From positions 65,348,001 through 65,412,000 of the forward strand of contig OX597823.1 in NCBI GenBank assembly GCA_951406725.2: 64,000 nt of DNA, written 5' to 3'. Shown in pieces: positions 1 to 64,000 of the stretch. The stretch's first letter is position 1, and each line of letters begins with the position of its first letter. The notes beneath the pieces are model-generated. The model was not told where the DNA came from, ran no database searches, and saw nothing but the letters and a program-made list of their open reading frames with translations. A program made the translations under genes and the position numbers. Source of the stretch: Octopus vulgaris (lineage: Eukaryota).

Positions 1-139
1 TGGGTATTTCGATGTAATCGACTAGCACATTCTCGAAATTACATCGCTGGCTTAGTACGCCAATTTGAAACAAATATATATATAAATTTGTGTGGGTGTG
101 CTTGTGTGTGAAATTTTATGTATATATTTAAACGTGTAT

Positions 140-1085
140 GTGTAATGTGTGTGTAGGGAAGAGTTTGAATTTTAATAAAATTCGGTCCTCATTTCCCTTC
201 TCTCCTATCTATTTCACTAGCGTTTTACATAGTTCAACATGCTTCAGGTCACTAAAATATGTTCTGTCAGAGTGCACTATTGCAAACCTACACAAGCGAA
301 CATGTAGAAAGCAAAATAGGAATTTTAAAAGAAGTAGATATATATCTACTTTTTAAACATCGGCAGGTTAAACGAGTCCACCAGAGTAAAATTGTAATCA
401 AAAGGGGAAAATGGTTGACAGCCATTGGTTCAGAGTAACGTAAAACACCTAAAAATATTCAGAAAGAGCAAATAAAATGAAAAAAAGATTTAAAGGGAAG
501 GGGATAAAATATTTTAAGAGGGTTCAACTGAACGTAATACAGGATGGATATACAATTAAAGCAGTTTCGTTTTAAACAGACGGTGTGACACCGATATTGC
601 AGTACATGATTCGAGGTATCTGTACGGAACACTTATACGGTGTATTTTCGAAGGCACTGGCTACCCATTGGCAATTGTATCTGTCGCTTTAGTTACACAT
701 ACGACCTGTTTTACAAGGTAGTGAGGAAATATTAACTGTCTTGTTACTAAACTTCTTATTATGAAGAGATCTAGCATAAGTATTTCTATTTCTGTTAGAC
801 TGACAAGTGTCATTAATAGAGAAGCTAAATGAAGAAGACCTACCAGGATCATTATTACCACTTATGTAATTACCAATATTGATTAATCTCTTGCTATTCA
901 TATCAGCTAAATTAAGCATAGTAGAATAAGCAGATCTGTGCCTATTGAATAAACTTGGACATTTATTACAATAATTATTGAAACGATCAAAAACTAAAAA
1001 TAAGTGTAGTACCCATAGTTCTATTCTTTTACTTATATTATTTCTTGACGGAATTTTAGTAGATATTTCAATATATAGATAATAC
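140..1085 (-). mobile_element. Decayed Penelope-like element fragment (GIY-YIG endonuclease region)
   Basis: Minus strand ~720-540 reads across frameshifts MCN*SDRYNC-PMGSQCLRKY..YKCSVQIPRIMYCNIGVT..FKTK, matching the CNC-x-CP-x-CL...VY...YIG-T...FK pattern of PLE GIY-YIG domains. Boundaries are approximate. Confidence 0.5.
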
Positions 1086-1400
1086 AAGGTAGCGAGGTAG
1101 AAACATTAGCACGCCGGGCGAAATGCTTTGTGGTATTTCGTCGGCCGCTGCGTTCTGAGTTCAAATTCCGCCAAGGTCGACTTTGCCTTTCATCAATTCG
1201 AGGTCGATAAATTAAGCACCAGTTACGCACTGGGGTTGATGTAATTTACTTAATCCGTTCGTCTCTCCTTGTTTGTCGCCTCTGTGTTTAGCCCCTTGTG
1301 GGTAGTAAAGAAATAGGTATTTCGTCGGTCTTTATGTTCACCGAGGTCGAATTTGCCTTTCGTCCTTTCGGGGTCGATAAATTAAGTACCAGTTAGCCAC
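1086..1400 (+). mobile_element. tRNA-derived SINE with duplicated internal unit
   Basis: B-box-like GAGTTCAAATTCC, then core GGTCGACTTTGCCTTTCATC..GGTCGATAAATTAAGTACCAG present twice. Same family at 6317, 20120, 31733 and 53013. Confidence 0.8.
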
Positions 1401-1532
1401 TATTTATATAAGTTCAGACCCAGTTAAATGCATAGATTTCACAACCACGACTGTATATATATATATTTAAAATTTTATAAGTGGCCAGCGCATAAATAGA
1501 CCTACATCGGTAAATTTATATATAGAGATTTT

Positions 1533-1723
1533 TAATAGTGTAAAATACAATTATAATTAAGGGTACAAAGACTTCTGTGCCTATATGCTGAAGATGGACG
1601 CTAAAGCAACGAGTAAATCATAAAGTGATGATTTCGAGTAGTTAAGCGGTTTTGGCGTCTATCTTCAGCATATACGTACCGAAGTCTCTATGCCCTTAAT
1701 TATAATTGCATTTTATATTATTA
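1533..1723. repeat. Imperfect inverted repeat (MITE-like hairpin)
   Basis: ~75-bp arms: TAAAATACAATTATAATTAAGGGTACAAAGACTTC...GCTGAAGATGGACGCTAAA vs the reverse complement of 1650-1723, plus an inner AAATCAT/ATGATTT hairpin. Confidence 0.75.
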
Positions 1724-1781
1724 TATACCTCTCACTCTCTCTCTTTCTCTACCTATATTCATATATATATATATATATATA

Positions 1782-3367
1782 CAGTGGCGGCCAAAATGTT
1801 CAGAACGGCATTGTTTTCGTCAGAAAAGTAGGTATAAGTTTTTATCAAAAAGTTGTTTTATATTCTATAATTTTCACAGACAATAAATACAATATTATTT
1901 GTTATTGCCTGAGATTTTGGTGTAATTTGAGAGGATAATACAAAAGTTATGTATGATTTAGTGATTTACTGCAAAACCCATGGCGGCCAAAATGATCAGA
2001 ATGGTTGCTTTTACTCCGTGTTTTAGTATATTTAACCGGCGAACTCTAATGTTTTGAATTTGTTTACGTGATGGTTCGTTTACTAAACATTAGTAAGAAT
2101 ATTTGCAGCGTACTTTGTTAATATAATGCCACTTACTCCGTTACCAATTCGTCAGCAGATTATTATGCTTCGAAGGAAGGATAATTTAAGTATTGTATCT
2201 ATTGCAAAGATTGTTAACAAGTCAAAAAGTGTTGTACACGGTATAATTAAGGTCTACGATGATTGTGGTTCGTGTGAAGCAAGAAAGTTTACAGGTAGGC
2301 CAAGAAAAACGACCAAGAGAGAAGATCGTGCTATGGTAAAGTTGGTTAAAGAGGACAGATTTAAAACTGCTGCTGCTGTTTCTCGGAAAATGAGCATTGT
2401 ATTGAAGAAAACTTTATCTCGAAAAACTGTGTCTCGTCGTTTAGTTGAACATGACCTACAAGCAAGAGCACCTGCAGTGAAACCACTGATCAGCTCCAAG
2501 AATAAAAAGTGTCGTCTTACCTTTGTAACCAAACATGTGTTGTGGTCTCAAGAAAAATGGCAAACGGTGCATTTCAGTGATGAATCTAAGTTTATGTTAT
2601 TTGGCTCAGATGGGAAAAGTAGGTGAAAAATTGTCGCCTAAATGCCTTAAGACTAGTGTTAAATTCGGTGGAGGAAGTGTCATGGTTTGGGGGATGATAT
2701 CTGGGGATGGTGTGGGCCCTTTGGTGTGGTTACATGGAAAGGTAAATGCAGGAGTTTATAAACAACTTGTAAAAGATCGTATCTTGCCTGTGCTGAGAAA
2801 TTCAACTAAGCGACCACCCATATTCATGCAGGACAATGCCCCATGTCACAAGGCTAAGGTGGTCATGAACTTCCTTATGGCTGAAAAGGTTATTGTTATA
2901 GATTGGCCTGCTCAAAGCCCAGATCTCAATCCTATTGAAAATGTATGGAATATTCTAGGAGAACGTTCGAAAGCCAGAAATCCTAAAACAACTGAGCAAC
3001 TATGGAATGCCCTTCAGGAAGAATGGAATAAGATCACCCAGCAAGACATTGAAAATTTAATTTCCTCATGCAGTCAAAGATGTCAGAGTATGATTGAAGC
3101 TAAAGGGCTTCACACTAAATATTAAATAATTCCAGTCATTTTTGATTATTTTGTTATTTTTCAACCGTTCTGATCATTTTGGCCGCCAATCACTAAATCA
3201 TACATAACTTTTGTATTATCCTCTCAAATTACACCAAAATCTGAGACAATAACAATTAGTATTGTATTTATTGTCTGTGAAAATAGAATATAAAACTACT
3301 TTGATAAAAACTTATATCTACTTTTCTGACGAAAACAATGCCGTTCTGAACATCTTGGCCGCAACTG
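1782..3367 (+). mobile_element. Full-length Tc1-family DNA transposon, IR-DR type
   Basis: TA target on both sides (1780-81, 3368-69). ~200-bp TIRs begin CAGTGGCGGCCAAAATGTTCAGAACGG and end CCGTTCTGAACATCTTGGCCGCAACTG. Inner direct repeats at ~1982 and ~3165-3187. Confidence 0.95.
2126..3125 (+). pseudogene. Tc1 transposase (DD34E) with a single frameshift near 2620
   Basis: ORF 2126-2626 has paired-like HTH, GRPRKT and FSDESKF. ORF 2535-3125 has GGGSVMVWG, FMQDNAPCH and WPAQSPDLNPIE, with 34 residues between the second D and E. Confidence 0.93.
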
Positions 3368-3430
3368 TATATATATATATGTGAGTGTGTGTGTGTGTGT
3401 GCATGTGTATTTATGTGTACGTATGTATAT

Positions 3431-3471
<41 letters not shown>

Positions 3472-3482
3472 TGTTTGTGTAC

Positions 3483-3514
<32 letters not shown>

Positions 3515-3620
3515 ACATATATACATATGTATATGCGTATATATATGTATATATCTGTGTTTGGTTTTATCTATGTATATATATGTATGCGTACTTTTAC
3601 TATATGACTGTATGTATGTA
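3368..3620. repeat. Compound (TA)/(TG)/(TATG) microsatellite
   Basis: Direct reading of the sequence. Confidence 0.9.
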
Positions 3621-3934
3621 TCTTCGGCTGCTCTGTATACTGGGGGATATGTATATGAGTATGGTTGTGAGTCTATATTTATGTGGCTGTGGGATTGAAT
3701 TGACATAGTTTCTATGAGGTGTGTCTATGTAGGCTGTGCATGGAGAAAGTTGGTGAGGATAGTGAGTTGGACTTATACGATTTCTTGCGACTTTTCGAGA
3801 GGATTCATGCGCGAATTCCTTAAGTCTATCTTCTAACTTCTTTATTAACAGAAAATATAAAAGCCTTACTTCGTTTTTGTATCTGGCTTGCAAGATTCGT
3901 TATGGGAATTCGCGTGTTGAAACAAATTTTCTTC

Positions 3935-4159
3935 TGTCTGGGGAGAGTCATACTGCCTTAATATCAAACATACCGGTTTAATTTCCACTCATTTACTATT
4001 TATATTTGTTACGTTACCAAAGTTTTTGTTGCTTTTGCAACCTTGTCATCTATTGACAAGCATCGGAAACTTCGGAAATGAAAAATTATAAATAATAAAT
4101 GAGTGGAAACTGAACCGGTGAATGTGTTAGATATTAATGCAGTTGACACTTTCCAGACA
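3935..4159. repeat. Imperfect inverted repeat with ~70-bp arms
   Basis: TGTCTGG..ATACCGGTTTAATTTCCACTCATTTACTATTTATA pairs with TATAAATAATAAATGAGTGGAAACTGAACCGGTG..CCAGACA. Confidence 0.7.
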
Positions 4160-5056
4160 CAACAAACTCAGAGCTTTATTTCTACAGTCAATTATGCAAG
4201 GGATCACATTTTAAAGTCTAGCATTTAAATACAAAGAAACCGAAAAAGAAGAATGGAGAAAAGGGAAAAGAAACCAAAGATGAGGAGGGGATGTAATGCA
4301 GTAGAGGATGGAGTGGGAGGGGGGTTGAGCCACACATCCCTAAACAAATGGTGTGTTCAGCTACGTTCTGCATTATCGACCGCGATCTGTCAATACACGA
4401 CCTTAAAAAGACATTTGTTATTCGCTTCTGGTTTACTTTGCTATTCGACTCACTTCATGACTTTTATGGGTGTGATTTCCAACCATGTCTGATGGTTTGA
4501 AAAATTCCGTTTCCATTTTTAATGAGTGGGAACAATTGACCTTCCAGGGTATATTTTTTGTTTTATCTGTCTTGCATAGTAAAATATCTCTAATTTATTT
4601 TGGGAGGTTCTACTAAAGCAGTTTAGCGAGGACTATTAGAGAAAAATATTGTCCAGGTCTATTTATAGTATTTTAATAACGGTTTCCTTTACAACTCTAG
4701 CTACACGTTTGGCCTCCCATACGTTGGATATAAAAAGAATGGATTTTGTTAATGTGACAGAGTTGAATCCTGGACGCATCTATGATGATCCTGTATATGA
4801 TATGTTGAGTTAGTTTTCTCTATTATACATCTCTGTGTAAATATACCCTTCCATTATATAATGCTAAGTATGAAATATAATTTGAATGTTGAAATTAACA
4901 TACTACGTGGAGATGATTAAGATACAACTGTAGTCATATGGATTTTCGTTTGCATGGGCAAATTAAGTTATAATCGCAATTACACTGTAAATTCATAGAC
5001 GTTCCTTGGAAGAGTGCTTACTGTGAATTCTGCTTCATTCTCTGAATCTAGTTTCT

Positions 5057-5090
5057 TCACACACTCACACACACATCCACATACACACAT

Positions 5091-5145
<55 letters not shown>
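5057..5145. repeat. (CA)n microsatellite
   Basis: Direct reading. Confidence 0.95.
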
Positions 5146-5149
<4 letters not shown>

Positions 5150-6316
5150 CATACATATTCATACACACATATTATGATGTTGGAGAAATACTTCATATGC
5201 ACATATGTAAATTTCATATTTGCTGAGGATGATTTTGCTTTTCGAAGAGAGATAATTGTAATTTGTAGTAGTACCATGTTTCTTAGACACAATCATAAAC
5301 TATGAATGCGATATAGATATATATTTGTGACCAGCATATGAATACCGTTACTCTTTTATACTCAAGATATAATCATATATTCCGGAGAAAAAATATTTTA
5401 TCATGCACCAATATTACTTATTTATAGGAAGCTTGATGTGCAGAACAAAATTTAAAATGAACATATTCATTTTATATTTGTATCAATGATAAACTTTATT
5501 TTAAGTTTGTTTTGTTATCTATATTTGATTTGAGGGCTGAATATATTTGCTGATGTTTCGCATTGAGCTTAGAGATATTTTTCTGTTAGTGTTATTTTAC
5601 ATGTCTTTGCACATGGCTGGCTGTTAACGTCAGTAACACGGCAAAATACGACAGCACGTTAAACCCAATAGATTTAAAAACTAAGTTAATGTAATATTTA
5701 CATGAATTTCCAGTGACAGCTTCGTGGATTGGTTTTGTATTTCTTTTCTATTCTCTCATTTCACACATGTCCACGGATACTTTGTGATGCTTCTAGACAA
5801 CCCTACTAATTATTATTCAACTCAGCAGTGCTCCAGTCTTACTTGGAATGATTGATAAATCTACATTTATTCGACCCACGGCATTGCCATTTTGTTTAGT
5901 AATAAATTAGAAATTAAAAAATAATTTTTATTATGGTGGATGTTGATTGCAGGATTTACAGAAATCCTTATGAAATGCCTAGCGGTGTTTAGTTATATCT
6001 CTTTACATACTGAGTTCCAATCTTGCCACAGATGATTATACCTTCTTTCCTTCCAGGACCGATAGGATGAATCAAGGATTATAGTCGGTCAAATCGGATA
6101 TATCTCACTCCCAACATTCGAGTCTTGTGCATCAAATTTAAGCAGTGAGTATAATTGTTGCAATAATAGTTTCTGACTTTTCGAAATGTCAGTAATTTTT
6201 TGATATGGGATAGTTTATTTACACCGGTAGTAGTACTTTATTTCAACGTCTTTGAAACTATGACAGGCAAACTCAACTTTCGTGGAAGGATCAGAACATA
6301 TTGACTCGGAATAAGG

Positions 6317-6460
6317 TTCCGAGTTCAAATTCAGCCGAGGTTGACTTTACTTTTCATCCATTCGGAGTCGATAAAATATGTACCGGTTGAGCACAGGGGG
6401 TCGATGTACTCGACCTAGCACCTCCCCCGATGTTTCAGACCTTGCACCAAAATTTTAAAC
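6317..6460 (+). mobile_element. SINE, 5'-truncated
   Basis: GAGTTCAAATTCAGCCGAGGTTGACTTTACTTTTCATCCATTCGGAGTCGATAAAAT core plus tail TTTCAGACCTTGCACC. Confidence 0.7.
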
Positions 6461-6469
6461 TAATATTAA

Positions 6470-7248
6470 TGATAACCATTTGCATGCGATCGGAAAACCA
6501 AAATACTCGACTAATGGGTACAACATGCATTGAATGAAAATCAAAAAATGTGCAAATATGAAATTTGCTTGTGGCTTCTTCCCCGTAACCAGATCGATCT
6601 ATTTCTCGAATGTACTGCAACTTATGATAAAAAGTGGATTCTGTACAATAATAGAAACCTTTCTTCGCGGTGGTTGCACCGAAAACCTTCCCTAAATCCA
6701 AGCTCTTCAAAAAGAAGGCTATGGTGACTGTCTGGTGGTTTACTTTTGGACTCATCCTCTCTAACTTCTTAAAACCCGGAAAAACCATTACTGCAGAAAG
6801 ATATTGCCCTGAAATTTCCAAAATGAACGAAAAACTGCTACTCCTCCGTCCCAGACTGGTCAACAGAAGAGGGCCAATCAATCTTCATGACAATACACGA
6901 CTACAAGTTTCACTAATGATGCTCAAGAATTTGAGGGAACTCGGCTATGCAGTTCTTCCCCACCCAACTTATTCTCCAGCCCTCTCACTTACCTGCTTAC
7001 TAACTTTTCAAGCACCTTGATGGTTTCCTGCGAGAGGAGTTCAAACCGATGGTGAAAGTGCGTTGAAAGAGTTCATCAGGTCTAGAACTCTAGATTTTTA
7101 TGTTACTGCAATAAAAAAAAAACTTGTAACCCGTTGGCAAAATTGCATTGATTCTATGATATTTCGATGAATAAAATTTCCGCATTGTTGAAATATATTG
7201 CGATGAATTTCAAGCTTCAAAATGTCACTTAATTCTTACTCAGCCTGA

Positions 7249-7250
<2 letters not shown>
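6470..7250 (+). mobile_element. Mariner transposon relic, 5'-truncated
   Basis: WVQHALNENQK (WVPH motif), TYDKKWILYNN, KKAMVTVWW, LHDNTRLQ and LPHPTYSPALS motifs across frameshifts. Confidence 0.85.
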
Positions 7251-7289
<39 letters not shown>

Positions 7290-7292
<3 letters not shown>

Positions 7293-7545
7293 TGTGAGTG
7301 TGTGTGTGTTTGTATCTGTGTTTGTCCCCCTCTACTATCGCTTGACAACCTATTTTCGTGTGTTTATGTCCCCATTATCTAGCGGTTCAACAAAACAGTC
7401 CCGATATTATAAGTACTAGGTTTACAAAAATAATAATAATAATAAGTTCTGGGATCGATTTTTTCGACTAAAAAAACCTATAAAGTGGTGCTCCAGCATG
7501 GTCGCAGTCAAATGACTGAAACAAATAAAAAAAACAAAAGAACAA
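7290..7545 (+). mobile_element. SINE 3' half (Octopus OR/OK-type family)
   Basis: GTGTTTGTCCCC..CGCTTGACAACC..GTGCTCCAGCATGGTCGCAGTCAAATGACTGAAACAA, the same as the tail at 47330-47525. Confidence 0.7.
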
Positions 7546-8454
7546 ATCGAACCTCTGTTAACTTTCCTTTTATAGTTTAGAGATTGAGAAATCAAGTTAC
7601 AGGTCAACTAGTGCGATCCATTGTATTGACTAATTTCTTCGATCAGATATTTCAGCATGTGCCTATGCAGCAACAGATATGGTTGCTTGATAGGTTCATT
7701 AACGCGTCAGACAAAATACATTAGTCTTTGCGAAATGAGTTCAAATCCCGTTCAAATCCTTTCAGATTCGATGAAATAAAGTACTACTTTGGTGCTTGGA
7801 TCGATATAATCGATTAACGACTTTTTATCAAAATTGCTTGCCTTGTGCCAAAATAAAAAAATATAGATAACTACAAGAACTAATCTATTAGATGAACTCA
7901 TTTTATCAGCGGATTTCTCTTCCATATCTTCCATCGAATAAAATCTTTTGTGACATTTTGTTATTATTTGAATTTATTTCACATTAAAATTTTAGATTCT
8001 AAGAATACAAAACAAAACAAAATAAATGAACCAACAGATAAAAATAAAACGAAAATCCTTTCATTTTTGGAAGCTGCGTTATAATTCTAATATATTGCTG
8101 TATTATATAATACTTTTACAATTCATTGTTCGGATAGAAAAACTAGTAAATTGCTAACAAATGAATTTGGAAACACAAAACTGCAAAAGTGTGTCAGGTA
8201 TTTCTAGGAGACAATAAAATAAAACAGATTTTATGAATAAAACTCAGGCACAGTACCGTATGAGCGCAGACACACACGTACACAGATATATATATATATA
8301 TGCACACACATATCTCTCTCTCTCTCTCTCTCTCTAACTATCTAGCTGCCCAGACACAGGCATACAGACACACACACACATTCATCTATCATACATTATT
8401 ATTATACATACATACATACATACATACATACATACATTGGGATACACACATATT

Positions 8455-8635
<181 letters not shown>

Positions 8636-9364
8636 ACCTCTGCTGCGAAGAGGAAGATAACATATGGAATTGTACGTAAAGTTATTCTTGAATGTTTTTA
8701 ATTGAACGACTATAATTGAACGACCATAATTACGAAAAGCAATTTATCTTTGTCGCAAATGCTCAGATTGGTGAAATGCGATTCAATGGCTACTAATAGT
8801 AAATTCAACAAGCTCTAAATTCTATTTCGATATATTGTAAGATGGAAATTTGTTTGGGAATGCATGGAGAAATGTTTTATTTGGCTTTTGTTGTTTCTTG
8901 AAGCAGGATTGGCGTTCATAGTCTTTCATTCACGAAATTGAGAAATCGTCTTCCTTTTAACTTGGGAAGCAATCCACACTGCTTAAAAAAAAATCAGTTT
9001 CTGCATTAAAGGAAATAATACCAAAAAGAAGCTCAGGTAACTTAATTAGATTACATTCTGTCAATACCTGGATGTTCAGAAACCTTAATAGTAATTTCTT
9101 TTAAGTTTTGTCACAAGTCGGTGAGTTTATCATACAAACACTACTAACTGAATTTCTGTCAGTCGTTATATTTTTCTGTTATAACACCTTCAGTTAATCT
9201 CAAATTTAAAAGGTAATTGTACTTCATTTAAGCATGCAATCTCTTCATTATTTTTGTTATATGCTGACTATTCTTAAGGGATCTTTACCAAGATCATTTG
9301 TACAATTTTTTCTCTTAAGAGCAACACGATATCAATAGGTACATGTGTAGCTGCGAATATTCTG

Positions 9365-9410
<46 letters not shown>

Positions 9411-12400
9411 TATATATATATATAGCTATACATACACATCTCTCTCTCTAGTAATATTATTTATGCTGTTCAGTTATTCTGAACCACAAAGGTCAAAATA
9501 AACTAAAGCTACGGACAATCTACACTCTGCAAAATACATATATCAGTACATGTAGAAATAAATTCTAAGATTTTGTATAATACAGCAAAATCTGCCGGGA
9601 GCCCAACATATGCTGTGCTGATAATTAAACATAACCGTGAACGAGATGGATCCCTGGTTCCAAGTAAATCTTTAGTCTAGACGAAGAATAACTTGTATTG
9701 GCTCTTGTCTTACCAACAGCAATAATTCTCATTTAACTTCCGTCCTTCGTGTCTCTTGATAACGTTTTTCGTTCTACTAGAAGCCATGTTAAGAACTTCT
9801 ATCAATGTATCACTCATTGAGAATATATAGTACAAGAATGAAGATTTGTCTATGTTTAATTTACACAGTTTTCGTGTATTGATTTATTATTCTGAAGCCT
9901 AGAGTGATGCAAACTATCTGCAATATGTGCGATCAACCTATATGCCTGTGAACAACGGAAAATGTTTACGAAGAAACAAATAATGAATGCTAAAAAATGA
10001 ATGCTGAATGCTGAAAAATAAGTATGTTTAATCACCTCACACAGACACACAAACATACACACCGGCACACACACACATATATACTAATTCAGACACGTTA
10101 TGTTAGTAGCGAACAGTGTGAGAATGAAGACTTAATACCGTGCAAAAATACTTCCTTTATCGACACTAGCTCATATTTCATGCATTGTTGTTTGTAATTT
10201 TAAAGTGTTCCCCGCAAGAAATTATGGTAATCCATCTCCATTTTCGATTAAGCTAAGCTCGATTTCACGTCACTAAGATGGTGCATCTAATTAACATTTT
10301 AAGTCTCGTAAAAATATCTCGTAACCAAACCCAAAAGGAGATGGGCTACCATTAGATCTTATGTGAAATAATTGACAAATTCAAACTATAATGCTGGAAT
10401 CCTAATGTAGTATCAAATCTCTGTCCGATATATGTATAGCAAATTGTAAAATGTGTTTGTAAAGCAGCAGTAAAATTTTTACACAGCTAACTTTGAAATA
10501 TATGATTTCATTAACAAAATGACAAAAATTTTTGCTTCTTTTCAAGCAGATGGAAAATTTGATTTTTTTGTATCATTTATATATTTTTTACCGGATGTAC
10601 AACTTCTACGTAAATACTGCAGAGAAACGCAGATGTAATTTAAACAAAATCTCTTGGATAGCCTCGAAACATATTCAGTATTCATAAACCATTTTATTTT
10701 TTGCTGTTTTTAATATTTATCAAGCCAAAGAATAAATTGTCAATGCAATACACAAGAAGACACATGCCAAAGGAAGTCGAAGTAAATATACTGTTAATGG
10801 TGTATGACAAAAATATTGTCCGTTTCTTTCGGAATTTTGCAGGTGTTGTGGCTCTCAGTTGCTTTCTCTATTATGAAATATGACTATCATAACTGCATGG
10901 CGTGAATCCTTTGCTGTTAGTGTGTTACTATTCACTGAAAGTATTGTCCTGTCTTCTTCACTTATTAACCAAGTCATTTTATTCTGATCTTAGACAGAAT
11001 AGGCGACTTTGTCAAGCAGCAGGAATGATTATATAGACAAAGCAATTTGTCTGCACTAAAAATAAACTATTTCAAATGGATGAATGGTTATAAAACCAAC
11101 AGCTTAACTCCACAGTAGCACATATTACTATGCTAGCACACATTCTGGTATTGGCACAAGTAACATACAATACAGGCATAACGAGTTTAGAAGTCCGGCT
11201 GTTACACTACATAAAACCAAGAAGGTAAAATATGTATGAATATTAACGAAGAGGAATATCATTTAATAGTATCAGTTTATGGTCTCAGTTTATAGTATCA
11301 ATTTACAGTAAAATGTTTGTATATAGTATAAAATATACTATTAGATAATAGTATGTTATAGTAAAATTATAGTTTATAGTATATCTTGATGTACAAAGGC
11401 GAATGCACCCATAGAAACGTGTGTATATTTGTGTGCATATGTGTGTGTGTGTGAGCAGATGCTAGAAAGGCTGTACTGGTGAAGTTTAATTTGCATCCAC
11501 GTTGTTTGCATTCAGCTCCACCGCGAGGCACCTTAGGTGTCTTATACTATAATACCCTGCCTACAATTTCCACATCTATATACCTTTGTGTAGCTTTATT
11601 CTTTCACGGATTGAAGTTTCAGCAAAAATATAACGATTGAATAAAATACCAGCCTTAAAACAAGTACTTGAGATGATTTTATCCGAACGTAACTTTTATT
11701 GGTGCTGCAGTATGGCTACAATACGTTGAATGTAATAAGTAAAACAGCATAAGAGATATGATGCTCATTGCCCACATGGATCTTCATGAGATCAGCAAAT
11801 ACAAATTTTACAAGATTCGCTTGACAATCCCTAAATATATATTATTGCTGAGCATTGACTCTGTTAAGTTCGAAAATGTGATGCATATCATTAAAAAGAA
11901 ATATCTGCCTGTCTTCTTCCACTTAATGATAGAATTTTCTTTCAACTGAATTGTTCAAATGTCGAGCTCAAATGACAATTGCGTAGGAGGTTTCAAATAG
12001 CAGATTACCATCCTATTTGACGAATGCACATTAAACAATCATTTTAGTTTTATAAGAGCCTGGAAGACCATTTGGATAAATATGGCTAAAGCTAAGACTA
12101 AAATTAATAAAAGATTAAAATACCGTCGGCTCAGACATCTTGTTTGCTTTCATAAGTTAATTGATAATTTTTAAAATAAGTTAATGTTAAAGGATTATGA
12201 AAATGAACAAGAATATTTCAGACCAATGGCGGATAAATATTCTTTATTTGTGGGTTAAGAAGCAAACTATCGTTTTCATGTAAAGGGTTCATGTCAAAAG
12301 ATAAGTTGCATGTGCTCGCAACATTTTATTCCATTCAGTACTATTTTAAAAATCTATATGCTCAGGAAGTAGATAACTTGTCAGCTTGTCTTAAAGTAAC

Positions 12401-15400
12401 AAAACTTCATTTATTTACAGCAAGCCTTTGAATTTGTCGTTGCTATTGTTGTTTACACACAGGCAACCCAATCTGTTCCAGCACTATTGTACTGTGATTA
12501 AGATCATTCCAGATGTATTCTGCAAGAATTTCTTGCAGGAGAAGTGCATTGAAGATTTTTTTGTCTGCGTCTTCTAAGGCGGTAAGATGCGATTTGAAGG
12601 AGATTCAGCAATTATTGCTTGTAAGACATACTTCAACGGGCCTCGTTTCCTTTGATACAGGAAGGGTTGGCTATAAACTGGAATGAATGGCCTCATGTTA
12701 AAATATTGAAAGTCCCAAGCATTATAACTTTCACTATATCCAAGTGTAGGCAGACAACACCAGTGAAGAAGCTGAAGTTGTTAATGTCTGTATTCTGTTG
12801 GAGGTACTGCCTTTTTTCACATTCATATTTCTTCAATCTATTCTGAATCTATTGCTTAATATAGATTTTTTTGGTGCCATAAAAACTTCAGCCCAGGTCT
12901 TTATCCAGAAATAGCAACCATAATGCTATAGTTAAACTGCATGTTCTTCAGTGACTTAGGAAAAGGTAGACCACGTATCATACTCAACTACAAAACTCAA
13001 TCATACTTTAGATATGTACAACTGACAGCACGATGCACACTGCATGACGGAAACATTTTGGCATATTTTCAATCCCTGACTTTAAGACTTACAAAGGTGG
13101 CAAACATTTTCAATTTTTTAGGAACATATAATTCATGAGACTACACAACAAAACTCTAAATATGATATAAGAATGGAAAACAAAGCAGAAACGTCAAACT
13201 AAATGCGTTAAACAAAATGTACAACTTCAATCATTTTTATATCCTCAGGTCTAAAAACAGATCTACATTTCTTACAGGTACGTTATTTAGATACGATATC
13301 TGCCGGAGCAGCGAAACACATTGATGCAAGCATTGAGTAGAAAGACACAACATGTATATTTAAATTAGTTTACCCTCAAATATTATCAGTCAGAATCTAA
13401 GATGTATTTTTCTTGTAGATTTCATGCGGTGTGCGTGCCAAGATATGAAATACCAATCTTCTTTAACTGCCATGTAGGCTCAGATGCTTCCACTAAATTA
13501 TCCAGTGTTACTACTCTCATTAATTTTAATTTTTCACATAGGTGCAGTAACAGCAAAATAATGCACTTAATTTATAATTGTAATCGAATATAAGGAGCGG
13601 ACAGAAACAATACAGGAAAGTAAATTTAAAGGGACCTATAAATATACACTGGATAACGTAACTTTCGTATTTTGTTACTTTAGGATACCTACACCTTAGC
13701 AGTACAAATCGTTAACTAAGTAATCTAGTTATTTCTCTTTAAAATCATTTATTGAACTAGCAGTTAGATGGCCATGAAGATTAAATTTGGCGTGTGCTTC
13801 AGTGTGATAAATGTGATATAAAATCCCATATCGTAGCTCAAAAATGTTATACTTTAACTCTGCGTTCTAAATCTGTTTTTCATCTTTTTTAGATTTTAGA
13901 TTGTTACAATTAATGCTGTCAAGTTAGAAGTAAATTAATCACACTAATTTAGCCACAATAACGAGCACCGTAATTCTGTAACAGTACTGTATTCGACAAT
14001 TGTGATGTCAATAATTTCACATGAAATAACACTGCTTTAATGACATTTTGATGGCGTAGGATTAACCCACTACGGTTTAAGTAAGATAGTATTTGCATTT
14101 GCGTCCATTAAATGTTCGTTCATCATTTGCTGTCAGTGTTGCTAGGCATCTTTATAAAGTTGATTTCAGTTGAGCTTCGCTAGCATTATTGACGCCGTCT
14201 GATGCGTTTGCTTTGCTACATTGTTGTTCTAAAAAGCGTGCTGTGGGTAATTTTGTTTCAGTATGTTTGAATGCCGTCTATTTTCAAGCACTTAGTGTTG
14301 ATATATTTGCGCAATTGGCTCTTGTTATGTAAATATATGTTGCTTCATCGTAAACTTTATTTAGAAATAACTGGTTACGGTTGTCTTGAAAAGCGCATGT
14401 CTTAAATAATTTACAGTTTATTTTTGCTTTCTTAATGCTATTCATTGTGGCTTTTATTTTCACTAACAGTTTGGATGGCTTATATAGTTGGTGCAATGTA
14501 TGATATTGATTACATTGGCGCACAACGCTTCATTAACTTATTTCAGCACGCTCCTTTGGAGAGGCGTCAAGGCAAAAGACCCAGGAGGTTGCTTTGGCTT
14601 TTATACCTTTTTGCTACTGTCATATCAATGTTGTTTCAGCTTCCTTAAAATAGTTTCATGTAATTTCTTTATTCAATACAAGAACATGATATTTCATGTA
14701 AGATGGCATTCTTCTTTAAAATTGGATGACAGCCTATTCTTCGCTGTTGCTTGATACTTCTCTTTTATTTTGTATGTCGTAATTTTCCAAGTTCATTGAA
14801 CTGGTTTTTACGTATTCCAAAGTATTCCATTTATATCTCTCGGGGAAAGCTGATACAATTGTACTAATAATATAATGCATAGTAGAGGAAATTTTCTGAT
14901 AGCTTACATACAATCATAATGTCTTTTTTACAATTGATCACGTAAATCTTTTCTACTAATATTACAGAAGTCGTTTAGCAGTAACTCAACATAATCACGA
15001 AAGTTACCTAGGAAAGTACGTCGCATATAAATATCTCTTCACGATTTAAAACATTTCTGGTGAATATTTCACACTAATCAAATGAATTTGGATTAAAGTG
15101 TGTGCTAACTAGATTTTCTCACTTTAGTGTATGGTCACTTGTTTTGATTGATACAACTCACCGCGATTATTATACGCTGTTTCTTCGGAATACACCCTTT
15201 ACAATGTGATGGCAATAGAAACATGCTCTAGTTATCCGGTTTACCTCATCCTTCTCTAGTTAAGACAAGCAATAAATATCTGAATTTTGTTCTACAAATC
15301 TCTACTCATAGAGTGTTGTTACCTGGGTGTATTCACAATTACTACTATACAGCGTGACGTAAACATCGCGATGTGTTTAAGTTGGAAAAGCATATATACC

Positions 15401-16289
15401 GTCTAATTTTTAAGTTTTGATACAATTACAAGAACCATACTTCATTAATTTTTCGTTTACATCTTTGGATAATTATTGTTTTAGAAAGAAAGGTGACCGC
15501 AATATCTTGGCTTTTTTCAAGCATAAAGGTATTATTTGCGTATTGGTTGCGATTTTGAAAATAACACTACTTCTAGGAAAAACCACTTGTAAATGGTAAC
15601 GTTTGGCATCTGGAATAATTGATAAATTATTACTGGTTTTCTATTCATCTAGTCAAATTCCAATACCAATGTCAAATACATTAGTCTCATCATATACTTG
15701 TTTCTGACATGTGATGATTTTGATGAATTCTTCATAACCTACACGATTGAAACTTCTGAAAATACGTATTATTTTCTTTATATTTTTTGTATCTTTAGTA
15801 ATTCTGTTATAAAATGAAAGCTATTTTCCTTACCAGCGCTGGTATGAATTGGCACACTCAAATTTGATTTGTAATTCGCTGACGGTAATAACAAATATAG
15901 AAGTGGTATCGCTTAAAAAGTGTTGCTCTTTTTCTTCTGTTTTTGAGAAAGGTATACCACTAAAAGAACTGCTTCTCTTTGGATGAAAACTGTTTGCCAA
16001 AAGCAGATTCGCGAAATGGATACAAATGATCGATGCTTTTTATTGACTATTCTTTACTGCTACATCAATGGAAGTCAGAGTTTATTGAGGAAATGAACTC
16101 AGCCAAACAATGGAATTTATCAAGCATAATCAACTTAGCAAGACAAGAGCAGAGTTTAACTTTCATTACTTCATGCCTCACCAGAATGCTACTGGCTCTT
16201 CGAGGCAACATCGCCTCTGCGGAACGCCAAACGGTTTTCATCTTGAGGAAGCAGTTGCGTCCTTGAAATTTACAGGCCATGATAGACTT

Positions 16290-16620
16290 TTGAGATTGAT
16301 GCAGTAAGTCAACAGCTGCAAGTTGATGGAAAAACATGAAAGGGAAGCAGGAAATTAATGAATGGCTCATCTCTGATGAGGAGAACTACAAATAGTGGTT
16401 TGGGGCTATCATTGGCAAGAAGAGAGACAACTGCATCGGAAAGTCTTGTGTAGAATTGACACAAGACTAACGGACTCAGAAGAGAAGAAACCACAGGAAT
16501 ACGAGTATAAATGGTGAGGCGGTCATGTACTCTTAGAGCAGCTACGATTGCATTTATTATAATCAATGCAATTAGCAACCACTTGATGACAATCAGTTTC
16601 AGTGATCTTTGTGTGTGTCA
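16290..16620 (-). mobile_element. Highly decayed 3' end of a CR1/L2-group LINE ORF2
   Basis: Frameshifted peptides YSCGFFSSESVSLVS..HKTFR and LLPFHVFPST resemble the xHGxCSSELxxLVP and NSLPxxVFP C-terminal motifs. The match is weak. Confidence 0.35.
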
Positions 16621-17272
16621 CCTAGTGACAATACTGTTCCTAATGCTAGAACAGTATTTTATTGTGAGTCATATACGAGCTAATATTGTTACTAAATAGT
16701 AGCGAGAAAATTATCATTTTGATACAAGAAAGCAACATGCCATAAAATGCGAAGATTTCAATTCTGCTTTTATTGATTGCATTGGCGAGATAATCCGCAG
16801 GAAACAGTGAACGAAAAATGATATACTAATGTTTAATGTCTCACTGTATTTATTTCTCGCATGTCTGTGAGACCAACAATTTCCTTTGCCTTATTGCCTT
16901 TTGTTTGCTATCATTTATTGTGATTAGATAATGGTCATTCAGGCGTAAATATTACAAGCTGATTAAAAACAATTTAAATTATATATTTCAAAAGAAGAAA
17001 TATTTATTATTTAAAGGCCTTCACGTCTTGTGCATATTTCTTCTATACCTAGGTTAGAATGATACGTTTTTCGATAGGTTTCCGGTGACGTAAGCTTAAT
17101 AAAGACTTTGTGTTGGAATGTGTGTTAGCTTTCATTGCAGGAAATTATATATCTTGCTGGGAAATCAACATGTAGTACAAGTGCATGCAATCCAGAGTGT
17201 TTTGCATTCTGCATAATGACAGTAAAGAGCACATACATGAGAATATCTGATTAGTGATTGCTTATGTTATTG

Positions 17273-17473
17273 TTTGTTCCTTCTCGAGCCACGCTTAGCT
17301 CATAAGGACCGGTATCCCAGTTTCATTGACGCATAGGTTCCCCCACCTGGACGGAACGCCAGTCTGTCGCAAGTAAGCTGCTAGATGCCGGAGGAAAGAG
17401 TGAGAGAAAGTTGTGGCGAAAAAAATCAGCTAAAGTTTGCCATTACCTTCTGCCGGAGCCGCGTGAAGCTTAG
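17273..17473 (-). mobile_element. SINE-like repeat, diverged relative of 32262-32465
   Basis: Reverse complement contains CAACTTTCTCTCACTCTTTCCTCC..TGCGACAGACTGGCGTTCCGTCCAGGTGGGG. Confidence 0.65.
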
Positions 17474-18024
17474 AGATGTTAGAATTTATTTCCTGAAACA
17501 GGTTAAATTTACTATACGGTAAATATTATTACTTTGATTTTGACAATATATACATCACAGCTGTGATAATAATACAGGAAAATTACAGGGTTGAATTTCA
17601 GACATGGATTCACTTAGTTGTGTCACTCTTTTAAACTATTTATCATATTTTAGTAAATATAAGCAAAACCATTGCACTAAGGTTAAGAAATTTGCTTTGA
17701 AACTACTTGCCTCATGTTTTAAAAGTGCTTCACATCACTTCTAGAATATATCTCTCACCGTAGAGGTGGGTTGTGTAACATTTAGTGAGGGGAATCTGGT
17801 TCACAGAAATTACGAATATGTAACACACATATATGCGTATGACTTTTACCTACAATATATTATAGAGAAAGCCAGAATTTTAAAACAATCCTTCTGTTAT
17901 TCGTCTCACCATCAGAAAATGCAGGGAAGTCGTGGAAGCATACTTGAAAACCTGAAAGCAGCGATATCATTCACAAATCATAATTCAGAGAAATACCCAA
18001 CCAAGAAACCTACAACCCAAAATA

Positions 18025-18058
<34 letters not shown>

Positions 18059-18812
18059 GGGTTGCTTGTGTGTGTGCGTGTGTGTGTGTAACAAACAAGA
18101 CCTAATTCTTTGTAGGTGTTTTTTTGTTTAAACATCACCAGTATTTGCTGCTTCGTAATTTGTTCTTCTACGAAGAGTGCTTCGTCCATACTGTTTGGAG
18201 ACAAAGCTCATTAAGGTGAACTGGACAATTTCTTTAATAACTTTTATACAAACCTTCAATAAATTGTCTGCTCTCATTACTGTATCTCATGGCAACATGC
18301 TTTACCATTATATTTTATTTTTACTTTTCAACCAATAGGAATATCATTCCAATAATCTATATTCTTTCAGTATAGTTTCTTCTGCTGATTCTTTTTTCGT
18401 CGTATCAATATACAAGCTGCCGTCAGGCTGCAGCATTGTCTTCAACGGTTTTAGCCAATTGTAACGACCATAGTTTTTATTCAAGTTGAGCATTTTGTTA
18501 GCCAATTTACTCTTAACGATTGCTTCAGTAAGCCCATTTACAAAACAAATAACAATGAAAAAAGAAAAACCTCACAAATTTTGATCGCATACACGTGAAA
18601 ACATATGTGAGTCAGTGTATATGTGTGTGAGCGTGTGTGTGTGTGTGTGTGTGAGTGTGTGTGTTTGTGAGATCACGACGAGCTTTAACAGTGTCTGGCG
18701 TCCTCTCAAAGATTTTGTATGTAGTATAATCAACATGTACAAACATACGCCACTGAAAGAACAAGCGAGACATATGTGATAACGAAATGAACTTCACACA
18801 GATGCACATACA

Positions 18813-18869
<57 letters not shown>

Positions 18870-20119
18870 CTATTCTCTCTAATATATTGTGAATACATCT
18901 TCTCGTATGCAGCAATGTTATAGTTTGTTGGATACGAGAAAATTAATATAAAGAAATAAGTAAATAAATGAATATATAATCAAATAAAAGAAGTAGGATT
19001 TTTGGTAAAAGTTCAAAAGAGAGGAAAAATCAAAGTTGTGATGTTAGCATAGCAAAACTGTTGAATATAGTAATTTGAATATGTCTTTCAGGAATTTTCA
19101 TCTGTCTAAAGAATGGTGTGTTTGGAAATGAAAACAATCGAGATATTCTGTACAACTGGCAGTCAAACTAGTTTTGCAAATAGCTGTAAATAGAAAATTT
19201 GGATTGGCGAAATTACAAAGATGAAATATATTGTAGTTTATGAATAATAAATTTTTCTGCTTTTGACAGTAAAATTTATGGCAGAAGGAAATAGAAAAAT
19301 AGATCTGTTTCTTATTTCCTCTTGACTTGAAGGCGTTTGGCAGCGAGTAAGACCTTGTTTAAGAATAGAAGCACTTAAGATCGAAATCAAATTAAAGATC
19401 TGTATGGCTGTGCCGTTGTGAGGTTTTCAATAAATGGTCAGCTGGGTAGGTTAGTGCAGTTTGTATGTATGTGTAATGGTTGTGTTAAAGATAACCATAG
19501 ATAAATGACACGAATAGAGGTTTAAATAAACAATTTACTCTTTAAAGAAACAACTGCTACTGCTGTTGCTGCTGCTATTACTGCTGCTGCTGCCGCTGCC
19601 TTGGCTATTGCTGCTGCTTCGACCGCTCTAACTACTGCTGACAGATATCATTACCGCTTCACTGTTTCCTTTCATTATTTCTCTCTTACACATGTAGGTT
19701 ATTCTTGAGTATTTCTCCAGAAATCAATTTTGAGATTGCTGCAGAGTACTGGAAATGGCAGCCATCCATACTTCTTTGCACATTCCCACTAACACGGCGA
19801 AACAAAGGCGTACTTAGGTATCTTTCTTTATTAAAACACATCCTCTTTTGGAAATCTGTATTAAATTACCGATCAGTCTATTTGTCAGAGGTGAGGATAG
19901 CGGATACGTTCGAATTGCAAGAAATTATAACTAGGTCTCCCTTGAGACACAGACAATAATCTTTAAAGGCAGAAAGTTGCGGGTCATATGGTACCAGTAA
20001 TGCCGGTTAAAACAAGAAATGGGAATTTTTATATTCCGGCTGCAATAACATAGCTAACGTGGACCTAAATAAAAGTAAAAAGGACGACGGCCTGTCATAC
20101 TAGTAATAATGATAAACAG

Positions 20120-20936
<817 letters not shown>

Positions 20937-23900
20937 AATAACAATAATAATAACAACCACCAATTCTTACGCAAAACAAGTAGAAGATCCAAGAAAAACT
21001 ATCAACTCTCCAATTCATTTAACATCTTTTTCAATTACTGTGCTACAAACATAGCCACTAAGTGGTTGTGTCACGTACTAGAAATAACAACGAACTTCCT
21101 AAAATTACCTCCTGCCATCTAAAATATGATCATATAAGATAATGTAATCGTATATGGGGCAACTACGAATAGTATGGCTGGAGCTAATTTTCACTACCAA
21201 CTAAATTGAGCATTTAAGTTTGGAGATGAATTTTCAGCTCAAGGCGGCAAATTGATAGAGTCACTATAATTTCGGGTTGGATGCTTTGCGACATTTTTAC
21301 TGTGATGATTTAAGATCTGACTTCAAATCCATCGAGATTACTTTACCCCGTCACTATTTCAGAGTCACTAAACAATGTACAACTATTTCAGATTCTTATT
21401 CTTCTGTCTAGCCTAAGTGCTCTCGCTTCCTCTGTAAGAGATCAGAAGAAATAAGGCCCTCACAAGGATGAGATGTGAAAGTCATGCCGAACGTCACGAC
21501 GGCGACCCTGAAATTCTATCGGGAGTAAAAGGCCCAAGGTAAGTTAAGGCAATTGACATCATGTCTAAGGAATCTTTCTAGGTTTCACACGTAAATCACA
21601 GACTTTTGCTCTGAGCATTCGACATTTTAATATGTGAACCACTTACCTTGTAATTGTCAGCTGTTCTGACACGTAATTTATGTAAGAATATCAAAAATGA
21701 TCCGTTGCTTATTTTCAAGTTCAGTTTTGTGTATCCGGCCAATGCAGCCACAATCTGTCAGACATTTGGAAGCGTCTACACAGGCTTTCAGAAGCCTGTC
21801 CCATGAAAGAAACCATTACAGAAATGAATTCCTGGAGAAGCCCTTCAGAAAGGAAGCAATGAAAGAACATTAGCAACAGCTTAAAACTTCTGAGCTAATT
21901 GTAGTGGTTTGATATGCCTACATAGAATGTAATACCGCTATAGTGTGGCTGGGGCCTTGCTTCCATGAGATGAAACACACCTAATTATATATAACTGGAA
22001 AAGCTGACACTATACGAAAATATCCCATTCAATTCACAAACATTTACCGCGAATTCAAACACAAGCTCAATAAAATGCAGATATGATAATAAATAAAATA
22101 CAGGTATGATAGTAAACAAAATACAGGTATGATAATCAATAACGTAGCGTTAAAGAAACGGCACAAAACAATCAGGAAATTGGACATGATTTAAATTCCT
22201 CTTTTGTTATCTCCAGGGCTATCAAAATAAAAGCTGGCAATAACTGCTCAGTTGTCTTCCCAACTTGCCACAACTAAATATGCATACCAATGCAAGACAT
22301 AGAAGCTGAATGCTAAATTTGTAGTTTACTTTGATAACACAAATACCGAAATTCTGTTACATATTCTGAACTGGCCACTTCAGAATATATTATACATAAC
22401 ACTGAAGTTACTTGTCTCCAATGGAAATTATGCAACGAAAAACAAAAACAAAGCTCTACCAACTGTATCATGGTAGGTGTATTCCCCAGAGGCTGTAGTG
22501 AAAAATAAAATAGTATGATGTAATACTTTGTACTATGTAAATACATACAGATAAAAATAGCGGAATGAAGCTCTATTGTATAAAAGTCATTAAATCCAAG
22601 ACTTGTAAACATATTGATATCGTTTGCCAGACAGGCAATTACTTCTCAGTAAAGAAAAATGGAAAAAGTGTAAATAGAAATATCGATAATATTTAACATA
22701 GACAAAAGAATATGCCTTCTAATTATAGGCCTGTTGGGATGTGGAAAGCATGATAGAAAGCAGAAAAATCGAAGGCCCAACATGTAAATTCTTTGATATA
22801 TAAAGTTCAGAAGATGATACCCTGGGAATTGAAGATATTTTGCAAAGACTTTTATCAATAAAGAAATGATGAAAACAACAAATCTAATCTAGCTATATAA
22901 AAGATACGCAATGGCTTCCGGAGAATAAAGTAATGCTACTGTAAATGAAACAATATAGTCATTTTACAGAGCTAATACATCTCGGATATTCAAGTTAAAA
23001 CTATGTTTGTTCTTATAGCATCACTGGGAACAAGGTCCTGACAATAGTTCAATAGATTGTGAGATATTATGAGAGATATACCGAGAACAGATTTACGGAA
23101 TGTATTGTTTTTATCTATCCTAGATGGATATAACGGAACTTCTTTTGAGAAACGTTGTTTTTGTTTAGCGTGAGATGAAGCTCTGATCACGCCAGCCTAT
23201 GATCAAAGTCATTCAAGATATGACCATCCCGTATTTATTCCTTTGTTGGATAACTTGGCTACAACATCTAATTCATCCTTTTGTGATTGGAGGGATATTT
23301 GACTGGTACTATTGGCATGTGAAGGGACTGTTCAAAGGATCTATCATTGGCTCCTTTGGAGTTGAATATACGTGGCCTCAAGTAATCGTACGTCATGCAA
23401 TATAGAACAAAAGAAATCAGAACCACATGCACAAGTATATGAAACAGATAAGATAAAATAAGCAGAACAAAGAGGGAAAGCAGCAGAAGAGCACGATCAA
23501 TTACGAAGCAAGTATAGTCTCAATAGTAGATATAATATTATTGATAAAACACACCAAGTAGCTTCATCATAAATTACAGCTTCAATATATTTAATTTGCA
23601 AATGAATCTTTCCATGGAACCCAGAAAATCGCACAATCGGATTTTTGTAAGTTAACACACACAAGGATAGAATATAGTTACTACGCACATAACGAGAAGG
23701 AAGAAGGATGATTCAGATTAAAAAGAAAACAGTTGGAAATTAACTACAGCAATTATAAAAAATAAACATCGTGAGGCAAAAATAAACAAAAACAATAAAC
23801 TCATTATAAATATAACAGAATAAGAACGATTATACAAAATACGAAAACAAAAAAACAATTCAGTACAATGAGAAAACGTTTAGAGACGTACAAAGCAACA

Positions 23901-24099
23901 GAGCAGTTAAGGGAAAGATAACATGAAAACAGAAGTGTTGATAAATGTTAAAAAACACGTAAGTGGATAGAGAAAGAAACACACATTTCCATGTTAAAAG
24001 AAATAAAATTGATGCAGTACGAAAGCGATGAATAACTTAGAAATAGAGAACATGTTGAGGTATATAATATCATTGCCAAGGAACAGCCAATCAAATAAG

Positions 24100-24810
24100 A
24101 TAAATAAAATAATATTGCAAGAGTCTAACTGTCATGGTAGACAACATGAACATATTGGTTATCTAGTCAATATAGCACCTGTATAGATTGCAAAAGAAAA
24201 CATGAAACTTGATCCTTATTGTAGAAAATTGTACATTTAAATAACAATTGTTTTAAAGTTCGCACCAGCTGTTTACCATTTGTAGCATACAGTTTTTGAT
24301 GATCCATTTACAAGATATTGCAGATTGTGTTGCCGTAACAGTTGTAACCACATCTAGTTCTGTTTAGCATGTCAAATGAAGGTGTCAGCATCAAGCAGAA
24401 AATTAGTGGAGAGAGCATGTCTCCCTGAAAGATTCCCCTTCTAATGGGGGTGGTTTTGGTTTTTATGAGTCCCTCTTTTGTCTGTTTGCCATTTATTCAT
24501 GGAATGTTTTATATATTTGTTTGCCATTTGTTCATGGAATGTTTGATATAATTTATGATTATTAGTGCTACCTAGTGTTTCTAAGATCCATGTTTGGGGA
24601 ATACTAGCAAAAGCTTTTCAATTATCCAGCCAAGCAATACTTAGGCCCCTCTTCTTTCTTCAGCTGCCTTCAGTTATGGCTTCATTGATCAGTAGCTGAT
24701 CTTTACAACCTTATGGACCCTTGCAACATCCCTTCTAATCTTCTGGAAACAGGTTGTTTTCTTTCTGATGTTTTCACATTCTCTGCGATATTCTCTGCAG
24801 CAAAAGCTTT
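24100..24810 (-). mobile_element. Non-LTR retrotransposon reverse transcriptase fragment, R4/Dong-like
   Basis: Minus-strand peptides GCKDQLLINEAI, LSIAWLDN*KAFASIPQTWILETL, PIRRGIFQGDMLSPLIFCLML and MDxxKLYA. Stops, frameshifts and a ~35-bp internal duplication at ~24483-24553. Confidence 0.8.
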
Positions 24811-25745
24811 GTAAACTCAAGAGAATGTTTGTCAAAACAAAATTAGAAGTTAGTTTTAAAAGTAATTGGATTATAAGATGATAATGTGATATTAAGTTGA
24901 GAGTAAAGGGTGTTTGCCTTTATAACAGTTTCATGCATGCGTCTACTGTAGCTATGTACATTTCTGTGTTCCCCATGCCTGTGCAACGTTATCTTTGATG
25001 AATACAGAATTGTGTTTTTATAGTACATATATTTCCCCTTGTAGGATCTCTTTCATTGTTTCTGGTATTATAGCAAATTTGAAGCATGCTAATTATGCCG
25101 GGAGTAGGTGTTATAAATGTTAAGTATCGATTATCTAAGAATATTAGTGTTATTTTATTACGTGATAGATGTATAGATTGATAAAAATTATTGCTGGAGT
25201 TGTATTTTATTCTTTTGTGTGTGGCGATATATTATTATAGGTAAGATTTTGGTAGATGCTATTTAACAAGGCGAGATTTACATATAGTGTGAATTATGTG
25301 AGTCTATATTTCTTATTGATTATGCAAGTTACGTCTTGTGTTCAAAGTCTGTACTGTGTCGGTTGTACCATTGAACCGAATGGCGACCAAAATTGAACTC
25401 AGTCATTCATTTCCTTTGTTGTGTTGTGATACGTAAATTTGAAGTTATAATATGCATATCAGTTTAGAGCAGCACTAAATATAGTTTAAGTATGCTTGTT
25501 TATAGACTTGTAAGTAGAGTTTACAACTGTCAAGTAATGAAATCTGTTAGGAAATTTACGTTCTTCACATTTATGAGTTTTAAATTAACAAATTACATGT
25601 TACAACTTTCTTTATAGTTTTCTTACAGCGTTGAGCAATACACATAACAGCTGCCAGGAACCTTTCATTGAGCGTAAGTAAATGAAATTAGTCGATTGAC
25701 TTGTAAAATACACGTAATGAAATAATCAGAATTCGTATTGTATTA

Positions 25746-26100
25746 CAGGGTGGAGCATAAAGATCTCCCACATTGGGAATGAATATAAGAAGAAAACGCA
25801 ACCGTCCAGGAACAAGTTTATTATGTTTCTAAAAGGACATAAAAATAGTTTATTTCACTGGGTTTTAAAACAATATTGGGAAAATGGCAGTCGTTGTTGG
25901 CAATACATTGATGCAGTCTTTCCCGGAAGTTCTCCATGACACTCCGTGTCATCTTAGGTTGTATTGCATTTATTTCCTTACGAATCCTCAATAGTTAGAG
26001 GACGATGTCGGAAAATATTTTTCTTTGGGTGCCCTCGAAGGAAAAAGTCACAAGGGCTTAAATCTGGTGACCTTGCCGGCCACTCCACTTCTGCCTCAAG
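25746..26100 (-). mobile_element. Tc1/mariner-superfamily relic (3' end)
   Basis: TA + CAGGGTG terminus and peptide WPARSPDLSPCDFFLRGHPKKNIF. Confidence 0.75.
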
Positions 26101-27697
26101 GTTTCTGAGTATTCTAAGGATGAATACCAAAATGATAGATCTTAGTCTTCCAAATGACATCTATCTCGCTTCCCTACTTCTAAATCCACACGGTGCCTCC
26201 TCCAAATGTGGGAGATCATTATGTCCCATCATGTACTAAACTAAATATATGTCAAATATGTCATTACCATTTATATCGCGAATAATGTCGTTTGTCTAGA
26301 AATCATTTCTGATCGAGAAGACCTGTAACCAAAAGCATTCAAACCATGATCATTAACACTTAGATTTGTATGTTCATATTTTAAAACAGCTGAGTATGGT
26401 CTTATGGTAATTTGGCTGATGTTTTTTTGTTGGCGTAATATAATGTTAATTTAAACCTATGTTTTCCTGTGCTGAAGGTGAGGAAACTATTCTCAAATTT
26501 TCATGTTTTGCTGTTCATGGGTAATGGGTGTCTCACATATATAGACTATATGCAATGTATGTGCACTTGTGATTATACTGGGAAAACAGGTGAGATATAT
26601 CTTTGCCATTCCAACGAAGGGAACTGTTATATCATCATCTACATCAGATGTTTTTTTCTTGTTTATATTCAACCCCAAACCTATAATCGAGCAGATCTAT
26701 GATAAATCACCTAGACTCCAGCCATTTAAATTCCTTATTTATTTTCTAGGTATCGTGAACCGTGAAAAACAGGATTACTAAACGCAAAGAGATTTCTTTT
26801 AAAAATAAATCGTAAATGTAGTCATTCAAATGTCGCCCAATCTACTCCTTCGTTTAAAAGTGTATTTAAGACAAAATTCCTGAAATTAAAATATATATTA
26901 CAGTCTCTATTTTTAATTATCGACGTCAAGCATTGCCCTTTAGTTTCAGTAACAAAACTATTTATACAAATATTTGCAATCTCACATGGATTCCTTAATT
27001 AAGTATAATTGACCCTCATTAAAAAGGAGGAAACAAATGATGAAATTAATTCACATTAGTAAACTAGTTGTGAGGTTCATTGAACTAACTGATGAAGGTG
27101 AACTAGTTGCGAATTTCATTAAGCTAAGCAGGTGCACGTATCTGAACTTTTATCAAGTTAAGTGGGTCTTCAAGTTATTTTCTGCTAAAATCATGGCTTC
27201 TAAAATTACAACTGTAAAACTGAAATTTCAGCAGAGAAAAAGCCAATTTGATGTTTCTTTCTCTCTCCATAGGTCTCTAATTTGATTTTTCTCTCTCACT
27301 CTCTCACGCTCTCCCTCTCTTCCATTCTATCTTAATCACTTTCTTTCTCTTCTTTTTCCCCCTATCACTCTCGTATTATTTCAGTTTCAATGTTTTGTAT
27401 ATTTTCTCAATTCCAATTTAGCACACAAGGCTGGGAATTCACAATGATTTGATAAATTTAGATAATGTCACATGAAATGAAACGATGCTGACAATAATGG
27501 CAACGATAAAGATATAATAGGTTAGATGACGATGATGAGTAACAGAAGGATGGCGTCTAGGTACATACAAAGATACAAATATACATACATACATATACAA
27601 AAAACATATATCTCTCTCTAATATTTATATACACACATACATACATACATACACATAAACACACAGACGCATATATATATATATATATATACACACT

Positions 27698-27908
27698 ATT
27701 TTACTCTTTTAATTGTTTTAGTCATTTGGCTGCGGCCATGCTGGAGCAATAAATGGACCTCAGAAATATTCTTTGTAAGCCTACTATTTATCCTGTCGGC
27801 CTCTTTTGTTACGTGGACGTAAACACACCAGCATCGATTGTCAAGACAAACACAGACACACCAACATATACATACATACATACATACATATATATACATA
27901 CATACATA

Positions 27909-27988
<80 letters not shown>

Positions 27989-28083
27989 CGAAGGGCTCCT
28001 TTCAGGTTCCGTCTACCAAATCCACTCACAAGGTTTTGGTTGGCCCGAGGCTATAGTAGAAGACACTTGCTCAAGGTACCACA
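27698..28083 (-). mobile_element. SINE (OR/OK-type) with internal microsatellite
   Basis: rc of CCTTGAGCAAGTGTCTTCTACTATAGCCTCGGGCCAACCAAAACCTTGTGAGTGGATTTGGTAGACGGAA, with tail GCTCCAGCATGGCCGCAG. Confidence 0.8.
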
Positions 28084-28569
28084 ACTCATTAGCCACATTA
28101 CTAAGATAGTCCTTTTTGTACCCAATGACTTGATTTGACTCTTATTCTTAGCAATGCTTGTATTACTTTGCACCTTTGTCACTTTAGTGACATTTATAAA
28201 TTTACCTTTTGGGTTTTAAATTGCTAATAAGCCACCTACATTATTTATTGTATACAGTTCTACCGTTTTGAAACAGCACATGCTTGTCACGATTTTTCTT
28301 CTAAGTTAACAAGGTGAGTTGATCTTAAGTTTAACCTTAGGCGCAGTAAAATCCACTGACGAGAATTTGTGATGCTACGCATAAGAATTCGAAATGACTT
28401 GATATGGGTATACCTGTTACTTCAGTAGGGAGATTTGTCACGCTGCAGTAGGGAGCTGTGTCTCTCTCGTCGACTTACTAAGATAGTGTCTTTTGTAGCT
28501 ACTGAGGTGCTTTCGCTATTATTTCTAACAATGCTGGTACTATATTTGTACCCGTGCCACTTTAGTGAC

Positions 28570-28615
28570 GTTTATGTATATATATATACACATACATATG
28601 TGTGTTTGTGTTTAC

Positions 28616-28665
<50 letters not shown>

Positions 28666-28686
28666 ACATACATGTATGTATATATG

Positions 28687-28733
<47 letters not shown>

Positions 28734-28763
28734 ACATGTATGTATGTATGTATATATATATGC

Positions 28764-28811
<48 letters not shown>

Positions 28812-28844
28812 ACATGCATGTATGTATATATGTATGTATGTATA

Positions 28845-28903
<59 letters not shown>

Positions 28904-28968
28904 GTATACATGCATGTATGTATATATGTATGTATGTATATATATATATGCATATATATATATATATA
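28570..28968. repeat. Compound (TA)/(TATG) microsatellite
   Basis: Direct reading. It is the source of six spurious Y/I/M/V ORFs. Confidence 0.95.
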
Positions 28969-29082
28969 ACAAAGTGAAGTTGTAAGATACCGCACGAGTG
29001 GAAATATATATGAAAGAAGGTGGTTTGAAAATGCAATTTTAAAAGATGTTTATTCACTTGACCGGTTTCACATTTTTAGAAA

Positions 29083-29445
29083 AAGATTGTCAAAAGTAAA
29101 ATGTAAAAGCTTTGTTGTGTTAAGTACTGGTTGTCACAAAATATTACAATACATATATTCACTCTTTGATAATAATAATAATAAAATGTTAAAAACAGTT
29201 TACAAGGAAAAATCTTGAGAAAATATTAAAAAGTTCTATAAAAATATTAGGTTTTCATTAAAAATAAGATTGTCAAATGAAAAGTGTGAAACCTTTGTTT
29301 TGTTAAGTATTGGTTGTTACAAAATATTACAATACATATACACATTCTTTGATGAAAATAAGAAAATATTAAAAACAGTTTACAGGAAAAATCTTCAGAA
29401 AATATTAAAAAAGTTCGTTAAAAATATTAGGATTTCATTAAAAAT
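29083..29445. repeat. Diverged tandem duplication, ~183-bp unit x2
   Basis: AAGATTGTCAAA...CAAAATATTACAATACATATA...AAAAACAGTTTACA...AAAAATATTAGG.TTTCATTAAAA occurs at ~29083 and ~29266. Confidence 0.8.
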
Positions 29446-29607
29446 CATGTTTGTTTGAAAGTATCTATATATAAACACAGAAAATTGTGTGTTCAAAAAG
29501 TTCATATTTTGGTGGTATATATATACACAGAAGGAGATATATTTAGGAGTTTACAAAGAATTTGAGATAAACTGACCTGTTTCACCATTTTATCCTAAAA
29601 TATCATA

Positions 29608-29671
<64 letters not shown>

Positions 29672-29771
29672 TAGATATCATTTGTAGGATCTCTTAGAAG
29701 AAAATGCAGAAACAACAGCATTTGGGAATTTTTAATCACACTTGTGGCGTTCTTTATATATATAGAGAGAA

Positions 29772-30150
29772 TGGGGTGCCCAAAAGTTCTCGGAAACGTA
29801 CTCCGTGGGACAAACCAGTTGTGATGCAGGCCTCCACCGCTAGAAGCCACTCCATGCAGCTCTAAAGCATCAGCCTGTCGATCAGCGTAGTCCGGTATGG
29901 TAGTCCTTCCATATGCTACGTCTTTGTTTTGCAGTACTTCTCCCATATTCATCGATTTTTGCGATGGCTGAAACGGAGGAAGACAGTGCTTCCAGGAAAT
30001 TCTATTTTCTGCTGGGCAAAACGGCGCCTGAAACAGTTGTCATGCTTCAAACAGCTTGCATAGACGTCGTTTTTCACGCTTTAGGAATGGTCATTTGTCG
30101 CCTGAAGACCAGCCTTGTTTAGGGCGATTCTTGACCAGCCTTGTTTAGGA
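29772..30150 (+). mobile_element. Mariner relic (5' end)
   Basis: TIR-like GGGGTGCCCAAAAGTTCTCGGAA and peptide KFYFLLGKTAPETVVMLQTA, typical of the mariner N-terminal HTH. Confidence 0.65.
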
Positions 30151-31732
30151 ACGGTAACAAGTTTATACACATGACTGCTTAATGCTTCTATTCTGTAATC
30201 TATTTACAACGAAGCACTAGATAGCACAACCTGTTACAGTACAGTGACAGGAATATGATAAAAGAGATCTATCTCTTGTCAGTTTGAGACGTTTCCCTTT
30301 CTTGTAACTGCGGTTGAAGAGAAGATAACCACTTCGAAAGGCATGCAGCCATCAGTCTGCTTCATGGGCGTTTCGAACTGATTTAGTGTGTCTACACCTA
30401 TTTGTCAGCGGCGAGAAATTTTTTTCCGCGGCAAAATACAATGTGAGTTCGAGTATGTCTCAATTGTAGTTGAATGGGTAACAAGATTGTGGATTCAGAA
30501 AATCGTTTGGTTATTTTAGAAAGTTCCTTTGTATGTATACATATAATGTTGTATGTGTCACTTTGCGCATACAAACAGACAATATTCATGTTAACATCTT
30601 TTCGGTATTATTGTAAACAGCTAGGATCAACCGAAGTAGAAAGGAACATTTGATGTTAGCAAGACAGAGACAGCAATATATAAACGGAAAATGGCTGTAT
30701 CAGTATAAAAGTCTCTGCAATGTACATTGGAGTTTTAGTATAGGACAAATAAAAATAATGGTTTGTCTCCCTTACATTCCTATTTAGCGCCAAGGTTAAA
30801 AGTGAATTGACTATAAAGTGTCAAATGATTAAATGTTCAAAGATATAACGTAAACCAGTTCAAGAGATTTAGCGGAATGTGTTTGCTATAGAAACGTGAA
30901 CAAATATAAAGATGGAAGTTATTAAAATAGATGTATCATCAAATAACTACTGATGGGATATATGAATATCTTAGGAAATGTAAAATTATGAATTTATCAG
31001 CTTTTTATGATTGTCACATTGCTAGCTAATAAAGGTAGCGAAAAATTATGTTATAAATATAAGGAAATAACAATGGATCAAAACCAGTAAGATGACGTAT
31101 GAAATCTTTTGTGGTATTTAGTTTCCTAGATTTACAGTCTGAATTCAAATCCTACAGAGATTGTATTTGACTTTCATCCTTCCATTGTGTAGCGGATACG
31201 TACCAATAAAACAGCGTGGTCGATTTAATTTTATACTCTCTCACAAATATATAGCAATATTTGGCCTAAAGCGTATTTAAGAAATCGTTATTTAGCTACG
31301 GATATATTTAAATACACCCAAGAATATATCATCGATTTACGAAGCCATTTGATGGCGATGTAAATACAAATTTTGAGTTTGTTTGTTTGGCTCATTTTGT
31401 AATAGAATTTTCTTTAAAATTCTTCAGAGAATTCAATTAAATAGACTTTGTGCATCGTAACGTTGGTTCTATTTATTCTATTGATTGGCATAGTTGTTAG
31501 AGCGTTAAACAGAGGTTCTTGTAATACCTTTTCTCATTGTCTGCAGTCTGAGCTCAAGTCCCGTGGCAGTCAACACTGCCTGTCAATCTTTCGGAATTGA
31601 TATAACAGACTAATGTCGGTGCAGTTCTATTTTACTTTAGCTGTCACATCGTAGACAGGAATGCTTTCTACTTGTGACTACATGGGTACCTAAAATAATT
31701 GGCAAGAGCACGGTATACGTTATCAACATACA

Positions 31733-31968
31733 TTTCTTATTTCTTTACTGCCCGCAAGGGGCTACACACAGAGGGACAAACAAGGACAGACAAACTGATT
31801 AAGTCGATTATATCGACCCCAGTGCGTAACTGGTACTTATTTAATCGACCCCGAAAGGATGAAAGGCAAAGTCGACCTTGGCAGTATTTGAACTGAGAAC
31901 GTAAAGACAGACGAAATACCAAGTATTTTGCCCGGCGTGCTAACGTTTCTGCCAGCTTACCGCCTTAA
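31733..31968 (-). mobile_element. tRNA-derived SINE
   Basis: rc: AAGGCGGTAAGCTGGCAGAAACGTTAGCACGCCGGGC..CAGTTCAAATACTGCCAAGGTCGACTTTGCCTTTCATCCTTTCGGGGTCGA. Confidence 0.85.
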
Positions 31969-32261
31969 ATCAAGATACATTTCTATTATCACATGATAAT
32001 TCGTACTTTATTAATCAAGTATTTTAGTAATGCTTTTATTAATGCTTTTATTAGAAATGAAATTGCTTCACTTACGCTTGCTTTTATTATTCTCTCCTCT
32101 TACCATGTGCAATGTCTACAGCTATTACAAAATTAATGATATTTTCTTGAATATTCCCGTTAGGAAAGATAGATCAGCGGTTTTCCACTGTTTCTTCCGA
32201 TTTATTAACAGTTTAATCTGCTAGTCCTCTGATGTCCTGAATTTACCTTTGAAACATAGAG

Positions 32262-32465
32262 CCTATTTTCCGGCAGCGGGTGGTGGTGACCCCTCTTGTA
32301 CTCTTTTGCCCCAACTTTCTCTCACTCTCTCTTCCTGTTTCTTGAGTAACGCTGCGATGGACTGGCGTCCCGTCCAGCTGGGGCGGAGGGACACATACGC
32401 CACAGAAAGCGGGAAACCGAGCCCATGAGCCTGGCTAGGCTTGAAAAGGGTGCATAAATAAAAAA
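32262..32465 (+). mobile_element. SINE-like repeat with V-domain/Mermaid-like motif
   Basis: CTGCGATGGACTGGCGTCCCGTCCAG motif and an A-rich 3' end. Second diverged copy at 17273-17473. Confidence 0.6.
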
Positions 32466-33068
32466 TAGAGCCCACTTAAATATTAGGCAGGGTAACATTT
32501 TCATGAAACAACAGAGAATGTCTTCAAACTGGGCCCGGAGTGGGGCCCGTGTGCCATATATCTTGGGACCAGCTTTCCTCAAGTCCTGAGTACTTTAACC
32601 AAAGGACTACCTTCTACTATTTGCCTTATAACTGGGTCCTTTGACAGATACAACTGTAGAGGGCGAGAACGGACCTGAGAGCCGCGGTGTCGAACTTGTA
32701 ACTCCATACTCTGCAAAATTCCGGTTTTCGCGAGTTGGAGTCTCACCTCTGAATGCAGTTTATTTCTTTTACCTATATTACTTTATTAATATCATGAAGC
32801 AATTATTACTGTTGTTATTCATAATTACGCTGTTATTTTGATTATCTTTGCTGTTGGCTTTGATATTCAACTGAGATAAGTTGGTATTTATTACAGGAAA
32901 GTATTTATTAAAGAAAGCTCAATGCTTCCTCTAAAGCATTATATTACGTTCGGGGAACTATACTTATAAAAGCTGTGAGTTTTCAAGACGAATAAATTCC
33001 ATAAAAGTTCAGTGGTGACCAACAGTGTTATGGAGGAGGGGACGGGCGTTTCAGAAAAAGAGAACATA

Positions 33069-33733
33069 CGAGGAGTGTTCATTATAGATTTCCTCTGACC
33101 CACCTCCCAAGGACTGGGATAATTGAAACTTGGCATAATTATTACTCCTTGTCAACATAGCCACCACCAATGGTGACACACTTCTCACATTACTTTATGC
33201 AGCTGTGAAGAACTCGTCTGTAGAAGTCGGCAGGTTGCGTCTGGAGCCAAGAATTTACCATGGAAATAAGTTCATAATCATCCGAAAAGTGCTTCCCCTT
33301 CAAAAACATTTCATGGTTAGAAAAAGGTGGAAGTCAGCAGGGGCGAGGTTGAGAGACTTAGAGAAATGAGGAAAGATTTTATAGCCACAAGTGTGTACTT
33401 TCATCTGTAAACATGCGCATTCTGAACTAGCAATACCAGTGCTTGACTACGTCATATGATGGTGCATCGTCACCACAAATGTTTTCATGTTTTCGAAAGT
33501 CTCTTTCGGTGTACGACCTTTCAAGTATAAAAACCTGATCACTGGTCTGCATTCAACTACCTCCATTATAACACCTTAGTATACTTCAGATGCCGTAAAA
33601 GACTATCAAATACTAGTGGAAAGCTACAATTTGCAATGCGACAGGTAGAGACACATGTGATTATACCTGGACAAGTTCCGTTTCCTGCAGTAACCGGAAG
33701 TGGGTCAGGAAAACCTTTAATGGACACCCCTCG
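33069..33733 (-). mobile_element. Internally deleted mariner element
   Basis: TA-flanked TIRs CGAGGAGTGTTCATTATAGATTTCCTCTGACCCACCTCC / GGAAGTGGGTCAGGAAAACCTTTAATGGACACCCCTCG, and residual NLAPADFHLF motif. Confidence 0.8.
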
Positions 33734-34272
33734 TATGAGCAAAAGTGTTTCATAAAATCTAAGGAATAGTTTTTTTTTCAGTTTCTATGGACTATATTGA
33801 ATAATGCGCTCAGTACACCACTGAATCACAAAGAAAACATTAATCTAATTATATGAATAAAAATCGCGTAGTACACTTTCGAGTTTTATAATGTCTTTAT
33901 AGGAATCTGTCGGTAAGCGAAAGGATATTTTCAATGAGTAAAAAAGGCTTCAGATTGGTTGAAGGTGTTGAAATATCTCTAAATAAGTATTATCATGATC
34001 CTTTAGGGGAAATGACACTCGCAATCAAATAATTGTTGTTAAAAAAAGACAAGAAGAATAATTAAACATTATCCAGAATACTTCATCGACGCAAATCGCA
34101 TAGATGTTGGTGCAAAGATACTCAACTGGAATTAATACACGGTTGGTGCGTATTCTGTAAAGGTAACAATGACGATCACCTTGAATCATAAATCTTTCCA
34201 AATGTGTAAATTTATGAAACGAAACTTCTGAAGAAGAAATTCCTACGCCAGAACCTCTATAGAACGTTTTTC

Positions 34273-34327
<55 letters not shown>

Positions 34328-34330
34328 ATA

Positions 34331-34378
<48 letters not shown>

Positions 34379-34434
34379 CCCCAGCATGCCCACAGCTCAT
34401 TAGCTGAAACTAGAAAAATCAAAATCAAAATCAT

Positions 34435-34472
<38 letters not shown>

Positions 34473-34544
34473 GAAACATGTTATAATGTATATATAAAAA
34501 TTAAAAATTGTATAATATAGCAGCATTTTCGAAATTCATTTTTT

Positions 34545-34653
<109 letters not shown>

Positions 34654-34991
34654 CATACCTTCAATATATATGTGAGCGTGTGGAGACAGAGAGAGAAAGG
34701 GAGAGAAAGAATATCCATGATGACGTGACAAAAAGAAATCCATGTTATATCTCACTGGTGGTAACGTTCATAGACCTAATGTCTACTTTAAGGCCATAGT
34801 AAACAACAATTGCATCAAATATGTGGGATATGTAAAGCCTGATATATGAGAGAATCAAGAAAATAAGAACAAAAATGAATACACAAAATAATGCATTTGT
34901 AAAATATTTAATAACATATCTCAAAGACATAGAAGCGAAAGTTAGAATCACATTATATATATATGTGTGTGTGTGAGTGTGTGTTTATCTA

Positions 34992-35035
<44 letters not shown>

Positions 35036-35063
35036 TATGTATATCTCTGTATATATATGTATG

Positions 35064-35115
<52 letters not shown>

Positions 35116-35282
35116 GGAATAAATCCAAATTTACAGTGAAAAATCAGATTTAGGATTAAATCCAATTCTATAGTAAAATATTATATAATATAATTCTCGA
35201 ATTATATTATATATATATATATATATGTATATATATGTATATATATATATATATGTATACACATACACACGCATACACTCAC

Positions 35283-35313
<31 letters not shown>

Positions 35314-36920
35314 TGTATGTATGCATGAATGTATGTGTGTATGTGTGTATAAAATTCGATTTTGTTACATTGGCGCTATATATATATATATACACGGAAA
35401 TATGGAGCCCCAATGTGGCAAGTAAAATTATAAGACAAAAATAACATAACACAGTAGCGTTAAAGAAATATGGAGATATTGGTAATATTACGATACAAAA
35501 CCTTTGCTTTACAATGACGTAATATGGTGAACGTCAGTTGTTAGGATGTAATAAAAGAGGATTAAAAGATGAAATCTTAAATCTTTGCAGGTTTTCACTG
35601 GAAGTCATAGTTAGCTACTGATGTAAATAACGCTTGCTGCATTGTTAATATCAGAATTTACCCTTAGCAGAAAAATTAATTTCTGTGAAATTAATTCATA
35701 TTGTTTTGGAATGATATCCTCTCTCAGTTGTAAAAAGAGCTAATAGCTGCTGGTAGGCGTTTGGTGTCTTTCATTAAGAAGATGAATTTCAATTCATCGA
35801 CAATTTTATTTATTATTATTTATCTATTTATATATTTGTTTATATATATATATATATAGCATGTCACTCAATTCATTATCTCCTACTGCCTGAGAAGTAT
35901 ATTTCATGTTTTCATATATCTTTTATATGTGTTGTTTCTATTATTGTCAAATACATGAAGTATTTGGTTTCCTAGTTACATATAACTATCAAAGAAATCT
36001 GCAACTCTACAAGTGCTCTTGCATTGGATAGAAAATTTCTTGCTAATATAAAGCAAGATTATAGGTTTGTTATTGTCGTTGCCGTAATTGTATTTACGGC
36101 TGTTGTTCTTCTTGGTTAACTCGATATCAGTCTCGGTGTCAGAACTATGACCAAAGGCAACCTAGCCATGACAACGATTCCCTCATTTCTTCTAGGTATT
36201 ATGTAGCTTATACTGCATTAACCGATGTATGCTTTTTTTTTAAAAAAGTAATAAGAGGATAAATTTTGTTTTCTAGTTTTGCCATTTAAGCAACCAGTTG
36301 GAAGTTGAAAGTGCCCTTGATGTATATCTACTGAAGAAGTTTGTATTCAATGAAATTGACGCTAATGACTTTTACCCCAAAAGAACCTTATTAAGTAACC
36401 CAGTTTACATCAGTAAACATAATCATAAACTAAGACATACACACACGACAAGCTTTCACTCAGTTTTCTTCAAACAAATTCTACTCATAAAACATTGGTT
36501 ACTTTGCTGTGAAGCTAACATGATAACCACTGACAACAGGTAAGTTCACCTCAACGAACCTTTACTGAGAACATTTATCCATAGTACGTCACCATATTAA
36601 TAGTTTAAAACTATTTATTGAAATTTCTCTGCTGCAATTAGATGACGGTGAACTTATGTACATGATAACGATTGGGCTGTACACGTACATAATATATAGA
36701 ACTGTGAACATAATTCTGAGTTTACAAAGTAAATAAAAAATATGCGGAAAACTAAGGCAGCTCTACATAAAGCATGGAAAAAAATTACTATTAATTAAAA
36801 CAGAGTTATTCTGATATGTTATTTATTTGAATAAATATCCTATCTAATATTATCACAAAGTCAGAGATTTGCAGGTGGAGAGTATTGTAGCAGGAAACAC
36901 TTGCCGAAAAACCAATTATA

Positions 36921-38013
36921 TTAGATTGTCAAGAAAGTTCTTGCGGGTTTTAACCTTTAAATTCAGATGCACATATCTCGGCTCAAACAAAACTTTATTA
37001 ATCGAAATAAACACCACCAGAATCAACACACTTTTGCCAACGCGAAACAAGTTTATTTATGCCAGTAGCATAAAAATCCTGTGTTCTGGTAGACATGAAG
37101 TCGATGAAGGCGTGTTTGGCATCGTCTTGGTTTTTGAAGCATTTCTCACGCAGGGAGTTGTTGAGATACTTGGAAAATTGGTAAACGATAGGTGAGATGT
37201 CTGATGAGTATGGCGGATGAGGCAGTATTTCGTAGCCCAATTCGCTCACCTTCTGCAGGGTCAGTTGTGCGATGTGCGGCCAAGCATTGTCGTGGAGAAG
37301 AATTGGGCCTTTTCTATTGACCAATGCTGGGTGTTGTCGGAGTTTCTTATGCATTTCATCCATTTGCTGACAGTACTTCTCCGTCGTAATGGTTTCCGTC
37401 GAGGAACGGGTAGTTCTTGTTGCGTAAAAGAAGGGAAGACGGCAATTGTTTTTGTTTGGTTGCCGTCTAAGTCATGCGGCACCCATTTCTCAAGTATTTT
37501 TGTTTTTCCAATCTCTTTCAAGTAGTTGGAAATTGTCGTGTACGTTACGTCTAATTCAGAAGCAAACTCTCGAACAATTGTGTGTGGATTAGCTTCGACT
37601 AAGGCTCTTAGTTGATCGTTGTCAACATCCGATGGCCGACCACTACGCTTATCATCTTCAAGACTCTCGTCACCGCTACGGAATTTATTGAGCCACCATT
37701 GTGCTGTACGTTCATTAGCGGTTCCTGGGCGAAATGTATCGTTGATATCGCAAGGTGTTTCAGCAGCTTTTCAGCCTAGCTTGAACTGGAATAACAAAAT
37801 TGTGCGAATTTGCTTTTTCTTCATGCTGAATTCAACGTTTCGAAAAAATGGCCTAATTTTTTCAAAAGGTAAAAGAATACCATGATTAGATAGAGCGAGA
37901 AACGAGCTTTAAAATGATATATAAATTTAAAGTAATTTAACGACAATTAATTTGAAAATACAACATATAAAACCAAAATTAAAAATTCCGCAAGAACTTT
38001 CTTGACATCCTAA
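36921..38013 (-). mobile_element. Mariner transposon with both TIRs, internally deleted
   Basis: TA-flanked TIRs TTAGATTGTCAAGAAAGTTCTTGCGG / CCGCAAGAACTTTCTTGACATCCTAA. Confidence 0.93.
36998..37824 (-). pseudogene. Mariner transposase pseudogene
   Basis: MKKKQIRTILLFQFKLG*..WLNKFRSGDESLEDDKRSGRPS..KWVPHDL.. then LLHDNAWPH and HPPYSSDISP. Premature stop, frameshift and loss of the first catalytic-D region. Confidence 0.9.
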
Positions 38014-38611
38014 TATTTATTTTGATAAAACGTTGAACCCTCAATATACGAAACGCGTGTCTAATTGTTCGTGTTCATTACATATGATTGAGTGGCTGAC
38101 TTTTATGTGTAATGAGTACGTATAATAATTAAATTATCTTATGCCATGATGTACCTGGACTGGAAGTAATAATTCATAGCTAGGGATATAGCCTGTGATT
38201 CTCGTCTTCTGGACTGTTTTTTAAAATTTTGTTACGAACTCGGAAACGACAGAAGACAAACTTGACATTGGTGGTATTAGAACGCAAAGCATACAGACTC
38301 AAACGGATACTGTAAGGCATATCAGGCATGTCAATTCACCGTCCATTGTTGTATATCACACTGATACTTAATTTTTTACTCATTTTAACAAGGCGAAAAC
38401 CCATAGTAACAAGTGAAGATGTTCATTTTTAAGTGAAAAGGAACGTCTATAATCCAGCATTTTACTGTTCTTAACACTACATGCGGATTCCCTCACAGGC
38501 TTACTCACCTTGCTCAATGCTTAAATTAATATGAATTTCAGTTTGAAAAGCCCTGTTGCAGTCAAAGGAAAAATATAAAGTCATTTTATATTTCTATTAA
38601 TATGACATAGA

Positions 38612-38727
38612 TGCAGGAGTGGATGTGAGGTAAGAAGCTAGCTTCCCAACCACATGGCTCGAACAAGTGTCTTCTACAATACCCTCGGGCCAACCAAAAC
38701 CTTGTGAGTGGATTTGGTAGATGGGCA
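38612..38727 (+). mobile_element. SINE head (OR/OK-type) feeding into the minisatellite
   Basis: GCAGGAGTGGATGTGAGGTAAGAAGCTAGCTTCCCAACCACATGG..CAAGTGTCTTCTAC, compare 47113. Confidence 0.75.
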
Positions 38728-39132
38728 CCTCGGGCCAACCAAAGCCTTGTAAGTGGATTTGGTAGATGGGCACCTCGAGCCAACCAAAGCCTTGTGAGTG
38801 GATTTGGTAGATGGGCACCTCGAGCCAACCAAAGCCTTGTGAGTGGATTTGGTAGATGGACACCTCGGGCCAACCAAAGCCTTGTAAGTGGATTTGGTAG
38901 ATGGGCACCTCGGGCCAAACAAAGCCTTGTGAGTGGATTTGGTAGATGGGCACCTCGAGCCAACCAAAGCCTTGTGAGTGGATTTGGTAGATGGACACCT
39001 CGGGCCAACCAAAGCCTTGTAAGTGGATTTGGTAGATGGGCACCTCGGGCCAAACAAAGCCTTGTGAGTGGATTTGGTAGATGGGCACCTCGGGCCGACC
39101 AAAGCCTTGTAAGTATATTTGGTAGATGGGCA
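38683..39132 (+). repeat. 45-bp minisatellite x10 derived from SINE body
   Basis: Unit CCTCGGGCCAACCAAAGCCTTGTGAGTGGATTTGGTAGATGGGCA starts at 38683, 38728 ... 39088. Confidence 0.97.
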
Positions 39133-41741
39133 CTGAGAGGAATATATTGATTATATTGAACCAAATATTTCACTGTTACATTATTTTTGTTCATCTCAGA
39201 ACGATGAAAGACTAACTTCTCCTCGGCATTATTTGAACGAGCAACGTATCTTTTCCGACGCACTAGCGATTATTCCATCCACCTCTACTTTTCAAGATGA
39301 TTTTGGCAATAACAATAAACAAGTGATAGAACGATTGACAGAATCAATAGTGTTGGAAATGCATAATTTGTTGCGCTGTTTAGTTACATCAAATTATGTA
39401 TTAAGTTGTAATCTTGCTAGAGCTAACTTTTCCTTTTCATACTTTAATCCCACATCTTCTACATAATTGATCAACTAAGTACCACTAATGTGCTTGAGTA
39501 GTTTACAGCAACCTATTGCAACCCCTTATAGAGAACAGCCTTGTATGAATGTAAGAAATCAATATTAGTAGCCATATGACATGCTGTGCAGAATTAATAT
39601 ATTCGTTCTTTCGGCGTATAATGATATATACGCTTACTGGCTTGCTCCCAAGACAACGTCAACAATCTTTCGCGAAAAAAAGGGAAAATAGTAATGAAAT
39701 ATTTCACGACAGAATATATCATGTTATGTGTAAAGCCGTACAAATTAGATAGCAGAATTTACACATGTAATTTGTCAGGTTGTGTAAGCCTTACTACGCT
39801 AAAAAAGTAATGTGGCATCTGCAGGAATAATTAATCTTCCTGGTTGGAATATTTCCTTATGTTTAGTTAATACGCGTGATTTGACAGTCGCACATGCTGT
39901 TATTTGTTATCATTACTACTGCAGCTGTTGTTGATGTCGATTTTGTTGTTTCTGTTGTCATTGATGATGATATTTCCGAAGCTGTTGCTGCCATTTTATA
40001 GTTAATTCTGACTGAGCTTAATTATCGTTGCTGATACAATTCAGTTTATAAATGCTATTACGTGGATGTTACCGTTGCTGGCATTTTGTTTTGCTGTTAT
40101 TATTATAATTTTTAAACTCTTTACTGGGGTTTGAATGGCAGAATTTATGACGCTTATTTTCTTTGTCAAGCCCTCCACCACCACCGACATGATTTGCGGG
40201 AAAAAGAGAAAAGGTTATCTTCAATTTAGAGACGTAGTCTGGATGCTTTAATCAGAGGGAGCTTCACCTAAAGTTACCAAATCGTGGTGATGCTAAACTA
40301 TGCCAAAGAATAAGTCTTCGACTAAAGAATTGAAACTTAACAGAGCCGGAACGGCATTTTCCCTGATTCTCTTAGTAACAATCGGGTAATCTATCTCATT
40401 AACCACTAAAGGTATACATAACTTCGATATGATTGGAAACCGACGTGCATAAAACCAGACCAAACACTGCAGGCTATTTATTTTTTATTGATATTTCTGC
40501 TGTTTTGTTACTAAACGTCGCAGTTATTGGTTTTGTCACTGAGGATGCTCCTGCTGGTCTTATTATTTTCTTATTTTTATCATCGCTGTGGTTCTTGTCA
40601 TTATTTTGTTTCAAGTCAGCTCTGATCGAACATCTGTTCGATGATGAAAGATGTTCTACAACTGACCAATTAACCAGTTTATTTTATATTAGGTATAGCA
40701 TGTGTAGGGAAACATGCGCTCTAGGTTGCTACCGTTGTTGATGATCCTATTTTTGTCTGTTAATATTACTGTTTTTGCTTTATTTTTCTAATAATCCTCA
40801 CTCCACACATCAAATTTGATAATTGAAAGCTTCTAACATACACCAGTCGCACTAAATCAACATTCATCGGTTATGTGGCAGTCTTGTCGGCTATAGTGAG
40901 AAACTCTAGATGTGTGTGCTAAGCGTCATTTAATCAGAAATCAGGATAGTTAGTATCGTTAAAGACTGAATAATCATCGTTGTATTTCTAAGAAGGCGTG
41001 ACCATGTTTGCTTGGTTCTCTTTGCCAAGTATGCTAGCACTGACTTTATTCAGTTTTCTAATGTTATTAATCAGCTTAATCTAATGGTTAGTGTGTTGAA
41101 CTAACATTCATGGTCATGCTTTTGCATTCTGAACGGCGGTGCCTTATTTATTTAAGCAAGGAATTTCTTTTCATTTTACTCCAATTTAAACAGTTTAAAA
41201 TGAATACCAGCCATATCTTGCCCTAGCTGTCACATTCATGTGTAAGGTAGTCGGGCCTAATGTTTAAGGTTAGCACTAGATTTCCGGTTGTCTCTGCTTC
41301 CTTGAGAAATATGGACGAAAACAGAGCAAAAGGCGAATAGATAAAATCAAAAACATGAAGTGAGACAAATATGCAAACAATGAAGAGAAAAGGGAGGTAA
41401 CAACTCTAAAAGAGGAAGCCAAACTAAAAGGAAAGGCAGCTATGACTTAGTTGATAAGAAATTATGTGTTGATATTCTATGAAAACAAGCTAACCGTTTA
41501 TAAATACGGTCTAGTAACTTGTATACAAATCTGTATAGGAATCTTATAACCTGTATGTAATTTCAGTAATCAATATGAGTATTCAGTATTTACAACATTG
41601 TGGTCTCTGCAATAACGTCTATTGGTAAGAGATTACCTCAATGTCAACATCTTCATTTTATGGTTGCTCTCTCTCTCTCTCTCCCTTCTCTCTCTCGAAA
41701 AATTGAATGCACGGAAAATGGAATACACAGGAAACGTTATT

Positions 41742-41854
41742 TCTCACAACAATTGTTTCGACTCGTCCCGCATCGGTCACCCACGGGTTGGGAAGTATAC
41801 AACTATTTGTGGTACATTCGCCTCGTCAGGTTTGTGTGTCTCGTCAGGTGTAGG
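41742..41854 (-). ncRNA. Putative type I hammerhead ribozyme with large stem II insert
   Basis: rc: CCTACAC CTGACGA GAC..(~75 nt)..GTC GAAA CAATTG TT GTGAGA. Palindromic stem III ACAATTGT and a GUU site. Confidence 0.5.
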
Positions 41855-42437
41855 CGTCTCGTGAGGAGATGTAACATAGGTATCTCATTAAATGAACTGT
41901 TTCGCTCGGATTTAATACAGCTTATTGTTAGTGATTGTAGGTTTAAGCCGTTACACGGGAATGGCGACGGACAAATTCTGTTGTAAAGTTATAGAGACAG
42001 GGAATAATTAAGGAAAATAAGAACGATAAGAAAAATTAGGAGAATAAAACATGCAATAAAGTAAATAATTAAGTGTGTGAGTACCTAAATATTGTTAGTT
42101 CCATACCCTCACATGCAATCTCTCCTGCATGTTCGTACACACACACACATGTACGCACGTAAGAGCAGTTAAGTAGATGGCATTAAACCGCCCAGCCATT
42201 CTTGTATCCAACTGTGAGACAAGGCACCGCACAGTCGTTTCAGGCTCACTGGTTCAGGGACCTCCGTTGGTCGTAATGAACGTGTTTTTTATACGTGTAC
42301 TACTAGGAACACACATACATATATACATACATACATTATATATATATATGCATACATGGGTACAGGACATGTGTGTATATATATATATATTATTTATATT
42401 ATTATTTAATTGAACACCATGCATCCATTTCCAACTA

Positions 42438-42475
<38 letters not shown>

Positions 42476-42555
42476 AATACATATATATATATATATATGT
42501 ATATGTGTATGTATATATGTATGTATGTATGTATGTGAATGCTCCTAGTAGTACA

Positions 42556-42633
<78 letters not shown>

Positions 42634-42804
42634 TACATACATATGAGAGAAAGTGTGTGTGAGTGAGAGAGATGCGCACACCTTTAGGAACACACATAGA
42701 CTGTTATTCTCTGCGTGTTGGTTTGTCTGACGCTCTGCCTGTCTCTAGGACTCTGTTTCCTTCTCTATCTCCCTGTCTCTCCCCTCTCCCTTTCTTTCTT
42801 TCTT

Positions 42805-42843
<39 letters not shown>

Positions 42844-45249
42844 ACGGCCTGTTTCACCGAAGTATTCATATTCAATTATCATGTTCACGTGTTCTTTCCT
42901 AGTTAAAAAAAAAAAAAATGGCCTGGAAGAGAATCTGCTAATTATTGTAACTGATAGATATTTTATTGTCTATGAAATCAAAGACAGAGTATTCAACTAT
43001 TCTTCAGGTTAATACCCTCAGCCACTGCTATTCAGTTTGTAAACATTGCACTTCACCCCGTGGGATTTTGTGAGATTGGGCAAAGTCCACTCTATTGTAA
43101 CAATTCGGACTAGGTACCTATTTTGAGAATAATTTTGAACTTTCTTCTGACGAATCTCCTAAGTTCTGGTTAATTCGTTAATATATTTTCATCATGTAAA
43201 GACTGTTGATATATCTGTGACTTGTAGGCAGCTAATCATGCCGAGATCAACTTCGAGTATTTATCTAAATACGTGGATAATCATAAGTGTTGTAGCGTAT
43301 CTGCATGGCTTTTTGCATTCTGAGATGCTGTGTGGTCGACATAATTCGCTATCACGTTCAAAATCACGATCTGATTTTTGGAGCTGTTTTTGCTTGATTT
43401 TATTTTATTGCAATTATTCAAGTCAACGTTCCTGTATGAGTGTTGTTTCATCTCTTTCTTCGGCCAGTCACAGAGACCACCGAAGAAATAACGGGTTATG
43501 GGCGCAGTCCTTTAATACTGATTAAATGTTAAGAAGTCTAAAGTTCATTTAATTATTTTTAACAACAGCAGATAGAAAATTAGAAAACAGGCAAAAGATA
43601 AAAAACGAGTACCTCATGTTCAATGAAATGCATATAAATATGGTATAATAATGGTAATCAAGTAAGAGTCTTCATTGCAATTATCATGTAATGAGGAAAG
43701 GAACTATAATTCATAAACTAATTCTTATTCAACGTGAAATAATCTTAATTTTCAAGAAATGTCATTATATTAAGTAATAGCGATCCGTGGTACAAATCAT
43801 ATTACATCTCCGAACGATCATTGAGGTCTATGAATGTAACATTATATAACAACTATTGTACGTTTTTCATCGAATCCTATATTCCTTTCTCTTTCTAACG
43901 GAGGACCAATGTCTGAGACGATCAGGGTAGAGTAAGCAATCTGCGAGATAGTATTTCTCGAATTAAGCTCTTATTAGATTAATTTCACATCACTTGTTAC
44001 ATTAATCATCCATAGAATTGCAGGAACGTCACAAAGAACATATTTATTGTCTGAAAAAATAGCGAAAAAATATTCTTCCTTCTCCCCCTTGATTTATGCA
44101 AGTTCAACTGACTCCGATTTCTTATTTCATACTTTTGCTTTTCAAACAATCTTCCACACACAAATGCCAAAACATTGCAGCATTCTAAGGAATGCTGGGG
44201 CCTAAATGTAAAATAATGCTGAAGGATATAATTAAGGCTTTAGTTTGAAGCAGTTTCCGGTTGCATTCTCTGGATCACTCGATAACGTGATCTCGTAATT
44301 ACAATTAAGCAAGGAACTAGTTAATTATTCAGTGCTTCCGTTCATGCAAGAAGTGACTGTTAACAAAGCAAGGTTAGTGTGACCCGAAAGTACTACTTAG
44401 AAATACACTATTATTAAAGAGGTGAGAAATAAGAATGGAAAATAAAGAAAATTAATTTCTTGCAATGACGCAATGACGCAATGACGACTACACATTCTGC
44501 TTGAGGGAGCATTCAAGTAAATGGCTACCAATACTTGACTAGTGCTTAATTCTTCAATGAAAGGCGTAGAGAATTATTGTGTGATTTGAACTTAGAGTGT
44601 AAAATAGCGTAATTAAGTATTACAAATAACATACCTGACATTATGTTGAGTGTCCCACTTCAACATGTGAGAAATTTAAATATATTAATATAGCACAAGG
44701 TCAGTATGAGTAAAATGCAAATCATAGAGCGATGAGGAATAGAACAGCTGACCTCATCTCTTCACAGATGCTTCTTATTAGTACATTTGCACGTTGTCAT
44801 GTTGAAGTTTAGTGTTTCTATTTCTCTGTTAAATACCAAAGTAATACGCTATTATCACACGTCATTGGCGTATTTGCTTGTCGTATTCTTGTTCATAGTG
44901 TGCAATACCAGATCGTTTCTGATGAAGCAACCACTGGTGTCTAGAAAGTTAAGCAAAAGGTTAGAAGCGAACCAAAGTACCAAATGGTCCGTATGAAGTC
45001 CGATTTATTTTCGCTAATGAACGTATTGAACATACTGGCATGCAGTCATTAATTGAATGCAATACATTGCTGGGGCTGGTCATTATATATTCTCTCTACT
45101 AAATAGTCTTGTTTCAGGTTTCTGCTTTTGCTATTGATATGGTAGATGTCCTGGTGAGATCTGAAGAGGTAGTTCTGTACTCGACATTATTCAGCCCATA
45201 ACCTTCGCGTCATTATATTTCAAGCGGCGTGCCTACGATTCTGTTATCC

Positions 45250-45322
<73 letters not shown>

Positions 45323-45660
45323 CTTTTAATAGACAGTAACTTTATAAATTGGCGAATACATTGTGTTTACTTATAACTATTTGTGTGAACAAGGATTAAA
45401 TGATCACAGCAGCAGCAACTAAAGTTGGTTAACTCACTGTGACTATAACAGTTGCTGATCTAATTCAGATGTTTAGAAGAAAGTGAAATCAAAATACGAT
45501 CTTCACTTTCTCTCAGTATGGCCATATTTTTTTCTATTCAAATTTTATTCCAATATTGTAGCCCGAAGAAATACGAGGCTATTACGGTGAGAAATTGGAT
45601 TATTACCTTAATTGACGTTGGTATAGTTGAGAAATTGGATTATTACTTCTATGTTCTGAT

Positions 45661-45695
45661 ATGTATGTATGTATGCATGCATGCATGCATGTATG

Positions 45696-45729
<34 letters not shown>

Positions 45730-45953
45730 TGTATGTATGTATGTATGTATGTATGTATGTATGCATGTATGTATGCACGTATGTTTATATGTTTGCATGT
45801 ATGTATGTGTGTATGTATGTACGTGTGTGTAAGTATGTATGTATGCATGTGTGTAGGTTTGCATGTATGCATGCTTGTATGTGTGTATGGGTGAATGTAT
45901 GTATATATGTATATATGTGTGTATGCATGCATGTATGTATGTATGTATGTATG
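45661..45953. repeat. (ATGT)n-type microsatellite
   Basis: Direct reading. Confidence 0.9.
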
Positions 45954-46216
45954 TTCCCGATCTGTTTTTCATTTAGAGGTCCGTTGTTTTAATATTTCGA
46001 ATGCTTCAAATAACTCGAGATCAAAACGAACATGTATTCAGTTTTCCGTATATATAGGATTAGAAAAAAAGTTTCCACTAATAATATATATGTGTATGTG
46101 TGTATTTGTGTGTGTGTGTGTGCATTTGTATGCATACACATATGCACACACTAGAACCAGAGCTGCACAGGCGAATGTTGATTAAAATTACATGTATAGC
46201 ATGCATATATGCATAC

Positions 46217-46271
<55 letters not shown>

Positions 46272-46370
46272 ATCAATATAGGGTGGCAAAAAAATTTTGT
46301 AGAATTCTTTTGCCACCAGCGGCCTAGTAGGAAAAAATTAAAATAGTCATAGACCATTTTTAAGTTCAAC

Positions 46371-46723
46371 ATCAACAATAAAGGAACGGCCATAATAGGC
46401 CATTCACCCACTAGAAATAACAGCCAAAGCTTCAACCGCAAATAAAAGTTAATTCAGTAAACCAGGAGAAAATTTAAAAACATTTACCCTGTAATTTCTT
46501 ATACGATATACCGTTTCATCTGCTGATTAATTTAATTTAATTAATTTAATCAGGTTAGTTTACCATTAATCAGCAGATGAAACGGTATATCGTATAAGAA
46601 ATTACAGGGTAAATGTTTTTAAATTTTCTCCTGGTTTACTGAATTAACTTTTATTTGCGGTTGAAGCTTTGGCTGTTATTTCTAGTGGGTGAATGGCCTA
46701 TTATGGCCGTTCCTTTATTGTTG

Positions 46724-46725
<2 letters not shown>
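46371..46725. repeat. Perfect inverted repeat: 161-bp arms, 33-bp spacer
   Basis: 46371-46531 is the exact reverse complement of 46565-46725 by base-by-base reading. Confidence 0.97.
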
Positions 46726-46765
<40 letters not shown>

Positions 46766-47112
46766 ATGTTGATTGTGTCAAAACTTCTATATTGCTAGAA
46801 ATAAGAGGTAAATTGCACCTAAAGTTTCCCCACAACAATAACAGTAGTAATTATAACCAATAACCTCCCCTTATTTATCTACTTGTGAAGTCATTCACTC
46901 ATAAATATTATCACACACAACGTGGACAAAAATTTCATCTTCAGAAAATGTATATATAAGTAAAGCATAATATCACGAATAGCGAAAGCGAAACCGGTCG
47001 ATATATTAAAAATTATATTAAAACTATGTAAAGTGTGTGTATTTTCCTTATTTTCTTATATATTATATATATTTATATATATATATATTTTAATTTCTTA
47101 TATATGCATATA

Positions 47113-47266
47113 CGCAGGAGTGGCTGTGTGGTAAGTAGCTTGCCCTACCAAGCAAATGGTAACGGGTTCAGTCTCATTGTGTGGCACCTTCGGCGAGTGT
47201 GGCACCTCAGGCCGACCAAAGTCTTCTGAGTGAATTTGGTACACGGAAACTGAAAGAAGGCCGTCG

Positions 47267-47322
<56 letters not shown>

Positions 47323-47522
47323 CTTGTATGTCTGTGTTTGTCCCCCCACATCGCTTGACAACCGATGCTTGTGTGCTTACATCCCCGTAAAAGGGGAAAA
47401 GAGACCGATAGAATAAGTACTAGGCTTACAAAGAATAAGTCCTGGGGTCAATTTTCTCGACTAAAGGCGGTGCTCCAGCATGACCGCAGTCAAATGACTG
47501 AACAAGTATAAGAGTAAAAGAG

Positions 47523-47525
<3 letters not shown>
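47113..47525 (+). mobile_element. Near full-length SINE (OR/OK-type)
   Basis: A-box-like TGGCTGTGTGGT, B-box-like GGTTCAGTCTC, body GGCCGACCAAAG..GGAAACTGAAAGAAG, internal microsatellite, tail GTGCTCCAGCATGACCGCAGTCAAATGACTGAAC. Confidence 0.85.
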
Positions 47526-47587
<62 letters not shown>

Positions 47588-49387
47588 AGTTTGTATATAT
47601 GAAAATGCATAAACACATGCGTAATTTCGGGATGCAATTTTAATAATACAGTTTTAAATGCAAATTGTGCCTCTATTATATCCTCATTTGAGTTTTTATT
47701 TTTGTATTTAATAATCCAATTTTAATGTAAATGTATTCAAGGATTGTACAAACTCTATCCTGAATGACATAATAATAACGCACACACGTATGCATACCTA
47801 CCTACCTTCCTACCTACCTCCCTACCTTCCTACACACACACACACACTCGCGCCCGCACATATGTATGTGTATGCATATGCGTGTGTTTGTGTATGTTTA
47901 TGTGTGTGTCTATTCTCATAAATACTCACTCCAAAATAATCTCTCATACTGGTACAGGTGCATGTGCTCTGAAGCAAACACGCCCAGTCTATAATTAAAA
48001 ACAAACAAATCGCAAACCAAGGTATGATAGATAAGTTTTTTCCTTCTCTAATTCTAAAATTATTGTCTGTATCTCATTATATTTTGCATCACTCACAAAC
48101 CCATCTCAATTATCCCACATATGAGCATTTATTCAGGATTCCCCTTTTGATATCCACACACACACAGAAAGACACACACACACACACGCACAAACAAACA
48201 CACTGACACACACGCAAACACTCACACATACATACATACATCCATCCATCCATACATACATACATATATACATGCATGCATTCATATATACATACATACA
48301 TACATTCATCAAACATGCATACAAACATACATACGTACATAGATACGTAGATATATATATATATATATATATGTATATACGTACATCCATGCATACATAA
48401 ATCCATACATACATACATGTGCGTGTGGTTTGCCTATTCCTTAATAAGATCCCATTTTCATTAACATTGTTATTATCTATTAAAATGTAATATATAATTT
48501 CGTTGACACAAGCTGCATATAATTTCCGATTTAAACAGCAAAATCATAAACGAAAGCATTCAAAGACGTTTTATATAATAGAACTAAAATTACATTTAAA
48601 AAAATAGCTATTTCTCAAAATAGCACATCGTAATTATTCACATCTGTAATTACATTTGGGCAGTTATTTCAATATGGGTTTCCAATTTAACGCTTATTAA
48701 TCCAGAAGGGATCATGTGGGATATCAAGGAATGTTATAATACAACAAGGAGAACTGACGTAAAAGTGGAATATGATATTCATCCGTAGGCGGTAGGAAAG
48801 CGAAAGCACACAAAAGAGACATAAACAAACTAATTAGGAGCAATTTGTAATTTAAATTTAATGCTAAGTAGATATAACCAAAATAATCTAATAGCACAGA
48901 GCGCACGCACACGCACACACCCTTACGCACACGCATGCACACTCTCACTCATGTATTCTGTTATATATATTGGGCGCACCTACACTGGGGCATTACCTTA
49001 AAATGTGAATGTGTTCGAATAAATTGACCCAAGTACCTAAGTTTTTTTTAAAGCCTGGTACATATTCGATCGAGTCGCTAGATGACGGGGTCATAAGCAA
49101 GTTAGCACTGAATGAATATACGGTCATTTCAAATACGCATACCGTCATTTCAAAATGTAACCACATGTGAATCGTTGGCGATTTTTTTTTCCTCCATCTT
49201 CCTTTTCTATTGAATTTTACTCAGTTTCTGAAGAAGAGCTTCGCTCGAAACGTGATCCCACCTTTCTTTCCTTCCCTGGGTGTCTGCTAATACTTTACAT
49301 GTACCACGTACTCGTGTTTTTGCTTTTTGGTGCGTTTGTTCATCGTTTGTTTGGAGAGGGGATTTGCTATATACATACATACATACA

Positions 49388-49463
<76 letters not shown>

Positions 49464-49738
49464 AATTAATAAAAAACAGCTAGTAATGGAGAATTATCTT
49501 CGTCAACTAAACGTGATTAACGGTTTCAAGACACCTACATTGCTAGAAATAAGAGCTTAAATGCTCCAATGCTGTTACGAAGTACATTACATATATTCTA
49601 ATAAGAGCTGCAATCGACCCGAACTCTGAACCGAGAATTCCTTAGACTGACCCGTCACTTTCAGCAATTTATACTTTATCTTTTGTTTGGTGTGTGTGTG
49701 TGTACGTGTATACACATACTCACGAACACGCACAATCG

Positions 49739-49816
<78 letters not shown>

Positions 49817-49825
49817 AACACATAT

Positions 49826-49925
49826 GCGACAGGCTTCTTTCAGTTTTCGTTTACAAATTCACTCACAGGTGTTTGATTGGCCCCGGGGCTAAAGACATCT
49901 GCCTAAGGTACCGCTCAGTGCGACT
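49826..49925 (-). mobile_element. SINE fragment
   Basis: CGACAGGCTTCTTTCAGTTTTCGTTTACAAATTCACTCACAGG is the rc of the SINE body. Confidence 0.65.
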
Positions 49926-50139
49926 AAGCTTTATTCAGCGGAAGAAAGAAAACGTTATCACACATTTTAATTAACTACGAACTTTTCAATAAATCGCGGA
50001 ATTGTTATCTCAGTTAATATTACTGAATCCTTAAAACAAAAATTATATCATGAATTTAAAAACTAAGCATGTCCGTGAGATATTAAAAGGAAATTCCGCT
50101 GGTCATCTCATTACTATCAATTCCAATGCAGTACAGTGT

Positions 50140-51200
50140 AGGTAGGTAGACAGAGTCTAAAATAAAATGAGCAGGAAGGGCTTGGAAGCTCATAGAGTAA
50201 CAGTATTAGGTAGTCATTCCATCTAAAAGGTACATTTGTAAAGGAAATATGAACACTCTATGTAGTATAAATCCTGAGATATGTTGTATAATGACATTTA
50301 GGTCATACCACTAGCTTATTATAGACCAAAATACATAGTGTATAATATGGCGAGATAAGGGTTCTTATTTCTTGTGTAACAATTGCAAGAATATTCTTAA
50401 AATACCATTAATCGGGGAGGATGTGAAGCATGAAAATGTATAAAAGAAGTGAGAGTAGGAAGTGGAAGTGAAGGGAGATAGATAGATAGAGAAAAGGAAA
50501 AACCCATATAGGAAAAGGACTATAAAAGATAAAAAAATATGGTCGTACGGCGAAAGAAGTTATTCACGTGCATCATGGAAATTATATATTAGGTCAAAAG
50601 CAACCGTCGAAATACAATAAAATTATTAATAACCAGATCACAACCTAGCTATAACAGAAATAAAATAAAACAGTGAAACAGGAAAATAATAGAGTGCAAT
50701 ATGGAATAAAATGCAGGGATATTTTCGCCAGTGGAAAGTGTATAATGTCAAGCCATTTAAGAAGGGAAGAAAAGAAGAAAAGATTATCAGTTTTGTAGGA
50801 AGTAGTTAACGACTTAGAAATTGATTAAAGGGCGATACACGTCTTTAAGTATGGAGTATGGAGGAAAATTGGTGAAGGGTTAAATAATACGGAGAACTCT
50901 AACAATAACACAAAATATGGCACATTCTATACCCTTGACTCCGTTATACCTCCTTTATTGAATGCCAATCTAACACTATTCCGCTATGACATTCCAAGTA
51001 CCTTACACACTTTGTCTTTATAACCGAGTCCATCTATGTACACGTATTGCATAGTTAGCAACAGTAATGGCATCACCGGTAGTACTCTCTTTTAATATCA
51101 CACAGACTTGCAAAATCTTTATACATATAATTTTGGTATATGCAATACAGCATAATGTTCCACTGGTTATCGACACGATCATAAGTAGTTAACACGTGTT
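50140..51200 (-). mobile_element. Very old CR1/L2-group LINE RT remnant
   Basis: Degenerate minus-strand peptides IAYTKI (xADDTK-like), VRYLGM..VLDWHS and SFTNVPFRWN appear in the expected order. The match is weak. Confidence 0.35.
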
Positions 51201-51399
51201 ATAGCGCTAAATTTTTTAGTTTCATTGTATACTTTATGCTCTGGTTCTGGATGAGCATTTCTCGGGTTTTCAGTTTGTATTAAACACTGCATACGAATAA
51301 CTTTCATCCCTATAACTGCTGTTAATCTGGATTTTGCATGGAGTGCTAGTTGAAATATTGACCCTGCTTTACTGAATCTCCGCATATATATATATACAT

Positions 51400-51596
51400 G
51401 ATAGATCGGTAGCCACTTAAAACATTTTTTTCTCTCCTTGTTTCTCTCCTTGTCTTTTTTTTTCTGTGTCCCTTTCTATAGAAGAGCGTAGGCTCGAAAC
51501 GTAAAAGGCTTTTTCAATTCCTGAGCGTTATACTAATACATGTGTTTGTTTTCTACACCACCTTTCTTCGTCTTTTGTATTTTTCGTGAACTCTCC

Positions 51597-51600
<4 letters not shown>
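51400..51600 (+). repeat. Short repeat containing a minimal hammerhead-like motif
   Basis: CTTTCTATAGAAGAGCGTAGGCTCGAAACGTAAAAG: GAAA-CGT-A with palindromic ACGT stem III, but the CUGA box is degenerate. Confidence 0.4.
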
Positions 51601-51661
<61 letters not shown>

Positions 51662-51704
51662 CACATACACACTATATATATGTTTGCCTATGTATTTATA
51701 TATA

Positions 51705-51936
51705 CAGAGTTGACCACATGTCACCCAACAACTCAAAGTTCCATAAATACTTAATATTCAATTTTATTTATTCATTCCAATTATGAATATTTAATAAATG
51801 AATGATGTGTGTTAAAATCATCATTTCATTTCCAACATTTTTCTATTTTATAGCGAAGTGTCATAAAGTATTTTCTGTGCTAATCTTGATATTAAATGGT
51901 TTTGATTTAATGTCATATGATTTTTAGTCAACCCTG
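51705..51936. mobile_element. Tc1/mariner-derived MITE
   Basis: TA-CAGAGTTGAC ... GTCAACCCTG-TA termini. Confidence 0.6.
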
Positions 51937-51946
51937 TATAGAAACA

Positions 51947-51990
<44 letters not shown>

Positions 51991-53012
51991 TGTGTGTGTG
52001 TGTGTGTGCGCGTGCGTGTCTATCTGTATACATGCATATGTATGCATACGTATAAGTGTATACGTAGATATACAAACACGGGCGCACACGCTGATATGTC
52101 ATATGTGAAACTTATATCATTGAGTTTAGAAGTCGGAAGATCGTATTACAGAGATGAATGTGCTACAACCTATTTTAAAGACGTGTGATTTTGTGGGGTT
52201 TGCTAAATATACAAACCTATGATTTGGCTTTCATTCAGGGAAATTTTAAAAACATGTTGCTTATCAAGTTGCGATTACTTAGGATAAACTTCCAATATAT
52301 TTACATATTTAAAATAAAGGTAAAAACGACGCAGATATACTTCCTCAAAATGTAAGGCTTACACATGCAGAAACATACAGAAAGTATTGCACACACGCCA
52401 TACAGTAATTAAATTTAATACATCATATCTTACTGTGATTGCTCTATGAGTAACTGTTGCTGTTAGAATAAGAGTATTGAAGATTATATTTATAGTAATT
52501 GTTTCTTACGTTGGCACAAAAGCTGAAATTAGGTGGGTGCGATATGTATTTACTTTTTCGGCCGCGGAGAGATGAAAAGCGATGTTGACTAGATTTGAAC
52601 TCAGTATGTGTATATTTAGAACAAATACCGCAAGGCATTCTATACAACACCCTAACCATTTCACCATGCTCATCGCTTCAATAAATATAAGTTTGAACTT
52701 TTGAATTCCATGCTCTCATCATCATGTTTATATTTCTGTTAAACATTTTGCTTAATACATATTTTAAAATGTATGCTATTTCAGATGCCACTTTAAGAGA
52801 AAATGAGAATATAGAAATTTGAATCAGATGAGGAAGAGACGGCGACGACGATGATGATGCAATTAATTATAATGATAATTGATGATGATTGTTTTTTCTA
52901 CTGATGGGAGGTGGGCATTGATGTAGAGGGTGGAGAATAACGGTCCATTATCTCTTCAATGAGTACCTGATATTTTCAATTGAAAGTTAATTTCATTCAC
53001 CTAATACTCATT

Positions 53013-53463
53013 TTTCTTCTACTCTTGGCACAAGGCCTGAAAATTTTAGGGGCGGGGACCAGTCGATTAGATCGCCTCTAGTACGCAACTGGTACTTAAT
53101 TTATGGACCCCGAAAGTATGAAAGGCACAGTCGAACACGGCGGATTTTGCGCTCAGAATGTAAAGACAGACGAAATACATATTTCCTTACTAACCACAAG
53201 GGGCTAAACACAGAGAGGACAAACAAGGACAAACAAACGGATTAATTCGATTATAAAGACCTCAGAGCGTAACTGGTACTTAATTTTTCGACCCCGAAAG
53301 GATGAAAGGCTAAGTTGAATTCGGCGGAATTTGAACTCAGAACGGAGCGGCAGACGAAATACCTATTTCTTTACTACCCAGAAGGGGCTAAACACAGAGA
53401 GGACAGACAAAATACGGGTAGGCATTATGCCCGGCCTGCTAACGTTTCTGCCAGGTCGCCGCC
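53013..53463 (-). mobile_element. SINE with tandemly reiterated internal units
   Basis: AACTGGTACTTAATTT..GACCCCGAAAG.ATGAAAGGC twice, AAGGGGCTAAACACAGAGAGGAC twice, head rc GGCGGCGACCTGGCAGAAACGTTAGCAGGCCGGGC, tail rc TTTCAGGCCTTGTGCC. Confidence 0.85.
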
Positions 53464-53755
53464 AATCAATACTCATTTGCCTCATTGACTGTACAAAAGG
53501 AACTTATCACTAATTTGTTTCTAAATCTTATTTTTTTTCATCGATGGATACTGATCTGAAAGTTTTAGTTGTTGCCATGAAAACAGTTTTGATATACGAG
53601 AGGTTCAACGGAAATTCCAGCTAATTACATGAAATTATTCCACGAAGAGCTTTATAATCAGTCGATAAACATCACTACATAATACATACATACACATATA
53701 AATATACACACATATATATATACACACATATATTAACATACGTACATATATATGC

Positions 53756-53795
<40 letters not shown>

Positions 53796-53840
53796 TATAC
53801 ACACGCGCACACACACACAATTATATACATTTATATATGT

Positions 53841-53897
<57 letters not shown>

Positions 53898-54069
53898 AAC
53901 GTGAAAGATAAAAGAAATATAGCTGGATTTGTGTTTTTGCGTTTGTGAAAATACTTTCTAAAACTATTTGGAAGACTTAACTAGTAATTGAAACTATACA
54001 TAGTAAAACAACGTGAGAACTTCATACAAACACAGACACACACCAACACAGGCACATACGGAAACACAG

Positions 54070-54105
<36 letters not shown>

Positions 54106-54595
54106 AGACACGCACACTCATGACTAAAACTGAGAGTGAATAAGTAAGAGTAAATAAAGAAAGTAGCGAGAAAAAGAGTTTAAAATAGAATGAAGGAAAA
54201 GAAGTTGAGAAGATATGCAGGGAGTAGTGGGAGGTGAAGAAATTCAATAGTAAGACAAAATAGAATGAAATATGGAGAGTGATAGTAAAGAAAGTGCAAA
54301 TGGATGAAAATGGCGTAGGCGTGGAAAAGTTCAATGAGAGAGGAAATGATGTGTTCGTATGTGCACGCGCGACTGCGTATGCTGTATAACGGCGTGCGGT
54401 AGGGATGATGTCCTTAGGTTCACAAGAGCGTGCCTTCTATTCTTGGGCCGGTGCTTCACATAACTCACCTGCAAATTACTGACTTTCTAACGTACTAATA
54501 TTCCATTTATAGGGAATATTGTGGTCGGTTCCCGAAGCCAGCTATACGCCATGGAAACGGAGTAGCTGGCCCTATGAATCTTAGGAGTCACGTAC

Positions 54596-54669
<74 letters not shown>

Positions 54670-55317
54670 GCGTGTGAGTGTGTGTGTGTAAGTATATGCA
54701 TACATACATGCATATATAATTACATACATATGAATATAAGTATTAAATGAAATAGAGAAATACAATTGACAAACTAACAATTTGTTTACATTTTAATATA
54801 ATATAAAGTAATATAACAAAATATAATATAATATAACAAATTTTAAAAAAATCATATATAAAGCCAACAATTTGTTTCGACTTATATAGATTAGTTTATT
54901 TATGAAATTTCATGTAAAGGACTGACAAATTGCAATTGTATTTATACGCCTTTATTCTGTCGTATTCAACTGCTGTATCAGTAAATTGGATGCTTTACAT
55001 CTCTTTGAAGCAATTGATTTTTTCCTGTATTGTTTTCATCACACACACATACACACACACACACATGTATGCATGTATATGTATGCATAAACTTATACGA
55101 ATACAGTAAGCGAGATACAGACAGTCACAGAATGACAGCGCATATTGGAGAGGAAATACATGATAATATTAAATAATACAAGGACGAAAATTGTTGCTTG
55201 TTACAAATTAAAAAACTGAAATATTAATTGTTAATGAGATAAATAAGATATATGTAAAATTGTGTCTCCAGATGCACACATATACTCGAACGCAATTCTA
55301 TATACACATATATGTAT

Positions 55318-55600
<283 letters not shown>

Positions 55601-55939
55601 TTATATACTTTGATCTGTTTTTTTGTATTGAATACGTATCGCCACCGTGGGCCACTGCATCGAACACTTTGAACATATACTTCAAACTATATATCAACTA
55701 TACATGAACTCTAAGATGTCTGACTCCGTTGTGTATTATAAATGAATTTCTTGTGTTTGACGGCATGAGTTGTCTCTTTTTATATATAACTTTTTTTGAT
55801 AAGGTTCATTTCAGGAACTGAAACATGTTATAATGTATATATAAAAATTAAAAATTGTATAATACAGCAGCATTTTCGAACTTCATTTTTTACAAATATA
55901 TATACTTATATATATATACTTATTGATCAAACTTCGTGA

Positions 55940-55983
<44 letters not shown>

Positions 55984-55986
55984 TCA

Positions 55987-56736
55987 CGAGGTTTGCTCAA
56001 TAAGTATCCAGACGGTTGCCATAGTAACGGAGCTAATGCCGCTTGGCTCAGATTGGCACTGAAATATGGTGTATACGCGCATTGAGTCTTAACTTTCTGG
56101 CTTACTTCCGCTACTTACAACAATGCTTAGAATCAAGGTGTGTAACGTGTGATTGTCGCATTGACCATGACAGAGACACCTGCTCAGATGCCTACGCAAA
56201 GTTGCAGAAAGTGTAAGCACAGGAGAGTATGAGCCACACACAAGCATATGAGAGGTTCAGACGCTTCCAAGATCACCGAAAAATGTCGATATTGACGAAC
56301 GTTCTCGGAGGTGCGCAACCACCAGAAGTGAGAAAAGCATGATAGATATGCGTGCAACTGTGAGGTAAAATCGTCGAATCAACATCCATGAGTTATCAGA
56401 TATGCAGATTAGTCACGGATTTCCTTGACTGTGTCGCGAACGATGAAAACTTTTTGAAAACTTTGCGTAGGTTTCTGAGCAGGTATCACCAGCTTTTGGT
56501 AAAAATTGATGCAGATTCTCTGCTCAGCTTTCTTTGCTATGATCAATGCGACGATCACACTCTACACACCTTCATTCTAAGCACAGCTGCAAACAGCGGA
56601 AGTGAGTTGGGAGGTTAAAACGTAGTGCGCATGCACAGCAGCACGTTCCATGTCAATCTTTCCCAAGCAGCTTTAGTCTACGTGCATTAGCTTCGTTACT
56701 AGGGCAACAGTTCGGATACCTATTGATCAAACCTCG
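55987..56736 (+). mobile_element. Internally deleted mariner relic
   Basis: TIRs CGAGGTTTGCTCAATAAGTATCC / GGATACCTATTGATCAAACCTCG, with peptide relics RFRRFQD..VDIDERS..VR*NRRINIHELS. Confidence 0.8.
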
Positions 56737-57644
56737 CATCCATCCATCCATACATACATAGATACATACATCGGTATATATATTCGTGTGCCATTGTATT
56801 TGTGTATATATGTATGTAAGTATGTATGTATGTATGTATGAATATATATATATATATATATCAATGCATGTGTGAAAATTATTTGGTTCAGTTTTAGCAT
56901 GTATAAAGATGATTCCTTTTTTAAAAAAAATATTTTTGTAAAAAAAAGTTGTAAATTCTTTATCAAACATCATTTGCCTTTTAAGAAGAAGCTTCTTCCA
57001 AGTGTGTCTGAGCGTTATCTTTTCAAACACACGTGTTTTTGGATAGTGTACGAAAGAAACAGTTTTTATTTTTGAAGTACTCTTAGTATTAACTATTTTG
57101 GGTTTATTTTCGGACTTAGGGTTTTCATGAGGCATTCTTTTTTTTTTTTGTCTTTCATAATTAATCATTTTTATTCAATAAAAAGGGAATATGTAAATAT
57201 TCTTTTATCATTGTTTTTGTTATATGAGGTGCTGACTATTTTCGGTTTAGTTTCGGATTTAGAGTTCTTATAAAATATTCTTTTTCTGCTTTTTCGTAGT
57301 TGATCATTTTCATCGTATATTTTGTAACAGGGGAATGTTTTAAAGTTTTCATTTCCACAAATATCTAAATGTTCACTGCCTGAGACATTCCAAAGAATAC
57401 ATAAGAATACCTAATTTGCTGTTTACGCACATTTACGCTACTGGTCAGTTTTCATATAAAAGTGAGTTTGGAGGGATGTATTATCCGCCCAGATACTGTA
57501 TTAGCACTCAGTTATGTTCCAGTTAACAGCTAACCACAACGATCAGTATCTGACGTCTGTGTCTGCATTTAGTTGTTAGTCACTCCATAAATTCTTCAGA
57601 TGGGTAATTCGGCGTACTCTTCGCTGGACGGGAAAAGTTGTCTG

Positions 57645-57768
57645 GACACATTTCCTGTGTCCTTATATTTGCGAAGGGAAGGCAAGCACCTCCACCAGCT
57701 AGGATTCACACCTGAAGACATGCATGTTTCTGGGTCTTACCTGTCATCAGTCCAGGATAGCAAGTCCT
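57645..57768 (-). repeat. Hammerhead-bearing repeat, partial copy 1
   Basis: Near-identical to 59078-59201. Confidence 0.9.
57711..57756 (-). ncRNA. Type I hammerhead ribozyme with intact core
   Basis: rc: CCTGGA CTGATGA CAGGTAAGACCCA GAAA CATGCATG TC TTCAGG. Stem I CCUGGA/UUCAGG, stem II GGU/ACC, palindromic stem III ACAUGCAUGU, GUC cleavage triplet. Confidence 0.8.
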
Positions 57769-58256
57769 ATGTGAATAAAAATAAAGAATAAAGGGACTTC
57801 TACGTCTACAAAATCTACCTTATAGTTATATACACATTTTACTATACACTCACCACCGGTATTATCCTCGTTAACACCACCACTAACCCCATCACCACGA
57901 CGTGAGAGCCTAATGCATCGGCTGGCATGCCGTCTTTCACTTTCTCTACCTCTCACTCTTAATATAATTGCCTCGCTCTCTCACTCTCTCTTACTTTCTA
58001 CCTTCCTTTAACCTATATATATATACATATAAATTAGAGAAAAGAACCATATTTTATCAATTCAATAATGAAAAATTAAATTATACCGTTTAGAAAAATT
58101 ACATATTATAGAAAGATTAAATATAAGATGAAACATAACAATGATTAAGTAAAGTGCAAAATAGTAAATAAAACATATATATTTGGTAGAATAACGAAAC
58201 GTGTTTTGTGGGTGTATTTAAGAAATGATAATAGTAATAATAGTAAAATAACTTCA

Positions 58257-58377
<121 letters not shown>

Positions 58378-58557
58378 AATATATATACGAGAAAGAAGCA
58401 ACAAGAATGGATTCTTGTTGCTTCTTTCTCGTTTATAATCACCCCACATTACTGTATGGATAACACCATATGGTTTTTCTGGTGCATCTAAGTTAAGTAC
58501 CACATTCAAGTAAATTCATTGGAAGTTACTTGAATCTTAATTGCTATAAATATATAT

Positions 58558-58633
<76 letters not shown>

Positions 58634-58699
58634 TAAAAACGGTAATATAACAAAAGAAAGAAAGAGACCTCAATATTATGCAAATAGAGGAAATTTATC

Positions 58700-58877
58700 T
58701 GTAAAATAATATGAAATAATTATTCAATAGTCAAGATAAAACTCTGAGTTTCGGATGCCGAGGTGCAAATCCACAACACCATCTCTTCGATTAGAAGAGA
58801 TGGTGTTGTGAATTTCCACTCGGGATCCGAAACTCAGAGTTTTATCTTGGCTATTGAATAATTGTCACATATTATTT

Positions 58878-58881
<4 letters not shown>
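58700..58881. repeat. Inverted repeat with ~89-bp arms and a 5-nt spacer, Penelope pLTR-like
   Basis: TGTAAAATAATATG..AAGATAAAACTCTGAGTTTCGGAT..CACAACACCATCTCTTC / GAAGAGATGGTGTTGTG..ATCCGAAACTCAGAGTTTTATCTT..CATATTATTTTACA. Confidence 0.85.
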
Positions 58882-58920
<39 letters not shown>

Positions 58921-58921
<1 letters not shown>

Positions 58922-59201
58922 TTAGAAATATTGTAGTTTCTAAATGTCTCAAAGAGACATGAGCGGTGGTGGAGCGATAGAGTGGTTGTATACTGTCAAC
59001 ATAACGTGACAGTCCTGTAAGGGAATTACACCACCGCAATTTAGCCCTAGGAAGCATCGACGCTTCCTGACGGCTTTGACACATTTCCTGTGTCCTTATA
59101 TTTGCGAAGGGAACGCAAGCACCTCCACCAGCTAGGATTCACACCTGAAGACATGCATGTTTCTGGGTCTTACCTGTCACCAGTCCAGGATAGCAAGTCC
59201 T
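58921..59201 (-). repeat. Hammerhead-bearing repeat, full ~280-bp copy (retrozyme or PLE pLTR-like)
   Basis: Homologous to 57645-57768, 62719-62892 (direct) and 62891-63103 (inverted). Hammerhead at 59144-59189 has a CTGGTGA core variant. Confidence 0.85.
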
Positions 59202-60833
59202 TTTCTCTTTATTATAGGCACAATGGCCTGACTGAAGAGGGGACGTAACAATACAATACAGGACATGGTGTACATATAACAAAAATACAGAAAGGATGAT
59301 ATGAAATGAAATATTAACAATGAATTAATGAAATGGCTTACGAGCCCACCAAAGCTCGCAGTTTCATTTACAATTACAGTTATACTATCTGGGGTGTTCG
59401 TCAGTAATGTAAACGAGTAATTCATCTTGCTCTATAACGCCGGGCAAACTGTCTTATCGAACGTAATGCGCTGTGGTTACCGCTGTATCTGAAAACAAAT
59501 TTATTAATTTATTTATCGTCTCTTTTTCCACTATTGCAGCCTTTATTTTGTTATTGTATATCCTCGGATTCTTTTTCACTCTCGTTAGATTTTTCGTTAT
59601 TGCTAATTTTTTCTCAAGTTCTTTATCTTTTGTGTACAACATTACAGCTTTGAGATTCTTTCCTTTCGGTCTTCCTCCTTCCTTGTATGTTTTCAGACAT
59701 TCTTCCACTTTTGTTGACAATTTTCCCGCTTCCTCCCACATTGTAAATTCACTCACTTTAGTTGCTGTATTTCTCCCTTCGTGCGTTCGATCCTCTGTCT
59801 TGTCAGCATTCTTCTTTTTAGTTTTTTTTTTTGGTCTTTGGGTGGTGATTCCACCCGTGTTCGCTTTCTATCCTCTTTTTCTTCCGTTCTTTACTTTTCT
59901 TTCTCCTTCACTAACTCGTCGTCACTTTCCATATTATCTCCTAAATCCTCTGACAAATCTCTTAGTGCTTCCTCCAGTGTCATCTTCTTCTCTTGTATTT
60001 CTCCTTCAGGACACACATCTTTCATGTGCCTCTTCTCTTACATTTATAACACACTGGAGGTCTCCCCTCCACCACGACTCTGAGTCATGTCTCGTCGGGG
60101 TACACCATCTCCTCCGGGATGTTATGCAAATCTGGCATGGTTATGTGGACTAAGGCTTGCACCACATAACCCCACCAGTTTATTTCATTCGACTTTTCCA
60201 CTTTAATTATGTTCACGTTCTCTTTGCAGTTGTAGATTATTGCAGCTACTATTCTTTCGGTATCAAGTTCCGGTGGGAATTTGCTTATTCGTATCATCAC
60301 TGCTCTTTTCCACAATAACTAGGAAATAAAACCCATTTTTCCGATCTCAACACTGTCGTTGCGTTCCTTTTTGCTCCGTCTTCATTTTCGAATCGCACGT
60401 CTATCGTAGCATATTTTCTACCTCTATTGTAGAAGGTAGTTCTTCCTTTTGTTTCCTGTAGACATTTTTCAATCTCTTCCAACTTTGCTACTTCTATTCT
60501 CTTTGAGACCACATTGCATGTTCTGTATGTTATGATTTTGTTCTCCGCTTCTTTCACTTCGTCTTCAGGTGGTGTAACCCTCAGACAGTCACCTTCCTTC
60601 TTGAAGCTGTCGTAGTATTTCCTCAAATTTTCCTTCTCGACAATTATTTCTTACAACTATAATTCGTTTGCAGCCAGGCCCTTGCCTGCTGCTTCTGCAT
60701 AAGTTTGGGCTTGCATACGCAACAAAGAATTCAACAATTCAACACGACGCAACAGTTTTCAACAACAATAATCAGCAAAATCCAACTCACAACCGCAAAT
60801 CCGACAGACCGATACAAACACTACCGTGAGCCC
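59200..60833 (-). mobile_element. ORF1/Gag-only non-autonomous retroelement, copy A
   Basis: Colinear with 60976-62655: GT-rich 5' UTR, single ORF, ~185-nt 3' UTR ending TCAGGCCATTGTGCCTATAATAAAGAGAAAA. Confidence 0.8.
59385..60716 (-). pseudogene. Gag/ORF1-like protein with CCHC zinc knuckle (copy A, disrupted)
   Basis: MQAQTYAEAAGKG..KYATIDVRF..LFPSYCG..VVEGRPPVCYKCKREAHERCV..K/E-rich region..DEHPR*. Several stops and frameshifts. Confidence 0.75.
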
Positions 60834-60975
60834 TTTCTCTTTATTATAGGCACAATGGCCTGACTGAAGAGGGATCATAACAATACAATACAGGACATGG
60901 GGTACATATAACAAAAATCCAACTCAAAAACGCAAATCCGACAAACCGACACAAAAAACGCGAGCCCTGCTAGCT
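60834..60975 (-). mobile_element. Internally deleted mini-copy of the ORF1-only element
   Basis: ~80 bp of the 3' end fused at AACAAAAAT to ~60 bp of the 5' end (..GAGCCCTGCTAGCTG). Confidence 0.85.
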
Positions 60976-62655
60976 GAAATCTTTATTATAGGCACAATGG
61001 CCCGAAAAAAGAGGGGACATAAGGATACAATACAGGACATGGGTTACATATAACAAAAATACAGAAAGGATGATATGAAATGAAATATAAATAATGAATT
61101 AAATGAAATGGCCTACGAGCCCCCCAAAGCTCGCAGTTTCATTTACAATTACAGTTATACTATCTGGGGTGTTCGTCCGCAATGTAAACGAGTAATTCAT
61201 CCTGTTCTATAACGCCGGGCAAACTATCATATCGAACGTAGTATGCTATGCACACAGCTGTATTTGAAAACAAATTTATTAATTTATTTACCGTCTCTTT
61301 ATCCACAATTGCAGCCTTTATTTGGTTATCGTATATCCTCGGGTTCAATTTCACTCTCGTTAGATTTTTCATTATCGCTAATTTTTTCTCAATTTCTTCA
61401 TCCTTTTCGTACAACATTACAGCTTTGAGATTTCTTACTTTTGGTCTTCCTCCTTCCTTGTATGTTTTCAGACATTCTTCCACTTTTTGTTGACCATTTT
61501 TTCGTTTCCTCCCACGTTGAAAATTCACTCACTTTAGTTGCTGTGTCTCTCCCTTCGTGTGTTCGACCCTCTGTCTCGTCGGCAGACTTCTTTTTAGTTT
61601 CTTTCTTTTTTTGGTCTTTGGGTGGTGATTCCACCCGTGTTCGCTTTCTATCACCTTTGTCTTCTGTTCTTTACTTTTCTTTCTCCTTCACTAACTCGTC
61701 GCCATTTTCCACATTATCTGTTGTCACAATTTCCTCTTCCGCTTGCAATTCCACATTCTCCTTTCCTAACTCCTCTGTCAAAGCCTCCATTCCTTCCTCC
61801 AGTGTTATCGTCTTCTCTTGTATTTCTCTTTGAGGACACACATCATTCATGTGCTCTCTGCTCTTACATTTATAACACACTGGAGGTCTCCCCTCCACCA
61901 CGACTCTCAGTCGTGTCTCGTCGTGGAACACCGGGATGTTATACAAATCTGGCATGGCTATGTGGACTGAAGCTTGCACCGCATAACACCATCAGTTTAT
62001 TTCCTTCGACCCCTCCACCCCAAGTATGTCAAGGCTCTCCTTGCAGTTGTAGATCATTGCAGCCACCATTCTTTCGGCATCAATCTCCGGTGGGACCCTG
62101 CCCATTCGCATCCTCACTGCTCCCTCTCCACAGTAACTAGGAAGCAAAACCCATCTTTCCGATCTCAACACCGTCGCTGCGCTCCTCTTCGCCCCGTTCT
62201 CATTCTCAAAACGAACGTCCACCGCAGCGTACTTTCTACCTCCATTGTAGAAGGTAGCTCCTCCTCCAATTTCCTGTAGACACTTCTCAGCCTCCTCCAC
62301 CTGTGCTACTTCGATTCTCCTTGAGACCACATTCCATGTTTTGCATGTCATGATTCTCCTCTCCGCCTCCTTCACCTCATCCTCAGGTGGTGCAAACCCA
62401 AAAAGTCACCCTCTCTTTTAAAGCTGTCGCAGTACTTCCTCAAACCTTCCCTCTCGACAATTACTTCCTCCATCTGCAACTCGTTCGCAGCCAGGCCCCT
62501 GCCCGCTGCTCCCGCACAAGCTTGGGCTTGCATACCCAACAAAAAATCCAACAATTCAACACGTCGCAACAGCTCTCGACAACAACAATGAACAAATCCA
62601 AGTCAAAACCGCAAAACCGACAAACCGACACAAAAACGTGAGCCCTGCTAGCTGG
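60976..62655 (-). mobile_element. ORF1/Gag-only non-autonomous retroelement, copy B
   Basis: 5' end CAGCTAGCAGGGCTCACG and 3' end GGCCATTGTGCCTATAATAAAGA. Colinear with copy A. Confidence 0.8.
61160..62533 (-). pseudogene. Gag/ORF1-like protein with CCHC zinc knuckle (copy B, disrupted, A>G hypermutated 5' part)
   Basis: CYKCKSREHMNDVC fits CX2CX4HX4C. ORF pieces 62372-62569, 61992-62375, 61671-61979, 61398-61634 and 61160-61528 join into ~455 codons. Confidence 0.8.
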
Positions 62656-62718
62656 GATACCTGTCTAGCCTTCGCAAATATATATATTTACAGTGAAATC
62701 TATTCACTGGTCACCGTA

Positions 62719-63103
62719 ATTAGAAATATTGAATTTGTAAATGTCTCAAAGAGACATGAGCGGTGGTGGAACGATAGAGTGGTAGTATACTGTCAACATA
62801 ACGTGACAGTTCCGTAAGAAAATTACACCACCCTAAGAAAGCATCGATGCTTCCTGTCGGCTTTGACACATTTCCTGTGTCCTTATATTTGCTATCCTGT
62901 ATTGTTGACGGGTAAGACCCAGAAACATTCATGTCTTCAGGTGTGAATCCTATTTGGTGGGGGCGCTTGCCTCCCCTTCGCAAATATAAGGACACAGGAT
63001 ATGTGTCAAAGCCGACTGGAAGCGTCGATGCTTCCTCGGGCTAAATTGCGGTGGTGTAATTCCCTTACAGGACTGTCACGTTATGTTGACAGTATACAAC
63101 CAC
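62719..63103. repeat. Direct partial plus inverted copy of the hammerhead-bearing repeat
   Basis: 62719-62892 matches 58921-59105. 62891-63103 is the reverse complement of ~58982-59194, with a degenerate plus-strand hammerhead at 62896-62941 (TTGTTGA CGGGTAAGACCCA GAAA CATTCATG TC TTCAGG). Confidence 0.88.
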
Positions 63104-63120
63104 ACACACACACACACACA

Positions 63121-63175
<55 letters not shown>

Positions 63176-64000
63176 ATTATTTAGTATTTTGTTTTTACTT
63201 TTTTGGTTTAAATATTTGTTCGTATTGTTAGAGTACACAGATACATACAACGACAGAAATGTAAGTAGAATATGACAGAAAGATAGATAGAAAGAAAGAT
63301 AGATAGATAATTCGATATGAAGTTAGGCAGATTTGTAAGTATGTATGTATGCATGTAGGTAGGTAGGCAGGTAGGTTTGTAGGTAAGTCGTTAGGTACAT
63401 AGCTAGACAGGTAGATTGATTTACTCTTTGATTGATAATTTTTTCTTCATTGCTACGTATGTGGACAATTACATCATCTCAAAAATCAAATGTTTCGGAA
63501 AGATATACAATTTAATCAAACAATATTAAAAATAATGCTAGTATTATTGTTATAATACATTATTTGCCACATGGCATCTTTAAAGATGTATGTAGCTCAA
63601 TTGATCTAGTATCCCCTGGTAGTTGCCTGGAAGTAATTGGCGCATTACCGCTCGTCACCAAAGCGAACGAATTAAAACTAAATTAGACGCCATTTATTTT
63701 GAATGCAGAATATAAATGACGTAACAATATAACTCAAGATTTTCCATCCTTAGTTCTTCAAATATTGCCATCACCTTCTTTCGAAGCTACAAAAACAAGA
63801 ACAGCAACAAAATCAGTGGTAGCAACCACCACCATCACCACCATCACCATCCTCACCACCACAACAACAGCAGTGTTATATTTGTTACATGTTTTGGTCA
63901 AAGTCTATTAATCTGTAAATCAATAATTAAAAATACTCTCGAATATGAAAGATCAAAACATATTTCTATTTATATTTCTAAATAAATCGGTTTGCAAGCA

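Follow-up and report, generated by a model that had tools for sequence, protein, structure and literature searches.

Organization of the locus

The DNA described here is a window of 64,000 nucleotides from Octopus vulgaris, which sits on contig C10 of the 2.8-Gb genome. It contains two copies of a retroelement, here called A and B, which are arranged in tandem on the minus strand and are 83% alike (Table 1). The element has a single frame of ~450-490 codons with a CCHC knuckle (zf-CCHC, E=0.0037, below the curated cut-off); look-alikes of this frame in the Atlas are RRM/CCHC and ZCCHC3-like proteins, which we regard as leads only. In copy B, the frame extends from an ATG at 62533 to a stop at 61160 and is disrupted by a stop and by two deletions, one of 1 bp near 62396 and one of 9 bp. 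No second frame (ORF2) was found in the element, whose tandem period is 1.8 kb, and a longer version with the same 3' end that codes for a reverse transcriptase was absent from the 1.5 kb examined at each of 13 further loci that were found through the 3' end.

Table 1. Features around copies A and B, in window coordinates
Feature	Position	Strand	Evidence
Repeat X, solitary fragment with intact type I hammerhead pattern at 57711-57756	57645..57768	-	
Repeat X, high-copy, retrozyme/Penelope pseudo-LTR-like, downstream of A	58921..59200	-	
Copy A, unedited, of a subfamily other than B's; ORF from ATG 60716 to stop 59385, broken	59206..60824	-	
Mini-copy (121 bases), internally deleted, 5' start fused to 3' end, between B and A	60838..60958	-	
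3' copy of the target-site duplication of B	60959..60976	-	
Copy B, 1.6-kb ORF1-only retroelement	60980..62636	-	alignment, target-site duplication
Hyper-mutated tract of copy B, with 66 of 205 ancestral As changed to G on the sense strand	62011..62573	-	alignment, polarisation, context
5' copy of the target-site duplication of B, 17/18 bases identical to the 3' copy	62637..62654	-	
Repeat X, direct, 5'-truncated, upstream of B; by eye no A>G excess	62655..62892	-	
Repeat X, inverted, with microsatellite end and degenerate hammerhead-like motif; outside the edited tract	62889..63103	+	

Several features mark these copies as products of retrotransposition. A target-site duplication is found not only at copy B but also at another family copy, L211 (13 bases); across the family, the 3' end is fixed and 5' truncation varies from copy to copy. 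A poly(A) tail is lacking: copy B and the other copies end in AATAAAGA, which is followed by target sequence. Judged by its sequence, the element would work like a non-autonomous element of the HAL1 type. With HAL1 (half-L1; PMC5753468), it shares one ORF1-like frame with a CCHC knuckle, the lack of a reverse transcriptase and the target-site duplication; it differs in having no poly(A), an apparent preference for hammerhead repeats and TATA-proximal sites, and head-to-tail arrays, and homology to L1 is not demonstrated.

The sequence flanking the two copies belongs to a high-copy repeat, repeat X. In its copy downstream of A, the bases 59144-59189 resemble a hammerhead, with one change in the core. 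The hammerhead core was found by a pattern scan and has a complementary stem I of varying sequence, pairing having been a requirement of the scan; a comparison with the hammerhead family in Rfam gave no match for the motif in repeat X. Copy B, the mini-copy and copy A appear to have inserted one after another at a single hammerhead-repeat target. More generally, insertions of the element recur just upstream of a hammerhead, and they do so in no fewer than three hammerhead-repeat families (62637-62654 and many other loci), which looks like sequence-specific targeting of retrozymes. On sequence grounds, the target repeats resemble retrozymes or Penelope pseudo-LTRs. Like the non-LTR retrozymes and pseudo-LTRs described in PMC7229834 and bioRxiv 10.64898/2026.07.22.740005, repeat X is ~300-370 bases long and high-copy, shows a hammerhead pattern of type I, and is found beside microsatellites in both direct and 5'-inverted form; unlike them, it is here not itself edited but serves as target and flank for the insertion of a protein-coding element.

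Some further observations concern the element and the window. Head-to-tail arrays with a period of ~1.8 kb and many open frames of 300-490 codons lie at G000:C4:27053715-27065837, C4:70043443-70051589, C1:194340993-194347707 and C19:589529-593660, and this array subfamily looks recently active. At four loci (L211:1960-2301, L212:1960-2301, L169:1960-2301 and L043:5400-5900), the insertion lies ~25-45 bases downstream of a TATA box, with CCAAT boxes upstream in three of the four, suggesting targeting of transcription start sites. The bases right upstream of copy L083 (G000:C10 near 40.599 Mb) resemble the 5' end of U1 snRNA, and this flank is possibly a template-switch chimera. Elsewhere in the window, broken frames at 2087-3125, 6435-7020 and 36998-37770 have motifs that make them look like Tc1/mariner transposases, a tandem repeat with a 45/90-base unit at 38586-39269 is open in several frames, and two near-perfect DNA hairpins flanked by TA microsatellites (58739-58842 and 58390-58433) are possibly miniature inverted-repeat elements.

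One-directional changes in copy B

A preliminary description of this DNA had counted, on the plus strand, ~70 T>C, ~4 C>T and ~26 other differences between the 5' parts of the two copies. Global alignment of 60181-60716 with 61998-62533 gives 72, 4 and 29 over 535 aligned bases, and the 240-bp control reported alongside, with 8 T>C versus 4 C>T, was recovered with the same counts; over the entire 3' part (966 bases), there are 23 T>C versus 16 C>T. On the sense strand of the element, these T>C differences read as A>G. When As are polarised on the majority states of the family, 65 of 209 are changed in the tract of B, as against 9/328 in its 3' part (Fisher p=8e-21). The tract had been placed at 61998-62533; it spans the bases from ~62011 to ~62573 and reaches ~40 bases beyond the upper of these limits, into the 5' untranslated part. 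These limits are the first and last changed site, carried over via the alignment of B with A.

The direction of the changes follows from a consensus of the family copies, a check that the preliminary description had proposed. The family has A at these sites, and with 34 other genomic copies as reference, 62 of the 73 A/G differences are derived in B; at eight it is copy A that has changed, from G to A, and three are ambiguous. The description's reading of the differences as changes in B therefore holds for most but not all of them; in the protein change TYAEAAGK>ACAGAAGR, for instance, the E is derived in copy A, the other copies having TYAGAAGK.

Could B simply be a member of an ordinary G-rich subfamily, a product of GC-biased conversion, or the ancestral state from which copy A is derived? 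The eight G>A changes in copy A would fit the last of these readings, and the youngest subfamilies are indeed somewhat G-richer (A 0.32 versus 0.37). However, the polarisation refutes copy A as the derived G>A copy. Copy A has relatives that are 93% alike, whereas B has none above 83% (40 of 124 candidates scored), and in B the changes are one-directional and strongly biased in context, other changes are not raised and the tract ends are sharp, which rules out the ordinary GC-richer subfamily. We consider this whole group of explanations exceedingly improbable.

Recurrence across the family

Copy B is not alone. Three further copies, L032 (C18), L035 (C2) and L036 (C16), each have 50-85 A>G changes in the same region. 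A protein search with an unedited copy returned 150 matches, and altogether 261 extracts were reduced to 154 distinct sequences, identical young copies being merged. A nearest-neighbour screen could be applied to the 153 copies with enough neighbours, 141 of which had at least 300 cleanly aligned bases. Seven of these 141 have a sense A>G excess at p<1e-14, namely B, L032, L035, L036, L155 (C19), L211 (C7, 29.257 Mb) and L212 (C4, 97.909 Mb); L051 and L229 also pass the Bonferroni correction, and L198 and L190 are suggestive. An antisense signal was sought in the same 141 copies, and no T>C hyper-mutated copy was found (best T>C p=0.10). Five other candidates (L160, L195, L222, L016 and L054) were dropped as alignment noise in flanks or divergent parts.

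The seven strong copies have 67-174 A>G against 0-16 G>A changes, so they bear no sense-strand G>A signature of the APOBEC type, and T>C, A>C and T>G show no rise in the edited copies. The signal is cleanest in L211 and L212, where 168 of 177 changes relative to the nearest relative L169, and 177 of 184 relative to L172, respectively, are A>G. Seven of the 150 matches to the unedited query are hyper-edited; since this search is biased against edited copies and the set of 141 includes loci from edited queries, neither gives an unbiased rate.

The edited copies lie in separate subfamilies, which argues for independent events. In a tree with purines merged, they are placed in different clades; B and L032 fall into one poorly resolved group, yet they are not sisters. 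Of other derived changes, L035 shares 41 with the unedited L030 and L036 shares 10 with L023, while L211 and L212 have 87 and 91 reciprocal purine changes. Together with the edits that are private to each of the first four edited copies (13/54, 7/40, 19/77 and 8/38), the tree positions rule out a single edited master copy. Sites edited in common exceed the expectation from trinucleotide context (153 pairs where 128+/-5.5 are expected, and 12 sites instead of 4 that are edited in each of these four copies), an excess that needs either a wider context or a shared partner.

We also searched for daughters of edited copies, with five of them as queries (all but L032 and L155). Among 40 scored candidates for each, there was none, the best other matches being 83, 79, 87, 87 and 87% alike; edited copies hence appear to be dead ends. 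On the internal branches, a search for edited founders gave 301 A>G versus 293 G>A changes, 37 of the 301 after G, a crude measure that is confounded by selection. In the youngest lineage, the L166-L212 clade, the 5' 700 bases have an A content of 0.31-0.33 and a G content of 0.31-0.32, as compared to ~0.37 and ~0.27 in the window's subfamily, and light editing of master copies is one possible cause.

Sequence context of the changed As

The preliminary description had noted that changed As rarely follow a G, which is borne out by the alignment of B with A: in sense orientation, G is the 5' neighbour of 5 of 72 changed As, compared to 53 of 144 that are unchanged. Among the As of three young copies, the fraction changed varies with both neighbours: by 5' base, it is 0.65 for T, 0.53 for A, 0.25 for C and 0.06 for G, and by 3' base, 0.45 for G, 0.36 for C, 0.31 for T and 0.27 for A. 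The bias is not caused by selection, as it persists at synonymous sites (7/112 after G versus 175/320 after A or T, p=5e-22) and as synonymous and non-synonymous As are changed at similar rates (0.55 and 0.50).

This pattern has the neighbour preferences of an ADAR, with 5' U or A before C and C before G, and a weaker 3' effect in which G is favoured; the comparison with the ADAR motif that had been proposed thus comes out as a match (5' U>A>C>>G and 3' G). In humans, both ADAR1 and ADAR2 favour U or A as the 5' neighbour and disfavour C or G, the 5' base being dominant, and ADAR2 prefers a 3' G (PMC3113232). Depletion of 5' G is common across metazoans, and hyper-editing in octopus is exceptionally high; in the same source, invertebrate hyper-editing sites as a group are enriched, in raw terms, for a 3' A (PMC5625713), unlike the per-A rate found here, which peaks before G. 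The host genome has four loci that match PF02137 and so, at the level of this domain, codes for ADAR-family deaminases; ADAR1, ADAR2, ADAT and ADAD are not told apart by this match.

The edited sites in other DNA samples

Clusters of same-type mismatches are known as a systematic sequencing error, there from G to A (PMC2873906), which would speak for a sequencing or assembly artefact. Yet the Gs of B recur in contigs of four other DNA studies (X2, X3, X4 and X6), which bear two organism labels; the preliminary description had proposed a confirmation of this kind on raw DNA reads. Since these contigs cover the tract at single-copy depth in four independent studies, an assembly error is excluded for B, the only one of the seven strong copies to which this check was applied. 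Furthermore, the changes track the strand of the element on both genomic strands. An artefact is refuted for B, and for the phenomenon as a whole we give it next to no credence.

The other samples also document the later history of B. Two contigs of 683 bases from other samples have 13 and 15 differences from B. None of the data sets listed as containing copy B is of RNA, which carries no information on expression. The 1-bp deletion near 62396 is missing from all four and consequently arose after the insertion of B. Of 18 checked allele differences between B and the other samples, eight toggle between C and T at sites where the family has T, which fits later decay of edited sites. Within 62013-62322, eight edited or editable sites vary between the assembly and the other samples in both directions; the original insertion therefore probably had more edits than any allele now present.

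Tract geometry and the proposed mechanism

Relative to the ATG, each of the seven strong tracts begins between -108 and +11 and stops between +476 and +1308, and none reaches the 3' end. Under uniform placement, the joint chance of seven such 5'-anchored starts is ~1e-5; most searches used 5' queries, but copies edited in the 3' half alone would still have been found. The weak tract of L051 is the sole internal one, and the 5' part of L229 did not align. Confinement of editing to the RRM region was considered and is ruled out by tracts that reach +1260 and +1310.

Within long double-stranded RNA, ADARs convert A to I in clusters and disfavour As that follow a G; reverse transcription turns the inosine into G. 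We consider it very probable, from the sequence evidence, that an ADAR edited the template RNA of B and that target-primed reverse transcription then put these edits into germline DNA. This is what the preliminary description had claimed overall, and the claim is supported, as each of the three findings it had named as refutations (a derived copy A, an ordinary subfamily, and Gs missing from DNA) was contradicted; the action of ADAR and the double-stranded RNA partner are what we infer.

As for the origin of the duplex, the ~5 kb around B, L032, L035 and L036 contain no inverted copy of the tract, head-to-head neighbours on C32 share just 63% identity, and in the 5' kilobase of an unedited copy, a search for a long intramolecular helix returned short helices only (z -2.8). 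A local fold-back is therefore rejected for the copies examined, and an antisense partner RNA is proposed. The sense transcript would pair with an antisense RNA that covers its 5' end and reaches inward over a variable distance, and ADAR would deaminate 26-45% of the As within this duplex. In a germ cell, a reverse transcriptase supplied in trans would then start at the unedited 3' end of this RNA and copy it at a nick in the target. The partner most likely starts inside the element and exits through its 5' end, an arrangement that we give about an even chance; alternatively, the unedited 3' part was protected by the retrotransposition complex. At L007/L118 (G000:C32 near 0.38 Mb), a family copy and a 63%-alike relative lie head to head with a hammerhead repeat between them, and such a pair from the same subfamily could supply antisense RNA.

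Two other mechanisms would leave similar scars. In the first, an error-prone polymerase of the eta/iota type made the second, sense strand from the 5' junction over a variable distance and placed G opposite template T. It accounts for the 5' anchoring of all seven tracts and for the sense-strand bias, and as polymerase eta has a WA motif, the preference for A or T at -1 would also be expected. Polymerases of this type, however, make mixed errors in short tracts, whereas A>G makes up 95-96% of all differences of the youngest copies, and A>T, A>C and indels are nearly absent. Moreover, 53-65% of the As after A or T are changed over 1.3 kb, far above known polymerase eta rates, and the 3' G preference and the graded order of C before G at -1 fit ADAR. 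We regard this mechanism as unlikely.

In the second, ADAR deaminated the sense DNA strand in a hybrid with antisense RNA, during or after integration, and the template RNA was never edited. ADARs are able to act on the DNA strand of such hybrids in vitro, identical context and strand would be expected, and the C/T toggling in other samples (8/18) would agree with it; but ordinary C>T decay predicts such toggling as well, and hypoxanthine in DNA gets repaired. Editing of hybrids is also weak relative to that of double-stranded RNA. Furthermore, the tracts respect the ends of the element, and by eye the flanking repeat copies have no A>G excess. This second mechanism appears even less probable than the polymerase. 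The phenomenon itself is real, germline and recurrent, and ADAR editing before reverse transcription explains it best.

Known systems and significance

Some of the closest precedents are viral. ADAR-linked A-to-G hyper-editing has been described in the avian retroviruses RAV-1 and ALV (Felder 1994; Hajjar and Linial 1995) and, in culture, in HTLV-2/STLV-3 (cited in PMC8586724). As in the element described here, the A-to-G changes of these retro-elements are clustered on the sense strand and became visible after reverse transcription; they are, however, exogenous viruses studied mostly in culture, while the element here is endogenous, non-viral and ORF1-only, and its edits are fixed in the germline in at least seven copies with up to 170 sites (PMC8586724). 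Likewise, APOBEC 'DNA-edited' LTR retroelements are known from vertebrate genomes; none was found in 19 invertebrates, in a screen filtered for G-to-A (Knisbacher and Levanon, PMC4866542). Both are deaminase scars in single genomic copies, strand-biased, context-dependent and found pairwise, but those of APOBEC are G>A, arise by cDNA editing and lie in LTR elements, whereas here they are A>G, presumably on an RNA substrate, in a non-LTR element of an invertebrate host (PMC4866542). The tracts also resemble ADAR hyper-editing of repeats in transcriptomes in density, clustering and 5' G depletion, although those edits exist in RNA only, and ours are in DNA and without a nearby inverted partner (Porath et al., PMC5625713). 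ADAR-edited endogenous retroelements fixed in a genome were not found in the literature searched, which yielded exogenous retroviruses only; as subscription papers, mostly, and supplements lay outside the search, their absence is not established. A 2016 review called the roles of ADAR in Alu subfamily evolution and in mutational suppression of retrotransposition undetermined (PMC4982230).

With regard to function, the preliminary description had suggested an anti-transposon activity or a route to heritable variation. Neither the former nor a usefulness of the latter is demonstrated: the five edited copies used as queries had no detectable daughter. As edited copies are apparently dead ends, the effect is probably a by-product of double-stranded RNA surveillance that mildly restricts the element.

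The tracts are direct evidence, at the level of the genome, that RNA editing can lead to inherited mutation, and they are countable and datable. They record the past level of germline ADAR editing, its neighbour rule and the extent of double-stranded RNA. For the annotation of such genomes, it follows that identity-based repeat libraries will misplace or misdate edited copies. At the protein level, A>G changes cannot make stop codons; L211 and L212 retain their ATG, their CCHC knuckle and open frames (492 and 455 codons) although 97/462 and 81/336 aligned residues are changed (21-24%), and copies of this type are a one-step source of new protein sequence. More tentatively, and as a proposal that we hold to be plausible but rather less than even in likelihood, ADAR hyper-editing may be a routine mutagen of germline retroelements in this animal: it would edit ~1 in 20 family copies from the 5' end inward, recoding a fifth of the protein at once and introducing no stops, and whole subfamilies may have become G-richer through lighter editing of their master copies.
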